From: an uncultured Bacilli bacterium
GTDB taxonomy: Bacteria > Bacillota_I > Bacilli_A > RF39 > UBA660
Reading direction: 5' to 3'
Length of the DNA: 64,000 nucleotides
NCBI GenBank assembly: GCA_947630105.1
Contig: CANRGD010000001.1
Span: forward strand, 5,749-69,748
Below the pieces are notes generated by a model that was not told the DNA's origin, did no database searches, and saw nothing but the letters and a program-made list of their open reading frames with translations. The position numbers were made by a program, and so were the translations under genes. The stretch's first letter is position 1. Each line of letters starts with the position of its first letter. Below, piece after piece: positions 1 to 64,000 of this stretch.

Positions 1-539
1 GCAATTTTTCCATCATAATTAATATTTCTATAATCAATACTATCTTTATTTAAAGATGTCCCAACTATCCAGTAACCTTCTTTTTTTAAAGTTTTAATAG
101 TATTAGAAAGATTGCTAACTACTGCAATTTTCACATTATCCAAAGTCCCAGCACTAGTTTTCATAACAGTAGCATTAATAGGAGCCTGCCTATCTTTTGG
201 TAATATAATAGCTTTTATTCCTGCAGCTTCACAAGTTCTAATAATTGCTCCAACATTATGAGGATCCTCTAAATGATCTAACAAAACTATAATATTTTCA
301 TTAATAAATTCTTTAAAATTATAATATTCATAATCCGGAATAGTTAGTATTATACCTTGATGAACCCCATTAACCAAATGATCAATTTCTCTTTTTGCTT
401 TATAAGTTACCTGAAAATTACCATTTTCAATTAATGCTTTTATTTCATTGTCATCAAATCCCTCTTGCAAAATAATTTTTTTAATTTTTTTGTTACTTCC
501 TAATATTTCCTTAGCAACATTTCTTCCATAAACCAACAT
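1..539 (-). CDS. rlmB: 23S rRNA 2'-O-methyltransferase, TrmH/RlmB family (YacO-like); partial, C-terminus lies beyond the window start
   Basis: Reverse translation from 539 gives MLVYGRNVAKEILGSNKKI..., a typical RlmB N-terminus. Sits directly downstream of mrnC, as in the B. subtilis cysS-mrnC-rlmB order. Confidence 0.6.
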   Translation of the reverse strand, partial: MLVYGRNVAKEILGSNKKIKKIILQEGFDDNEIKALIENGNFQVTYKAKREIDHLVNGVHQGIILTIPDYEYYNFKEFINENIIVLLDHLEDPHNVGAIIRTCEAAGIKAIILPKDRQAPINATVMKTSAGTLDNVKIAVVSNLSNTIKTLKKEGYWIVGTSLNKDSIDYRNINYDGKI

Positions 540-540
540 A

Positions 541-915
541 TTAATCATTAATGATGAAATTCATTATTTCATCAATCCTTTCTTCTTTATTATCTAAACT
601 TAAATATCCTATCAATGCTTCTAATCCCGTCGCATACTTGTAAGTAACAATATCACAGCTTTTTGGATGACTTGTCGTTTTATAATTCCTAGCTCGCATA
701 ACAATTCGTACTTCTTCTTCCGTTAAAATTTCTTTTTCTAACATCTTTTTTAAAAAATTAGCTTGATTAGGGGCACTAACATATTTAATAGTTTCCTTTT
801 GTAAATCATTAACATTACTAATACCTTTTTTTATGAGATGAGTTCTAATATAATTTTCATAAATAGAATCTCCTAAAAAAGCTAAAACTAATACATTAAT
901 CTCTTTAACATTCAT
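541..915 (-). CDS. mrnC: Mini-ribonuclease III
   Basis: 124 aa, LAFLGDSIYE motif of the Mini-III family; positioned after cysS as in Bacillus. Confidence 0.8.
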   Translation of the reverse strand: MNVKEINVLVLAFLGDSIYENYIRTHLIKKGISNVNDLQKETIKYVSAPNQANFLKKMLEKEILTEEEVRIVMRARNYKTTSHPKSCDIVTYKYATGLEALIGYLSLDNKEERIDEIMNFIIND

Positions 916-981
916 TTAAATTCACCACCTAAAGTATATCATTAATATATCATAAAAAAAGAATTATCAAACTAATAATTC

Positions 982-2388
982 TTATAAAATTTCATAAGTA
1001 GTTCCATCAACACCATCGATAAGTTTAACCCCTTTTTTTAATAACTCATCACGTATTGCGTCTGCCTCTTTAAAATTTTTATTTTCTTTAGCTACTTTTC
1101 TTTCAGCTATTTTTTGTAAAATTTCTGCTTTAAATTCGTCTGATATATTAATATTATTTTCCTTAGTTAAGTCCAAAGATAAAACCTTATCAAAATCTTT
1201 TATTATCTCAAATTTAGTAGTTTCATTAATAGTCGTGTCTTTTAAAATATCATAAACTTTAGTAAGCATTAAAGAAGTATTAATATCATTTTCAAAAGAT
1301 TTTTTAAATTCCGTTATATACTTCTGTTTTTCTTTTTCTTCAACTTTTTCTAATTTATTAAGTGCTAGAACTTTTTTTCTTAATTTAGTTAAAGCATTCT
1401 TAGCAATATCTAAAGATTCATAATTGAAAATTAAAGAATTTCGATAATGACTATTTAAACAAAAATATCTATAATCTAATGGACTATATCCTTTTTCTTT
1501 AAGTAAAGATAATGTTAAAAACTCACCATTTGATTTACTCATCTTTCCACTTTTATCATTTAAATGAGCTCCATGGCACCAGTAATTGCACCATTTATGT
1601 CCTAAATATGCTTCACTTTGCGCAATTTCATTAGTATGATGAGGAAAAATATTGTCTACTCCACCACAATGAATATCTAAATATTCACCTAACATTTCAT
1701 AAGAGATTCCAGAACATTCAATATGCCAGCCTGGATATCCCACACCCCATGGAGAGTCCCATTTCATTATTTGGTTTTCAAATTTTGATACTGTAAACCA
1801 TAATACAAAATCTGCTGGATTTCTTTTGGCCATATCTTGAGAAACAGTATTTCTTACACCTATAAGTAAATCATCAGGATTTTTACCAGATAATTTATAA
1901 TAATCTTTTGCTTTTGAAATATCAAAATATACATTACCATTTGATATATATGCAAACCCATCATCTAACATTTTTTGAATCATTTTTATATAAGTATCAA
2001 TATGATCACTAGCTTTTTCTATTATTTTCGGAATCTTAATATTTAAATCCTTCATATCTTGTAAAAAAGCCTTAGTATAAAATTCAGCTATCTCATAAAC
2101 AGTCTTTCCTTCACGCTCAGCCCCTTTTATCATTTTATCTTCGCCAACGTCTCCATCACTTGTTAAATGACCTACATCAGTTATGTTCATAACTCTTATA
2201 ACTTCATACCCTAAATATTCAAGGCCTTTTTGTAAAATATCTTCAAAAATATATGTTCTTAAATTACCTACATGAGCATAATTATATACAGTTGGCCCAC
2301 AAGTATACATCTTTACTTTGCCTTTTTCATTTGGAACAAACTCTTCTATTTCTTTACTTAAGGTATTATATAATTTCATTTCACTCAC
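982..2388 (-). CDS. cysS: Cysteine--tRNA ligase
   Basis: 468 aa; class I aaRS with HVGN (HIGH-like) and KMSKS motifs and a zinc-binding CGPT region. Confidence 0.95.
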   Translation of the reverse strand: MSEMKLYNTLSKEIEEFVPNEKGKVKMYTCGPTVYNYAHVGNLRTYIFEDILQKGLEYLGYEVIRVMNITDVGHLTSDGDVGEDKMIKGAEREGKTVYEIAEFYTKAFLQDMKDLNIKIPKIIEKASDHIDTYIKMIQKMLDDGFAYISNGNVYFDISKAKDYYKLSGKNPDDLLIGVRNTVSQDMAKRNPADFVLWFTVSKFENQIMKWDSPWGVGYPGWHIECSGISYEMLGEYLDIHCGGVDNIFPHHTNEIAQSEAYLGHKWCNYWCHGAHLNDKSGKMSKSNGEFLTLSLLKEKGYSPLDYRYFCLNSHYRNSLIFNYESLDIAKNALTKLRKKVLALNKLEKVEEKEKQKYITEFKKSFENDINTSLMLTKVYDILKDTTINETTKFEIIKDFDKVLSLDLTKENNINISDEFKAEILQKIAERKVAKENKNFKEADAIRDELLKKGVKLIDGVDGTTYEIL

Positions 2389-2427
2389 CTACTAATAATA
2401 TATCAAATATTAGATAAAAAAGCACTA

Positions 2428-4656
2428 TCAATTTTTAATCATTAATTCTTTCGTATATTTATTTAATAATAAATCCACTTTTCTAGCTCCATATTCCTTA
2501 AAATTACTTTCCTTTTCTATTTTATCCACAATTTCTGTTAATAATTTTTTATCTAAATCAATAGTTATCTTTTCTTTTAATTTCTGTAAAATTATTTTTC
2601 TAATACTTTTTGCAGATAAATTTTCAAAAGCCACTATCTCATCAATTCTATTTAATAATTCCACACCTAAAAATTTTTTCAATTCCTCATTATTTTTTTC
2701 ATTTTCAATAAAGCCAATATTATTACTATTACTTCCTAAATTAGAAGTCATAAAAATAGTACAATTAGAAAAATCTATTTTTTCTCCACTAGATGTGTTC
2801 ATAAAACCTTCATCAAAAACTTGTAAGAATAATTTTAAGACATTTTTATTAGCTTTTTCAATTTCATCAAGCAAAATTATAGCATAAGGTCTAACTTTTA
2901 CTTTTTCTAAAATTATATCATTATTATCAAATCCTATATATCCAGGAGGAGCCCCAATAATTTTACTTATACTATGCTCTTCTTTATATTCACTCATATC
3001 TAATCTAATAAATGAATCTTCATTATATAATTGTCTAGCCATCTCTTTTACCAAAAATGTTTTTCCAACTCCACTTTTTCCAACTAATAATATAGAGGAA
3101 GGAACATTTCTATATCTTAAACTACAATTTTCTAAACAATCCACAATTTTAGTAATAGCAGTTTCTTGTCCAATTATTATTTTACTTAATTTTCTTCTAA
3201 TTTTTACATAATCTATTTTTCTTAATGTTTCAATAGGAATTTTAGTTTTTTCATAAATTACCTCATTTACTTCCTCAAATGAAACACATTTCTTTTTCTC
3301 CTCCGAAGTAGAAATAAGTAATTCCGTAAACTTATCTTCTAATTGTTGCTCTTTTTCTTTTAAAGATATGGCTAATTTATAATCATGATTAATTATAGCC
3401 TGATTCTTATCTTCTTTTATTTTATTAAGCAATAAATTTAAATTTTTGATTTTTTTATCCGCCTTACTATCTTTTAATGCTGCTTTAGAACATACTTCAT
3501 CCAATATATCTATGGCTTTATCTGGCTGCCTTCCAAATCCCATATATCTATTTGAATAATTAACAATTTGTAAAATGATATCATCAGTAATTAAAACATT
3601 ATGATAATTTTCATATGATACTTTTAAATGCTTTAAAATCTCCACAGTTTGTTCTAAATTTGGTTCAGTAATAAATATTTTCTGAAATCTTCTATCTAAT
3701 GCCTTATCTTTTTCAATAAATTTAGCATATTCTTTTTGTGTTGTCGCCCCAATTACCTTAATTTTACCTCGAGCTAAATAAGGTTTTATCAAGTTTGAAG
3801 CATCAATAGCTCCTTCTGCTCCGCCTGCTCCAACTAAAGTATGAATTTCATCAATAAACAAAATTATATCATCTCGTGCTTCTATCTCATCTATAATTTT
3901 ATTAATTCGTTCCTCAAACTCACCTCTATACTTAGTTCCTGCAACTAAAGATGCCATACTTATACTATAAATTTTCATATTTAACAACTTAGTAGGAACA
4001 TTTTTTAAAACTATTCTTCTAGTCAATTCCTCAATAATAGCCGTTTTCCCTACCCCTGCATCCCCTATTAACAAAGGATTATTTTTAGTTTTTCTTAATA
4101 AAATTTCCATTATTCTATTAATTTCTTTATCACGACCTACAACAGTATCAAAATTTTCTTTCAAACATACTTTATTTAAACAACTACCAAATTCATCTAA
4201 AAATAAACTATTATTACTTTGACTATGCTTTAACTTAAATTTTTTTAAGAATTTTTCATATAGAAAATCAACATCAATATTCATCCCCATTAAAATTCTA
4301 TTAGCAACTCCTTCTCCTTCTTCTAATAAGGAAATAAATAAGTCTTCACTTGTTACTTTTAAATTACTATCTTTTTTTGTAAGCATTGCATTTTCCAAAA
4401 CTCTTTTTAATAAAGGTGTAAGTAAAAACCATTCATTAGCAATTTTTCCCACTCCCACTATTTTTATAAGTTCATTTTTAAAACTTTCATAATTAATTTT
4501 ATATTCATTTAAAACATTAGTAATTTCTAAAGTTTTATTATGTAAAATAGCCAATAATAAATGTTCTGTTCCAACATATGGATGTTTTAACTCTTTCATT
4601 TCTTTTTTAGCTAATATAATTATTTTTTGAGCATTTTCATCAAATTTTGAAAACAT
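2428..4656 (-). CDS. clpC: ATP-dependent Clp protease ATP-binding subunit, ClpC-like
   Basis: 742 aa; Clp_N repeats and two AAA+ P-loops (GDAGVGKT and GKSGVGKT). Confidence 0.8.
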   Translation of the reverse strand: MFSKFDENAQKIIILAKKEMKELKHPYVGTEHLLLAILHNKTLEITNVLNEYKINYESFKNELIKIVGVGKIANEWFLLTPLLKRVLENAMLTKKDSNLKVTSEDLFISLLEEGEGVANRILMGMNIDVDFLYEKFLKKFKLKHSQSNNSLFLDEFGSCLNKVCLKENFDTVVGRDKEINRIMEILLRKTKNNPLLIGDAGVGKTAIIEELTRRIVLKNVPTKLLNMKIYSISMASLVAGTKYRGEFEERINKIIDEIEARDDIILFIDEIHTLVGAGGAEGAIDASNLIKPYLARGKIKVIGATTQKEYAKFIEKDKALDRRFQKIFITEPNLEQTVEILKHLKVSYENYHNVLITDDIILQIVNYSNRYMGFGRQPDKAIDILDEVCSKAALKDSKADKKIKNLNLLLNKIKEDKNQAIINHDYKLAISLKEKEQQLEDKFTELLISTSEEKKKCVSFEEVNEVIYEKTKIPIETLRKIDYVKIRRKLSKIIIGQETAITKIVDCLENCSLRYRNVPSSILLVGKSGVGKTFLVKEMARQLYNEDSFIRLDMSEYKEEHSISKIIGAPPGYIGFDNNDIILEKVKVRPYAIILLDEIEKANKNVLKLFLQVFDEGFMNTSSGEKIDFSNCTIFMTSNLGSNSNNIGFIENEKNNEELKKFLGVELLNRIDEIVAFENLSAKSIRKIILQKLKEKITIDLDKKLLTEIVDKIEKESNFKEYGARKVDLLLNKYTKELMIKN

Positions 4657-4727
4657 CTAGTAATCATCTCCTTAATATAATTCTATTTCTACTAATGTAA
4701 TTAAATCAAGAAAAGTCATACCAAAAA

Positions 4728-4760
4728 AAAAGACAAAAAAAGAAGCCCTAAAGGCTTCCC
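4728..4760 (-). terminator. Rho-independent terminator after the YfcC-family gene
   Basis: Hairpin GAAGCC-TTTA-GGGCTTC followed by a T-run when read on the minus strand. Confidence 0.4.
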
Positions 4761-4764
4761 CTTT

Positions 4765-6378
4765 CTATATTAATGCTAAAATTATAAAAATTATAAATAA
4801 GATTATTAAAAATTCTAGTAGGAATTTCCAAGCATTTTTTAACCAATCTTTATAATTAATATTTAAATAAGCAAGTACACTCATCAATACAACACTTGTT
4901 GGTCCAACTAACATAGTAAATCCATATAATGATTGGAACATAATTGCTACAATAGAATAATTATCACTATTAGTAACAACACTTGTATAATATGGAAGTA
5001 CACTTTGATATACATAAGAAGGATCAGCATTAAACAAGCTTGCTAATATACCAACCAATGCCGTAGTTGCAATATTAAATCCTTTTGATAATCCAAGAAT
5101 TGCTTTATAAATAACTAATTGGAAAGGATGATATGTAACAATTACTAGACAAGTATAAATTAAAATTACTAATACTGCTGGAGCTAAAGCTTTCTTTGCA
5201 CCTTTAATAAATCCATCAAATACATCTTCCAATTTAACTTTATAAATTATTACTAATAATAAAGTAACAATTGCAAGTGGTAAGAACATATCAGTAATTA
5301 CCCATTCTCCAAAAGGATTAACTGTTCCTAATAATTTACCAAAAAGTGGAAAATCAAATAATTCATATTCCAAAACATTTTTAGTTACATCTTCAAATAA
5401 AGTAATTCCAAAACCATTTTCTCCCCATGTAACAAATGCTAAGATAATTAATACAAATAATAGTAAGAAACTTATTACAAAAGGCCAAATTTTATGTTTG
5501 CCACCAACAATAGTAGGAACTAATTCATCATTATCATTTGTTCCATTTTCCTTAACTACAATGATATTTTCATCTTTTGTTGCGGCTTTATTATAATTTT
5601 TTGCTGCTTTCTTATTAGTAGATTGTTTCTTTGATGTTGTTTTTGAAGTTGCTTTTGTCGTTGTTTTAGAAGTTTTAACTTTCTTTTCTTTATCCTCTTC
5701 TTTTGCTTCAACTACTTCAACTTTTTTAATTGTTTTCTTTTCTAATTTAATATTATTTTTTCCATTAATTTTATGTTTTTTAATATACATAAAAGTATTA
5801 AACATTAAAACAATTAAACCAACTAATAAAATAACAAATCTAATTTCTATTTCATAGCCTATTTTTAATTGAAGTGCAGATAATAATATAGATAAATTTG
5901 TATACGCATAAGTTGATCCTGCAAGTCCAACTCCAATTGATCCAACAACAGTTAAAGCTGCTACTATTTTATCATATCCCATTAATAAGATTATAGAAAC
6001 TATCAATGGAATAAAAATAGCTAATCCAAATTGTAATCCACAAATTGAAGTTATTACAGCTAATAAAACCATAAATATTGCAATTACTAATTTACCCTTT
6101 CCTGCAAATTTCGCAACCATTTTATCAAGAAATGTGCGATAAGCTGGAATTTTATACAAAATCCCATAAAATCCACCTACAAGAACTATAAAAAATGCAA
6201 TATATCCAAAATATGATAATGATGTTAATGGATAATTAAACAAATCAAATAGTCCCATTTGAATACGTCCTTGTTCAGCATACTCACCAGAAAAATAAGC
6301 AGCAGGTATTATCCAAGTAAGTAACATAAATAACAACATTACGACAAGAACGACTTTTACTGTATTATTCTTTTTCAT
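4765..6378 (-). CDS. YfcC-family integral membrane transporter (C4-dicarboxylate anaerobic carrier superfamily) with a K/T-rich loop insertion
   Basis: 537 aa polytopic protein; N-terminus LTWIIPAAYF...FGILYKIPAY matches the YfcC pattern. Central low-complexity lysine/threonine-rich stretch. Confidence 0.55.
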   Translation of the reverse strand: MKKNNTVKVVLVVMLLFMLLTWIIPAAYFSGEYAEQGRIQMGLFDLFNYPLTSLSYFGYIAFFIVLVGGFYGILYKIPAYRTFLDKMVAKFAGKGKLVIAIFMVLLAVITSICGLQFGLAIFIPLIVSIILLMGYDKIVAALTVVGSIGVGLAGSTYAYTNLSILLSALQLKIGYEIEIRFVILLVGLIVLMFNTFMYIKKHKINGKNNIKLEKKTIKKVEVVEAKEEDKEKKVKTSKTTTKATSKTTSKKQSTNKKAAKNYNKAATKDENIIVVKENGTNDNDELVPTIVGGKHKIWPFVISFLLLFVLIILAFVTWGENGFGITLFEDVTKNVLEYELFDFPLFGKLLGTVNPFGEWVITDMFLPLAIVTLLLVIIYKVKLEDVFDGFIKGAKKALAPAVLVILIYTCLVIVTYHPFQLVIYKAILGLSKGFNIATTALVGILASLFNADPSYVYQSVLPYYTSVVTNSDNYSIVAIMFQSLYGFTMLVGPTSVVLMSVLAYLNINYKDWLKNAWKFLLEFLIILFIIFIILALI

Positions 6379-6469
6379 TTTAACCTCCCACTATAATTAT
6401 AACTAGTTAAATTTTAATTTACAAGTATTTACATTATATTTTTTATGAAAATTAAATGAATTTTTTAAT

Positions 6470-7069
6470 TTAATAACTCTTTTTTAAAACTTTTTTTAAA
6501 AAGCATTCCCCACATAATGGGACATATTCTATATTCTCATGCTTCTTATCATCAATAATAACAACTTCTCCTTCCGTAACATATTGTCCATTTAAAAGAC
6601 GAGCATTAAATTGAGCCTGATTTCCACAAGGACAAAGACTAACTGTATCCAATTCTTTAATTTCATCCGCAAGTTCAAATAATCTCTTACTTCCTGGAAA
6701 AAGTTCTCCTTTAAAATTAGTCCTTAATCCATAACAAATAATTCCTATATTTGATACTTTACTAATTTTCCATAATTCCTCAACCTGTTCAGGTTCCAGC
6801 AACTGAGCTTCATCTATCAAAATATAATCAGTCTCTAAAACTTTATTTGCATATTTTTCTGATAATAATTTCTCTCCTTTGCCTAAAAGAATATCAACTT
6901 CCATCTTAGCTCCATTTCTAGATTCTAAAAAACTACCACCTTTAGTATCAATAGCTGATTTAACTAATAAAACATTTAATCCATTTTCTTTATAATTATA
7001 TGCTCTTTGCATAATAAGCATTGATTTAGCACCTTTCATAGCACTATAATAAAACGTTAAATTTTCCAT
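6470..7069 (-). CDS. tdk: Thymidine kinase
   Basis: FYYSAMKGAKS...YNYKENG matches the Tdk N-terminus; C-terminal zinc ribbon CPCG...CGEC. Confidence 0.85.
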   Translation of the reverse strand: MENLTFYYSAMKGAKSMLIMQRAYNYKENGLNVLLVKSAIDTKGGSFLESRNGAKMEVDILLGKGEKLLSEKYANKVLETDYILIDEAQLLEPEQVEELWKISKVSNIGIICYGLRTNFKGELFPGSKRLFELADEIKELDTVSLCPCGNQAQFNARLLNGQYVTEGEVVIIDDKKHENIEYVPLCGECFLKKVLKKSY

Positions 7070-7071
7070 AT

Positions 7072-7752
7072 TTACCTCCTAAAAATTTCCTTATTTTCAG
7101 CACTTTCAATAAATTTATAAATATTAGCGGGCTTTCGTCCTACAAAATTAACCTTTTTTTCTGTATCATAAATTAAATTTAAACTTAGTAGTTTTTTTCT
7201 AAAATTACGTCTATCCAGTTTTTTATTTAAAATTAATTCATATACTTTTTGAATTTCAGGTAAAGTAAATCCCAAAGGATATAAACTACGTAAAATATCT
7301 GTTCTTAAAATTGCTATCTTTAGTTTATTAATACTATCAGTTAATATTTCATTGTGATCATAAGCAAGCGCTGGTATCTCTGTAATTGAAAACCACTCTG
7401 CGTTAGATGTCTTTAAAGTTTCTTTTAATAGTTCTACATTTTTCAAATCAACTAAACCAATATAACTAACTGCCACCATTCTTATAAGAGGAGCTCTATC
7501 TTTTTTTCCAAATACATTACACAAACGTAAATCTATATTTTTAAGTCCGGTTTTTTCAAATATTTCTCTATTTAAACCTTCCATCAAATCTTCATCATTA
7601 TATAAAGCTCCTCCAACTAAAGCCCACATCCCATTATAAGGATTATTTTTTCTTTTTATTAATAAAACTTTCACTATTCCCTTATCCACAGTAAATATTG
7701 ATGAAATCAAATGAATACCTTGATTTTTATATTTAGGATTATTAATTTCCAA
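7072..7752 (-). CDS. NUDIX hydrolase fused to a C-terminal winged-helix domain (NrtR-like)
   Basis: 226 aa; Nudix box GGALYNDEDLMEGLNREIFEKTG, followed by a C-terminal domain typical of NrtR regulators. Confidence 0.55.
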   Translation of the reverse strand: MEINNPKYKNQGIHLISSIFTVDKGIVKVLLIKRKNNPYNGMWALVGGALYNDEDLMEGLNREIFEKTGLKNIDLRLCNVFGKKDRAPLIRMVAVSYIGLVDLKNVELLKETLKTSNAEWFSITEIPALAYDHNEILTDSINKLKIAILRTDILRSLYPLGFTLPEIQKVYELILNKKLDRRNFRKKLLSLNLIYDTEKKVNFVGRKPANIYKFIESAENKEIFRR

Positions 7753-7877
7753 AAAATCACCTCACTTATTTTAAGTATATGTGTATAGTTATACACTTGT
7801 CAATATTAAAAAAAACTGTTTACAAAATATAAACAGTTTTATAAAGTTATCTTTTAAATTTCAAATGAAAAATTTTT

Positions 7878-9335
7878 CTATTTATTTCTCATAAGTGGAA
7901 ATAAAATAACATCCTTAATATTTTCAGAATTAGTAAGTAATTGAACTACTCTATCAATTCCCATTCCCCAACCACTTATTGGCGGCATACCACATTCCAT
8001 AGCAGAAATATAGTCATAATCCATTGGCATTGCTTCTTCATCACCAAGTTCTTTTAATCGAGCTTGTTCTTCTAATCTTTTCATTTGTTCTTGAGGATCA
8101 ACAAGTTCAGAATAAGCATTAATAATTTCAGCTCCATTAATAATTAATTGGAATCTATCAGTAATTTCTGGATTATCATCATTAGCTCTAGCCAAAGGAC
8201 TTAAACTAATTGGATGTTCCGTTAAAAATATAGGATTAACTATATTAACACGGGCAACTTTTTTATAAAGTTGATCAACTAAATTACCATAACCTAAATC
8301 TTCTAATGCCGTTTCTGAATCAATTTCAATTTTATCTTCTTTTATCTTCTTTAATAATTTTTCTTTTGTATCATATTCTTTTATATCAATATTACTATAT
8401 TTTAAAATTAAATCTCTAAAACTTACTGCTTCCCATTCTCCACTTAAATCTACATCTTTATCACCAACAGTAATAGTCAAAGTACCAAATAATTTCAAAA
8501 TTATATTTTGTAACATTTCTCTTAAAAATTTCATATTATCTTTATAATTATAATAAGCACAATATCCTTCAATCATTGTAAAATCTTGCAAATGAGTAGC
8601 ATCCATTCCTTCATTTCTAAAACATCTAGCTATCTCAAAAACTTTATTAAATCCCCCTACTACTGCCCTTTTTAAATATGTTTCGGGAGCAATTCTTAAA
8701 TATAAATCTATATCTAATGCATTATGATGGGTAATAAAAGGTTTTGCTGTAGCTCCACTTGCTTTATTATTTAAAATTGGTGTCTCAATTTCAATATATC
8801 CTGCTTTATCTAAATAATCACGAATTTCTTTAATAAATCTACTTCTGAATAAGAATTTCTTTTTAGCATCATCATTCATTATTAAATCTAAATATCTTTC
8901 ACGATAAATAGTTTCTATATCTTCAACACCATGAAATTTTTCTGGTAATGGTCTTAATGCTTTTCCTAAAAAAGTTATCTTACTAGCTCTAACAGTTTTT
9001 TCTCCTGTATGAGTAGTAAACACTTCTCCTTCAACTCCAATAAAATCCCCTAAATCATAATTAGTTTTGAATTCACTATAAGCTTCTTCTCCTATCATAT
9101 CTAATTTTACAGAAACTTGAATTTTTCCCTTTATATCTCCAATAGTTAAAAAACTCATTTTTCCCATTTTTCTCATCAAAACTATTCTACCAGCAATACA
9201 AACACCAGTCACACCATCTTCTAATTGACTAGCCTCATCTAATTCATAATTTATTTCAAATCGTTCAGGATAAGGATTTTTAATATTTTGTAATTTTTCT
9301 CTTCTAACTAACTCTTGTTCACTTAATTCTCTCAT
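7878..9335 (-). CDS. lysS: Lysine--tRNA ligase
   Basis: 485 aa class II aaRS with N-terminal OB-fold anticodon-binding domain. Confidence 0.95.
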   Translation of the reverse strand: MRELSEQELVRREKLQNIKNPYPERFEINYELDEASQLEDGVTGVCIAGRIVLMRKMGKMSFLTIGDIKGKIQVSVKLDMIGEEAYSEFKTNYDLGDFIGVEGEVFTTHTGEKTVRASKITFLGKALRPLPEKFHGVEDIETIYRERYLDLIMNDDAKKKFLFRSRFIKEIRDYLDKAGYIEIETPILNNKASGATAKPFITHHNALDIDLYLRIAPETYLKRAVVGGFNKVFEIARCFRNEGMDATHLQDFTMIEGYCAYYNYKDNMKFLREMLQNIILKLFGTLTITVGDKDVDLSGEWEAVSFRDLILKYSNIDIKEYDTKEKLLKKIKEDKIEIDSETALEDLGYGNLVDQLYKKVARVNIVNPIFLTEHPISLSPLARANDDNPEITDRFQLIINGAEIINAYSELVDPQEQMKRLEEQARLKELGDEEAMPMDYDYISAMECGMPPISGWGMGIDRVVQLLTNSENIKDVILFPLMRNK

Positions 9336-9346
9336 AAAACTCTCCT

Positions 9347-10054
9347 TTAATCTTTAATTACTCTTGTATGAGCTAAATAATCATGAATTCCTTTACCACT
9401 TTTACTAAACATAACCATTAATATAGTTATAAAAATAATTACGTATCCTATAGCTTCAAACAAACCTGCTCCATAAAAATAAATATATTTTGAAGAACTT
9501 AACATAAATCCAAAAGAAATCATCTCAACTAATATTGAATTAATTATTAAACTTCTAAAAATCATTTGATTCATTGAAAGTGTTTCATTTTCAGAAACAA
9601 CCCTAATTTTCATCAATTTTTTACCAATAGTTTGTCCCTTATTATATAACTGATAAATAATAAAGTAGCACACTTCTATAATAATAGTAATTAAACTTAC
9701 TGCACCATTTACCCTAGCAGATTGATAAGATAAACTTACTGCTTCTGTTGCATAAGTTTCCAAATTAATTTTTCCTTCAATATATTTATTAACAATTTCT
9801 TGAGTACTGTTATTTATTTTTTCTGCTGACTTAGAATCAACAAAAGGAAATGATATAATTGACACTATCAATGATATAATAATCGCATCTATTAAATAAG
9901 CAACTACTCTTTGAAAAAACAATGCTTTTTCTTCAGATTCTACCTTTTCTTTTTTTTCTAATTTTTCTTCTTTTTCTGTATTTTTTTCTATTTTAACATT
10001 TTCTTCTTTTTCACTTTTTTTTTCATTTTCTTTCATTAGGCAATTCCTCCTCAA
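9347..10054 (-). CDS. RDD-family membrane protein with E/K-rich N-terminus
   Basis: 235 aa; RVVAYLIDAII RDD-type motif and TM helices. Confidence 0.4.
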   Translation of the reverse strand: MRRNCLMKENEKKSEKEENVKIEKNTEKEEKLEKKEKVESEEKALFFQRVVAYLIDAIIISLIVSIISFPFVDSKSAEKINNSTQEIVNKYIEGKINLETYATEAVSLSYQSARVNGAVSLITIIIEVCYFIIYQLYNKGQTIGKKLMKIRVVSENETLSMNQMIFRSLIINSILVEMISFGFMLSSSKYIYFYGAGLFEAIGYVIIFITILMVMFSKSGKGIHDYLAHTRVIKD

Positions 10055-11009
10055 ATTTCTTTAACAATTTGATTATATCATGAATATCAGAAGTTTGATA
10101 TATTTTATTTTTTAAAACGTTTGCTCCTTCAATACCCTTTAAATACCAACCAATATGATTTCTAATTTCTAAGCTAGCAACTTTTTCACTTTTTAATTCT
10201 AACAAATATTTTAAATGCTTTAAACACATTTGAATTTTATCTTTAGGAGAAACTAATAATGTCTTTTTATTATTTAAATAAAGTAAACTATTTTTAATCA
10301 ACCATGGATTTCCAAGAACGCCTCTTCCAATCATTACCGCATCACAACCAGTTTGTTCTAACATTTTTTTTACATCTTCACAAGTTTTAATATCTCCATT
10401 GCCAATAACAGGAATATTAACATTATTTTTTACATCTTTTATTATGTTCCAATCAGCCTTACCACTATATCCCTGACTTCTTGTTCTTGGATGTACACAT
10501 ATAGCCCTAGCACCAGCTTTTTCAATCATTTTAGCATTTTCAACTGCATTTATGCTATTCAAATCCCATCCACTTCTAATTTTTACCGTTACAGGTATTG
10601 GAACTGCATCAACCACAGCCTTAACAATTTCATAAACCTTAGTTGGATTTTTCAACAAAGCAGCTCCCGCTTGAGCTCGAAGTGCTACCTTAGGAACAGG
10701 ACACCCCATATTAATATCAATTATATCAGGATGCATATTTTCATAAATGTATTTGGCTGCCTCTACAAAAGATTCTTTATCAGAGCCAAATATTTGTTGA
10801 GCTATAGGTCTTTCTTCATCTTTCATATAAAGCATATCAATAGTCTTTTTATTATTATAAGTTATTGCTTTATCACTTACCATTTCCGCATAAATAAGAC
10901 CACAACCCATTTCTTTACAAATTCTTCTAAAAGCTGAATTACAAATACCAGCCATAGGTGCTAAAACAATTTGGTTTTCTATTTGAACATCACCAATATT
11001 CCATTTCAC
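10023..11009 (-). CDS. dusB: tRNA-dihydrouridine synthase B
   Basis: 328 aa; LAPMAG...DINMGCP FMN-binding TIM-barrel motifs. Confidence 0.85.
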   Translation of the reverse strand: MKWNIGDVQIENQIVLAPMAGICNSAFRRICKEMGCGLIYAEMVSDKAITYNNKKTIDMLYMKDEERPIAQQIFGSDKESFVEAAKYIYENMHPDIIDINMGCPVPKVALRAQAGAALLKNPTKVYEIVKAVVDAVPIPVTVKIRSGWDLNSINAVENAKMIEKAGARAICVHPRTRSQGYSGKADWNIIKDVKNNVNIPVIGNGDIKTCEDVKKMLEQTGCDAVMIGRGVLGNPWLIKNSLLYLNNKKTLLVSPKDKIQMCLKHLKYLLELKSEKVASLEIRNHIGWYLKGIEGANVLKNKIYQTSDIHDIIKLLKKFEEELPNERK

Positions 11010-11153
11010 ATAATCACATCCAAAAGTATATTTAAACGGTATTCATATTATAGTACATCTTATAAAATTTAACAACATTATAAATTCTCTTTTGTTTTTA
11101 TTTAGTCATTATATAAAAAAAGAAAACATCTTTATGTTTACTTGTTTAAAAAA

Positions 11154-11588
11154 TTATTTTACTTTTTTCTTTAAAAGATCTCTTATTTCTTCTAATAATA
11201 TAGCTTCATCACTTTTCTTAGGTTCTTCTTGTTTAACTTCTGCTTTTTTCTGAAATTTACTAAATAATCTTACCATAAAGAAAATACAAAATGAAATTAT
11301 AAGAAAATCAATAATAGACTGTATAAATGATCCATAAGCAATTTTAGCATCATAAAACTTTATACTTAAATTAGTAAAATCTAACCCTCCAAGAAAAACA
11401 CCTACAATTGGCATTAAAATATCATTTACTAAACTAGTAACAATTTTACCAAAAGCACTACCAGCTATAACACCAACAGCCATATCAACAACATTACCTC
11501 GAGAAATAAATTCTTTAAATGCCGTTGCTTCTCCTTTTAATTTTTTTAATTCTTCTTTACTTTTCTCTTTTAATTCTTTCTTTTTCAC
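11154..11588 (-). CDS. mscL: Large-conductance mechanosensitive channel
   Basis: 144 aa; FKEFISRGNVVDMAVGVIAGSAFGKIV. Confidence 0.85.
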   Translation of the reverse strand: MKKKELKEKSKEELKKLKGEATAFKEFISRGNVVDMAVGVIAGSAFGKIVTSLVNDILMPIVGVFLGGLDFTNLSIKFYDAKIAYGSFIQSIIDFLIISFCIFFMVRLFSKFQKKAEVKQEEPKKSDEAILLEEIRDLLKKKVK

Positions 11589-11668
11589 TTCTATTTCACT
11601 TCCTACTAACTATTATAAAAATAATTTTTTAAATTTCAAGAAAAAAATACTGATAAAATCAGTATTCT

Positions 11669-13639
11669 TTATACATCTAACTCTTTTAAAAGTTCAGCTT
11701 TGCTTTTTTTAGAATAGTTTTCGATACCTTTTTCTTTAGCAAGTTCTCTTAATTTAGTAATAGACATAGCCTCTAAATTATTTTCATCATCTTCAGGCAT
11801 CTTTCCATTTTCAACTAAATAATCAATTTGTTCTTTTGTTAAAGTTTCATATTCTAATAATGCATCAGCAATCAATTTTAATAAATCTTTATTTTTCTTA
11901 ATAATTTCTGTTGCTTTTTTATGACAATCATCAATAATCTTTCTCATTTCCATATCAATTTCATTTGCCACTTCATTAGAAAAATGTTGAGTTTTATTAT
12001 AATCTCTTCCAAGGAATACACTTCCAGCTTGTTGTTCAAATTGTAAAGGACCTAAATCACTCATACCATATTCAGTAACCATTGCTCGAGCAATTTTTGT
12101 AGCTTTTTCAAAATCGTTATGGGCACCTGTTGTTATTTCTCCAAAAGTTATCTCTTCTGCAGTTCTACCACCTAACAATCCTGTAATTTCTTCTAATAAA
12201 TCTGTCTTTGTAGAACACATTTTTTCCTCAGTAGGTACCATCATATTATAACCACCTGCTGAACCCCTAGGAATTATTGTAACTTTTTGAACATCACTAG
12301 CATTTTTTAATTTTAAGCCAATTACTGCATGTCCTGCTTCATGGTAAGCAACTAATCGACGATCATTTTCACTATATTTATGTGAAGTTTTTGCTGGTCC
12401 CATTAACACACGATCAGTAGCTTCATCTATTTCACTCATCGTAATTTCTTCTTTATCACGTCTTACAGCTAATAAGGCAGCTTCATTTAATAAATTTTCA
12501 AGATCGGCACCACTAAATCCAGGTGTACGACGAGCTAAATTTCCTAATGTAACACCTTTAGCTAAAATCTTATTTTTAGCATGAACCTCTAATATTTCTT
12601 CACGACCTTTTCTATCTGGTAAATTAACAGTTATTTGTCTATCAAATCTTCCAGGTCTTAATAAAGCAGGATCTAAAACATCAGGCCTATTAGTTGCAGC
12701 TATAATAATTATTCCTTCATTAACCCCAAAACCATCCATTTCTGTTAGTAATTGATTTAGTGTTTGCTCACGTTCATCATGTCCTCCACCTAAACCAGTT
12801 CCTCTTTGTCTTCCAACAGCATCTATTTCATCAATGAAAATTAAACATGGTGCATTTCTTTTTGCTTGTTGAAACATATCTCTAACACGGCTGGCTCCAA
12901 CACCAACAAACAATTCTACAAAATCTGAACCACTTATAAAATAAAATGGAACATCTGCTTCTCCAGCAACAGCCTTAGCTAATAAAGTTTTACCAGTTCC
13001 TGGAGGGCCAAATAATAAGACTCCTTTAGGTATTCTAGCTCCAAGTTTTTGAAATTTTTTTGGATTTTTTAAAAAATCTATTAATTCTTTAACTTCTTCT
13101 TTTTCTTCTTTTAAACCCGCAACATCTTTAAATGTAACCTTATTATTGTCACTACTTAAACGAGCCTTACTTTTTCCAAAGTCCATTGAACTCTTATTAC
13201 CTGCAAGTTGTCTATTAAAAAACCAAAATCCTAAAACTAAAATTAACAACAAAGGTAATATATTTACTAAAATATATAAAAATGAAGATGCATCAGGATC
13301 TGGAGTAGTAGTAAATTTAAAACTCTGAGTTTCACTAGCTTTAACAATCTTTTTCATAACCTCTTCACTTAAAGGAAGACGTGCAAAAAATGATTCATTA
13401 TCTTTATAACCTTTTAATTTACCTGTTGCTTCATAAGTATATGCATTACCTCTTGTAACAATTTCTAATTCTGTTATTTTTTCTTTATTTAATTTTTCAA
13501 TAAATTCATTATATGTTAAAACATTAATATCCTTATTTAAGACATTAAATACATAAATTATTCCTAGCATAATTATTGCTAAAAATAAATATGGTAAAAG
13601 ACCTTTTTTTATAGTTTTCTTATTTATGTTATTATTCAC
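11669..13639 (-). CDS. ftsH: ATP-dependent zinc metalloprotease FtsH
   Basis: 656 aa; AAA P-loop GPPGTGKT and HEAGH zinc motif. No hprT between tilS and ftsH. Confidence 0.95.
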
Positions 13640-13651
13640 TGAATTTCCTCC

Positions 13652-14965
13652 TTAAATATATTTCAATATTATATCATAACTATCATTCTTTTTTTTGTCA
13701 AATTTTGATTTTTTTAATCCTGGAATCCATACTATAACCCCTTTCGAATCAACAACTATGGGCCATATTTCCCTTTTATCTAAAGAAATTTTTTTATCAA
13801 TAAAAATATCTTTAACTTTTTTTGAACCATTTAAATTCTTTACTGCAATTCTATCTCCTATTTTTCTAGTTCTAATTATTAAAGGTAATGTTATATCTTT
13901 ACTATTTAATCTACATATATTATTACTGTTATCTTCACAAGTATTTACTTTTTCTATTTTATGATTATTTGGTAAAGTTACATAATTATCAAACTCTATT
14001 TCATAAGAAGTAATCTCCTCAGTTACCCTTTTTAATTCTAACATATTATATTTTTTACAAGCAATAACTTCATTAGGCAAATTAACAAAACAATTAGCCT
14101 TATTACTTTTTAATAAATTAAAAATTAAGTTTAAATGTCCATCATTAACTAAAATTAAATCATCTTGATAAAATTCACTTAATAAATAATAAATAATTTC
14201 TTTTTGAATATACTCATCTTCTAATAAAAACTTATCTATTAATATTTTTTGATTTTCACACACTCTTTTTAAAGCTTTATTTCTTTCCTTTATAATAAAT
14301 TTATCTGCTTCATTTAATGATTTACTATATTTCAAAAATTTTAAATGAACATCCCTTTCTTCTTTCTTTAAAAAGGGCAAAATATATTTTCGATAACGAT
14401 TTCTAGTATACTTATCTTTTTCATTAGAACTGTCAATATAATATTTAACATTATTTTCTTTATCATATTCTTCTAATTGTTTTTTAGTAAAACTTACTAA
14501 AGGTCTTACTATTTTATAATCACCCATATCAACGATATCTCTAAAACCACTATAGCCACTTAAATTTGAACCTCTTACAATTCTCATCAAAATTGTCTCC
14601 ATTAGATCATCTCCATGATGTGCTGTCATTAAATAATTAGCTCCATATTTATGAACGACCATTTCAAAGAAATTATATCTTATATTCCTAGCTTCATTAT
14701 GAAAATTATCATCTCCATATTTTTCTATAGTCATCGATTCAAAAATAAGTTTATGTTTTGTACAGTATTCTTTCATAAATAAACTTTCTTCATAGCTTTC
14801 TTTTCGAACATTATGATTAACATGGGCAACAATTAAAGATAAATTATATTTACTTTGTATTTTAATTAGCATATCCAATAAGGCCATAGAATCTGGTCCT
14901 GTAGAGCAACCAATTACAATTATATCATTATTATTAAAAGAAAAATAATCATCAATCTTAATCAT
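13652..14965 (-). CDS. tilS: tRNA(Ile)-lysidine synthetase
   Basis: 437 aa; PP-loop GCSTGPDS. Confidence 0.85.
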   Translation of the reverse strand: MIKIDDYFSFNNNDIIVIGCSTGPDSMALLDMLIKIQSKYNLSLIVAHVNHNVRKESYEESLFMKEYCTKHKLIFESMTIEKYGDDNFHNEARNIRYNFFEMVVHKYGANYLMTAHHGDDLMETILMRIVRGSNLSGYSGFRDIVDMGDYKIVRPLVSFTKKQLEEYDKENNVKYYIDSSNEKDKYTRNRYRKYILPFLKKEERDVHLKFLKYSKSLNEADKFIIKERNKALKRVCENQKILIDKFLLEDEYIQKEIIYYLLSEFYQDDLILVNDGHLNLIFNLLKSNKANCFVNLPNEVIACKKYNMLELKRVTEEITSYEIEFDNYVTLPNNHKIEKVNTCEDNSNNICRLNSKDITLPLIIRTRKIGDRIAVKNLNGSKKVKDIFIDKKISLDKREIWPIVVDSKGVIVWIPGLKKSKFDKKKNDSYDIILKYI

Positions 14966-15053
14966 AGTGCCTCCTGTACAACTAACATTTATTATAACAA
15001 AACCCTTAATTTTAGTAAACTTTTTTAAAAAATTTAAATAAAAAAAAAGAAAG

Positions 15054-15362
15054 CTAATCTTCTTCAGGTATTTTTAAAATAAATTCTCCATCTTTTGAAT
15101 ATAAATACTTTTCACGAGCATAGCGAGCAATATAATCAGGATCCTGAAGTTTATCAGCATCAACCTTTAATTTATCCTCTTCTTCTTTTAAAGCTATCAA
15201 CTTTTTATCTAGTTGCTTTTTTTCTTGGTATTTATCATAAATCTCTATCCAATATTTTCCAATAGTAAGTGTCATAATTAATATAATGGCTATTGACCCA
15301 AGTCCTAAAATAAGCATTCTTCTTTTTTTCTTAATTTTACTTTTTTTAGCCATTTTCTTCAC
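15054..15362 (-). CDS. divIC: Septum formation initiator DivIC/FtsB
   Basis: 102 aa; single TM segment, coiled coil, DPDYIARYAREK motif. Lies in the yabP-yabQ-divIC context. Confidence 0.7.
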   Translation of the reverse strand: MKKMAKKSKIKKKRRMLILGLGSIAIILIMTLTIGKYWIEIYDKYQEKKQLDKKLIALKEEEDKLKVDADKLQDPDYIARYAREKYLYSKDGEFILKIPEED

Positions 15363-15423
15363 CTACCATTCCACCATATATTGTACATCTAAAATCTTTA
15401 AACTTCAATAAATTAAAAGCACT

Positions 15424-15696
15424 TTACTTTTTTTTGACATTAAAAATTTTATCTTCAACTATCCACCCAATAAAAATTAAAAATAAGAAATGAGGATGTA
15501 AAATTCCATTATTTATATATTTTATACTAAAAAAGTATATTAAAGCCATAATAAAAAAAAAGAAAAAATTAAAAAGTATTCTTTTACGCATACTTATAAG
15601 AAACAAAAACTTATAACATAATTTTACAAAAATGCCAAAAAAAACACCAAAAAAGAAAGAAAAAATAATACTATATATCTGTAATCTTAAACTCAT
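15424..15696 (-). CDS. yabQ: Spore cortex biosynthesis membrane protein YabQ
   Basis: 90 aa hydrophobic protein immediately downstream of yabP, as in B. subtilis. Confidence 0.5.
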   Translation of the reverse strand: MSLRLQIYSIIFSFFFGVFFGIFVKLCYKFLFLISMRKRILFNFFFFFIMALIYFFSIKYINNGILHPHFLFLIFIGWIVEDKIFNVKKK

Positions 15697-15989
15697 TATT
15701 TAAATAACCGACTAATTATACTTTCTTCTTTATTTTTTTTGCCATTTTCTTCAACATAATTAATTGAATTAATTAATCCTTTAATCGTAACATGACCTTG
15801 TAAAGTATCAAGTTTAACTAATTCTAATCCTTCTCCTTTAATTATTTGATATCCCATAATAGTTTCTAAAATAAATTGTGAATTATCAAAATTTTCTATT
15901 TTTTTTACTCCTGTTATAACTAAGTTCTTTCTTTCTAATAAACTAATACTATGATTATAATTATTTATACTATTCTCTTGTTTATCCAT
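15696..15989 (-). CDS. yabP: Sporulation protein YabP
   Basis: 97 aa YabP-family beta-barrel protein; conserved synteny with yabQ and divIC. Confidence 0.7.
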   Translation of the reverse strand: MDKQENSINNYNHSISLLERKNLVITGVKKIENFDNSQFILETIMGYQIIKGEGLELVKLDTLQGHVTIKGLINSINYVEENGKKNKEESIISRLFK

Positions 15990-16056
15990 ATTATCCTCCC
16001 ACTAAATAATATGCACGACAAAAGATAATTATTCAAAAAAAAAGATGCCCTAGCAT

Positions 16057-16338
16057 CTATTCTTCATCTTCTTTTGATACATCTTCTGCGTTCTTATAAG
16101 CATCTAAAATAGCTTCTTCAAACATAGAACGTACTTCTGGATTAATTGGATGAGCAATATCACGATATCCACCTGTAGCAGTCTTTCGGCTAGGCATTGC
16201 TATAAATAGACCGTTGTCTCCTTCAATAATACGAATATCATGTACAGCAAAACTGTCATCAAGTAATACTGATGCAATTCCCTTCATACGAGATCCTTCT
16301 TTTTCAATTTTACGTACATTTACTGATGTAATTTTCAT
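16057..16338 (-). CDS. spoVG: Septation protein SpoVG
   Basis: 93 aa; [12 protein letters not shown]...[19 protein letters not shown]. Confidence 0.9.
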
Positions 16339-16429
16339 AAGAATTTTCCTCCCTCATAAAGTATCTAGTACTTTATAACTCCATTCTATAATAATTTATT
16401 AGAAATTGCAACAAATTTTTTAAGAAGTA

Positions 16430-16642
16430 TTAATCAAGAATTTCTAAATTATCAATAAGTAAATCACTATAACTAAATGATCTAATTTTAGAATCATTCA
16501 AAGTTATTACAAAAATAGCCGGATAAACACCTGTAATTGTTCCTTCAAACTCTTCAGTTTGATTTCTGCTCCCTTTAAATCTAAAGCTATGTTCTACTCC
16601 CTTATTATCCGAAACATACTTTTTTACCATACTTATTGTCAT
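16430..16642 (-). CDS. veg: Veg protein
   Basis: 70 aa Veg/DUF1021 pattern; adjacent to yabG as in Bacillus. Confidence 0.75.
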   Translation of the reverse strand: MTISMVKKYVSDNKGVEHSFRFKGSRNQTEEFEGTITGVYPAIFVITLNDSKIRSFSYSDLLIDNLEILD

Positions 16643-17160
16643 CTTGGATACCCCACATACATAGTACCATTAGTTATAATTCCACCTATCCCATCACTAC
16701 CATATTTTGTTTTTTCAATTAAACTAATTAAATCAATACTTTGATTTCTATCCGATAAAGCTAATGAGGAAGCTATAATAGCTGGATCTAAAGCATGAAT
16801 ATTAATTCTTTTAGGACTAGAAGCAAAATTAGCTCCTGCTTTAATTAATTCTTCATAATTAGATTGACATGCCCCTGCTATAACAATTAATTTATCTTGA
16901 CTCTTTTCATATTTTCTTATCTCTCTAATAGCCGCAATAAAATTACTAGTATTTTGGTAATTATCCAAATTATTTTTGTCTTTTTTCTTTGAATAAAAAG
17001 CATCATGTCCAGTAATTACTACTATATCAGGACGATATTCTTTTATAAGACCTAACACTTTATTTGACATTTCTACCTCAGCCAAAGTAAGACCATTAGC
17101 TTTAACACCCATACTATCATAAAAACTCATACATCTTTCTAAATATTCTTCATCTCCATC
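16639..17160 (-). CDS. yabG: Sporulation-specific protease YabG, 3' segment (residues after the conserved H-I-D junction). The caller's ORF continues to 17373 by reading through into element DNA
   Basis: The segment DGDEEYLERC...RPDIVVITGHDAF...IVIAGACQSNYEELIKAGANFASSPKRINIHALDP aligns with the C-terminal two-thirds of B. subtilis YabG. The upstream 71 residues of the called ORF have no YabG similarity. Confidence 0.8.
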   Translation of the reverse strand, partial: DGDEEYLERCMSFYDSMGVKANGLTLAEVEMSNKVLGLIKEYRPDIVVITGHDAFYSKKKDKNNLDNYQNTSNFIAAIREIRKYEKSQDKLIVIAGACQSNYEELIKAGANFASSPKRINIHALDPAIIASSLALSDRNQSIDLISLIEKTKYGSDGIGGIITNGTMYVGYPR

Positions 17161-17459
17161 TGCTGACCTTTGATAAGTAAATACGTGTGTTTTAAATAAA
17201 GGCAACTCTTTGCCATCATGTAGATTTAAGTAATTTTTCGGTCTCTCATATAACTTCTTTACTTTTTCATTTATCAACCTTTTTATTGCTTTTCTTTTAT
17301 CCTGTTCTTTTATTTCAGGTTCCTGCGATAACCTTAAATACAGAATAACCTTAGAGTCATTTGTTAGTTCCATAATTTACCTCCCTTTCTAACCTTTTAT
17401 ATATGCGACTTCTTGTGCCACTCTAATATATGATGCATTTTCTCTAATCATACATTCTC

Positions 17460-19022
17460 TTAATACAATTTTATTTTTTTAGGATCTCCTAATCCAAATT
17501 TATATGATATTTTTAATGTATTATCACTATAAACTACAATTTCTTTTATCAAATCTCTAACAACATTATTGATAAATTCATCATGATTTATAAATTTATT
17601 ATATTTATCAATCAATTCTTCTTTTCGTACTTTTTCATTTTTTGACTCCATTATTTCTTTTAGCATTTGCTCGGATTGTTCTTTTTGTTTTACTTCTTCC
17701 TCTTTTCGTTCAATGAACTCATTTAAAGTTATTTCTCCTGTAGTCTTTTTTAAATACAGATTTCTAATATTAGCATTATGAAATTCAATATCTTCCTTTA
17801 AATTAGATATTTTCAAATTGGGTCTTTCACTTTTTAATATATCCTTGGTTGCTTTAGAAACAATCTTTTCTTCATCAACATAATTATCGATGATATCCTT
17901 CAAATTTTCTTTAATTATTGTTCTTAATCGAGAATCTGCTATTTTTCTGTTTTTACACCGTTTTCTATCAACAACTTTCGTACATTCAAAGTAGTATTGT
18001 ACTTTTCTGTCTTTTTTTTGAACTCTACACGCTGTCATTATCCTTCCGCAAGTACCACAAATAACTAAACCACTGAATAAACCACAATAGTCATTTTTTT
18101 CCCTTCTTTTCGTTTGCCTTAATCTACTATTAGCAGCTTCAAATAGCTCATCAGATATAATAATCGGATGACAATTCTCTATTGCTTCTCTATCTCTTAT
18201 AGGTATTACTTGTCTTTGCTTTTGATGATAATCTTGCTTACTTGATTTTCTTTTAACAATTCTTCCCGTATAAGTTTTATTTTTGAGTATTCTATAAACA
18301 ACCTTGTTAGACCAATCATAGTAATATTTTTTATTTTTGCTTGGTGTCATTTTCATATGAATAACAGGTGGTATAACTTTATCCTTATTAAGCTCATCTG
18401 CTACTTCCTGCCTAGTCTTACCACTTGCTACTTCAGTAAAAATCCTTTTTACTACTTTAGCAGCATCTTCATCAATTTCAAGAAACCTTTTATCTTTAAT
18501 TTTCTTAATTTTATATCCATAAGGTGCCATAAATCCAATAAACTGTCCTTCTTCTGTTTTTGCCATTGCTACCTGTTTTCTTTTTACGGATGCCTCTTTA
18601 ACATATCGGTCGTTAATTAAAGAACGTATACCTAACATTACCTCTTGTTCATTATCTTGAGGATTATTACTATCAAAGCAATCATTGATAGCAATATATC
18701 TAACATTATTTTTAGGAAAGTATTCGCTTATATAATATGCAGTTTCTAAAAAGTTTCTTCCTAATCTGGACATATCTTTTGTTATAACTATGCCAATTAA
18801 ACCATTTTCAATATCTTCTTTTAATCTTTCAAATCCAGGTCGATCAAAAGTTATTCCCGAATACCCATCATCAATATATTCTCTATCTACTGTCAAACCC
18901 ATACTTTTAGCATAAGATTTTATAAAACCTAATTGATTATATATGCTAGATGAATATTCACTTTCTTTAACAAAATCTTCTTGAGATAATCGCCCATAGG
19001 AAACAGTTAATCGATTATCCAT
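17460..19022 (-). CDS. Large serine recombinase (resolvase catalytic domain, recombinase domain, zinc ribbon), second of a tandem pair
   Basis: YGRLSQED catalytic-serine motif, DDGYSG, VITKDMSRLGRN, and a C-terminal Cys cluster. The likely start is the ATG at 19022, preceded by a GAGGT RBS, which overlaps the upstream recombinase stop by 8 nt. Confidence 0.85.
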   Translation of the reverse strand: MDNRLTVSYGRLSQEDFVKESEYSSSIYNQLGFIKSYAKSMGLTVDREYIDDGYSGITFDRPGFERLKEDIENGLIGIVITKDMSRLGRNFLETAYYISEYFPKNNVRYIAINDCFDSNNPQDNEQEVMLGIRSLINDRYVKEASVKRKQVAMAKTEEGQFIGFMAPYGYKIKKIKDKRFLEIDEDAAKVVKRIFTEVASGKTRQEVADELNKDKVIPPVIHMKMTPSKNKKYYYDWSNKVVYRILKNKTYTGRIVKRKSSKQDYHQKQRQVIPIRDREAIENCHPIIISDELFEAANSRLRQTKRREKNDYCGLFSGLVICGTCGRIMTACRVQKKDRKVQYYFECTKVVDRKRCKNRKIADSRLRTIIKENLKDIIDNYVDEEKIVSKATKDILKSERPNLKISNLKEDIEFHNANIRNLYLKKTTGEITLNEFIERKEEEVKQKEQSEQMLKEIMESKNEKVRKEELIDKYNKFINHDEFINNVVRDLIKEIVVYSDNTLKISYKFGLGDPKKIKLY

Positions 19023-20604
19023 ATTTAACCTCATTCAAATTAAAATTAAAGAAAATTTTAACTGACTTATCTTCATGTATTTCTATTCTATTAACAAATG
19101 TCCTTAAGACTTCCTTATCGGGATTCTTTGCATTTAAAAATTCATTGATGTATTTCCTTTTCGTTTTTTCATCTGTTAGAATATTTTTGGCTTCACTTAC
19201 TGATATTTCTAAATCTACTATTTTTTCTGCACAATTTTTTCTATCTTTCTCTAGGTCACTTTTTATTCCAAAAAATTCCTCATTAGAAATAATATTATTT
19301 GCTCTATCCTTATATAAATCACTAATAACCTTATCAATAGTTATCATTTTTGATTTATATTCTTTTAAATTAGCTTCATATTCGCTTAAAACATTCAAAT
19401 CACATAATGATGTTTCATATTTTTTTTCTAAAGATTCATTATTAGAATATTTGATTAAGATAGTTCTAATTTCCTTTAAAACAAGTTCATTCAGATCTTC
19501 CTCTCTATAATAATGCATTGTACATACGTGATTACGATATGTTGCATAAGTTCTGCACAGATATATAGGAGTAATTTTTGTAGAGTCGTTCTTTCCTTTT
19601 ACTCGTCGTACTAACATAGTCTTACCACATTCGCCACAAACAACTAATCCTTTTAACAAGTAATCATATTGTCTATGACGTGTATCAGTCTTTCTTTTAG
19701 GAGTATTAACCTTTTCAAAAAGTTCAGTAGAAACAATTTGAGGTAATGCTCCTTTTTTTATTATCCACTTACTTTTTGGTAGTAGTCTTTTCTTTTTTGA
19801 CTTCAAGCTCACCCTTTCATATTTTCCTTGAATCAAAGTTCCTATATATACTTCATTTTCTAATATATGTTTAACAGAAGATGCCTTCCATATATTCGTA
19901 GTCACCGTGACTTTTTTCATTTTTTTACCTCTATAAACGTCAGGAGGACTAATCCCATCGTTTGTTAAAATTCTTGCTATCATCCCTTCCGATTTTCCAC
20001 TATCTTTTAATTCAAAGATTTTTTTAACTATTGGTGCAGCATACTCATCAATAACAAGTAGCTTATTATTTTCCTCTGATCTTTTATAACCAAAAGGAAC
20101 AGAACTACCTACAAATTCTCCTTTTTTCATCATATCGTGTCTAACACTTTTAATTTTTTTTGATATATCTTTTATATACATATCATTGATAACTGCCTTA
20201 AAAGGAATTATATCTTCTACCCCATTAGGAGTTAAAGAATCATAATTATCCAATATAGCAATATATCTAACATTATGTTCTGGAAAATATTTAAACACAT
20301 AATTACCAGTCTCTATAAACTCTCTACCTAATCTAGACATATCCTTTGTAATGACGCAATCAATTACTCCGTTTTCAATGTCATTTATTAGTCGACGAAA
20401 TGCAGGTCTATCAAAATTTCCACCAGAGTATCCATCATCAACATAGTAATCATATATTTCAATATTGTTTTTCAAAGCAAAATCTTTTATAAAGGCTCTT
20501 TGATTTTTGATACTTATACTTTCGTTATTTTTATTGTCATCTTCTATCGAAAGCCTTAAATAACCTCCTGCTTTGTATGTTTTATCAGTTAAGTAATTTA
20601 TCAT
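19015..20604 (-). CDS. Large serine recombinase, first of a tandem pair
   Basis: YLRLSIED, DDGYSGG, VITKDMSRLGRE, CGECG...C zinc ribbon. The start at 20604 is preferred because of its GGGAGGG RBS; the caller's ORF extends to 20637. Confidence 0.85.
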   Translation of the reverse strand: MINYLTDKTYKAGGYLRLSIEDDNKNNESISIKNQRAFIKDFALKNNIEIYDYYVDDGYSGGNFDRPAFRRLINDIENGVIDCVITKDMSRLGREFIETGNYVFKYFPEHNVRYIAILDNYDSLTPNGVEDIIPFKAVINDMYIKDISKKIKSVRHDMMKKGEFVGSSVPFGYKRSEENNKLLVIDEYAAPIVKKIFELKDSGKSEGMIARILTNDGISPPDVYRGKKMKKVTVTTNIWKASSVKHILENEVYIGTLIQGKYERVSLKSKKKRLLPKSKWIIKKGALPQIVSTELFEKVNTPKRKTDTRHRQYDYLLKGLVVCGECGKTMLVRRVKGKNDSTKITPIYLCRTYATYRNHVCTMHYYREEDLNELVLKEIRTILIKYSNNESLEKKYETSLCDLNVLSEYEANLKEYKSKMITIDKVISDLYKDRANNIISNEEFFGIKSDLEKDRKNCAEKIVDLEISVSEAKNILTDEKTKRKYINEFLNAKNPDKEVLRTFVNRIEIHEDKSVKIFFNFNLNEVKYG

Positions 20605-20687
20605 TTTCACCCTCCCTTTATTCCTAACTAACTCCACATAACACAGTCATTATAAATTACTTATCAATTTATTCCCAATGTGCAAAT

Positions 20688-20813
20688 TTATTGATATTTT
20701 GTATTTTGCAGTGTTGACTTCAAATATCTTTCAAATGCCTCTAAAATTTTTTCACTAATTGTTGGAGCATTTTCATCAAAAACACATATAACTAATTCCT
20801 TGCCTTTATCCAT
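20688..20813 (-). CDS. Small 41-aa ORF (MDKGKELVICVFDENAPTISEKILEAFERYLKSTLQNTKYQ) with a strong RBS, just upstream of the recombinase pair
   Basis: AGAGGAGG Shine-Dalgarno 7 nt upstream of the ATG. Not in the supplied ORF track because it is too short. Confidence 0.3.
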   Translation of the reverse strand: MDKGKELVICVFDENAPTISEKILEAFERYLKSTLQNTKYQ

Positions 20814-21031
20814 GGTATTCCTCCTCTTTAAATTTATGAATATTTTCTTAATTAATGAACAAAAAATTCCTTAATATTTTACATAAGTTAAATTTTTTAC
20901 CATTGATTTAAAATGTTATAGTAAAATAAATATTGAAAACAAAAAAGCAAACTCACCTTTATAGAATTTGCTCATTTACTCATTTCCTATTTCTTTTCAA
21001 TAATATCGTATGTAAATTAAATACTATATAA

Positions 21032-21490
21032 TTATTTTAAATTATAACCTAACTTTTCTAATTCCATATTTGCAATATATGATAATTCTTCTTTTGAAAG
21101 TTCATCAATTTCATAAAAATCAGCACCAAGTGAATCATCATTTTGATCATCAATCTTAACATTTCTTTTTATTTGTCCATCATATTCTAACACTTTGTAA
21201 AAAACACCAACATGGTGACCTTTTATTATAACATCTTTATAAGGCCATTCAAAAGTAACCGAATCAGCATCAAATAATTCATGCTTTTTTACTTCTATAC
21301 CAACTTCTTCTACTAACTCTCTTTTTAGTGTATCTTCTGGTCTTTCACAAAATTCAATCGTACCACCAGGCAAATCTAACTTTCCATCATATGGACCACC
21401 AGATTTTTTTATCAATAAAATCTTACCTTCATTTACTATTAAAGCATAAGCTCCCAATTGTTTGTATTCTTTATATTTCTCCACCTTCAT
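21032..21490 (-). CDS. NUDIX hydrolase (element cargo)
   Basis: 152 aa; Nudix box GGTIEFCERPEDTLKRELVEEVGIEV. Confidence 0.8.
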   Translation of the reverse strand: MKVEKYKEYKQLGAYALIVNEGKILLIKKSGGPYDGKLDLPGGTIEFCERPEDTLKRELVEEVGIEVKKHELFDADSVTFEWPYKDVIIKGHHVGVFYKVLEYDGQIKRNVKIDDQNDDSLGADFYEIDELSKEELSYIANMELEKLGYNLK

Positions 21491-21518
21491 CGCTCCTATT
21501 TAGCATCATTATATCATA

Positions 21519-22673
21519 TTATTTCTTTAACACATAACTAAATTTATTTTTATCATTTTTATGATTATCTTCCCAATCAAAACTTACCTCTTGCTCTCTA
21601 CAATAATCACAAAAAGGTATAGGTTTATTTAATTTTTCAATTGCTTCCCAACCATCAGTAATATCATTAATTTTTACATAATCGTCGTCAGAAATTTCAA
21701 AGTTTGTTCCATACTTTTTATTAAGAATATCAATTAATAAAGGATAATAACATTTTGAAATTTTTCCATCTCTTAAAAACCTACAAAATCTGCCATAACA
21801 AATTTCACTAGCAAAATTATTCTCACTTTTCTTTTCTAGGGATAATCTTGTCTGAAATTGTTTTATAACTTCTGGTTCTTTAAAATAATCATCATTAATT
21901 AAGTATTTAATATTATATTTTTTTAATGTTTCTTCAATACTTTGTATTTTTTCATATGTAGGTTTATATAAGGAAATAGAAATCATTATATTATTATCTG
22001 ATATTGTTTGCAATGTTTCATTATCCAATCTATCAATTAACAGACCATTTGTTACAATAACAATTCTAGATTTTTTTAAAATATTTCTAGCTATTTTAAC
22101 TAATTCTGAAATTTTTGGATGGAGAAAAGGTTCTCCCCCTAGGATTCTAAAATTATATAGAAAAAATTTATCAGATACCTTTTTCAAATCTTCTTTAAAT
22201 TTATTTACATCAACATAATTATTATCATAAATATTTGAAAAATGAGCACAACCTTTACAATTTAAATTACATTGATCAACAATATTCATCTCTAAATAAT
22301 TTAAAAAAGGAATATTAAAATCAATCTTTTCAAGGTGTTGATATAAATCTTCTATAGTATTTGGATTAGAAAATAAAATTTCCTCACTTACTACATACAC
22401 ATTCAAATATTCATGCTGTTTTAAATAAGTAATTGTTTCTCCTAATATCATAGGCTTTTTTGTAATAAATATATTACTATCTTTATCTATGTTAAAATAT
22501 TCATCAACACCAATGGTAGGAATATCTCTATAGATATTTTGTGGCAACCTTTTATTATCATTAGAAATTTTTAAAAAACCATCAATTGGAATATGAAATT
22601 TTTCTAATATTTCGGCTGTTTCAGCTGCAAAAGGTCCTGTACCAAAAATGAAATTATTTGCCATACTTATCAC
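21519..22673 (-). CDS. Radical SAM enzyme with N-terminal extension and C-terminal Cys-rich (SPASM/twitch-like) region (element cargo)
   Basis: 384 aa; CNLNCKGCAH CxxxCxxC cluster; additional C-terminal cysteines CYGRFCRF, CYYP, CDYC. Confidence 0.8.
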   Translation of the reverse strand: MISMANNFIFGTGPFAAETAEILEKFHIPIDGFLKISNDNKRLPQNIYRDIPTIGVDEYFNIDKDSNIFITKKPMILGETITYLKQHEYLNVYVVSEEILFSNPNTIEDLYQHLEKIDFNIPFLNYLEMNIVDQCNLNCKGCAHFSNIYDNNYVDVNKFKEDLKKVSDKFFLYNFRILGGEPFLHPKISELVKIARNILKKSRIVIVTNGLLIDRLDNETLQTISDNNIMISISLYKPTYEKIQSIEETLKKYNIKYLINDDYFKEPEVIKQFQTRLSLEKKSENNFASEICYGRFCRFLRDGKISKCYYPLLIDILNKKYGTNFEISDDDYVKINDITDGWEAIEKLNKPIPFCDYCREQEVSFDWEDNHKNDKNKFSYVLKK

Positions 22674-23658
22674 CTGCTTTCTGATAAACCTTAGGATGCT
22701 CTAAAGAAGCAATTCTAAAATTTAAATTTTCATACATCCAATCAAATTTTCCATATTGTTTCAATTCACAATCAACAATCATCTTTAATATTACGTACAT
22801 TCTATAAATTTCTATTCTATTTAATTCTGATGAATTAAGTGATGATTTATTAAAACCCTTCAAAAAATGAGAACTCATTTTACCATCAATAGTATGAAAA
22901 TAAAATGTCATTAACTCATCACAATAATACAAATCTGTAAAATCAACTATACCAGAAATATTACCTTCATTAACAAGAACATTGCCATCCCATATATCTG
23001 TATGACTTAAACATAAATTTGTTATATTATTAAGATTTTCCTTATTTGATGATATTACATTTATAATTCTTTCATACATATTTTTTCCTAAATCCATATT
23101 TTTAGTAGATGCATCATTTAATAATAATTGAAATAAATTTAATACAAACTCAAAATTATCATTAAATCTTTTCTCAGGCTGACTAGGTAGAAAAAATTCA
23201 TTACCTTTTAACATACATATTTTAGAGCTAAAAAAGCCAATCTGATATTCTATCTTTTCAATTTCTTTTGAAGTTAACTTTTCCTTGCATTGTAAAAAAT
23301 TATTTCCTGGTATATAACTCATAAAAAAGTAAGGCTCTTTACAAATATTACTAGTATCACTATATCTTAATAATCTAGGAGATGGAAAATCTATTGTTTC
23401 CATTTTCTTTAACATTTCGGATTCCCACCATAAAATATTTCTATCTACGGTTATCATTTTACTTTCATCTTTAGGTGCTATTTTAAGAACGACTTTATTA
23501 CCATCATCATCTATTAAATATACTGCATTTTTCATTCCACCACTTAATTTCATAATATTTAATTTATTGGATTTTTTTTGAAATGATTCTTCATACATTA
23601 ATTTAATTATTTCTTCTGATTGATAATTTTTTACGGAAGAATTATTATTTGTTTCCAT
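22654..23658 (-). CDS. APH/choline-kinase-family phosphotransferase (element cargo)
   Basis: 334 aa; catalytic loop LSHTDIWDGNVLV and IVDFTD (DFG-like). Overlaps its neighbours on both sides, consistent with an operon. Confidence 0.65.
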   Translation of the reverse strand: METNNNSSVKNYQSEEIIKLMYEESFQKKSNKLNIMKLSGGMKNAVYLIDDDGNKVVLKIAPKDESKMITVDRNILWWESEMLKKMETIDFPSPRLLRYSDTSNICKEPYFFMSYIPGNNFLQCKEKLTSKEIEKIEYQIGFFSSKICMLKGNEFFLPSQPEKRFNDNFEFVLNLFQLLLNDASTKNMDLGKNMYERIINVISSNKENLNNITNLCLSHTDIWDGNVLVNEGNISGIVDFTDLYYCDELMTFYFHTIDGKMSSHFLKGFNKSSLNSSELNRIEIYRMYVILKMIVDCELKQYGKFDWMYENLNFRIASLEHPKVYQKAGDKYGK

Positions 23659-25591
23659 TTTTGGCTCCTTGATATCCTTTTATGTATTTTTTACAAACTT
23701 CGTTAGTATATTGGAATTCATCATTATCTACTGTTAAATGAAAAATATTATCATAAGCATAATTAGATATTTTATGTTTATAATACTTTCTAATAAACGA
23801 TTTTAAATTAGCAACTTCCTCAAACATAAAACCTTTCATTTTATTAAAATACATATAATTTGATACTTTTACCAGCATATTTAATATTACTATTGTATTA
23901 CTATCATATTTATCAATCAAAGTACTTGCTTTTATATATGGAATTCCTTCAAATTCATGATTATCTTCATAAATTGCATTTATAAACTCACTATACTTAT
24001 CCTTTAAATCAATTGGTATACATTCTTGTATTGATACTTTTTCACCAATAAGGCCTACTGCTTCTTTCATCATATTCTCATCTAAAGAATTCCATAAAAT
24101 ACCTATACAAGGTAATTCTATTGATGGCATTTTATTCTTATCTATTTTTCCATCTTCGATTAAAGTATTTATAATTGATAATACTTCATCTAATTTTCTA
24201 AACTTCTTAACATTATTTGCTGTTAATAGTAAATTCATTAAATTATTTATCACATCCTGTAATTCTTTTTTAAATTCATCTTTTTCTAAAATACCTTCTT
24301 TGTGGTCTCTCATATAATTCCTAATAATATGAACCAAACTATTATATAATATTTTTTCAGCAGCATCTCTATACTCTTCCCCTTGAGATAGAACTTCTTC
24401 ATATTTTTCTTTTCCCCAATCTTGAAGTGTAAATAATTCAGATGATATTTTATTACCTGTTAATGATACAGATTTTCTTTTAACATAGTGATAAAATGGT
24501 ATATTAACAAGTGCAAATGATTTATCCTCCTTACACAATCTGTAAATATAATCAGAATCTTCTTTAAAACAAGTTTTATCAAATCTAATATTTCTAATAG
24601 AAGAAAGTTTATATAACTTATCCCAAGCAGGAATCAATATTGTTGCATCCGAATATGCATTGATTAAATCTAAATGACCCTCTACTAATTTAACTCCTTT
24701 TTGTTCACAACTTACATCTTTAATATCACCATTTTTCATATGAATATAAAAACTACTTTCACATACATCTGCATTTGTTTTTTCCGCGGTTTTCATTAGG
24801 GTTTCAATCATAGAATTTTCAACATAATCATCAGAATCAAAAAAACATATATATTCTCCTGTTGCTAACTCTATTCCTTTATTTCTAGTCTCAGCAAGTC
24901 CACAATTTTGCTGATGAACAACTTTTATTCTACTATCCGCCTCGGCAAGTAAATTACATATTTTTAATGAATCATCTGTTGAGCCATCATCAATTAAAAT
25001 TATTTCTAAATTTCTATAAGTTTGATTTGTTATACTTTTAATACAACGTACCAAATAATTAGATGTGTTATATATAGGTACTACAACAGTAACTTTTTTA
25101 TCATTATAAATATTATAGTCAATATATTCTTGTAATTTATCTTTCCAATCACTATCAGTATCATTTATTTTTAAATGATAAAAAGAATCATTATAAGTTG
25201 ACTCAATACTTTTAACTCTATATTTTTGTAATAATTCCATTCCATTATCTAAACAGCTATGATACTGATTAGAATTTGCTTTTATTACTAAATTACAATT
25301 ACTAAAAATATATGAATCTTCTAAATTAGAATAATTAATAACAACTATATCATTCTTCCTAAAATGAGCTAAATTTGCCATTATTTCATCATCCACTTTA
25401 TTTCTAATTTTCATAAAATATAAAATCTTTGAATTATAATTCATATTTTTTTCTTTATCGTAATAATTATCCTGTTCTAAAATTTTTTTTAGTATTTGAT
25501 CTACATCTAAATACTTAAATGAATAATTTTCAATTAAATACTCTGCAATTTCCTTTCCTACTCTATTATTACCGGTAATTCCTACAATCAC
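23645..25591 (-). CDS. Three-part protein: N-terminal P-loop nucleotide-kinase-like domain, central family-2 glycosyltransferase domain, C-terminal domain of unknown function (element cargo); GTG start
   Basis: 648 aa. GITGNNRVGKE P-loop. VTVVVPIYNTSNYL...LIDDGSTDDS with FFDSDDYV DxD motif, typical of GT2. GTG start with a GGGGGTG RBS. Confidence 0.7.
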   Translation of the reverse strand: MIVGITGNNRVGKEIAEYLIENYSFKYLDVDQILKKILEQDNYYDKEKNMNYNSKILYFMKIRNKVDDEIMANLAHFRKNDIVVINYSNLEDSYIFSNCNLVIKANSNQYHSCLDNGMELLQKYRVKSIESTYNDSFYHLKINDTDSDWKDKLQEYIDYNIYNDKKVTVVVPIYNTSNYLVRCIKSITNQTYRNLEIILIDDGSTDDSLKICNLLAEADSRIKVVHQQNCGLAETRNKGIELATGEYICFFDSDDYVENSMIETLMKTAEKTNADVCESSFYIHMKNGDIKDVSCEQKGVKLVEGHLDLINAYSDATILIPAWDKLYKLSSIRNIRFDKTCFKEDSDYIYRLCKEDKSFALVNIPFYHYVKRKSVSLTGNKISSELFTLQDWGKEKYEEVLSQGEEYRDAAEKILYNSLVHIIRNYMRDHKEGILEKDEFKKELQDVINNLMNLLLTANNVKKFRKLDEVLSIINTLIEDGKIDKNKMPSIELPCIGILWNSLDENMMKEAVGLIGEKVSIQECIPIDLKDKYSEFINAIYEDNHEFEGIPYIKASTLIDKYDSNTIVILNMLVKVSNYMYFNKMKGFMFEEVANLKSFIRKYYKHKISNYAYDNIFHLTVDNDEFQYTNEVCKKYIKGYQGAKNGNK

Positions 25592-25618
25592 TGATAAACA
25601 CCCCCAAAATTATCAAAT

Positions 25619-25648
25619 ATACTAGCATATTCCCCCATATTTTGTCAA
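25619..25648 (-). promoter_or_regulatory. Candidate sigma-A-type promoter for the cargo operon (TTGACA-18 nt-TAGTAT)
   Basis: Read on the minus strand: ttgacaaaatatgggggaatatgctagtatat, about 25 nt upstream of the GTG start. Confidence 0.3.
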
Positions 25649-26085
25649 TTAAATGTCCAAGGAATCACAGAGTTCATTCTTATATTAAATGTTTTAATTA
25701 AAGTGTTTTATTTTTACTAGATTCTTATTCACAATCTTTTATAAATTTTTTTATATAGTCTATACATCTTAGAGAAATATATCTTTCTTTAACATCTGCT
25801 ATCCAAATTACTTTACAATTAGATATATTTTCAACCTTTCATTCTAAAAAAAGATATGTATAGCAAAAAAAAGAACTTAAATTTATTAAATTCTTGTTAT
25901 GTTTTATTAGTTAAGAATATATCAATTTTATTTACTTAAGAAATGTCACCCCTCCTTTTGAGTGAAGAATCTTTTAAATTTTTTACCTATTTTTTGGCAT
26001 TTTTGAGATTTTTTATGAATTTTAAAGTTTAGTATTTCCCTATTTTATAAGGGTTTGCGAGTGGTTATTTAATTTAATGTCAGCG

Positions 26086-26357
26086 TCAATATGTAATATT
26101 TTTCCTGGTATATAAAAATATTTATTTCTATCCATTTCTAAACTTCTTAAATTACTTTCTATAATTTGTTTATCCTCAGCCTTTCCTTCTGTATTAGCAA
26201 TCACTAAATCGTTAATATCACTATCCGCATAAAGTCTTAAATCAACACCTTTTAACAAAACACTATTTTGATTAATTTCAATGATTTTAAATAAAATATC
26301 ATGTTGATGAGAAATTCTAGTAACATAATCACCTATATTAAATTGCAATAACATCAT
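26086..26357 (-). CDS. yabG: Sporulation-specific protease YabG, 5' segment (N-terminal ~91 residues). The caller's ORF runs on to a stop at 26040 inside the element
   Basis: MMLLQFNIGDYVTRISHQHDILFKIIEINQ...LRLYADSDINDLV...YFYIPGKILHID aligns with the B. subtilis YabG N-terminus (MQFQIGDMVARKSYQMDVLFRIIGIEQ...RLIADSDFSDLV...HMPGKVLHLDGD). Confidence 0.8.
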
Positions 26358-26400
26358 CTCCAGTAAAAGTTTATGATAAAAAAAAAGAAATAGTCCAAAA

Positions 26401-27201
26401 CTATTTACTTAATTCATTAGCAATCTCAATAAAAATACTATAATCTAATTTTTCAGCTCGAACATTCAAATCATATCCATGTTTAATTAAAACTTTTTCT
26501 ATTTTTTCTAAATTATAAGATTTTAAGTTATTTTTTATTGTTTTTCTCTTAAATTGAAAACTATCTTTTACTATCTTTTCAAATAATGTAAAATCTTTTA
26601 CAAATAATTTTTCTTTTTTCTCAGTAAAAGAAATAACCACACTATCAACATTAGGCTCAGGAATAAATTGTTTTCTAGAAACTGCAAATTCTTTTTTTAT
26701 ATCAAAAAAATAATTTAAAAATACAGTAATAGAGCCATATTCTTTACAACCACATTTAGTAGAAAATCTATCACCAACTTCTTTTTGTACCATCATCACT
26801 ACTTTTTCAAAGTGTAACTTACTTTTTATAATTTTTAAGATTATAGGTGTAGTTATATAATAAGGAACATTACTCACAAAAAATAACTTTGAAAAATCAT
26901 ATTTTTTTATGTCTTTTTCTAAATCTGAATTTAAAAAATCTTCAAATAATATATCTATATTTGAATATCCTAATAACTTAGAATTTAGTTCTTCTTCTAA
27001 ATCTTTGTCTATCTCATAGGCTAAAACATTTTTAGCCTTGCTTGCTACTTCTTTTGTTAAAATTGCTCCTCCAGGTCCAACTTCAATTACTAAAGAGTTT
27101 TTATCAATATCACAACTATTCACTATTTTTTTAACGATATTAACATCTTTTAAAAAGTTCTGTCCCAATTTCTTTTTAAACTTAACATTATATTTCTCCA
27201 T
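26401..27201 (-). CDS. rsmA: 16S rRNA (adenine1518/1519-N6)-dimethyltransferase
   Basis: 266 aa; LGQNFL, VIEVGPGGAILT SAM motif. Confidence 0.9.
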   Translation of the reverse strand: MEKYNVKFKKKLGQNFLKDVNIVKKIVNSCDIDKNSLVIEVGPGGAILTKEVASKAKNVLAYEIDKDLEEELNSKLLGYSNIDILFEDFLNSDLEKDIKKYDFSKLFFVSNVPYYITTPIILKIIKSKLHFEKVVMMVQKEVGDRFSTKCGCKEYGSITVFLNYFFDIKKEFAVSRKQFIPEPNVDSVVISFTEKKEKLFVKDFTLFEKIVKDSFQFKRKTIKNNLKSYNLEKIEKVLIKHGYDLNVRAEKLDYSIFIEIANELSK

Positions 27202-27243
27202 ACCTCACCACTACCCTATTATAATTCATAAAAAAAGAAAATA

Positions 27244-27882
27244 CTAGTTATACCTTTTTTCTTTCTTTCTCAAAACTAAAGTCGCTTTTATTAAATCGAA
27301 TAAAACAACAATTCCAATTGGTATTAAAATACTTATTAAAAACCCAGAAGGTTTAGATACAAATTTTTGAATATAACCAATTTTTGGAATTTTTAAAATA
27401 ACTTTTCCATAAATATCTTCTTGTTTAACAGTTGAATTATCTCTACTCTCATTATTATCACCTTTTGTTATAAATTCATAATTCCCATTTTCTAAAAATT
27501 GTTTATCGACAACTCTATGAGTTATAGTAAGTCCTGAATATTCATTATCAGTAGATAAAAAAGTTATAATATCTCCTTCTTTTATACTATTTTTATTAAC
27601 TCTTTTAACTATAACTGCATCATTAATCTTAATTGTTGGTACCATACTTGGAGATACAATTATATAAGCACTAAGTAATGGAGATTTATAATTACCTGTT
27701 TTAACATTAAAATATAAATCACCAAAATAAAAAAGTAAAAATAAACATAAAATTATCATTAAACTAAGTATTGCTAATAAAAAAGCCTTTGTTAAAAAAT
27801 AAGTCCAAAAAAAAGTTTTTTGTAAAAAAGTCATTTCTACTTCATCTAAATTTACTCTAATTTGTTTTGCCATTGAACTCAT
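27244..27882 (-). CDS. sipW: SipW-type (ER/archaeal-type) signal peptidase I
   Basis: IVSPSMVPTIKINDAVIV (SxSMxP...DAIIV) and the GDNN motif characteristic of SipW. Confidence 0.7.
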   Translation of the reverse strand: MSSMAKQIRVNLDEVEMTFLQKTFFWTYFLTKAFLLAILSLMIILCLFLLFYFGDLYFNVKTGNYKSPLLSAYIIVSPSMVPTIKINDAVIVKRVNKNSIKEGDIITFLSTDNEYSGLTITHRVVDKQFLENGNYEFITKGDNNESRDNSTVKQEDIYGKVILKIPKIGYIQKFVSKPSGFLISILIPIGIVVLFDLIKATLVLRKKEKRYN

Positions 27883-27974
27883 TTTATCAAACCTTTCTTA
27901 TAATCATTATAATACTAAATTTAAGAAAAAAATATCTTAAAAATATAAAAAGCAAATGCTTTACACATTTGCTT

Positions 27975-28577
27975 TTAACTAGCTTTACCTGTAACTGAAA
28001 CAGAAACTTTATAATTATTTAATGCCCCCGTAGCAGTTACTGCTTTGTCAGATAACCATAATCTTAATCTATAATTATCAACGCTATCTTTATTTTTAGT
28101 TTGTTTTACTAAAACCATAGCACCTTTTTTAGTTCCTAATTTTGTAGTTTTATCTAATTTTTTATAAGCTGAAGGTTCCAAAATTGTAACATAACTTCCA
28201 CTTTTTTGTTGTTCTAAAAAAATTCTAATATCTTCATCTTTAATAGATGATTCATTTTCAACTTTTGTAATTGCTAATTCATAATCAATATTAGACGCTT
28301 CATCTAAAGTAGTTTTTACACTAAAATCAAAATATTGATTCAAACCATCTAATTTTTTACCATCAGCATCTAATAAAGGCATTGCATTAAGCAAAGAAAA
28401 AGTATTATCATTACCACTATATAATAAAGCTACATCACCACCAGCTAAATTTTCATTCACTTTACCTTGATTTTTGTCAAACATCGTAAAAAGTCCTATT
28501 AATATAACAGTAAATAAAATACAAACTAATAAGATAAATATTACAAATTTTTTAGATACTTTATTGTTTTCTTTCAT
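27975..28577 (-). CDS. Membrane-anchored/secreted protein, paralogue of the upstream ORF; candidate SipW substrate
   Basis: 200 aa; N-terminal signal-anchor; shared C-terminal motif NYRLRLWLSD. Confidence 0.4.
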   Translation of the reverse strand: MKENNKVSKKFVIFILLVCILFTVILIGLFTMFDKNQGKVNENLAGGDVALLYSGNDNTFSLLNAMPLLDADGKKLDGLNQYFDFSVKTTLDEASNIDYELAITKVENESSIKDEDIRIFLEQQKSGSYVTILEPSAYKKLDKTTKLGTKKGAMVLVKQTKNKDSVDNYRLRLWLSDKAVTATGALNNYKVSVSVTGKAS

Positions 28578-28583
28578 ATTTAA

Positions 28584-29135
28584 TCAAACCTCTCTAACTT
28601 TTATTTTAAAAGAAAAACTTTGTTGTTCCCTAAGTATAATGTAAGAATCTGAAACCCATACTCTTAAATTAAAATACTGTTTTTCCCCTTTTTTTATTAC
28701 TCCACTATATAAAATTTTATTTCCTGGTAAACTAAGTGAAACTTTCAAATCATTATAACTTGGGATAATATTAGTATTAAAACCATTTACCGGATTATCA
28801 TTATTATCTGTTAAATAAAGCTTTAAATAATTTGAATTTAATTCATTACTAGAATCTTCCTTAACTAAATAAACTTCATATTTGGTAGTTTTATTTGAAC
28901 TTAAAGTAAATTTTAAATGGCCTAACACGTTATCATCTACACTTTCTAAATCAGTTGTTTTACCTATTTCATCAGAAATAGGCAAACGACCTACCATTTT
29001 TATTTTATTACTGCCATCAAATTTAATTTTTATTTTTCCTGAAGTTTTATTAAAAATTTTTAATACCCCAATAACACTTAAAAATATAATAATTACTATT
29101 ACCAAAATAGTTATTTTCTTATAATTTTTACTCAT
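28584..29135 (-). CDS. Membrane-anchored/secreted protein, paralogue of the downstream ORF; candidate SipW substrate
   Basis: 183 aa; N-terminal signal-anchor; shared C-terminal motif QYFNLRVWVSD. Confidence 0.4.
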   Translation of the reverse strand: MSKNYKKITILVIVIIIFLSVIGVLKIFNKTSGKIKIKFDGSNKIKMVGRLPISDEIGKTTDLESVDDNVLGHLKFTLSSNKTTKYEVYLVKEDSSNELNSNYLKLYLTDNNDNPVNGFNTNIIPSYNDLKVSLSLPGNKILYSGVIKKGEKQYFNLRVWVSDSYIILREQQSFSFKIKVREV

Positions 29136-29187
29136 TACTAGCCTCCAAAAACACCCTTTTACTATATATAAAAGGGTATCATAAAAC

Positions 29188-29943
29188 TTAATTCAAGTCA
29201 AACACTTGATAAGCATTATTTGATGTAATTTTTGCAACTTTTGTAATATCACAGTGACATATATTAGCAATAAACTCAGCTATATATGGTATATATTTAG
29301 AACTATTCTTTTTACCTCTCACAGGTTCAGGAGCTAAATAAGGACTATCAGTTTCTAAAACAATATTATCTAAACCTATTTTTTCTATTACTTGGAACAA
29401 TTTACTGTTTTTAAAAGTTATTACTCCTCCTATACCAAGTTTATATCCCATTGACATATAAATATTAGCCGTTTCAACACTTCCATTAAAACAATGTATT
29501 ATTCCTTTTAAATCATACTTTTTTAAAATATCAATTGTATCTTTTGTAGCATCTCTACTATGAATAACCACTGGGAGTTTTAATTTTTCTGCTAATTGTA
29601 ACTGCTTTTCAAAAAGGCTAATTTGTTTTTCTCTATTATCGTTTTTATAGTGATAATCAAGGCCTATTTCACCAATACCAACAACTTTTTTATTATTAGT
29701 AATTATTTTTTCTAATGTCTTAATATCACTATCATTTATAATACTAGCATATTCAGGATGAAAACCTAGAGTTAAAAATACATCATTATATTTTTTGGCA
29801 TATTTAATAGATTCTAAAATACTACTTTCACTACAACCAGAAATTACTATTTTCTCAATATTATTAGCTCTATTTTCTTTAATTACTAAATCAATATCAT
29901 CATAGTCTTCTTCAGATAAATGACAATGAGTATCTACAAACAT
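29188..29943 (-). CDS. tatD: TatD-family metal-dependent DNase/hydrolase
   Basis: 251 aa; MFVDTHCHL start, TIM-barrel metal-binding histidines; located after metG as YabD is in Bacillus. Confidence 0.85.
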   Translation of the reverse strand: MFVDTHCHLSEEDYDDIDLVIKENRANNIEKIVISGCSESSILESIKYAKKYNDVFLTLGFHPEYASIINDSDIKTLEKIITNNKKVVGIGEIGLDYHYKNDNREKQISLFEKQLQLAEKLKLPVVIHSRDATKDTIDILKKYDLKGIIHCFNGSVETANIYMSMGYKLGIGGVITFKNSKLFQVIEKIGLDNIVLETDSPYLAPEPVRGKKNSSKYIPYIAEFIANICHCDITKVAKITSNNAYQVFDLN

Positions 29944-29983
29944 CTTATCCTCCTAAAAAGAAAAAAGGAAAAGCTCCTTTATT

Positions 29984-31513
29984 CTAAAATTCAAATTTTT
30001 TTTTATCAATACGTTGAAATAATATTTTAGCTTCATTTAAATTATATTGAGTATCCTCTACATATTTAATATCTTTAACTGTAGTATTCAATTGTTCTAA
30101 AATATTTTTACTAGTATCTGGCATAAATGACTCCAATAAAATTGCACAAACTCTAATTGCTTCTAATAAATTGTATAATACAGTCTTCAATCTATCAACT
30201 TTTGCCTCATCTTTAGCCAAAATCCAAGGTGTTGTTTCATCAATATATTTATTACTAGCCCTTAAAACATTAAATATTTCTGTAATAGCATCACTAATTT
30301 GTAATTGATCCATTTTTTCACAAACTAAAGCATCAAGATTATTTATTTGTTTTATAAAATTCTTATCAACAGTCTCAATAACTTTAGAATTAGTAATGTT
30401 CCCATTAAAATACTTATGTCCCATTGAAATAGTTCTTTGTACAAGGTTACCTAAAACATTAGCAAGTTCACTATTTATTTTTTCAATCATCAGTTCATAA
30501 GAAATATTTCCATCGCTTGCAAAAGGAATCTCATGCAATAAATAAAATCTAACCGCATCAACTCCAAATTTATCAACTAAATCATCAGCATATATAATAT
30601 TTCCCTTAGATTTACTCATCTTATCTAAATTCATTAATAACCATGGATGTCCAAATACTTGTTTAGGCATTTCTAAATCTAAACTCATCAAAAAGCAAGG
30701 CCAATAAATAGTATGAAATCTAATTATATCTTTACCAATCAAATGTAAATCAGCTGGCCAACGATACTTAAACTCCTCAGTTGAAGAATCAAAATCAAAT
30801 CCTATATTTGTAATATAATTCGTAAGAGCATCCAACCACACATAAACAATATGCTTATCATCAAAATCTACAGGAATTCCCCATTTAAAAGAAGTTCTAG
30901 AAACACATAAATCTTGTAAACCTGGTTTAATAAAATTATTAATCATTTCATTTTTTCTAGCAACTGGTTGAATAAATTCAGGATGAGTTTCAATATAATT
31001 TTCTAATTTCTTTTGATATTTAGATAATTTAAAAAAATAAGCTTCTTCTTCCTTTGGTTGTACATCTCTTCCACAATCTGGACATTTTCCATCAACTAAT
31101 TGACTTTCTGTCCAAAAAGATTCGCATGGAATACAATATAATCCTTTATATTCTCCTTTATAAATATCTCCTTTATCATACATGTATTTAAAAATATGTT
31201 GAACAACTTTTTCATGAGTTTTATCCGTAGTTCGTACAAAATTATCATAACTTGTATTCATTAAATCCCATATATTTTTTATCATTGTAGATACTTCATC
31301 AACATATTCTTGAGGTGAAACGCCAGCTTCTTTTGCCTTTAATTCTATTTTTTCACCATGCTCATCTGTTCCTGTTTGAAAATATACATCATATCCTTGA
31401 AATCTTTTATATCTCGCAATAGCATCAGCTAACACTATTTCATAGGTATTACCAATATGCGGTTTTCCAGAAGTATAAGCAATTGCCGTAGAAATATAAT
31501 AACTTTTTTTCAT
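29984..31513 (-). CDS. metG: Methionine--tRNA ligase (short form)
   Basis: 509 aa; HIGN and KMSKSKGN motifs, CPDCG zinc knuckle. Confidence 0.95.
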   Translation of the reverse strand: MKKSYYISTAIAYTSGKPHIGNTYEIVLADAIARYKRFQGYDVYFQTGTDEHGEKIELKAKEAGVSPQEYVDEVSTMIKNIWDLMNTSYDNFVRTTDKTHEKVVQHIFKYMYDKGDIYKGEYKGLYCIPCESFWTESQLVDGKCPDCGRDVQPKEEEAYFFKLSKYQKKLENYIETHPEFIQPVARKNEMINNFIKPGLQDLCVSRTSFKWGIPVDFDDKHIVYVWLDALTNYITNIGFDFDSSTEEFKYRWPADLHLIGKDIIRFHTIYWPCFLMSLDLEMPKQVFGHPWLLMNLDKMSKSKGNIIYADDLVDKFGVDAVRFYLLHEIPFASDGNISYELMIEKINSELANVLGNLVQRTISMGHKYFNGNITNSKVIETVDKNFIKQINNLDALVCEKMDQLQISDAITEIFNVLRASNKYIDETTPWILAKDEAKVDRLKTVLYNLLEAIRVCAILLESFMPDTSKNILEQLNTTVKDIKYVEDTQYNLNEAKILFQRIDKKKFEF

Positions 31514-31519
31514 TTTACC

Positions 31520-31790
31520 CTCTCCTAAAAAAAGTTATTATAATATAAGGACGATTTACCGTGGTACCACCTTATTTTATAATAACTTGTATTATACACT
31601 ATTCTAGTTAACGCCTAGTAGCGATTATTCCTACATATCGAAATAATAGTTCAGAAGCCATATTTTATAATTATTTATTCTCATTTTCACCAACTTGAGA
31701 TCTCTTCTTCATAAAATTTAAATTATAAAACTCTTCATCAAAACTTTTAAATATTTAAAAATTTATACTATTAATATAACATAAGAACAC
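31520..31790 (-). promoter_or_regulatory. Putative T-box riboswitch leader of metG
   Basis: Minus-strand sequence AAGGUGGUACCACGG (31559-31573) matches the conserved T-box motif AGGGUGGNACCGCG. A U-run follows immediately before the metG RBS, and the leader is ~270 nt long. Confidence 0.5.
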
Positions 31791-32321
31791 CTATTCTTCA
31801 ACTATTTTACAAAAAAATTTCGTAACAAGTTCAACAAGTTTTTCTTCTTTTTCGTTAACTTGATTTTTTTCTGAAAAAATTATAACTAACCCAATAATAT
31901 CACTATTAACATTAATTGGACTAATTACATATGAATATCTTTCAAATATATCTTTACCAAATTCTACTTCTACAAATGAATTTTCTATAATTCTTTTTCT
32001 ATCACACATAGTTTTTTCTAAAAAAGATGATATTTTTTTGTTAAACAAGTTACTTCTATTTTTATTACTAATAGCAACTATTTTATCTCGATCTGTAATT
32101 AATATATTAACTCCAAAAACACAATTAATAGTATCAACAATTATATTTGATAATTCCAAAAAATTAGAAAAACTCGAATATTTTTTTAAAACTATCAAAT
32201 CATCATCCTTCAATATTTCTACTTGTTCTCCCGCTTTTATTCCCAATGTTCTTCTTATTTCTTTAGGTATAACAATTCTTCCTAATTCATCAATTCTTCT
32301 AACAACACCTGTTGATTTCAT
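31791..32321 (-). CDS. spoVT: Stage V sporulation protein T (AbrB-type N-terminal DNA-binding domain plus GAF domain)
   Basis: MKSTGVVRRIDELGRIVIPKEIRRTLGIKAGEQVEI matches the SpoVT/AbrB swapped-hairpin domain; the C-terminal region looks like a GAF domain; sits adjacent to mfd as in Bacillus. Confidence 0.8.
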   Translation of the reverse strand: MKSTGVVRRIDELGRIVIPKEIRRTLGIKAGEQVEILKDDDLIVLKKYSSFSNFLELSNIIVDTINCVFGVNILITDRDKIVAISNKNRSNLFNKKISSFLEKTMCDRKRIIENSFVEVEFGKDIFERYSYVISPINVNSDIIGLVIIFSEKNQVNEKEEKLVELVTKFFCKIVEE

Positions 32322-32378
32322 AACAACTTTCCTCTCCTTCTACTATACTTAGTTTGGAAAAAGAAACTAGTTTTATAC

Positions 32379-33035
32379 CTATTTATCTAAATCACTATTT
32401 AATAATCTTGAATTTGTTAAAGTAAATAAATATCTTTCTGCTTGCTCTTTAACACTATTAATCAAAGTAGTATCTTTAACTAAAACCTTAATATCAAAAT
32501 TATCTATTAAATTTTTTTGATAATTTCCATTTAAAAATTTAATAATTTCAGTTTTCTGTTTAATAATATCAGCAGAATCTTTAAAAATATCTTCAATATT
32601 AGTAATTAGTATCTCAGAAATAGACTCTTTTAATTGATTTTTTAATATTTTCTTTAATTTTTTATTAATTTCATTAAAATCTTTTTTATTTATTTTAATA
32701 ACATCAGTTACTTTTGATACTTCAAAGTTATTTACTTTATCTATTAAAAATTTCTCACGAACATTTTTTATTTCTTCATAACATTTAGAAACATCCTTTC
32801 TATATAAATTCAAGGTTTTATCTAATAATTCTGCATTTAAAATCATTTTATTTTTTTTAGCTACATCTAAAAATTTACTTTTTATAATATCCATAGAATC
32901 AAGAGGTGGTTTCTTTATTAAAGATGATATATCTTCATAAATTAAAATATTAGTATTATTTTTAATATTTTCTATAATAGCTTTTTTATAGTTTTCAACA
33001 TGCTGAATTTTAAATTTTTCTAATGTCTCGTTCAT
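32379..33035 (-). CDS. Hypothetical K/N-rich protein between mfd and spoVT
   Basis: 218 aa ORF with no recognisable motifs. Confidence 0.3.
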   Translation of the reverse strand: MNETLEKFKIQHVENYKKAIIENIKNNTNILIYEDISSLIKKPPLDSMDIIKSKFLDVAKKNKMILNAELLDKTLNLYRKDVSKCYEEIKNVREKFLIDKVNNFEVSKVTDVIKINKKDFNEINKKLKKILKNQLKESISEILITNIEDIFKDSADIIKQKTEIIKFLNGNYQKNLIDNFDIKVLVKDTTLINSVKEQAERYLFTLTNSRLLNSDLDK

Positions 33036-33079
33036 AGAATCCTCCTAGTATTAATTTTAATTTAACAAGCAATAATGAT

Positions 33080-36000
33080 TTAGTCAATAAACTTTCCAAA
33101 TTTATTATAAATTTTATCTAATAATTCTACTAAATAATAAATTGGATGTTTATCTAATTTTATAGTGTCTAAAACAATAACCATTTTGTTTTCTTTACTT
33201 ATAAAACGAAACATATTAGTAATATAAAAAGCATCCATAAAAATTTCTTCAGTATTTAATTTTTCAACAACATTTTGTGGAAAAATCATTTCTATATAAT
33301 TTTTTGTTTGTCTAACTTTTTCTATCTTTAAATTACTTGCTAGTTTTTCAAACCATTCTTCATACATATAAATTATTAAATCTTCATTTATTTTCCCAAA
33401 TCTATCTTCTAATTCGTATTTAATTTTCTCAAAAGAAGTTTTTGAATCTACTTCATTTATCATCCTATGAATATCAATTTTCAATTCATCTTCTGAAACA
33501 TAAGAATCATCTATATGAGTCGTAACACTAATTAAAGGTTGAGAATTTTCATTTATGTTTTCTTCTAAAGTCATATCTAGATTTTTTTTCTTACTTACTT
33601 CTTCATTTAACATTTTTAAATATAAATCAATTCCAACTGAATCAATAAAGCCTGCTTGCTCACTACCTAAAATATCTCCAGCCCCTCGTATTGATAAATC
33701 TCTAGTTGCTATAGAAAATCCACTACCTAATTCAGTAAATTCTTTAATAACATTCAATCGCTTAATAGCCGTTTCTGTCAAAACTTTATAAGGTTGATAA
33801 AAAAGGTAAGCATAGGCAAATTTGTCACTTCTACCAACTCTTCCTCTAATTTGATACAACTGACTTAACCCAAATTTATCAGCATCCATAATAATTAAAG
33901 TATTAACATTTGGTATATCTATACCAGTTTCAATAATTGTAGTACAAACTAAAATATCATATCTATAATTAATAAAATCAAATATTCTACTTTCTAATTC
34001 ATTTTTATTCATTTGACCATGAACAATAGTTATTCTTGCATCAGGAACCAAATTCTTAATCCTATTACCTGCTTCCTCTATTGATTGCACACGATTATAT
34101 AATATAAAAATTTGCCCATTACGTGACATTTCTTTATAAATTGCATCTTTTAAAATTTGATTATTCTCTTCTATTACATAAGTTTGTACAGGATATCTAT
34201 TACTTGGTGGAGTTTCTATTAAAGAAAGACTTCTAATTCCCACCAAAGACATTTGCAGCGTTCTAGGAATTGGAGTTGCCGTTAAAGTCAAAACATCTAC
34301 ATTTGTTTTATATTGCTTTATTTTTTCTTTATGCATTACCCCAAATCTTTGTTCCTCATCAATTATTAATAATCCCAAATCTTTTAAAATTATGTCATCA
34401 CTTAACAATCTATGAGTACCAAAAATTAAATCAATTGTTCCGCTTTTTAAACCTTCTAATATTCTCTTAGTTTCTTTAGGACTTGTAAATCGGTTAATTA
34501 AAGCAATTGAAACAGGAAAATTTTTAAATCGTTCCTTGGCATTTTCATAATGTTGATTTGACAAAATAGTAGTTGGACATAAAAATAAAACTTGCTTTGA
34601 ATCTAAAATTGCCTTAAAAGCAGCAACAAAAGCTACTTCTGTTTTTCCAAATCCTACATCTCCACATAATAATCTATCCATAGGAATTGGTTTTTCCATA
34701 TCTTCTTTAATACTTTTTATAGCTTGAATCTGATCTGAAGTAAGTTCATAAGGAAAATCACTTTCAAAATCATGTAACATATCACAATCCTTTGAAAAAG
34801 CAAAACCTTTTTTAGATTCTCTTTCTGCATACAAGGCTAAAAGTTTATCTGCCATATCAGTTACCTTTTTTCTAACCCTAGCCTTCGTTTTTTGCCATTC
34901 TAATCCACCCAATTTATTAATTTTAGGTACTAACCCATCTTTACCCGAATATTTACTAAGTAAATCTATTTTTTCAACAGGAATATATATTTTATCAGTA
35001 CCTTGATATAAAACTTCAAGATAATCTTTACTAATATCATTCAAAGTTAAATTTTTAATTCCATTATAAATACCTATTCCATGGACATTATGAACAACAT
35101 AATCTCCAATTGATAATTTATCAATATCTTTAATAGCTGTAGTATATTTAAACCTAGTATTATATTTTTTAGTATGTTCTTTAATATTAAACAATTCTTG
35201 AGCTGTCAAAATAACAATATTTTTATAACTAAATCCCTTATTTAAAGGTACCTTAATTAAATTTACTTCATTTTCTTTAATATGATTAAAATCAGTTTCC
35301 ACTACTTTCATATTTAATTTCTTCAAAATAGTTTTTAATTGATATTCCTTTAAACAAATACATATCGTTTTATTATTATTTAATTCATCTCTTATATATT
35401 TATTTATAGCTTCAACATTTTCAACTAAATTGCCAATAGATTTTACATTAAAATCTATGCTAGAATTAATATTTTTATTGCTTATTATATTATTAATTGA
35501 CATATAATAAACTGGAAAATCAACTACTAACTTATAAAAATCAAACATATAATTGCCCAAATAATTAATGTCTTTTGAAGTTTTATAAGAAAAAACATCT
35601 TCCATTATTTTAGAATAGCTTACTTCCAATTGATCATAATCTTTAAAAAATGTATAAGGATTCTCTAAATACTCCCCTATATTCATTACTTTTTCAAAAT
35701 CCGGTAAATATTTTTGTTTTCCAAATTTTTCATCATCAACTTTAGTTGAAGTTAAAAACTCAAAATAAGGTTTAATAACCACTTTTTCGATGTTTTTTAT
35801 AGATTTTTGAGTATCTGGATCAAAATATCTTATTGATTCAATTTCATCATCAAAAAATTCTATTCTAAAAGGATATTCTTCATCAACTGCAAAAATATCA
35901 ATTATATATCCTCTAACACCTATTTCTCCTGTTTTATTAACTAAAGTATCCCTAACATAACCACTAGCCAATAATTTTTCAATTAAGAAAGAAGGTTTAA

Positions 36001-36409
36001 CTATATCTCCAACCTTATATTTTAAAATAAAATTTTCATATGTTTTTTTATTTGGTAAATATCTTAAATAACCCATCAAATTTGTAATTATTATTGATTT
36101 ATCATTTTCCAATATTTTATTTAATGTTTCTAATCTTGTAATTTGCAAATCAGGAGAAATAGCCAAAGCCTCACTAGTTAAAAAATCATCCATTGGAAAT
36201 AAATATACTTTATCATTATATAAAGAAATGTTTGAATAAATTTGATTAGCTTCATATAAACTATTAACAACAACTAAAATGTTTTTATCATTTTCTATAA
36301 AAATTTTATTTAAACAAACACAAAAAAATTCATCGGTAAGCCCCATCATACCCATGTCTTTACTTAAATTAAATTCAATAAAATCATTTAAACGTTTCAA
36401 CTTTATCAC
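33080..36409 (-). CDS. mfd: Transcription-repair coupling factor
   Basis: 1109 aa; UvrB-homology region, superfamily-2 helicase motifs (GDVGFGKTEVA, DEEQRFG), TRCF domain. Confidence 0.95.
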   Translation of the reverse strand: MIKLKRLNDFIEFNLSKDMGMMGLTDEFFCVCLNKIFIENDKNILVVVNSLYEANQIYSNISLYNDKVYLFPMDDFLTSEALAISPDLQITRLETLNKILENDKSIIITNLMGYLRYLPNKKTYENFILKYKVGDIVKPSFLIEKLLASGYVRDTLVNKTGEIGVRGYIIDIFAVDEEYPFRIEFFDDEIESIRYFDPDTQKSIKNIEKVVIKPYFEFLTSTKVDDEKFGKQKYLPDFEKVMNIGEYLENPYTFFKDYDQLEVSYSKIMEDVFSYKTSKDINYLGNYMFDFYKLVVDFPVYYMSINNIISNKNINSSIDFNVKSIGNLVENVEAINKYIRDELNNNKTICICLKEYQLKTILKKLNMKVVETDFNHIKENEVNLIKVPLNKGFSYKNIVILTAQELFNIKEHTKKYNTRFKYTTAIKDIDKLSIGDYVVHNVHGIGIYNGIKNLTLNDISKDYLEVLYQGTDKIYIPVEKIDLLSKYSGKDGLVPKINKLGGLEWQKTKARVRKKVTDMADKLLALYAERESKKGFAFSKDCDMLHDFESDFPYELTSDQIQAIKSIKEDMEKPIPMDRLLCGDVGFGKTEVAFVAAFKAILDSKQVLFLCPTTILSNQHYENAKERFKNFPVSIALINRFTSPKETKRILEGLKSGTIDLIFGTHRLLSDDIILKDLGLLIIDEEQRFGVMHKEKIKQYKTNVDVLTLTATPIPRTLQMSLVGIRSLSLIETPPSNRYPVQTYVIEENNQILKDAIYKEMSRNGQIFILYNRVQSIEEAGNRIKNLVPDARITIVHGQMNKNELESRIFDFINYRYDILVCTTIIETGIDIPNVNTLIIMDADKFGLSQLYQIRGRVGRSDKFAYAYLFYQPYKVLTETAIKRLNVIKEFTELGSGFSIATRDLSIRGAGDILGSEQAGFIDSVGIDLYLKMLNEEVSKKKNLDMTLEENINENSQPLISVTTHIDDSYVSEDELKIDIHRMINEVDSKTSFEKIKYELEDRFGKINEDLIIYMYEEWFEKLASNLKIEKVRQTKNYIEMIFPQNVVEKLNTEEIFMDAFYITNMFRFISKENKMVIVLDTIKLDKHPIYYLVELLDKIYNKFGKFID

Positions 36410-36975
36410 CTGTTTTTTTGATTATATTTATTCATTAATTGATCAAAAGGTAATTTAAAATAATCATCTAACACTTTTTCAATTACAGAAAATAATTCCT
36501 CCAACTTATTTTTTTCTTCAGTTGAAAATTTACCTAAAACATAATCCTTAGTTTCAATATTTTTATTATTAGAAATACCTATTTTCAAACGTTTATATTC
36601 TGAAGTTTGTAAATTATGTTCAATATTTTTTAATCCATTATGTCCTCCACTAGAACCTCGATTTTTTAACTTAAAATTACCAATATTTAAATCCAAATCA
36701 TCAGAAATAATTAAAATATCATTAATATCAATTTTAAAATAATCTACAAATTTTTTTACAACTTCACCAGATAAATTCATAAATGATTGAGGCTTCAAAA
36801 ATATAATATTTTCATTAAATAATTTGCATTGACAATAAAAACTATTAAATTTTTTTGTCCATGCAAATTCACATTTTTTATATTTTAAGTATTTGTCTAT
36901 TATTAAAAAACCAATATTATGTCTAGTATTTTCATATTCTTCTCCTGGATTACCTAAACCAACTATCAATTTCAT
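36406..36975 (-). CDS. pth: Peptidyl-tRNA hydrolase
   Basis: MKLIVGLGNPG...TRHNIGF. Confidence 0.9.
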   Translation of the reverse strand: MKLIVGLGNPGEEYENTRHNIGFLIIDKYLKYKKCEFAWTKKFNSFYCQCKLFNENIIFLKPQSFMNLSGEVVKKFVDYFKIDINDILIISDDLDLNIGNFKLKNRGSSGGHNGLKNIEHNLQTSEYKRLKIGISNNKNIETKDYVLGKFSTEEKNKLEELFSVIEKVLDDYFKLPFDQLMNKYNQKNR

Positions 36976-37014
36976 ATTTTTATCTCCTAATTACCTAATA
37001 TCACAAGTAATCAT

Positions 37015-37854
37015 TTATTTTTGCTTATGATATTCTTTATATATAATAGATTTTGCTACATTTCGTTCCTTAGCTACTAATTTTATTGCCTCATTCGCAG
37101 ATAAACCATCATCCATATAAATTTTTATATGTTCATTTATACCCAAATCACTATAATCAACATTGTCTTTATTACCTTCAACAACTATAACAATTTCACC
37201 TTTCATATTATCAGTTTTATTTAATAAATTGCTTATATTATCGTGATAAATTTCTTCATGAACTTTAGAAATTTCTCTACTAATTGAAATATATCTATTT
37301 CCAAAAATATCCAACATATTTTCTAATGTATTTTTTATTCGATGAGGAGATTCATAAAAAATCATTGTATATTTAAAATTTTGTAAAGATAATAATTCTT
37401 TTCTTTGTTTAGTATCTTTTGCATTTAAAAAACCATAAAACAAAAATCTACTAGGATCTATTCCAGCCGAAGTTAATGCTGGTACAAAAGCAGTAGCACC
37501 AGGTAAACTAATTACATTAAATCCATTCTTTATAACTTCTTTAACAATAATATAACCAGGATCACTTATAATTGGAGTCCCCTGATCAGTAACTAATCCT
37601 ATATTTTTGCCACTTTGTAATTTTTCTATTACCATTTTCTTTATTTTTTCTTCATTATGTTCATGACAACTAATTAAATTTTTCTTTAAATTAAAACAAT
37701 TTAAAAGTTTACTTGTTTCTCTCGTATCTTCACATAAAATAAAATCAACAGACTTTAATATTTCTAAAGAACGTTTTGTTATATCATCTAAATTACCTAT
37801 AGGAGTTGGAATTAAATATAAACTTGGACTATTATCATAACTTATTTGACTCAT
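37015..37854 (-). CDS. rsmI: 16S rRNA (cytidine1402-2'-O)-methyltransferase
   Basis: LYLIPTPIGNLDDIT...ILCEDTR tetrapyrrole-methylase-fold motifs. Confidence 0.9.
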   Translation of the reverse strand: MSQISYDNSPSLYLIPTPIGNLDDITKRSLEILKSVDFILCEDTRETSKLLNCFNLKKNLISCHEHNEEKIKKMVIEKLQSGKNIGLVTDQGTPIISDPGYIIVKEVIKNGFNVISLPGATAFVPALTSAGIDPSRFLFYGFLNAKDTKQRKELLSLQNFKYTMIFYESPHRIKNTLENMLDIFGNRYISISREISKVHEEIYHDNISNLLNKTDNMKGEIVIVVEGNKDNVDYSDLGINEHIKIYMDDGLSANEAIKLVAKERNVAKSIIYKEYHKQK

Positions 37855-38585
37855 TTAGATACCTCCATCAATAATTTTTCATATTCATAAGAATTAGTTC
37901 CATCCAAATTTTTAAGTATAAAAGGTTTTTCAATTTTTAAGCCAACTTTACCATTTAATTGACCCTCAATTAATACTAAATTTGATGGTTTCTCAATATT
38001 TTCATAAACAAATTGAATTCTTTTTGGCTCGATATTATTTTTATGAAATTCATTAATAATCTCAATTAATCGATCAGTTCTATGAACCATACAAAAATTT
38101 CCATCACTTTTTAATATTTTTTTTGCACAACCTAATAATTCACTTAAAGTTAATTCAATTTCATGTCGAGCTATTAATTTTTGCTTACTTAAATTAAAAA
38201 AATTTTTGTATTCATTTACCTTAAAAAAAGGAGGATTACAAACTACCAAATCAAATTTATTTAAATTTTTTCCAGTTGCAAAATTTTTAATATTTTCATT
38301 TAAAATTATTATTTTATCTTCCAATTTATTATACTTAACTGATTTTATAGCTAAATCACTCAATTCTTTTTGCAACTCAACACCAATAATTTTTTCAGAA
38401 GTCCTTAAAGACATAATTAATGGTATTACTCCATTTCCACTACCTAAATCTACAATATTTTTATCTCTTTTTCTTATAGTTGCAAAATTAGCTAACATAA
38501 TACTATCCAATGAAAATGAAAAATAATCTAAATTTTGATATATTTTTCTATTTTTATATCCTAAAATATCATTTAATACTACCAC
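37851..38585 (-). CDS. N6-adenine-specific SAM methyltransferase, YabB-family (tRNA m6A37 methyltransferase-like)
   Basis: VDLGSGNGVI SAM-binding motif and NPPF catalytic motif. Confidence 0.7.
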   Translation of the reverse strand: MVVLNDILGYKNRKIYQNLDYFSFSLDSIMLANFATIRKRDKNIVDLGSGNGVIPLIMSLRTSEKIIGVELQKELSDLAIKSVKYNKLEDKIIILNENIKNFATGKNLNKFDLVVCNPPFFKVNEYKNFFNLSKQKLIARHEIELTLSELLGCAKKILKSDGNFCMVHRTDRLIEIINEFHKNNIEPKRIQFVYENIEKPSNLVLIEGQLNGKVGLKIEKPFILKNLDGTNSYEYEKLLMEVSK

Positions 38586-38587
38586 TA

Positions 38588-39406
38588 TTAATCTTCCTTT
38601 GAAAGTTCAATAATTTCTTGATTTTTTAATTCAACTTTATAAGTTTTTCTAAAAATATCAACATCAATAACTTTTCCAATTCCCATCGGAGTATCAGTAT
38701 TAAATCCTAAACTTGGCATATCACTTTTAAGATTAGTGTAAGTATCATTTTCATATCCCAAACAACATAATAATCGCCCACAAACACCATTTATTTTTGA
38801 TGGATTTAAAGCTAAATATTGATTTTTTGCCATATTTATAGAAACACTACTAAAATCAGTTAAAAATGAATTACAACATAAGAATAATCCACAAGGTCCA
38901 AGTCCACCTATTCTTTTTGCCTTATCGCGAACACCTATTTGTCTTAATTCAATCCTAGTTTTATATTTTTGAGCTATTTTTTTTGCCAAATCCCGAAAAT
39001 CTACTCTATTTTCTGCCAAAAAAGAAAAAATAAGTTGAGATTTATCAAAATTATAAAAAGCATCTACAAAATTCATTTCTAAATTAAGACTATTGCTAGA
39101 CTTTTTCGCATATTTCAAAGCTTTTTCAGCAATAATCTGATTTTCATTATACTTATTTACATCATCTTGAGTACATTTTCTAATAACCTTATCTAAAGGT
39201 AAAAGCAAATTTTCCTTTTTTTCTTTATAATTCTCCTTTATAACATGAGCTATACATATTCCATTTTCTGTATTTATTAAAATTTTATCACCTTTTTTTA
39301 AATCCCATTCTCCAGGAGATAAATAATAAATATTCTTTGTATCTTTTACAGCTGCTACAATTACTTCAATCATACTTACCCTCCTATTAATTGTGCAAAC
39401 AAACAA
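38588..39406 (-). CDS. ricT: PSP1-domain protein RicT/YaaT
   Basis: 272 aa; PSP1 C-terminal cysteines (GGLGPCGLFLCC...GVCGRLLCC). Confidence 0.75.
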   Translation of the reverse strand: MFVCTINRRVSMIEVIVAAVKDTKNIYYLSPGEWDLKKGDKILINTENGICIAHVIKENYKEKKENLLLPLDKVIRKCTQDDVNKYNENQIIAEKALKYAKKSSNSLNLEMNFVDAFYNFDKSQLIFSFLAENRVDFRDLAKKIAQKYKTRIELRQIGVRDKAKRIGGLGPCGLFLCCNSFLTDFSSVSINMAKNQYLALNPSKINGVCGRLLCCLGYENDTYTNLKSDMPSLGFNTDTPMGIGKVIDVDIFRKTYKVELKNQEIIELSKED

Positions 39407-40215
39407 TCAAGCCATAATTTATAATTAACATTATACACTAATTTTTGTAATTCATTTTCAATAATTATAATATAATTAATTATAGAATTTATATTTATAT
39501 CTTTTAAAATATTACTTATTTCTAAAGAACAACATTTTTGTTTATCAGCTAATGAATTTACATAAAGCATTAATATATGTTCTACTTGATTCAACAAATC
39601 TTTAGCACATTGCTTATCGGGTAATAAAAATTCAATAATTTCATTATAATTTATAAATAACTCATCTTTTTTAGAAATATATTGTAAAATTTTTACTGCT
39701 TCATTTGAAAAATCATTAGTTTTTCCATTATGAATAGATAAAATTTGACAGCGTGAAAGTATTGTATTCATAACTTGATATCTATTTTTTGTTACTAATA
39801 TTGCAATAATTCCATCCTCAGGTTCCTCTAAAAATTTAAGAATTGTATTTGCAGAAGAACCATTTAATTTTTCGGCTTCTTTTATAACATAAATTCTAAG
39901 ATTATTTAATAGTGACTTATTACTATATTCACTTTGTAATTCTAATAATTGACTTTTTTTAATCCATTGCCCAGTTGGTTCAATAATTTTTAAATCTGGA
40001 TAAGTATTATTATCTATAGCCTTACATAAATAATTTTCTTTTAAATCATTAAATTTACATTTACAAAAAAGCATTTTTATAAAATCTAAAATACATTGAA
40101 AATCACAATCATAATCATCAATTTCTATTAAATATGCATGAGATATTTTTTCAGTTTCTATAAATTTATCCACAACATTAAAAAAATTAATTTTACCACT
40201 AGACAACTCTTCCAT
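39376..40215 (-). CDS. holB: DNA polymerase III delta' subunit
   Basis: HAYLI, LKFLEEP and SRCQ motifs; synteny with B. subtilis holB-yaaT. Confidence 0.7.
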   Translation of the reverse strand: MEELSSGKINFFNVVDKFIETEKISHAYLIEIDDYDCDFQCILDFIKMLFCKCKFNDLKENYLCKAIDNNTYPDLKIIEPTGQWIKKSQLLELQSEYSNKSLLNNLRIYVIKEAEKLNGSSANTILKFLEEPEDGIIAILVTKNRYQVMNTILSRCQILSIHNGKTNDFSNEAVKILQYISKKDELFINYNEIIEFLLPDKQCAKDLLNQVEHILMLYVNSLADKQKCCSLEISNILKDININSIINYIIIIENELQKLVYNVNYKLWLDCLFAQLIGG

Positions 40216-40225
40216 TAAATCAACC

Positions 40226-40411
40226 TCAAATCAACAACAATTTAAAAAGTACCAAAGCAAATAAACCAGGAGCTCCTAAAATAAAAGTAAAAGCAATAGT
40301 AAAAATATTAAATGGAACCATCATATTAAAATTTACTGCAATTACATTATACCCATATAATATAAAAGCACTTACAATAAATCTTTTAAATAATTTCATA
40401 AAATTCTTCAT
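40226..40411 (-). CDS. bofA: Pro-sigma-K processing inhibitor BofA (short form)
   Basis: C-terminus MVPFNIFTIAFTFILGAPGLFALVLFKLL aligns with B. subtilis BofA HVPINLVTTAISGILGIPGIAALVVIKQF; located between recR and holB as in Bacillus. Confidence 0.55.
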   Translation of the reverse strand: MKNFMKLFKRFIVSAFILYGYNVIAVNFNMMVPFNIFTIAFTFILGAPGLFALVLFKLLLI

Positions 40412-40450
40412 AAAAATCTCCTTTATATAGAGTATGAAAAATTTTTATTA

Positions 40451-41047
40451 TTATTCTATTTCTTTTCGATCAGCTAAAGCTCTTTCTAATGTTAAACTAT
40501 CTAAATATTCTATATCAGCACCCATAGGAACTCCACTTGCTAATCTAGAAAATTTAATATTCATACCTTCTAATATTTTTTTGATATATAAAGACGTAGT
40601 TTCTCCCTCAATACTTGGTCTAAAAGCAAAAATAATTTCCTTATATTTTTCTTTAGTAATCCTATCAATTAATTTATCAATTCCAACATCTTCTGGATTA
40701 ATACCATCTAATGGCGAAATTAATCCATTAAGGACATGATATTTACCATGAAACACTCCCATTTTTTCAAACAAAAAAATATTTTTCGACTCATCAACAA
40801 CACATAGAATATTATTATCTCTTAGTTTATCAATACAAATATAACATTCTTCATTTTCTGTTAATGCATTACATATTTTACATTTATGAATTTTATTTTT
40901 TAGATTAATAATACTATTAGAAAAAAATTCAGTCTGCTCCTCCTCCAAATTTAAAACAGAAAAAGCTAAACGTTCAGCCGTTTTTTCTCCAATACCTGGT
41001 AAAAATTTAAATGCCTCAATTAAATTTTTAAGACTTTCCGGATACAT
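40451..41047 (-). CDS. recR: Recombination protein RecR
   Basis: HhH, C4 zinc finger CKIC...CYIC, Toprim domain. Confidence 0.9.
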   Translation of the reverse strand: MYPESLKNLIEAFKFLPGIGEKTAERLAFSVLNLEEEQTEFFSNSIINLKNKIHKCKICNALTENEECYICIDKLRDNNILCVVDESKNIFLFEKMGVFHGKYHVLNGLISPLDGINPEDVGIDKLIDRITKEKYKEIIFAFRPSIEGETTSLYIKKILEGMNIKFSRLASGVPMGADIEYLDSLTLERALADRKEIE

Positions 41048-41050
41048 ATT

Positions 41051-41350
41051 TTAAAACAAACCTGGTATATTACCAAATTTTCCCATTTTCTTCTCAGTTT
41101 CTTGATCAATTTTTTTGTTTGCATCATTAATAGCAACAACAATCATATCTTGTAACATTTCAACATCATCTGCATCAAGACGACCATTTTCAGCATTAAT
41201 TTCAACCTTTACAACTTCTTTTGTACCTTTAAGTGTAACTTTAACTAATGAACTTTCACCTACAAAAGTTGAATTATCAATTTCTTCTTTAACTTTTAAC
41301 ATATCTTTTTGTAAAGCTTGTGCTTGTTTTAACATAGCTTGCATATTCAT
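41051..41350 (-). CDS. ybaB: Nucleoid-associated protein YbaB/EbfC
   Basis: Start moved to the internal ATG at 41350 (MNMQAMLKQAQALQ...), which is preceded by an AAGGAGAG RBS. The caller's longer ORF would overlap dnaX. Confidence 0.85.
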   Translation of the reverse strand: MNMQAMLKQAQALQKDMLKVKEEIDNSTFVGESSLVKVTLKGTKEVVKVEINAENGRLDADDVEMLQDMIVVAINDANKKIDQETEKKMGKFGNIPGLF

Positions 41351-41366
41351 ATTCTTATCTCTCCTT

Positions 41367-43082
41367 TTAATCAATTTCCACAATATCACCAAATAGTTCA
41401 ATTGCATTACTATTTATTATACCATCAGTCTTATTTTCTTCCAAGACCTCTTCAGGCTCTTTCATGATTTCATATTGAATATTTTTTTTAACAGACTGAA
41501 TATATTTATCTCTTTCCAAATTCCATCTTTCATCAGAAATAATTGCAAATCTTTTATTTGAATTAGTAATTTTATTATAAACATCTTCAATTTTATTAAT
41601 TAAATTTAAATTTTGTTTCACAATAGAATCATAATCATAACTAATAATAAGATTATCAGGACTAACAGCTCTCACTTTTCCATCTAATAAAGTACATATA
41701 ATATACCCTATTTCTTGATCAAAAGTATAATCTTTTAATAATTCAAATTTATCTAATTCCAATTTTAATAATTTTTTATCCGCAAGAGTCAAAGTATTAT
41801 TTACTCTAGCATCAATAATTTCATTTATATTTAAAATTTTAGATTCTGAAATATCAGCCTTACTTTCAAATTTTAAATCTTTTAATATAACTTCTTCCTT
41901 TTTCATTAAAGATTCTTCATTATTAGTTTCAACTTTACTATCACTGTTTTCTATATTATTTGTTGAATTATCTGCATCTTTATTATTCATAGGTTTAATT
42001 TGCTTATCTTTTGAAATTATATTAATATTAGTATTTTCATTAATAAATTTTAACAACAAAATTTCCAAAAAAATTTTAATATTTTCACTTCTTTTTATAT
42101 CGAACATTTTTTCGTTTAAAAGAAATATTAAATTTTCAATAATATCAATAGAATAATTTATTTTTTTATTAGAAATATAATAATCCACAACAATATTTCT
42201 TAAATAATACATAACTTGATTAATAATTTGTATTAAATTTTTACCATTATTGTCATATTCTTCAATTTTTTTTAACACATTATAAATATCATAATCTAAA
42301 ATAAAATTACAAAACTTTTCAATTTCAACTTTAGTAATCATATAATTAAGTTCTGCAAAAAGATTTATATCAATTTTATTTTTTGAATAAGATACTAATT
42401 TATCAAGCACTCCTAAAGCATCACGTAATCCACCATCAGAAGATATTGCTATTTCATTAAGAACCTCATCATCAATTTCAATTTTTTCTTTTTCACAAAC
42501 AAATTTTAATCTCTTAACAATCATTTCATTTGAAATTCTTTTAAACGAAAAGCACTGACACCGAGAAATAATTGTTTCAGGAACTTTCTGAGGATCCGTA
42601 GTAGCTAAAATAAAAACTACATGATCTGGTGGTTCCTCTAAAGTCTTTAATAAAGCATTAAAAGCTCCAATAGAAAGCATATGAACTTCATCGATTATAT
42701 ATACTTTGTATTTTAATTCCGAAGGAACTAAAGAAATTTTATTTTTTAATTCTCTAATTTCATCAACACCATTATTAGAAGCTGCATCAATTTCAATAAT
42801 ATCAACACATTCTTTATCATAAGAAACTAAACAATTTTTACATTTTCCACAAGAAATTCCATCAGTTGAATCCAAACAATTTATACTCCTAGCAAAAATT
42901 TTTGATACAGTAGTTTTTCCTGTTCCACGAGGTCCAAAAAACATATATGCATGCGTAAAAGTTTTATTAATAATTGAATTTTTAAGTGTTGTAATAATAG
43001 AATTTTGTCCAACTACAGAATCAAAATCTAAAGGTCTATATTTTCTATATAAGGCATGATACATAAAGCACCTCCTAAACAA
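41367..43082 (-). CDS. dnaX: DNA polymerase III subunit gamma/tau
   Basis: GPRGTGKTT P-loop; zinc module CGKCKNC. Confidence 0.9.
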   Translation of the reverse strand: MFRRCFMYHALYRKYRPLDFDSVVGQNSIITTLKNSIINKTFTHAYMFFGPRGTGKTTVSKIFARSINCLDSTDGISCGKCKNCLVSYDKECVDIIEIDAASNNGVDEIRELKNKISLVPSELKYKVYIIDEVHMLSIGAFNALLKTLEEPPDHVVFILATTDPQKVPETIISRCQCFSFKRISNEMIVKRLKFVCEKEKIEIDDEVLNEIAISSDGGLRDALGVLDKLVSYSKNKIDINLFAELNYMITKVEIEKFCNFILDYDIYNVLKKIEEYDNNGKNLIQIINQVMYYLRNIVVDYYISNKKINYSIDIIENLIFLLNEKMFDIKRSENIKIFLEILLLKFINENTNINIISKDKQIKPMNNKDADNSTNNIENSDSKVETNNEESLMKKEEVILKDLKFESKADISESKILNINEIIDARVNNTLTLADKKLLKLELDKFELLKDYTFDQEIGYIICTLLDGKVRAVSPDNLIISYDYDSIVKQNLNLINKIEDVYNKITNSNKRFAIISDERWNLERDKYIQSVKKNIQYEIMKEPEEVLEENKTDGIINSNAIELFGDIVEID

Positions 43083-43098
43083 AATATATTATATCATA

Positions 43099-43554
43099 TT
43101 ATAAATTTTTATTTCTTTTTAATTTAAAAAAATTTTGTAATATTTTTGTACCTTTTTCAACATCTAAATTATTTATAAAATTAACTTTTTTATTATTTTT
43201 ATCAGCTTTAAAAATTTGCTTTAATATTACTTCATTATTAGAATCAGAATTTTTTAAAGCACAATAGACATTTGAAATTCGAGATTGTTTAATAGCACTA
43301 GCACACATAGGGCAAGGTTCTAGAGTTATATAAATATCACAATCATCTAATCTCCAATTTTTTAATAATAAAGATGCCTTTTTAATAGCAATTAATTCTG
43401 CATGATCACCTACAAAATTATTTATTTCTTTCATATTATGAGCTCGCGCTATTATTTTATTATCTTTTACAATAACTGCACCTATTGGAATTTCATTTAA
43501 TTCAAATGCTTTTTTTGCCTCTTTAAAAGCTTCATTCATAAATAATTTATTCAT
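43099..43554 (-). CDS. tadA: tRNA-specific adenosine-34 deaminase
   Basis: HAE...PCPMC deaminase zinc motifs. Start set to the ATG at 43554 with a GGAGG RBS. The caller's ORF begins at a TTG at 43611, and that extension would overlap the SRP RNA. Confidence 0.85.
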   Translation of the reverse strand: MNKLFMNEAFKEAKKAFELNEIPIGAVIVKDNKIIARAHNMKEINNFVGDHAELIAIKKASLLLKNWRLDDCDIYITLEPCPMCASAIKQSRISNVYCALKNSDSNNEVILKQIFKADKNNKKVNFINNLDVEKGTKILQNFFKLKRNKNL

Positions 43555-43562
43555 AAAACCTC

Positions 43563-43650
43563 CAAAAAAAAGTGCACATGAAAGTTTAATTTTAAGGCTG
43601 CTATTTTCCAATCCTGACCTAGTTCAATTTCTTTCATTGCACAAGCATAT
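43563..43650 (-). ncRNA. ffs: Small (4.5S-type) signal recognition particle RNA
   Basis: Minus-strand sequence ...GUGCAAUGAAAG AAAUUGAACUAGGUCAGGAUUGGAAAAUAGCAGCCUUAAAAUUAAA CUUUCAUGUGCAC UUUUUUUU. The closing helix GUGCAAUGAAAG/CUUUCAUGUGCAC flanks the conserved domain-IV motif GGUCAGG-N-GGAA-N-AGCAGCC (E. coli: GGUCAGGUCCGGAAGGAAGCAGCC), and a U-run terminator follows. Confidence 0.55.
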
Positions 43651-43748
43651 TTTATATTATTTTATTTATTTTGTAAACAAATAATTTTAATTTTTTGCAT
43701 ACTCTTTTTTTCAAAAAAAATTAAAAAATATTTATATTTATTAAATTT

Positions 43749-43762
43749 ATTTCCCGGGAAAT
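43749..43762. other. Noc-binding-site palindrome ATTTCCCGGGAAAT (perfect match to the B. subtilis NBS consensus)
   Basis: Exact 14-bp palindrome read directly from the sequence, 11 bp from a parS site. Confidence 0.6.
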
Positions 43763-43773
43763 AATTTATTATA

Positions 43774-43789
43774 TGTTTCACGTGAAACA
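43774..43789. other. parS site TGTTTCACGTGAAACA (perfect 16-bp ParB/Spo0J site)
   Basis: Exact match to the canonical Firmicute parS palindrome. Confidence 0.8.
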
Positions 43790-44272
43790 TTCAATTTTTT
43801 TACCTATTTATAATTAATAAAAATATACGACTAGTTATTTGCAGTAATATTAATTTCTCGTAATTGGTGCTAAACTTTTATAATGTAATATATCAATATA
43901 GTCATCAAAATTTTCTACATTTCATTAATATTATTCTGTTCTTTTTTTACAAAAACTCCATAAAAAATAAATACACGGTCTGGAAATATTTCAATATTTG
44001 TTAGTGTTTTTTTATAAACTTTCTTAAGATTTATACATTTTTAGACTATTTTTTACTATAAAATACTCTTTTTTTATATTTTTAGTGCAAAAACAATATA
44101 ATATTTATAATTAGCATGTTCTTATTTGATAAAGTATATTGTCATTCATTGGTATGACATTTTTTTATAATTGGCAAACAAATTTTACTAGTAAAAAAAA
44201 TTTTATTTTAGATTAATAACTAAAATTCTGTTGAACTATCAAAATATTGAAAAAATTTCCTAAAGAAAATAA

Positions 44273-44288
44273 TGTTTCACGTGAAACA
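44273..44288. other. parS site TGTTTCACGTGAAACA embedded in a perfect 38-bp palindrome (44262..44299)
   Basis: aaagaaaataatgtttcac|gtgaaacattattttcttt is perfectly self-complementary. Confidence 0.8.
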
Positions 44289-44464
44289 TTATTTTCTTTA
44301 TTGTAATTAAATCAGTTTATTAAGTTAAATCTTGAATTTTTAATTAATTTATTAATTTTTATTAAAATTTTATATTATAAAAAATTATTTACTCTTTAAT
44401 ATAAATATTTATTTAAACTCATGTTTATAAAATTATTTTCATTTTAAAAAAATAATTTAATATA

Positions 44465-44480
44465 TGTTTCACGTGAAACA
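44465..44480. other. parS site TGTTTCACGTGAAACA
   Basis: Exact match to canonical parS. Confidence 0.8.
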
Positions 44481-44554
44481 TTAAATATTTATTAACAAAA
44501 ATCATATAATATTTGCCTTTTTATATGCATTTATTTAAAATTTATAACAAAATT

Positions 44555-44568
44555 ATTTCCCGGGAAAT
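44555..44568. other. Noc-binding-site palindrome ATTTCCCGGGAAAT followed by a half-site repeat TTTGGGAAATAATT
   Basis: Exact 14-bp palindrome. A further degenerate copy, ATTTCCCAGAAAAT, lies at 44754..44767. Confidence 0.6.
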
Positions 44569-44821
44569 AATTTTTGGGAAATAATTGAAAATAAGTAACT
44601 TTCTTATAAGAAATAATAATAAAAAAATATTTATTACCAATAATTATATAAAATTTAATATATAAAAAAACATAATTATAAAATGATAGTTCATTAAAAA
44701 ACAAAAATATAATTTCAAACTTCAACATACAAATCAATAAAACTATAAAAATTATTTCCCAGAAAATAAATTTTAAAAAATATTTTTCCACAAATATCTT
44801 TTTATATAATGTATACACAAA

Positions 44822-44860
44822 AAAAGCAAAAAATTGTAAAATTTTTTGCTTTTTTATTAT
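44822..44860. terminator. Bidirectional rho-independent terminator downstream of gyrA
   Basis: Hairpin GCAAAAAATT-GTAA-AATTTTTTGC flanked by T/A runs on both strands. Confidence 0.5.
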
Positions 44861-44861
44861 T

Positions 44862-47300
44862 TTATTCTTCTACTTCTTTTTCATCTTTCTTTACTATAGT
44901 AACAGTAGAAACAAGTTGATTATCTTTCAGATTAATTAATCTTACACCTTGAGTTGCTCTCTTTAAAGTAGATATTTGATCTAAAGGCATTTTCATAAAT
45001 ACACCACTATTAGTTACCAATATAACATCTAACTCTTTTTCCACATCCCCTTTAAATGTTTTTAAACTAACCATAATACCATTTTTTTCGGTAATATTAT
45101 AAGCTTTTACTCCTTTGCTACCTCTATGAGTTAATCTATATTCATCAATCAAGCTCTTTTTTCCATAACCATTTTCAGTAACAATCAATACATATTGACC
45201 AGAATCAATAACCTCAGCACCTACCACAATACCATCTTCTAAATCAATACCCTTAACTCCAGAACTACTTCTACCCATAGCTCTAACTTCATTCTCATCA
45301 AATCTAACCATTCGACCATTACTAGAACCAATAATAATTTCATTTTTTCCACAGGTCTTTCTTACACTAATTAGCTCATCATTTTCTTTTAAAACAATAG
45401 CAATTTTACCACTTTTTCTTATGTTATCAAATTCCTCAATAGAAGTTCTTTTTACTATTCCATTTTTAGTAGCAAACATTAAATATTTTGTAAAATTATC
45501 ATCAGTTTTCAATTCTACTATCGAACTAATGTTTTCATTTTTATCTAAAGGTAACAAATTAATTATTGGTAATCCTTTAGATTGCCGAGAAAATTCAGGA
45601 ACCTCATATCCCTTCATTCTATATACCCTTCCTAAATTAGAGAAGAATAATATATAGTCATGAGTTTTCATAGAAACTAAATGTTCCACAAAATCCTCTT
45701 CATTAGTAGACATTCCCTTAATTCCAACTCCACCCCTATTTTGAGTACGATATGTATCACTACGTAATCTCTTTATATATCCATTATTTGTTAAAGTAAT
45801 TATTATATCCTCTTCAGGTATTAAAGATTCATCTTCAATATATTCAATAGCTGTCATATCAATATTTGTTCTTCTTTCATCAGCATATTTTGACTTAATT
45901 TCTAAAAGCTCATTTTTTATAACTTCTAAAACTTTTTGATCACTAGCTAAAATTGCTTTCAAATCAGCAATAGTCTTTAACAAATCAGCTAATTCATTTT
46001 CAATTTTTTCTCTTTCTAAACCAGTTAAACGACGTAATCTCATCTCTAAAATAGCATTAGCTTGAATTTCAGTTAATTTAAAATTACTCATCAAACCAGC
46101 TCGAGCTTCTTCATCAGACTCCGAACCACGAATTAATTTAATAACAGCATCAATATTATCTAAAGCAATTTTTAATCCTTCTAAAATATGAACACGTTTT
46201 TCAGCAACATCTAAATCAAATTTTGTTCTTCTAATAATAACTTCTTTTTGAAATTCAACATATTTAGAAATTATATCCTTTAGACCTAAAGTTTTAGGAA
46301 CACCTTGATCCAACATTAAAAATATAATTCCATAAGAAGTTTGAAAGGCAGTATGCTTATATAACTTATTCAAAACAACTTGAGCATTCGCATCCTTCTT
46401 TAAAGTTATCGTAATTTTTATACCATTTTTTAAATCAGAATGATAATCAGCAATTCCCTCAATTACCTTATTATGAACAAGTTCTGCAACTTTATTTTTT
46501 AATTCTAAAGTATTAACACCATATGGAACTTCATCAATAATAATATATTGCTTACCATTTTTTTCCTCAATTTGAGCTTTACTTCGAATTGTTATTGAAC
46601 CACGACCAGTTTCATATGCTTTTCTTATACCACTATTTCCAAGGATAATAGCTCCCGTAGGAAAATCAGGACCCTTTATATATTTCATTAATCCATCTAA
46701 ATCAATATCAGGATTATCAATATAAGCAACACATCCATCAATAACTTCCCCTAAATTATGGGGAGGAATATTAGTAGCCATACCAACCGCAATACCAGTA
46801 GTTCCATTAACTAAAATATTTGGAAATCTAGAAGGTAAAACCGTTGGCTCTTTCTCACTTTCATCAAAATTTGGAATAAAATCAACAGTATCTTTATTAA
46901 TATTTCTAAGTAATTCCAAAGAAATTTTTGATAATCTAGACTCAGTATATCTCATTGCAGCTGCACCATAACCTTCTATATTACCAAAATTTCCATGTCC
47001 ATCTATCAACATATACCTATAAGAAAAATCTTGAGCCATTCTTACCATAGCTTCATAAATAGAAGAATCACCATGTGGGTGAAAATTACCCATAACCTCT
47101 CCTACTGTTTTGGCACTTTTTCTATGTGGTTTATCAGGTGTATATCCCGATACAAACATTGAATATAAAATTCTTCGATGAACTGGTTTTAAACCATCCC
47201 TTAAATCCGGAATAGCACGTGCTGTAATTACACTCATAGAATAATCTAAGAATGAATCCTGTACCTCTTTAACAATATTATTTTTTTCTAATCTATCCAT
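44862..47300 (-). CDS. gyrA: DNA gyrase subunit A
   Basis: 812 aa; catalytic Tyr region, C-terminal beta-pinwheel repeats. Confidence 0.95.
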
Positions 47301-47311
47301 CCTTAAACCTC

Positions 47312-49237
47312 CTAAACATCCAAATTAGCATAAGTTGCATTTTGCTCAATAAATTCTCTTCTTGGTTCTACTTCTTCACCCATTAATTTAGAGAAAATTT
47401 CATCTGCAGATATTGCATCTTCAACTGTAATTTTTCTTAAAACCCTTTGATTTATATCCATAGTAGTCTCATTCAACTCTTCCGCGTCCATCTCTCCTAG
47501 TCCTTTCATACGTGCTATTTCATAACGTACATTAGGTCCTAATGTTGCCAAATATTCATCTCTTTCAGCGTCATCCAAAACATATTTTCTTGTTTTTCCA
47601 TGAGTAATTCTATATAAAGGAGGTTGAGCAGCATATACATGTCCAGCTTCAACTATAGGCTTAAAAAATCTATAAAATAAAGTTAATAATAACACTCTAA
47701 TATGACTTCCATCAACATCAGCATCTGTCATAATAATAATTTTATGATAACGTAATTTTGATAAATCAAATTCTTCCCCAATACCAGTACCAAAAGCTGT
47801 AATAATAGTCCTAATTTCCTCATTAGATAAAGCCCTATCAAGTCTAGCTTTTTCCACATTTAATATTTTTCCTCGTAAAGGCAAAATAGCTTGAGTCATA
47901 CTATCTCGACCTTTAATTGCTGATCCTCCAGCAGAATCTCCTTCGACCAAAAAAATTTCACTTACAGTAGCATCTTTACTTTTACAATCAGATAATTTTC
48001 CATAAAAATTAGTAATATCTAAATCTCCTTTTCTTCTAGTAAGTTCACGAGCTTTTTTAGCCGCTACTCTTGCTCTACTAGCAGTCATAGATTTATCAAT
48101 TATAATTTTTGCTTGATCAGGATTTTCCATTAAAAATCTTTCTAAAGCTTCAGAAAATATTTTATCAGAAATAGTTCTTACTTCACTATTACCAAGTTTA
48201 GTTTTAGTTTGTCCTTCAAATTGAGGATTAGGATGTTTAATAGATATAATCATAGTTATACCTTCTCTAACATCATCACCAGTTAGAGGATCATCCTTTT
48301 CTTTTAACAATCCAGCATTTGTAGCATATTTATTTAAAATTCTAGTTAACGCCCTTCTTACACCATCTTCATGCGTACCACCTTCAGGTGTAGTAATATT
48401 ATTAACAAAAGAATAAATACTTGAATTATATGTTTCATTATATTGAAAAGCTACTTCAACTTTTATATCTTTATCTTCTCCATCTACATATACAATTGTT
48501 TCATGAATAGGATTTTTATTTTTATTCAACATCTGAACATACTCTATTATACCGCCTTCATAATAAAAAGAATCTTTTTTATCAGCTTCTCTATCATCAT
48601 AAAGACTTATTCTTAATCCTTTATTTAAAAAAGCTAATTCCTTTAATCTTGTTTTTAAAATTTCGTAATCATATACTGTAGTTTCTGTAAAAATATCATC
48701 ATCTGGAAGAAAATGAACAGTTGTACCAGTTCTATTAACATCACATTTATCAATAATTTTCAAATTATCTTCTGGATGACCACCTTTACTAAACCTCTGA
48801 TAATATACATTTCCATTTTTATAAACTTTTACTTCAAGCCAATCACTAAGAGCATTAACAACACTAGCTCCAACTCCATGTAATCCTCCAGATACTTTGT
48901 ATCCTCCTCCACCAAATTTTCCACCAGCATGCAAAACTGTATAAACTGTTTCTACTGTACTTTTACCAGTTTTTGGATGAATATCTACAGGAATTCCTCG
49001 TCCATCATCTTTTACTGTAATACTATTATCTTTACCAACAGTAACCTCAATATGTGTACAATACCCAGCCAAAGCCTCATCAATCGCATTATCAACAATT
49101 TCCCATACTAAATGATGAAGTCCTCTAGAACTAGTAGTACCTATGTACATTCCAGGTCTTTTTCTAACAGCTTCTAATCCTTCTAAAACTTGAATTGCTG
49201 AAGAATCATAAACTTTTTCTATTTTTTCATCGTTCAT
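47312..49237 (-). CDS. gyrB: DNA gyrase subunit B
   Basis: 641 aa; GHKL ATPase, Toprim motifs ([15 protein letters not shown]). Confidence 0.95.
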
Positions 49238-49241
49238 AACT

Positions 49242-50354
49242 TTACCTACTTTCTATCTCACCATTTTTAACTTCATAAATACATGCATTTTTTAAATTAC
49301 TTTTTCTGATATTTTTTAAATCTGTAGTTGTAATTATTGATTGAATTTCAAATTTATTTATTAAATTAAGTAATTTATTTCTTTTTGTTATATCAAGTTC
49401 ACTAAACATATCATCTAACAATAATAAAGGATAATCACCACACATATTTTTAAAAATATTAATTTCAGCTAATTTAAAAGCTATAATTGCTAATTTTTGC
49501 TGTCCTTGAGAACCATAAAATTTTAAATCATTACTTTTAAATTCAAAATAAAAATCATCTCTATGTGGACCATATATAGTCATACCATAATTTAATTCTT
49601 TTAAATAGTTTTTTTTAAATTTATGTTTCATTTTCTTTCGTATATTTTCATAATCATAATTATCTAATTCAATATTAGGTTGATAAATTATCTTTAATCC
49701 CTTTTCAAGGGCTATTTCATTAAAATAAAAATCAATATTTTCATTTATTAAATCAATATACTCTTTTCTTTTTTGATAAATAATAATAGCTTTTTCAATT
49801 AATTTATCAGTTATTATATCTAAATAATTAGTATCAGCAATACTATTATTAAAAAGGATTTTTAAATATTCATTTCTAGTTTTTAAAAGTTTATTATATT
49901 GATTATAAGTATTTAAATAACTTCTTGATAATTGGGATAATTGAATATTCAATAAATTTCTTCTAACATTAGGAGAACTTTTTATTATTTCTAAATCATC
50001 AGGAGTAAAAATAATAACATTCAAATTAGAAATATAATCAGCTATTTTTTTAATATTAGTATTATTTATTTTTAACTTTTTAGTTTCTTCATCTATTTCT
50101 ATTTCTAATTTAGAAATAATATTATTTCTTTTAATAACACCATTTATTCTACACTTTTTTTTATCAAATTTTATTATATTTGGACTATTACCTACTCTAT
50201 GAGATTTAGTTAATGCTAAAATTGTAATAGATTCTAATAAATTAGTTTTCCCTTGCGCATTATTTCCAATAAAAATATTCATTCCATTTCCGAATTTTAT
50301 ATTAATATTAGAATAATTTCTAAAATTAACCAGATTCAGCTTAGTAATTTTCAT
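49242..50354 (-). CDS. recF: DNA replication and repair protein RecF
   Basis: 370 aa; Walker [13 protein letters not shown]-like signature. Confidence 0.9.
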
Positions 50355-50481
50355 TTAAATCCCGTTAAAAGACACATAAACCTCACCTATTCCCTAATTG
50401 ATATTTCTATATATACATATCAATTATAACACAAACAAGCCTAAAAAGCACAAAAAAATAGTCTTTTAGACTATTTTTAAT

Positions 50482-50928
50482 TTATAGATTTTTTCTTTTT
50501 CGTAAAACAAAATCTAATCTTGAAGCTCTAGCAACTTGATTTTCAACAGTTCTATAAGAACAAGGTACAATTAATTCAATATTATTATCAAAAATAATCT
50601 TAGTATTAAAAGAATCTATTTTTATAAACTTTTTCAATCTTTTTAATGAAATCCATACACAATCTTCTGCTAATGGAGAAGTCGTTGGAAAGACAATTAA
50701 ATTATTAGTATCTTCTATTAATATAGGAACTTTATACTCAGCTCCTAAAATATCCCTTGCCCCCTCTTTTCTACCATTATAAGAACTACCAAAATATTTA
50801 CAACTTTCTTCCATAATTTTAAATGGAGACTCTTCAATAATATACCTCTCTTCATCCTCATAGACTAAACTTGTAGCATTTTCATTAGGTACAATTGCTA
50901 ATGTACCATTACTAATTTCATATTTCAT
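50482..50928 (-). CDS. comK: ComK-family transcription factor homologue
   Basis: 148 aa; YEISNGTLAIVPNE, SCKYFGSSYNGRKEGA, KVPILIEDTNNLIVFPTTS, CVWISLKRLKKF and LIVPCSYRTVENQVARASRL align block-by-block with B. subtilis ComK. Confidence 0.7.
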   Translation of the reverse strand: MKYEISNGTLAIVPNENATSLVYEDEERYIIEESPFKIMEESCKYFGSSYNGRKEGARDILGAEYKVPILIEDTNNLIVFPTTSPLAEDCVWISLKRLKKFIKIDSFNTKIIFDNNIELIVPCSYRTVENQVARASRLDFVLRKRKNL

Positions 50929-51078
50929 ATTTTTCCCCCTCTGAAAGCGAAATTACACGCTTTCACTTCTAATATTATCAAATTTAAAAGTCTAAATTTG
51001 TCGATTTTTGACATATTTATTAACTTTCTATATAAATTTTACTCAAAAAAATATATTTTCCATAAAAAAAGAACTTTT

Positions 51079-52206
51079 TTAGTAAGTTCTTATTGGTAAA
51101 ACTAATTGAGTTAATGATTCATCCTCTTTTGATTTTATTAAAATAGGTTTAATTTCTCCTACAAAATGAATATCCACAGATTCTGTTGAAAAACTTTTTA
51201 AAGCTTCCATCATATATTTTGCACTAAAAGAAATCTTTATATCTTCATTATTATTTTTATTAATAAGCATTTTTTCTTCTACTCTACCTATTTCAGCAGA
51301 ACTACTTTTTAAAATAAGAGTATCACCTTTAGTTTCTAAAGTAACAATATTTTTTTCTTTATCGCTTGTTAATATACTAACTCTATCAATAACATCATAA
51401 AATGCATTTAAATTAGTATTAACAATCAAAAATGAATCATCAGGCATTAAATTAGCAGTATTTGGATATGTTCCATTAATAAGTCTTGATTCAAATTTTA
51501 AATTATTTACTTTAAACAAAATCTTATTGTTAAAAATATGTAATTCAATTATTTCATCATCATCATTTAATATTTTAGAAAATTCAATTATATTTCTACT
51601 AGGTATAACAATATTATAACTATCTTCACTAACTTGATCTAATTTAATAACTTTTCTTGCCAATCTATAAGAATCAGTCGAATTACACTCTAAAATATCA
51701 CCTGTAATATTAAAATTAATTCCAGTTAAAATTGGTTTACTTTCTTCATTTGAAGAAGCAAATGCTGTTTGATTAACAATATTTTTAAATACTCCTGCTT
51801 TTATATCTACTTTTTTCTTACTTTCTTCAAGTCCTATATTAGGATATTCACTTTCAGCTATTCCATTAAGATTAAATTCACTATTTTCTGTGTAAATAAG
51901 AATTTTCAATTCATCAACTACTTCAATATTTATAAACTTATCTGGTAATTTTCTAACAATATCTAAAATATATTTTCCTTGAATAATTATACTACCTTCA
52001 TTATATATAGTAAAATCTTCTTCCTTAGTTGATTCTATACTTGTTTGAATAGTTATATCATTATCACTAGCAGTTAAAACTAATTTTTTCTTTTTTAATT
52101 CAAATTTAATTCCCGCAAGAACAGGTATCAAGTTCTTAGTAGATATAGCTTTTGATACTTTATTTAAAGCTTCCAATAATAATTCTTTTTTAATAGTAAA
52201 TTTCAT
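51079..52206 (-). CDS. dnaN: DNA polymerase III beta sliding clamp
   Basis: 375 aa three-domain clamp, conserved position after dnaA. Confidence 0.9.
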   Translation of the reverse strand: MKFTIKKELLLEALNKVSKAISTKNLIPVLAGIKFELKKKKLVLTASDNDITIQTSIESTKEEDFTIYNEGSIIIQGKYILDIVRKLPDKFINIEVVDELKILIYTENSEFNLNGIAESEYPNIGLEESKKKVDIKAGVFKNIVNQTAFASSNEESKPILTGINFNITGDILECNSTDSYRLARKVIKLDQVSEDSYNIVIPSRNIIEFSKILNDDDEIIELHIFNNKILFKVNNLKFESRLINGTYPNTANLMPDDSFLIVNTNLNAFYDVIDRVSILTSDKEKNIVTLETKGDTLILKSSSAEIGRVEEKMLINKNNNEDIKISFSAKYMMEALKSFSTESVDIHFVGEIKPILIKSKEDESLTQLVLPIRTY

Positions 52207-52337
52207 TATAATTCCTTCTTTCTTTTTTTATATTTTTATTATTACTGTGGAAAAAGTTAATAACTTAATATTTTTATATATTTCAAAGATTTAACTAAAA
52301 ATTAATTTGTGGAAAATTATTATTAAATTAATTATTT
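52207..52337. other. dnaA-dnaN intergenic DnaA-box cluster (second oriC module)
   Basis: Two TGTGGAAAA (=TTTTCCACA) boxes at 52247..52255 and 52309..52317 in a highly AT-rich spacer. Confidence 0.5.
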
Positions 52338-53720
52338 TTACACAATCCCAATATCCTTCTTTAATTTTTCAATAATATTAGCTAAATCTTTATTTACTTT
52401 TATTTCATTTTCAATTTTCTCAACAGAATGCATTACTGTAGAATGATCTTTTCCTCCAAATTCAGTTCCTATTTTAGGAAAAGATTCACTGGTCATATTT
52501 CTACACAGATACATAGCTATTTGCCGAGGAAAAGAAATATTTGAACTTCGTTTTTTACTTCTAATATCTTCAACTGATATTTGAAAATATTCGGAGACTA
52601 TTTTTTGTATTCTTTGAATATCGTTTTTCTCTCCCATTCCTTTACTAATAAAGTCTTTTAAGGCCTCTATAGCCAGATCTAAATTAATATCAGCTCCTCC
52701 CATTATTGTGGAATAAGCAATTAACCTTGTTATTGAACCTTCTAATTGTCTAACATCTGGTCCTATATTAGAAGCAATATATTCAACAACATCTTCAGGA
52801 ATTTCTTTTTCAAAATTCCCAGCAATAATTTTTTTCTTAATAATTTCCGTTTTTAAAGCAAAATCAGGTGGAAATATATTAACAGTCAGTCCCCAACAAA
52901 ATCTTGTTCTTAATCTATCTTCTAGTAATTTCAAATCATCAGGAGATCTATCAGATGAAATAATAATTTGCTTACTATCATTATATAATGAATTAAAAGT
53001 GTGGAAAAATTCTTGTTGTGTTTGAGTAGCTCCACCTAAAAATTGAATATCATCTATTATCAAAACATCTATATTTCGATACTTATTTTTAAAAAAATCA
53101 ACATAATTAAAATTAGTACCTTTTTCATCTTTCTTATTTATTCCAATAAAATCTTGAATAAATTGATCACTTGTAACATATAAAACACGTTTATTAGTAT
53201 TTTCAAAAATATAATTTCCAATAGCATGCATTAAATGAGTTTTACCTAACCCACTATTTCCATATAAAAATAAAGGATTATACATATTACCAGGATTTTC
53301 CGCAACAGATAATGCTGCTGCATGAGCAAATTTATTACTATTCCCTACTATAAAATTTTCAAAAGTATATTTTTTCTTCAAATTTGAACTAGAATAATTA
53401 AAAGAAATAGGACTATTTTCATTATTAGTAATACTAACACTTTTTTCTTTCTCTTTTTCTTCTTCTAATTCAATTTCTTCCTTTAACAACAATACTAAAT
53501 CATAATTATTTCCTGTAATTTCATATAATTTTTCATTAATTAAATTTGAATAATTATCAATTAAATGTTTCTTATGTATAGGCATAGGAACTATTATATA
53601 AGCTTTATTATTTTCAAATTTATATAATTCCGTATCAGAAAACCAAGTATCAAATGAAAGGGAGCTAAGTTCAATTTTTATAGAATCTAGAAATTTTGAC
53701 CATAAAATTTTTACATTCAT
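52338..53720 (-). CDS. dnaA: Chromosomal replication initiator DnaA
   Basis: AAA+ P-loop GNSGLGKTHL and a C-terminal DnaA-box-binding domain. Start set to the internal ATG at 53720 (MNVKILWSKFL...), the canonical DnaA N-terminus; the caller's ORF begins upstream at 53813. Confidence 0.95.
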   Translation of the reverse strand: MNVKILWSKFLDSIKIELSSLSFDTWFSDTELYKFENNKAYIIVPMPIHKKHLIDNYSNLINEKLYEITGNNYDLVLLLKEEIELEEEKEKEKSVSITNNENSPISFNYSSSNLKKKYTFENFIVGNSNKFAHAAALSVAENPGNMYNPLFLYGNSGLGKTHLMHAIGNYIFENTNKRVLYVTSDQFIQDFIGINKKDEKGTNFNYVDFFKNKYRNIDVLIIDDIQFLGGATQTQQEFFHTFNSLYNDSKQIIISSDRSPDDLKLLEDRLRTRFCWGLTVNIFPPDFALKTEIIKKKIIAGNFEKEIPEDVVEYIASNIGPDVRQLEGSITRLIAYSTIMGGADINLDLAIEALKDFISKGMGEKNDIQRIQKIVSEYFQISVEDIRSKKRSSNISFPRQIAMYLCRNMTSESFPKIGTEFGGKDHSTVMHSVEKIENEIKVNKDLANIIEKLKKDIGIV

Positions 53721-54027
53721 TCCACCATCTCCCCACAAGATAAATAATTTAAATTTAGTGTACCTTAATTTGTGCAAAAAATAAATGTTTTTTTTACAAA
53801 AAAAATTATCCACATTTTATCAACAACTTTTTCCACTAATAAGAGTATTGAATTTAAATGCTAAAGCAAAGTTATCCACATTTTCCACAATTTATTAATA
53901 ACAATGTTCCAAAAAAAAATACACAAGCTTGTGTATAAAGTGAAAAACTCTAAAATTAAAGTTTTAATTGACAAAATATCAATAATATTATTATAATAAT
54001 GTAGATTTATGTCTGGAGGTGGAACAA
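53721..54027. other. oriC region upstream of dnaA with DnaA boxes
   Basis: Perfect TTATCCACA at 53806..53814 and 53872..53880, plus near-boxes TTTTCCACA (53881..53889) and TTTTCCACT (53829..53837); AT-rich flanks. Confidence 0.75.
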
Positions 54028-54150
54028 ATGAAGAGAACATATCAACCAAATAATCGTAAAAAAGCAAAAAAATTAGGCTTTTTTGCTCGCAAGAAAACAA
54101 ATATTTTAAATCGTCGCCGTCGCAAAGGTCGTAAAAGTCTTTGCGCCTAA
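54028..54150 (+). CDS. rpmH: 50S ribosomal protein L34
   Basis: Manual translation gives [40 protein letters not shown], preceded by a GGAGGTGG RBS. Too short for the supplied ORF track. Confidence 0.85.
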
Positions 54151-54198
54151 AACCGCTGATAAAACAGTGGTTTTTTACTCTTAAAAAGAAGGGATATT

Positions 54199-54534
54199 AT
54201 GAGAAAATTATATAGAGTAAAGAAAGACTATGATTTCGAATATATAATTAATAATGGAAATACTATAAAAAGTAAAAATTTTATTATTTATTTTAAAACA
54301 AATAATTTTCCCTATGACAGATTTGGAATATCTGTAGGAAAAAAAATAGGTAATGCTGTTACAAGGAATAAATATAAAAGAAAAATAAGAGCCATTATTG
54401 ATAATATTAAAAAAAATTTTAATAATCAAACAGATTATATTATAATATTAAGAAAGAATGCATTAAATAAAAGTTTTTCTTTATTAAGTAATGATTTAAA
54501 AGATATGCTTCAAAAAACAAGAAAGGAAATTTAA
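54199..54534 (+). CDS. rnpA: Ribonuclease P protein component
   Basis: 111 aa basic protein, RNR-like motif; conserved position after rpmH. Confidence 0.9.
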   Translation: MRKLYRVKKDYDFEYIINNGNTIKSKNFIIYFKTNNFPYDRFGISVGKKIGNAVTRNKYKRKIRAIIDNIKKNFNNQTDYIIILRKNALNKSFSLLSNDLKDMLQKTRKEI

Positions 54535-54535
54535 T

Positions 54536-55471
54536 ATGAAGAAAAATAAAAATAAAATAAAAATCATTATAATACTTTGTTTATTATTAATTTCCACAGG
54601 TTGTACAAAAGTATTAACTGATAAAAATAATAAACCAGTAAAAAATGAATTAACAGGTCAAAATTTAACAGCTAATATATTATGTAAACCAACCAATAAA
54701 AAAACAAAAGAAATATATATAAAAAATGGAGTCGATTTAAAAAAGTTACCAGATTGCAATAATTTCAAAATTACTTCCGGCAAATATGAAGGGTTATGGA
54801 CTAGTATTTTTGTAAAACCATTATCTTATATTCTTTTACTAATTGGCAAAATATTTAAAAATTATGCTCTTTCATTAATCTTAATAACACTTATAATAAG
54901 ATTTATTGCTTTTCCAATAACAAAAAAGACAGCCATGCAATCGGAATTAATAAAAAAAGCTCAACCAGAATTAAATAGAATTCAAAAGAAATATCAAGGC
55001 AAAGAAGATCAAGAATCTATGATCAAACAAAATCAAGAAATGCTTATGGTTTATAAAAAATATAATATAAATCCTTTATCAGGTTGTTTATTTGCAATGT
55101 TACAATTACCACTATTTATTGCTTTTTTAGAAGCAATTCAAAGAACGCCATCTATTTTTGAAGATAAATTCTTAGGCCTACAATTAGGAACAACACCAGC
55201 AATAGGAATCACAACAAGTTCATATATAGCCTATATAATATTAATTTTAATAATTGCTTTAACTACATTTTATTCATTTAAATTTAATTCAACTGGAAAC
55301 ATGGAAGATCCTTCTATGAAAATGATGCCTATAATGATGTCAGTAATGATTGTAATAACAGGAATATTTATGCCATCAGGATTAGGTATATATTGGATAA
55401 CCTCAAATATATTTACAATAATACAAAATATATTAGTGAAAAGGAGTAAAGAAGTAAATGGAAAAGCATAA
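54536..55471 (+). CDS. yidC: Membrane protein insertase YidC/SpoIIIJ (lipoprotein)
   Basis: Lipobox LLISTGC; 60 kDa IMP domain. Confidence 0.85.
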   Translation: MKKNKNKIKIIIILCLLLISTGCTKVLTDKNNKPVKNELTGQNLTANILCKPTNKKTKEIYIKNGVDLKKLPDCNNFKITSGKYEGLWTSIFVKPLSYILLLIGKIFKNYALSLILITLIIRFIAFPITKKTAMQSELIKKAQPELNRIQKKYQGKEDQESMIKQNQEMLMVYKKYNINPLSGCLFAMLQLPLFIAFLEAIQRTPSIFEDKFLGLQLGTTPAIGITTSSYIAYIILILIIALTTFYSFKFNSTGNMEDPSMKMMPIMMSVMIVITGIFMPSGLGIYWITSNIFTIIQNILVKRSKEVNGKA

Positions 55472-56072
55472 TTATTATGGCAAAACTTTAGAAGAAGCCA
55501 CAAAAGAAGCAACTATCGATTTACAAGAAACAGAAAATAATCTATTAATTAAAGAAATAAAAGAAACAAAAGGGGGATTATTCAAGAGTAAAAAAGTAGA
55601 AATAGAAGTTATTGAAAAAAGAGATTTAATTAAATATATTAAAGATTATTTATTAAAATTATTAAAAAATATTGGTATAGTAGCAAATATAGAAATAAAA
55701 AATAAAGAAGAAATTCCAATTTATACAATTTTTTCAGATAATGATGCCTTATTAATTGGAAAAAATGGTAAAAACCTAAAAGCGTTATCTGTAATAGTAA
55801 ATCAACATATAAATAAAGAATTAGGAGAAAAATTTAAATTTGTAATAGATATAAATGATTATAAAGAAAAGCGAGAAAAATCTCTTGAAGCATTAGCTAA
55901 AAAATTAGCTAGAGAAGTAGCAACTACAAAAATAGAAGTAAAATTAGATCCTATGAATTCATATGAAAGAAGAATAATTCATAATGCTTTAACAAACAAT
56001 AAAAAAGTATATACTGAAAGTGAAGGGGAAGAACCTAATAGATATGTTGTTATAAAACCAAAAGAAGATTAA
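55458..56072 (+). CDS. jag: Jag/KhpB RNA-binding protein (KH and R3H domains)
   Basis: R3H motif YERRIIHNAL. Confidence 0.8.
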   Translation: MEKHNYYGKTLEEATKEATIDLQETENNLLIKEIKETKGGLFKSKKVEIEVIEKRDLIKYIKDYLLKLLKNIGIVANIEIKNKEEIPIYTIFSDNDALLIGKNGKNLKALSVIVNQHINKELGEKFKFVIDINDYKEKREKSLEALAKKLAREVATTKIEVKLDPMNSYERRIIHNALTNNKKVYTESEGEEPNRYVVIKPKED

Positions 56073-56132
56073 ATCAAACTTCTTTTTTTCTTTCTAATAT
56101 GCTATAATACAAAAGAAAAAAGGAGGAATTAT

Positions 56133-57485
56133 ATGACTGATACAATAGTCGCAATTTCAACAGCATTAGGCGTAGGAGCTATTTCCATTGTAAGATTAAG
56201 TGGTAAAGAAGCTATAAATATAGTAAATAAAATTTTTAAAGGAAAAGATTTAACAAAAGTAAATACTCATACAATTAATTATGGTTACATTATTGATGAA
56301 AATGAAGAAATAGTAGATGAAGTATTAGTATCAGTTATGAAATCTCCTAAAACATTTACAACAGAAGATATTGTTGAAATTAATTGTCATGGAGGAATAA
56401 TCGCAACTAATAAAGTCTTAGAAATTTGTTTAAATAATGGAGCTCGTCTTGCGGAAGCAGGAGAGTTTACTAAACGAGCTTTTTTAAATGGAAGAATTGA
56501 TTTAACTGAAAGTGAAGCAGTAATGGATATTATAGAAAGTAAAAGTGAAGAATCTAGAAAACTTGCTATATCTCAGCTTAAAGGTAATTTATATAACTTA
56601 ATAGAATCTTTTCGAACTAAATTACTAAATTTAATTTCTTCCATAGCCGTTAATATTGATTATCCCGAATATTACGATATTGAAGTTATAACACTTGAAA
56701 AACTTACCAAAGAATTAAAAAAACTCCAACTAGAGTTGAAAAATTTAATAAAAGAATCGGAAAACACAAAATTATTAAAAACTGGTATAAAAACAGTAAT
56801 TGTAGGTAAACCAAATGTAGGCAAAAGTAGTATTTTAAATACTTTACTTCATGAAGATAAAGCTATAGTAACAGATATTGCTGGTACCACTAGAGATATT
56901 GTTGAAGGAGAAATATTACTAGATGGAATTTTATTAAATATTATCGATACCGCAGGTATTAGATCAACTCAAGATATAGTTGAAAAATTAGGTGTAGATA
57001 AAAGTTTAACATTAATAAATGATGCTGATTTAGTAATAGTCGTTTTAAATGGCCATGAAAAATTATCTTCAGAAGATAAAGAAATTCTTGAAAAAACAAA
57101 AGATAAGTTAAGAGTAATAGTAGTTAATAAATCTGATTTAGACCAAAATATTGAATTAGAAGAATTACCAACTACTATATTATGTAATACAACAACTAAA
57201 GAAGGATTATCACCTCTAAAAGAAAAAATAAAAGAATTATTTAACTTAGAAAAAATAGCCACAAAAGACTATACATATTTATCAAATACAAGACAAATAT
57301 CTTTAGCCAAACAAGCTTACAAAAGTCTTTTATCTGCAGTAGAAGCGACTGCTAATAAAGAACATATAGATTTAATAGAGATAGATTTAAGAGAGTGTTT
57401 TGATATTTTAGGAGAAATAATAGGTATTACATATAGTGATGAAGTAATAGATAATTTATTTAAAAATTTTTGTGTAGGAAAATAG
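56133..57485 (+). CDS. mnmE: tRNA modification GTPase MnmE
   Basis: G-domain GKPNVGKSS, DTAG, NKSD; C-terminal CVGK. Confidence 0.9.
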   Translation: MTDTIVAISTALGVGAISIVRLSGKEAINIVNKIFKGKDLTKVNTHTINYGYIIDENEEIVDEVLVSVMKSPKTFTTEDIVEINCHGGIIATNKVLEICLNNGARLAEAGEFTKRAFLNGRIDLTESEAVMDIIESKSEESRKLAISQLKGNLYNLIESFRTKLLNLISSIAVNIDYPEYYDIEVITLEKLTKELKKLQLELKNLIKESENTKLLKTGIKTVIVGKPNVGKSSILNTLLHEDKAIVTDIAGTTRDIVEGEILLDGILLNIIDTAGIRSTQDIVEKLGVDKSLTLINDADLVIVVLNGHEKLSSEDKEILEKTKDKLRVIVVNKSDLDQNIELEELPTTILCNTTTKEGLSPLKEKIKELFNLEKIATKDYTYLSNTRQISLAKQAYKSLLSAVEATANKEHIDLIEIDLRECFDILGEIIGITYSDEVIDNLFKNFCVGK

Positions 57486-57496
57486 GAAGTGACAAA

Positions 57497-59359
57497 ATGG
57501 AATATGAAATAATAGTAGTTGGAGGAGGTCATGCTGGATGTGAAGCCTCATTAGCTGCCGCTCGTAAAAATCATAAAACTCTTTTAATAACAAGCAATCT
57601 TCAAAATATAGCCGACATGCCTTGTAATCCTTCAATAGGTGGACCCGCCAAAGGAATTGTTGTAAGAGAAATAGATGCTTTAGGTGGAGAAATGGGCAAA
57701 AATGCTGATAAAAGTTTACTTCAAGCAAAAATGTTAAATACCAAAAAAGGTCCAGCTGTCCAAGCTTTAAGATTTCAAATAGATAAAATTACATATCCAA
57801 AAGAAATGTTAAAAACATTAACTAAAGAAAAAAATCTTACTTTAAAAGAAGCAATGGTAGAAAAACTTTTAATAAAAAATAATAAAATAGAAGGAGTAGA
57901 ATTAGCAACAGGAGAAAAAATTTATGCTCAAGCAGTAATTTTAACTACAGGAACTTATCTACGCTCTGTAGTCTTAGCAGGTTCAACAAAAAAGGCAAGT
58001 GGTCCTCATGGCGAAAAAGAATCAAAATATTTAAGTACTCATTTAAAAGAGTTAGGTTTTAAAATACTACGTCTTAAAACAGGAACTCCTCCGCGTATTG
58101 CCAAAGAAACTATTGATTATTCAGAAACTTTATTAGAAGCTGGAGCTACTGAGCCCTTATCATTTTCTTTTGATAATAAAATATATTATGATGTAAATAA
58201 ACAAATACCATGTCATCTTATTTATACAACTCCTCAAACTCATCAAATAATTAAAGATCATTTAAAAGAATCCAGCATGTATGGTGGATATGTTGAAGGA
58301 GTAGGGCCTAGATATTGTCCATCTATCGAAGATAAAGTAGTACGCTTTTCCGATAAAGAGCGTCATCAGTTATTTTTAGAACCAGAAAGTATTTTTTATG
58401 ATGATATATATATTCAAGGCTTTTCTACCAGTATGCCTCATAATATTCAAGAAGAAATGGTTCATAGTCTTCCAGGTCTTCATAAAGCCAAAATATTAAA
58501 ATATGCTTATGCCATAGAATATGATGCTATTGATTCTAAACAATTAAAAAATACTCTTGAAACAAAAATAATAGAAAATCTATATACTGCGGGGCAAATT
58601 AATGGTACAAGTGGCTATGAAGAAGCAGCAGGACAAGGATTAATAGCTGGAATCAACGCTGCTTTAAAATTAGAAAAAAAAGAACCCTTAATCTTAAAAA
58701 GAAATGAAGCTTATATAGGTGTCTTAATAGATGATTTAGTTACTAAGGGAGTAAAAGATCCCTATAGATTATTAACATCACGAGCAGAATATAGATTATT
58801 ATTACGCCATGACAATGCTGATTTAAGACTAAGAGAATATGGCTATAAGATAGGTTTAATATCAAAAGAAAAATATCAAGAATTTACAAAGAAAAAACAA
58901 GAAATTAATAATTTATTTAATTTATTAAAAACAACAAAAATAACTCCGAAAAAAGAGATAAATTCTTATTTAGAAAAAATAAATACAACCACTATCAAAG
59001 ATGGCATATCATTATATGATTTATTAAAAAGACCAGAAGTATCTATTAATCATTTAGAAAACTTTATTTCACTTCCTTATTCAAAAGAAGTAAAACAACA
59101 AGTTACAATAAATGCTAAATATGAAGGTTATATCAAAAAAGCCAGTAAAGAAGCTGAAAAAATGCTTACTTTAGAAGAAAAAATAATTCCAGCTACCTTA
59201 AATTATCAGTTAGTTCCTAATTTAGCTAGTGAAGCTAGACAAAAATTATCTGAAATAAAACCAACTACACTTGGCCAAGCATCAAGAATAAGTGGAGTTA
59301 ATCCCGCTGATATATCTATACTTATGGTTTACTTAAGAAGGTTGAATAAAGATGAATAA
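57497..59359 (+). CDS. mnmG: tRNA uridine 5-carboxymethylaminomethyl modification enzyme MnmG
   Basis: FAD-binding VVGGGHAGCEA. Start set to the internal MEYEIIVVGGG ATG; the caller's ORF begins at 57470. Confidence 0.95.
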   Translation: MEYEIIVVGGGHAGCEASLAAARKNHKTLLITSNLQNIADMPCNPSIGGPAKGIVVREIDALGGEMGKNADKSLLQAKMLNTKKGPAVQALRFQIDKITYPKEMLKTLTKEKNLTLKEAMVEKLLIKNNKIEGVELATGEKIYAQAVILTTGTYLRSVVLAGSTKKASGPHGEKESKYLSTHLKELGFKILRLKTGTPPRIAKETIDYSETLLEAGATEPLSFSFDNKIYYDVNKQIPCHLIYTTPQTHQIIKDHLKESSMYGGYVEGVGPRYCPSIEDKVVRFSDKERHQLFLEPESIFYDDIYIQGFSTSMPHNIQEEMVHSLPGLHKAKILKYAYAIEYDAIDSKQLKNTLETKIIENLYTAGQINGTSGYEEAAGQGLIAGINAALKLEKKEPLILKRNEAYIGVLIDDLVTKGVKDPYRLLTSRAEYRLLLRHDNADLRLREYGYKIGLISKEKYQEFTKKKQEINNLFNLLKTTKITPKKEINSYLEKINTTTIKDGISLYDLLKRPEVSINHLENFISLPYSKEVKQQVTINAKYEGYIKKASKEAEKMLTLEEKIIPATLNYQLVPNLASEARQKLSEIKPTTLGQASRISGVNPADISILMVYLRRLNKDE

Positions 59360-59987
59360 AGAAGAATTTATATTAGAATTACAAAAAATAAATATAAAAT
59401 TAACCAATCACCAATTACAACAATTAGAAAAATTTTATAATTTATTAATTATGTGGAACAAAAAAATAAATTTAACAGCCATTACTTCTAAAGAAGAAGT
59501 CTATTTAAAACATTTTTATGATAGTTTAACTATAATAAAAGCAATAGATTTACAATCAGTAAAAACCTTATGTGATGTAGGAACAGGAGCCGGCTTTCCC
59601 GGAATTGTCTTAAAAATAGCTTTTCCTCACTTAAAAGTTACTTTATTAGATTCTCTTCAAAAAAGAGTAACTTATTTAAATGAAGTAATAAAAGAATTAG
59701 ATTTAAAAGATATTGAAGCCTATCATGTCCGAGGAGAAGATTATAATAATAAATTTGATATAGTCACAGCTAGAGCCGTTGCTAATATTGAAAAATTACT
59801 AGGTTATACTATGCATTTAGTAAATGATACAGGTCATTTTATTGCTATGAAAGGAAATATTGATACTGAATTAACCCCTATAATTAAAAATAAAATAACA
59901 CAAAAATATCAAATAGAATCTATTATAAAATTTACACTTCCAAAAGAATTAAGTAATAGAAGTTTAATAATAATTAAAAATAAATAA
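59352..59987 (+). CDS. rsmG: 16S rRNA (guanine527-N7)-methyltransferase
   Basis: 211 aa; DVGTGAGFPG SAM motif. Confidence 0.9.
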   Translation: MNKEEFILELQKINIKLTNHQLQQLEKFYNLLIMWNKKINLTAITSKEEVYLKHFYDSLTIIKAIDLQSVKTLCDVGTGAGFPGIVLKIAFPHLKVTLLDSLQKRVTYLNEVIKELDLKDIEAYHVRGEDYNNKFDIVTARAVANIEKLLGYTMHLVNDTGHFIAMKGNIDTELTPIIKNKITQKYQIESIIKFTLPKELSNRSLIIIKNK

Positions 59988-60071
59988 AATCTTATCTACT
60001 AAAAATCATTGAAATAAAATAATAAATAGTATATAATGAAAATAGGGAAAAAGAATAAGCGAGGGATGAAA

Positions 60072-61385
60072 ATGTTTAATGATGAAAAAGATGAAGTAGT
60101 ACAATTATTTTTAGATGATATCATTCCAAATAGATTTCAACCACGCGAAGTCTTTGATGAGAAAGCTTTAAAAGAATTAGCGGTTTCTATTAAAGAACAT
60201 GGAGTAATTCAACCCATTATTGTACGAAGTGTAAATGGAAAATATGAAATAATAGCCGGTGAAAGAAGATATAAAGCCTCAGCTTTAGCAGGTTTAACTA
60301 AAATCCCAGCAATAATAAGAAATTTAGATGATAAAGAAAGTTCTAAAGTAGCTTTACTTGAAAATTTACAAAGAAAGAATTTAAATCCTATAGAAGAAGC
60401 TAGAACTTATCAAAAAATTTTAGAAATTGATGAAATGACTCAAGAAGAGTTAGCTAAAACAATGGGAAAAAGTCAATCTGCAGTAGCTAATAAAATAAGA
60501 TTACTTTCTTTACCTGATGAAATACAAGATTCATTATTAAAAGAACAAATTTCAGAAAGACATGCTCGTGCATTATTAAATATCCCTAATGCCAAAAAAC
60601 AAAAAGAAATGTTAAATAAGATTATAACTACAAAAATGAGTGTCAGAAATTTAGAAGAAGAAATAAAAAAAGAATATCCTAAAGATACTGATTCATCAAC
60701 ATCAGATGAAGGAAATGACTCATCTCCAGCTTCACAGGAGAACTTATCTCCTAATAATTTTGTTAATAATAGTCCACTTGCTCCAACAGCTGAATTACCA
60801 GAAGATACATCAAATTATGGTAAAGTCACAATAGTTCCTCCTGTTGGAGAAACTGCCACTGATCAACCTAAATTTATTAATTATAATGAAAGTGAAGCAA
60901 ATAATGATGATGACGATGATGAAGGAGGAGATATTAACATTCCAACTTCAATAAATCCTATAAATATAAATGAAATAAAAGAAACATCAAAAAATATAGA
61001 GACTCCTTCTTCAGCAGATTTAGATGGATTATTAAATTTGAATGAAAATTTAAATTCTGAAAATAATGAAAAATTTATTACTCCAGCAGAAAAGATAGTT
61101 AAAACAGATAATGTTAATACTACTGAAACAACAGAAGATTATTTTAAAACTCCAGATTTGTCTGCTTTAGAAGTTCCATCTATAAAGAAAACAACTAATC
61201 CAGATTTAATTTCAATAAATACTACTCAAGATATAAATCCTAAATATAGTTTAGAAGAAGCAACACAAAAAATTAAAAATTTATATGATGACTTAAAAAA
61301 TAATGGTATAAAAGTCACCCTTGATGAGATGGATTTTCCAAATTCTTATCAAGCTATTATAAAAATAGAAAAAGATGGAGAATAA
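60072..61385 (+). CDS. noc: Nucleoid occlusion protein Noc (ParB paralogue) with a long acidic disordered insertion
   Basis: ParB box GERRYKA. HTH region GKSQSAVANKIRLL...ISERHARAL matches B. subtilis Noc (GKGQSTIANKLRLL...ITERHARAL) rather than Spo0J (GKSRP...GHGRTL). Located between rsmG and soj. Start chosen at the ATG 6 nt after a GAGGG RBS; the caller's ORF begins at 60036. Confidence 0.7.
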   Translation: MFNDEKDEVVQLFLDDIIPNRFQPREVFDEKALKELAVSIKEHGVIQPIIVRSVNGKYEIIAGERRYKASALAGLTKIPAIIRNLDDKESSKVALLENLQRKNLNPIEEARTYQKILEIDEMTQEELAKTMGKSQSAVANKIRLLSLPDEIQDSLLKEQISERHARALLNIPNAKKQKEMLNKIITTKMSVRNLEEEIKKEYPKDTDSSTSDEGNDSSPASQENLSPNNFVNNSPLAPTAELPEDTSNYGKVTIVPPVGETATDQPKFINYNESEANNDDDDDEGGDINIPTSINPININEIKETSKNIETPSSADLDGLLNLNENLNSENNEKFITPAEKIVKTDNVNTTETTEDYFKTPDLSALEVPSIKKTTNPDLISINTTQDINPKYSLEEATQKIKNLYDDLKNNGIKVTLDEMDFPNSYQAIIKIEKDGE

Positions 61386-61485
61386 TAAAAGAGGTAGAAA
61401 AATTTCTACTTTTTTTAATTAAAGCATTTTAAAAATAAACTTTATTTGATACAATATAATAAGTTAATTGAAAATGGGTGATAAG

Positions 61486-62271
61486 ATGGGAAAGGTTATA
61501 TCATTAGTTAATCAAAAAGGTGGAGTAGGCAAAACAACTACAAGTATAAATCTTTCTGCATCATTAGCAGTATTAGGAAAAAAAGTTTTATTAATCGATT
61601 TAGATCCTCAAGGAAATACGACTACTGGTGTAGGAATAAATAAGGGTGACATTGAACAAAGTATTTATGATGTTTTAATAGGAGAATGCAACATTAATGA
61701 TGCTATAATTAAAACAAAATATAAAAATTTATTTGTTCTTCCAGCAACAATAAATTTAGCAGGTTTAGATATTGAATTAATGGAAAAAAGCAAACAAGAA
61801 GCTGGCTTTGTAAAAGGAGAACAATTAAAAAAATATCTTCAAGCTATAGAAGAACAATTTGATTATGTCATTATAGATTGTCCACCTTCTTTAGGCGTAA
61901 TAACAACAAATGCTTTAACAGCATCTAATTCAGTTATTATTCCTGTCCAATGTGAATTCTTTGCTTTAGAAGGAATTACACAATTATTAAAAACAATAAT
62001 GTTAGCTCAAAAAACTTTAAATCCAAATCTTGATATTGAAGGAGTTCTTTTAACAATGTTAGATTCAAGAACTAATTTAGGCTTTGAAGTAGTAGATGAT
62101 ATAAGAAAATTTTTTAAAGAAAAAGTTTATAATACAATTATACCAAGATTAGTAAGATTAACAGAAGCTCCATCTCATGGAGAACCAATAGTTGCTTATG
62201 ATCCCAAAAGTCGAGGATCGGAGGCTTATATTAATCTAGCAAAGGAAGTGATTGCAAGAAATGGAGAATAA
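61486..62271 (+). CDS. soj: Chromosome partitioning ATPase Soj/ParA
   Basis: Deviant Walker A KGGVGKTTT. Start moved to the MGKVISL ATG; the caller's ORF begins at 61468. Confidence 0.9.
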   Translation: MGKVISLVNQKGGVGKTTTSINLSASLAVLGKKVLLIDLDPQGNTTTGVGINKGDIEQSIYDVLIGECNINDAIIKTKYKNLFVLPATINLAGLDIELMEKSKQEAGFVKGEQLKKYLQAIEEQFDYVIIDCPPSLGVITTNALTASNSVIIPVQCEFFALEGITQLLKTIMLAQKTLNPNLDIEGVLLTMLDSRTNLGFEVVDDIRKFFKEKVYNTIIPRLVRLTEAPSHGEPIVAYDPKSRGSEAYINLAKEVIARNGE

Positions 62272-63151
62272 CAATAATATTCCAAAAAGAAGAGCCTTAG
62301 GACGAGGTTTAGAAGAATTATTTAGTAATGAAATTCTAGATTATAGTAAAGTAGAAGAAAAAATAATTACCGAATCAAAAAAAGATGAAATAGTTTTACT
62401 TAAATTAGATGAATTAAGAGCTAATCCATATCAACCTAGAAAATATTTTGACCAAGAAGCTCTACAAGAATTATCTAATTCTATTAAAGAACATGGTGTA
62501 TTTCAACCAATAATCGTTAAACCTAGTATAAAAGGCTATGAAATAATAGCTGGTGAAAGAAGAGTTAAAGCTTCCCTTATGGCAGGCTTAAAAGAAATAC
62601 CAGCCATTGTTAAAGATTTTAATGATACTCAAATGATGGAAATTGCTTTATTAGAAAATTTACAACGAGAAAATTTAAATTCCATTGAAGAAGCAACAGC
62701 TTATAAAAAATTATTAGAAACACTAGCTATAACTCAAGAAGAACTAGCTAAAAGATTAGGTAAAAGTAGAAGTCATATTACTAATATGTTAGGTTTATTA
62801 AATTTAGATTCCTCAATTCAAAATTTAATAAGTGATAAAAAAATATCAATGGGCCATGCTCGTGTACTTAGTAAATTAGAAGATTCAAAACAACAATATA
62901 ATTTAGCTTTAAAAGTAATAAATGAAGATTTAAGTGTTAGAGAATTAGAAAAAATAACTACCGAAAAAGATAAATATACTAGAATTCATTCCATTAAAAC
63001 AAAAACTATTTCCAATGAATTTAAATATTTAGAAGAAGAATTATGTGATAAACTTGGAACAAAAGTAAAAATAAGTAAAAACAAAGTAGAAATAAGTTTT
63101 GCAAATGCTAATGACTTAAATAGATTATTAGAAATTATGAAATTAAATTAA
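62252..63151 (+). CDS. spo0J: Chromosome partitioning protein ParB/Spo0J
   Basis: GERRVKA ParB box, HTH GKSRSHITNMLGLL...GHARVL (arginine at the parS-specificity position). Confidence 0.85.
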   Translation: MQEMENNNNIPKRRALGRGLEELFSNEILDYSKVEEKIITESKKDEIVLLKLDELRANPYQPRKYFDQEALQELSNSIKEHGVFQPIIVKPSIKGYEIIAGERRVKASLMAGLKEIPAIVKDFNDTQMMEIALLENLQRENLNSIEEATAYKKLLETLAITQEELAKRLGKSRSHITNMLGLLNLDSSIQNLISDKKISMGHARVLSKLEDSKQQYNLALKVINEDLSVRELEKITTEKDKYTRIHSIKTKTISNEFKYLEEELCDKLGTKVKISKNKVEISFANANDLNRLLEIMKLN

Positions 63152-63161
63152 AGGATAAGCT

Positions 63162-63974
63162 ATGAAATTATTAAATTTAGAATTTGATTTAAAATTAATT
63201 ATTTTACCAATTATATATATTTCTTTAGGAATAATAATATTTGAAATTATTAAAAACATACTTAGTAAAATAATAAAATTGTCACCTAATAATAAAAATT
63301 CTCATAATCAACGTTTAAAAACAGTAAATATATTAATATTAAATATAATAAAATATATAATTTGTATTTTTGTTATATTAGCAATCTTATCAACTTTTGG
63401 AGTAAATGTTCGATCAATATTAGCAGGTCTTGGAATAGGAACAGCTATAATTGGTCTTGCTTTTCAAGATTTAGCTAAGGATATAATTGCTGGAATTTTT
63501 ATAATTAGTGAAGACCAATATGAAGTAGGACAAACAATTGAAGTCGATGGTTTTATGGGTGAAGTAATTTTTGTTGGCTTAAAAACAACAAGAATAAAAG
63601 ATTTTAAAGGTGCTGTAAAAATTATTTCTAACCGCAATATGGATAAAATAATTAATTATAGTTTAAATAATTCTTTAGCCCTTATAGATTTAAATATCTC
63701 TTATGATAATTCTCCATTAGAAGTAGAAAAAGTATTAGAAAAAATAATAACTGATGTAAACAAAAATATAAAATATGCTAAAGGGGATCTTCATATAATT
63801 GGAGTAAATGCTTTAGAAGATTCAAGTGTAGTTTATAGATTAGGTGTAGAAGTAGTACCAATGAAAAATTTTGAAGTAGAAAGATATTTAAAAAAAGAAT
63901 TTTTAACTCGTCTTTTAAAATCAAATATAAAAATACCATATCCACAAATTGAGGTGCATAATGGAAAAAAATAA
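63162..63974 (+). CDS. MscS-family small-conductance mechanosensitive channel
   Basis: 270 aa; three TM helices followed by the MscS beta domain (GQTIEVDGFMGEVIFVGLKTTRIKDFKG). Confidence 0.7.
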   Translation: MKLLNLEFDLKLIILPIIYISLGIIIFEIIKNILSKIIKLSPNNKNSHNQRLKTVNILILNIIKYIICIFVILAILSTFGVNVRSILAGLGIGTAIIGLAFQDLAKDIIAGIFIISEDQYEVGQTIEVDGFMGEVIFVGLKTTRIKDFKGAVKIISNRNMDKIINYSLNNSLALIDLNISYDNSPLEVEKVLEKIITDVNKNIKYAKGDLHIIGVNALEDSSVVYRLGVEVVPMKNFEVERYLKKEFLTRLLKSNIKIPYPQIEVHNGKK

Positions 63975-64000
63975 TTATAATATAGGCTCTAAAGTAATTA

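Follow-up and report, generated by a model that had tools for sequence, protein, structure and literature searches.

What does a small bacterial genome gain from keeping more than a kilobase of non-coding DNA, marked with the binding sites of two related proteins, close to its replication origin? The proteins concerned are ParB and Noc, the textbook case of duplication of a DNA-binding protein followed by divergence in specificity and function, and their sites, parS and NBS, contrast in genomic distribution. We analysed a 64-kb stretch of DNA (the window) from an uncultured member of a clade of Bacilli, abundant in gut and rumen and with genomes of ~1.5 Mb, that probably corresponds to the GTDB order RF39. 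NCBI places the named representative of this clade, Ca. Alloscybalousia, among the Bacilli incertae sedis; a Bacteroidales genus bears the homonymous name "Scybalousia". In these bacteria both types of site lie side by side in a conserved tract, which an initial annotation of the window had tentatively interpreted as a compact landing pad for origin segregation and nucleoid occlusion in a small genome.

The tract is the gap between gyrA and the SRP RNA gene (43654-44861). At 1,208 bp it is the largest of the 58 gaps in the window, the next measuring 448 bp and the median being 41 bp, in agreement with the earlier description of a long noncoding tract amid short gaps. Its flanks are also as described: on the origin-proximal side gyrA (44862-47300, minus strand) matches NCBIfam NF004043 with 1141.8 bits, and on the origin-distal side the SRP RNA gene, ffs (43556-43653, minus strand), matches Rfam RF00169 with 55.6 bits. 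Directly upstream of the 5' end of the SRP RNA there is a promoter-like site on the same strand (TTTACA-17-TAAAAT, 43649-43677), recognized only by a 10/12 match to the consensus, and at the other end of the tract gyrA is followed by a terminator-like hairpin, GCAAAAAATT-GTAA-AATTTTTTGC, and a T-run (44819-44849, minus strand). This hairpin was found by reading the sequence and as inverted repeat I19; the terminator scan missed it because it contains fewer than three G-C pairs.

Other possible contents of the tract were considered and discarded. Its ORFs gave no family match in NCBIfam, and the only one of at least 80 aa (44531-44818) is of low complexity, which speaks against a hidden gene; a hidden RNA was likewise rejected, since a permissive Rfam search returned the flanking SRP RNA alone. 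Promoter-like sites are not in excess (16, against 17 in shuffles). The tract holds one DnaA box with one mismatch, which does not make it a second origin; in the arrays as a whole DnaA boxes are no denser than the general rate of the window and form no cluster, and the enriched k-mers that might have indicated a third conserved motif come from the SRP RNA gene and from the gyrA tail. The origin itself was located by a GC-skew switch and a DnaA-box cluster in the gap upstream of dnaA (53814-54198; boxes at 53806-53938), ~9.6 kb from the array, which is thus origin-proximal. The order dnaA-dnaN-recF-gyrB-gyrA-array is common to the relatives.

Within the tract, parS (TGTTTCACGTGAAACA) is found in three exact copies, at 43774, 44273 and 44465, where shuffled sequences lead one to expect 0.01 in 64 kb, and the window contains no further parS even with two mismatches allowed. 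The 14-bp NBS (ATTTCCCGGGAAAT) occurs exactly at 43749 and 44555, both copies matching the full 16-bp consensus TATTTCCCGGGAAATA, and once in a degenerate form with two mismatches (ATTTCCCAGAAAAT, at 44754); there is no other NBS in the 64 kb, where shuffles lead one to expect 0.14. These are precisely the three perfect parS, two perfect NBS and one degenerate NBS of the initial annotation, which had also rightly equated both consensus sequences with those of B. subtilis: they are the same as in Jalal et al. 2021 (PMC8429893). The combined parS/NBS zone, a short distance from oriC, is genuine and non-random.

At the origin-distal end of the array, NBS1 (43748-43763) is an exact 16-mer within an 18-bp palindrome and forms with parS1 (43774-43789, exact) a tight hetero-pair, 26 bp from centre to centre, equivalent to the 11 bp that had been given between the 14-mer and the 16-mer. 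This spacing falls in the first peak (26-27 bp) of the lineage-wide distribution of NBS-parS (N-P) distances. parS2 (44273-44288) is the centre of a 40-bp perfect palindrome (44261-44300; inverted repeat I17, 20-nt arms, 100% complementary). The flank of parS3 (44465-44480, exact) resembles a decayed copy of the NBS1-parS1 unit, and the repeat around it, D1, aligns 43720-43799 with 44411-44490 at 73% identity. NBS2 (16-mer at 44554-44569) sits inside a 26-bp palindrome (44549-44574) and has an extra half-site, GGGAAATA, beside it (44576-44583), the whole element covering 44549-44583. Finally, NBS3* (44753-44768), the degenerate copy, reads TATTTCCCAGAAAATA as a 16-mer and retains one intact half-site; it was recognized by site match and by repeat D3. 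With its single tight hetero-pair the window array is rather irregular, and a tandem-repeat origin was rejected for it, as TRF shows AT-rich micro-repeats only.

The array is not one genome's curiosity: at least 120 related genomes of species level have it in the same place. Both site types are present in the gyrA-ffs gap of all seven relatives fetched by GyrA homology, a set unbiased by site pattern, and in 118 of the 120 species-level genomes from a composite pattern scan, which were ascertained by the site pattern itself and whose GyrA is 54-86% identical to that of the window. The SRP RNA adjoins the array in 10/10 relatives tested. Information content, by which we judged spacer conservation (blastn of the spacers is uninformative on an AT-rich background), drops to zero outside the 18-bp parS and the ~24-bp NBS, and 95 of the 126 homologous arrays are not tandem repeats, which together argue for selection on the sites themselves. 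In 22 arrays an NBS-parS unit, with a single site of each type, is present in amplified form, its periods differing between arrays (62-309 bp) and its sequences being unrelated in the three arrays examined; the strict alternation seen in some species is a by-product of such tandem amplification. Site number and order differ widely among species. The relatives carry 341 exact NBS copies in all and, sorted by class, the sites comprise 454 pure parS and 346 pure NBS with no chimeras, a result that favours two separate homodimers. A single dual-specificity protein and ParB/Noc heterodimers were both rejected on this ground (0 chimeras among >800 sites).

Equally good sites scattered elsewhere would have made the cluster unremarkable, as the initial annotation pointed out. 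For parS we found 443 copies inside the 126 arrays and a single exact copy outside them, in 964 kb of flanks. Exact NBS outside the array number 46 in 964 kb; NBS occur inside genes too, 19 of them in dnaX, so the array is not their sole location, and satellite NBS lie on its origin-distal side only. Among the matches listed, in a sample of metagenome loci ascertained by NBS and filtered by GC, 52 of 56 low-GC NBS-bearing loci (~93%) are origin-proximal, 37 corresponding to the array locus and 15 being syntenic with the 64-kb origin region, with 4 elsewhere. This suggests that NBS in the lineage are concentrated near the origin and not chromosome-wide. Over the flanks and loci covered, a scatter of many sites of equal quality was not seen. 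In a control set of loci from other taxa, with a GC content of 33% or more, 0/67 NBS have a parS within 100 bp. The combined pad is therefore unusual, as had been claimed, when set against these loci and against the dispersed NBS of B. subtilis and S. aureus (PMC7383237, PMC5540599), but its recurrence in 120 or more genomes means that it is not peculiar to this one.

The arrangement of the sites follows rules of its own. Adjacent unlike sites (NBS-parS) pair tightly, at about 26–68 bp, and like sites are further apart: in the unbiased set, 17/28 unlike neighbours fall within 66 bp as against 0/14 like neighbours (Fisher p=1.2e-4). Over the full set, leaving out the ascertained pair, the difference in closeness has p=7.5e-17. 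N-P spacings, and only these, show a helical periodicity of 10.3-10.5 bp (power 12.7, reached in 0/2000 nulls), which persists when related spacers are collapsed (power 7.7, p~0.005), with a phase close to half-integral turns. The phasing is modest (mean resultant ~0.2) and its significance is inflated by shared ancestry; in a small independent metagenome set, underpowered at n=21, the periodicity was not detectable.

As anticipated, proteins cognate to both sites are encoded in the window, where ParA, ParB and a Noc-type paralog occupy 60.0-63.2 kb. The ParA/Soj-type ATPase (61468-62271, plus strand) was identified by matches to the ParA/MinD superfamily. The neighbouring gene (62261-63151, plus strand) is, judging from its residues and domains, a canonical ParB/Spo0J: it has ParB_N, HTH_ParB and ParB_C domains, an N-terminal LGRGL, the CTP motif (IIAGERR) and the stretch GKSR...MGHAR, which contains the R173...G201 code of parS-type specificity (PMC7383237), and its best PDB match is B. 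subtilis Spo0J (6SDK, 207 bits). The two paralogs are reciprocal in their best PDB matches and distinct in their specificity residues, with GERR intact in both.

The Noc ortholog (60072-61385, plus strand, 437 aa) starts at the ATG at 60072, which is preceded by the Shine-Dalgarno sequence GAGGGA. A start at 60036, as listed, takes the ORF too far: the maximal ORF adds just 12 unconserved basic residues with no SD. It has ParB_N and HTH_ParB domains (Pfam), its best PDB matches are Noc structures, and the order rsmG-noc-parA-parB identifies the lineage paralog as the syntenic ortholog of noc. Its specificity residues are Q-K-S-R. Across 120 close and 145 distant members of the Noc-type family Q173, K179 and R201 are essentially invariant and GERR is intact, and position 184 is S, N, T, A or G, never K. 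Since NBS-specific variants carry K or R at 179 or 184 in 91% of cases and at both positions in only 19% (Jalal 2020), Q-K-x-R fits the NBS-specific class, and NBS specificity would be expected.

At its N-terminus the protein departs from canonical Noc, in which an amphipathic membrane-targeting helix (alpha-1) and, with a loop, alpha-2 are particular to the Noc family and required for membrane binding and nucleoid occlusion (PMC8429893). None of the 120 close and 144 distant members examined has either helix, and about 16-18 residues precede the PNRFQPR box, compared with 39 in B. subtilis Noc. A hydrophobic-moment scan gave no clear candidate for an amphipathic helix; a membrane-binding element may lie elsewhere in the Noc-type protein. 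The paralog also contains a disordered insertion, of ~190 residues in the window ortholog and ~100-500 aa in the lineage, with conserved short motifs (YGKVTIVPPVGET, KFINYNE, DLDGLLNL and FITPAEKIVKT) that appear in AF2 models as short low-confidence helices only. A folded domain in the insertion seems unlikely, given a Pfam search without a match and an AF2 pLDDT <55. Clustering at 50% identity divides the helix-less Noc subfamily into >150 clusters, and every one of them has conserved linker motifs.

Taking these observations together, we think that the tract is probably a dedicated composite two-clamp centromere and not a compact nucleoid-occlusion pad. The assignment of sites to proteins, CTP-dependent loading and sliding, and co-occupancy we infer by homology. 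ParB homodimers would nucleate at the parS sites, and the Noc-type paralog, likewise as homodimers, at the interspersed NBS; after nucleation each protein, as a putative CTP-dependent clamp, would slide outwards, so that two orthogonal nucleoprotein complexes would form on the few kb covering oriC. ParB would supply the usual ParA- and SMC-linked origin segregation, and the paralog would act as a second centromere-bound factor instead of a chromosome-wide nucleoid-occlusion factor, its conserved linker motifs perhaps recruiting a partner or tuning the ParB complex. Any function given to the Noc-type complex is speculative. We regard as conceivable but doubtful the more specific proposal that the centromere cannot do without the helix-less Q-K-x-R paralog as its second clamp, and that this paralog is an intermediate of Noc evolution with no part in nucleoid occlusion. 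Under that proposal, each parS may have an NBS tens of bp away that faces the other side of the helix, and the lineage may preserve, or have reverted to, a stage at which a duplicated ParB had switched its specificity and was still at the centromere, a stage that may precede the gain of the membrane helix and the dispersal of sites around the chromosome.

The original interpretation, in which a canonical ParB segregates the origin and a canonical Noc attaches origin DNA to the membrane to bring about occlusion, now seems quite unlikely to us. It would accommodate an NBS consensus that B. subtilis and S. aureus share unchanged (PMC5540599), a paralog that is the syntenic ortholog of noc, matches Noc structures best and keeps the CTP motif, and the fact that some NBS lie outside the array. 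However, the N-terminal helix and alpha-2 that it needs are missing from close and distant members alike, and the chromosome-wide distribution of NBS from which canonical Noc derives its positional logic (PMC7383237) does not agree with NBS-bearing loci that, among those listed, are nearly all origin-proximal. The nucleoid-occlusion half of the idea is thus doubtful, and the notion of a compact solution for a small genome found no support either, as a streamlined genome, if anything, pays for a long non-coding tract.

Paralog dimers bound to NBS near parS might instead be roadblocks or insulators that govern where ParB clamps build up and hence where SMC is loaded, a role like the one put forward, as speculation, for RicO-ricS beside the parS sites of S. 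aureus. Tight, phased and common hetero-pairs suit such a role, as does the confinement of satellite NBS to the origin-distal side, and ParB sliding is sensitive to DNA-bound roadblocks according to PMC8299390 and PMC9242446. Yet according to the latter dimer-dimer recruitment lets ParB bypass roadblocks, NBS occupancy may be transient because a CTP clamp leaves its nucleation site once loaded, and a pure barrier would leave the conserved disordered linker and its motifs unexplained; we consider it unlikely. Least probable of all is a neutral co-location, in which the sites of two independent systems accumulate in the gyrA-ffs gap because it is the nearest tolerant non-coding DNA to oriC, slippage co-amplifying them with no interplay. 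Tandem repeats, present in 31/126 arrays, can indeed co-amplify adjacent sites, the intervening DNA is unconserved and species differ greatly in how many sites they have and in what order. But the idea is opposed by the closeness of unlike neighbours, which like neighbours lack, and by a helical periodicity restricted to N-P distances; NBS tolerate coding DNA, as those in dnaX show, so that location in the gap is not required; the tract is retained in streamlined genomes at GyrA divergence down to 54%; and NBS and parS are not co-located in other taxa.

If the tract is a composite two-clamp centromere, it would be a case from nature of two orthogonal CTP clamps having to share their DNA, in which clamp collision, bypass and the organisation of partition complexes could be approached. 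Its Noc ortholog, whose membrane switch was lost or never gained, would be a candidate for an intermediate on the evolutionary path to nucleoid occlusion, and belongs to a large uncharacterised subfamily of helix-less Noc proteins with conserved motifs in a disordered linker. We found no prior description of an interleaved ParB/Noc site array.

With chromosomal ParABS centromeres, such as Spo0J-parS of B. subtilis and the clustered parS of other bacteria, the lineage shares the 16-bp palindrome in multiple origin-proximal copies, a cognate ParB with the R..G residues and GERR, and an adjacent ParA; its 18-bp parS consensus, ATGTTTCACGTGAAACAT, is the B. subtilis oligo of PMC8429893. Known parS can be dispersed and are often intragenic, whereas those of the lineage were seen in one dedicated non-coding gap, interdigitated with the sites of a second protein, and the window parB is without one. 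The gene layout is that of B. subtilis noc-soj-spo0J, with ParA between the two ParB paralogs. The Noc-NBS systems of B. subtilis and S. aureus have in common with the lineage the NBS core, a syntenic noc, the residues Q173/K179/R201 and the CTP motif, but their NBS, at many loci in B. subtilis and at 41 in S. aureus, are scattered through the half to two-thirds of the chromosome nearest the origin (PMC5540599, PMC7383237), and those of the lineage are concentrated in and beside the parS array. The lineage Noc differs further in being without the N-terminal amphipathic helix and alpha-2, in never having K at position 184 and in its long disordered insertion. Sporulating B. subtilis also has, in RacA, a dedicated kinetochore-like protein that acts alongside Spo0J through many origin-proximal ram sites; these span hundreds of kb and are not known to alternate with parS, nor is RacA known to be a ParB paralog or a CTP clamp. 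In S. aureus, RicO-ricS anchors the origin, and cross-talk with ParB and SMC has been proposed for it (bioRxiv 10.64898/2026.03.06.710092). There too a second system that binds DNA sequence-specifically has its sites grouped near the origin with parS. RicO, however, is unrelated to ParB, does not spread and is membrane-bound via a C-terminal amphipathic helix, and ricS lies 5-12 kb from parS, whereas in the lineage described here NBS and parS are 26-68 bp apart.

The initial annotation had described, between gyrA and the SRP RNA gene (ffs), a long noncoding tract amid short gaps, carrying three exact parS palindromes together with two exact Noc-binding sites (NBS) and a degenerate one, all with the Bacillus subtilis sequences, and our scans bear this out. 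The tract (43654-44861; 1,208 bp) is the largest gap of a window that is 91% coding, with a median gap of 41 bp and a second largest of 448 bp. Exact parS copies (TGTTTCACGTGAAACA) lie at 43774, 44273 and 44465, and no further copy with up to 2 mismatches was found elsewhere in the 64 kb (0.01 expected from shuffles). The NBS core (ATTTCCCGGGAAAT) is present in exact form at 43749 and 44555 and, with 2 mismatches, at 44754, with no further copy elsewhere in the 64 kb (0.14 expected from shuffles); each of the two exact copies extends to a match with the full 16-bp NBS, TATTTCCCGGGAAATA. These sequences are identical to the parS and NBS of Jalal et al. 2021 (PMC8429893). Inside the tract we found no ORF with a family match, no Rfam family besides the flanking SRP RNA, and no promoter-like sites at a frequency above that of shuffled sequence. 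parS2 is enclosed in a 40-bp perfect palindrome (44261-44300), which scores as a bidirectional terminator-like hairpin, compared with palindromes of only 18-26 bp at the remaining sites; NBS2 lies within a 26-bp palindrome followed by an additional half-site. An 80-nt direct repeat with 73% identity (43720-43799 and 44411-44490) suggests that an NBS formerly lay beside parS3 and was lost by decay, which would represent site turnover inside the array. NBS3* (44753) likewise looks like a degenerating copy of NBS2.

GC skew changes sign at ~53.9 kb, at a DnaA-box cluster upstream of dnaA, and the array therefore lies ~9.6 kb from oriC, in the order dnaA-dnaN-(ComK-like)-recF-gyrB-gyrA, array, ffs-tadA-dnaX. 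Across oriC from the array, the window does encode the cognate proteins, as had been claimed: rsmG, a Noc-type ParB paralog (437 aa; 60072-61385, +), ParA and ParB (62261-63151, +) follow each other in the same order as in B. subtilis, where rrnO presumably occupies the position corresponding to the tract. The host lineage, which we take to be RF39, comprises uncultured 'Bacilli bacterium' MAGs of ~25% GC, and complete chromosomes of relatives measure ~1.5 Mb. Two other features of the window deserve mention. Between dnaN and recF, where we assume that B. subtilis has the small S4-like gene yaaA/rlbA, a ComK-family ORF of 148 aa (50482-50928, -) is present throughout the lineage, matching Pfam PF06338 in every relative and no NCBIfam model. 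Also, a T-box leader (31544-31750, -; RF00230, 101 bits) precedes a 509-aa ORF (29984-31513).

The array is conserved. In all seven non-redundant relatives collected via GyrA homologs (86-93% identity), gyrA is followed by a 0.86-1.8-kb gap with 3-6 parS and 1-5 NBS. A scan of 185,579 species, each represented by a single genome, for an NBS core with a parS core 12-42 bp after it retrieved at least 120 species-level genomes, against ~0.002 chance matches estimated. All 120 matches listed are MAGs of uncultured organisms from gut, rumen or digesters, with the labels Bacilli, Tenericutes, Mollicutes, 'Clostridium sp. CAG:710/417/1000' or Ca. (Allo)scybalousia, and in 118 of them GyrA (54-86% identical to that of the window) and/or TadA/DnaX flank the array. 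The median array comprises 6 sites over 518 bp, the largest 20 sites over 2.6 kb. The SRP RNA gene adjoins it in 10/10 loci checked. In several MAGs (loci L018/L037, from one MAG; L085/L121, from another; L017, L032 and L038), the array runs into a contig end or is divided between two contigs, so that short-read assemblies seem to be interrupted by these repeat-rich arrays, which may be under-represented in MAGs.

As a control, metagenome contigs were scanned with the bare 16-bp NBS, yielding at least 120 loci that we split at 33% GC. The 64 listed loci at or above this value contain 67 NBS and a single parS, beside noc-parAB genes, and in none of them does an NBS lie within 100 bp of parS. 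The 56 listed loci below it contain 101 NBS and 84 parS, 30 of these NBS have a parS within 100 bp, and almost every locus with parS carries GyrA, TadA or DnaX. Judged by these loci, the juxtaposition is specific to the lineage of the window, in agreement with the literature, where parS is restricted around oriC and NBS are widespread except near ter (PMC7383237), 41 Noc loci being scattered over ±700 kb in Staphylococcus aureus (PMC5540599). Two loci from other lineages, L182 (GC 0.29) and L137 (GC 0.52), combine noc-parA-parB with 1-2 parS and 1-2 NBS in one stretch but more than 100 bp apart, the more conventional arrangement. Among the 56 low-GC loci listed, 37 are the array locus, 15 are syntenic with other genes of the window (chiefly mfd, pth, rsmI and recR, which lie 3-10 kb away from the array) and 4 lack any window gene. 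The origin window thus accounts for ~93% of these NBS-ascertained, GC-filtered loci, a share to be read with the higher metagenome coverage of origin regions, compared with ~4% if NBS were spread over a 1.5-Mb chromosome.

In the relatives, hardly any parS lies outside the array (443 copies inside, 1 exact copy in 964 kb of flanks). NBS also occur outside (46 exact copies), at a density roughly two orders of magnitude below that inside, and only origin-distal of the array: in dnaX (19), ybaB (3), a methyltransferase gene (5) and rsmI (1), with none in gyrA, gyrB, recF, dnaN or dnaA. The dnaX copies recur within the coding sequence (15798 and 15828 in L001, 15142 in L002), sometimes paired 30 bp apart. 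Within arrays, unlike sites are the closer neighbours: in the unbiased set, 17/28 NBS-parS neighbours lie within 66 bp versus 0/14 like pairs (Fisher p=1.2e-4), and in the full set, with one ascertained pair per locus removed, 181/321 versus 44/214 (p=7.5e-17). Measured from centre to centre, NBS-parS distances have a period of 10.3-10.5 bp (power 12.7, n=254, reached by 0/2000 jittered nulls; power 7.7, n=237, p~0.005 after collapsing pairs with similar spacers), peaking near 26, 36, 47, 57 and 68 bp, which approximates half-integral helical turns, while parS-parS and NBS-NBS distances show no periodicity. The NBS1-parS1 pair of the window, at 26 bp, falls on the first peak. We regard this helical phasing as suggestive, given that the control for shared ancestry is only partial and that the independent set of 21 pairs has too little power.

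parS and NBS form two strictly discrete classes, with 454 pure parS, 346 pure NBS, no chimeras and only 8 sites deviating at the two discriminating positions. Over ~820 sites, no information content is left beyond an 18-bp parS (ATGTTTCACGTGAAACAT, its most frequent variant having C at position 5) and a ~24-bp NBS (aAAtTATTTCCCGGGAAATAaTTt); by this measure the sites are under selection and the spacer is not. No third motif was found enriched in the arrays. Tandem repeats are present in 31/126 arrays, in 22 of which the unit is NBS plus parS, with periods of 62 to 309 bp; the other 95, that of the window included, are unique sequence. Three tandem arrays inspected directly differ in period (75, 126 and 108 bp) and have unrelated units, which points to independent amplification of the hetero-unit.

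ParB (296 aa) is canonical, with ParB_N, HTH_ParB and ParB_C domains, the motifs GKSR...MGHAR (R173...G201) and IIAGERR, an N-terminal LGRGL, and B. subtilis Spo0J as best PDB match (207 bits, versus ~155 for Noc structures). The paralog instead best matches Noc structures (215 bits, versus 172 for Spo0J). Its specificity residues are Q173, K179 and R201, with S at 184, to be compared with QKKR in Noc and RTAG in ParB (PMC7383237); since ~91% of NBS-specific variants have K/R at 179 or 184, and only ~19% at both (Jalal 2020), NBS specificity is expected of this Q-K-S-R protein. It belongs to a large subfamily, whose best 150 cluster representatives are nearly all Q-K-x-R with GERR invariant. 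Unlike canonical Noc, which requires it to bind membranes and to occlude the nucleoid (PMC8429893), the paralog is missing the N-terminal membrane-targeting helix: 119/119 close homologs begin M-x-x-D-x-K-D-E-V-V, ~8 residues ahead of the conserved block, and the median length ahead of the PNRFQPR box is 16 residues (144 representatives of 50%-identity clusters) versus 39 in B. subtilis Noc. Its start is ATG 60072, preceded by the SD GAGGGA, and the maximal ORF adds just 12 unconserved basic residues; the listed start at 60036 is an over-extension. Between the DNA-binding and C-terminal dimerisation domains lies an insertion of ~190 residues (about 205-390; ~100-500 across the family) without Pfam match and predicted to be disordered (AF2, pLDDT <55), in which the lineage keeps the short motifs YGKVTIVPPVGET, KFINYNE, DLDGLLNL, FITPAEKIVKT and EDYF.

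We think it fairly probable that the tract is a composite centromere for two orthogonal CTP clamps, ParB and the Noc-type paralog, whose site, spacing and protein features are those observed here. By homology, we infer binding, loading and co-occupancy at the array: ParB homodimers would nucleate at parS and Noc-type homodimers at NBS, the sites being interleaved by design in a gap with little transcription between the gyrA terminator and the ffs promoter, and both clamps, once loaded, would slide across the oriC region. Spreading over 8-15 kb, the range known from model species, would reach dnaA/oriC from the array. For the Noc-type complex we favour, speculatively, a role in recruiting a partner through its linker motifs or in tuning the ParB/SMC complex.

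That the paralog acts instead as a roadblock or insulator when bound to NBS, by analogy with what has been speculated for RicO-ricS, seems unlikely to us. Canonical nucleoid occlusion, as read by the initial annotation, is slightly less likely still, given the missing membrane helix and the restriction of NBS to the origin. Least probable is a neutral co-location of both site types in a tolerant gap, since NBS also occur within genes, hetero-pairs obey spacing rules and streamlined genomes have retained a long gap. Our full-text literature search turned up no publication that describes interleaved parS/NBS arrays or Noc orthologs lacking the helix. The parts of this proposed centromere are already known, unlike their arrangement and the protein variant.
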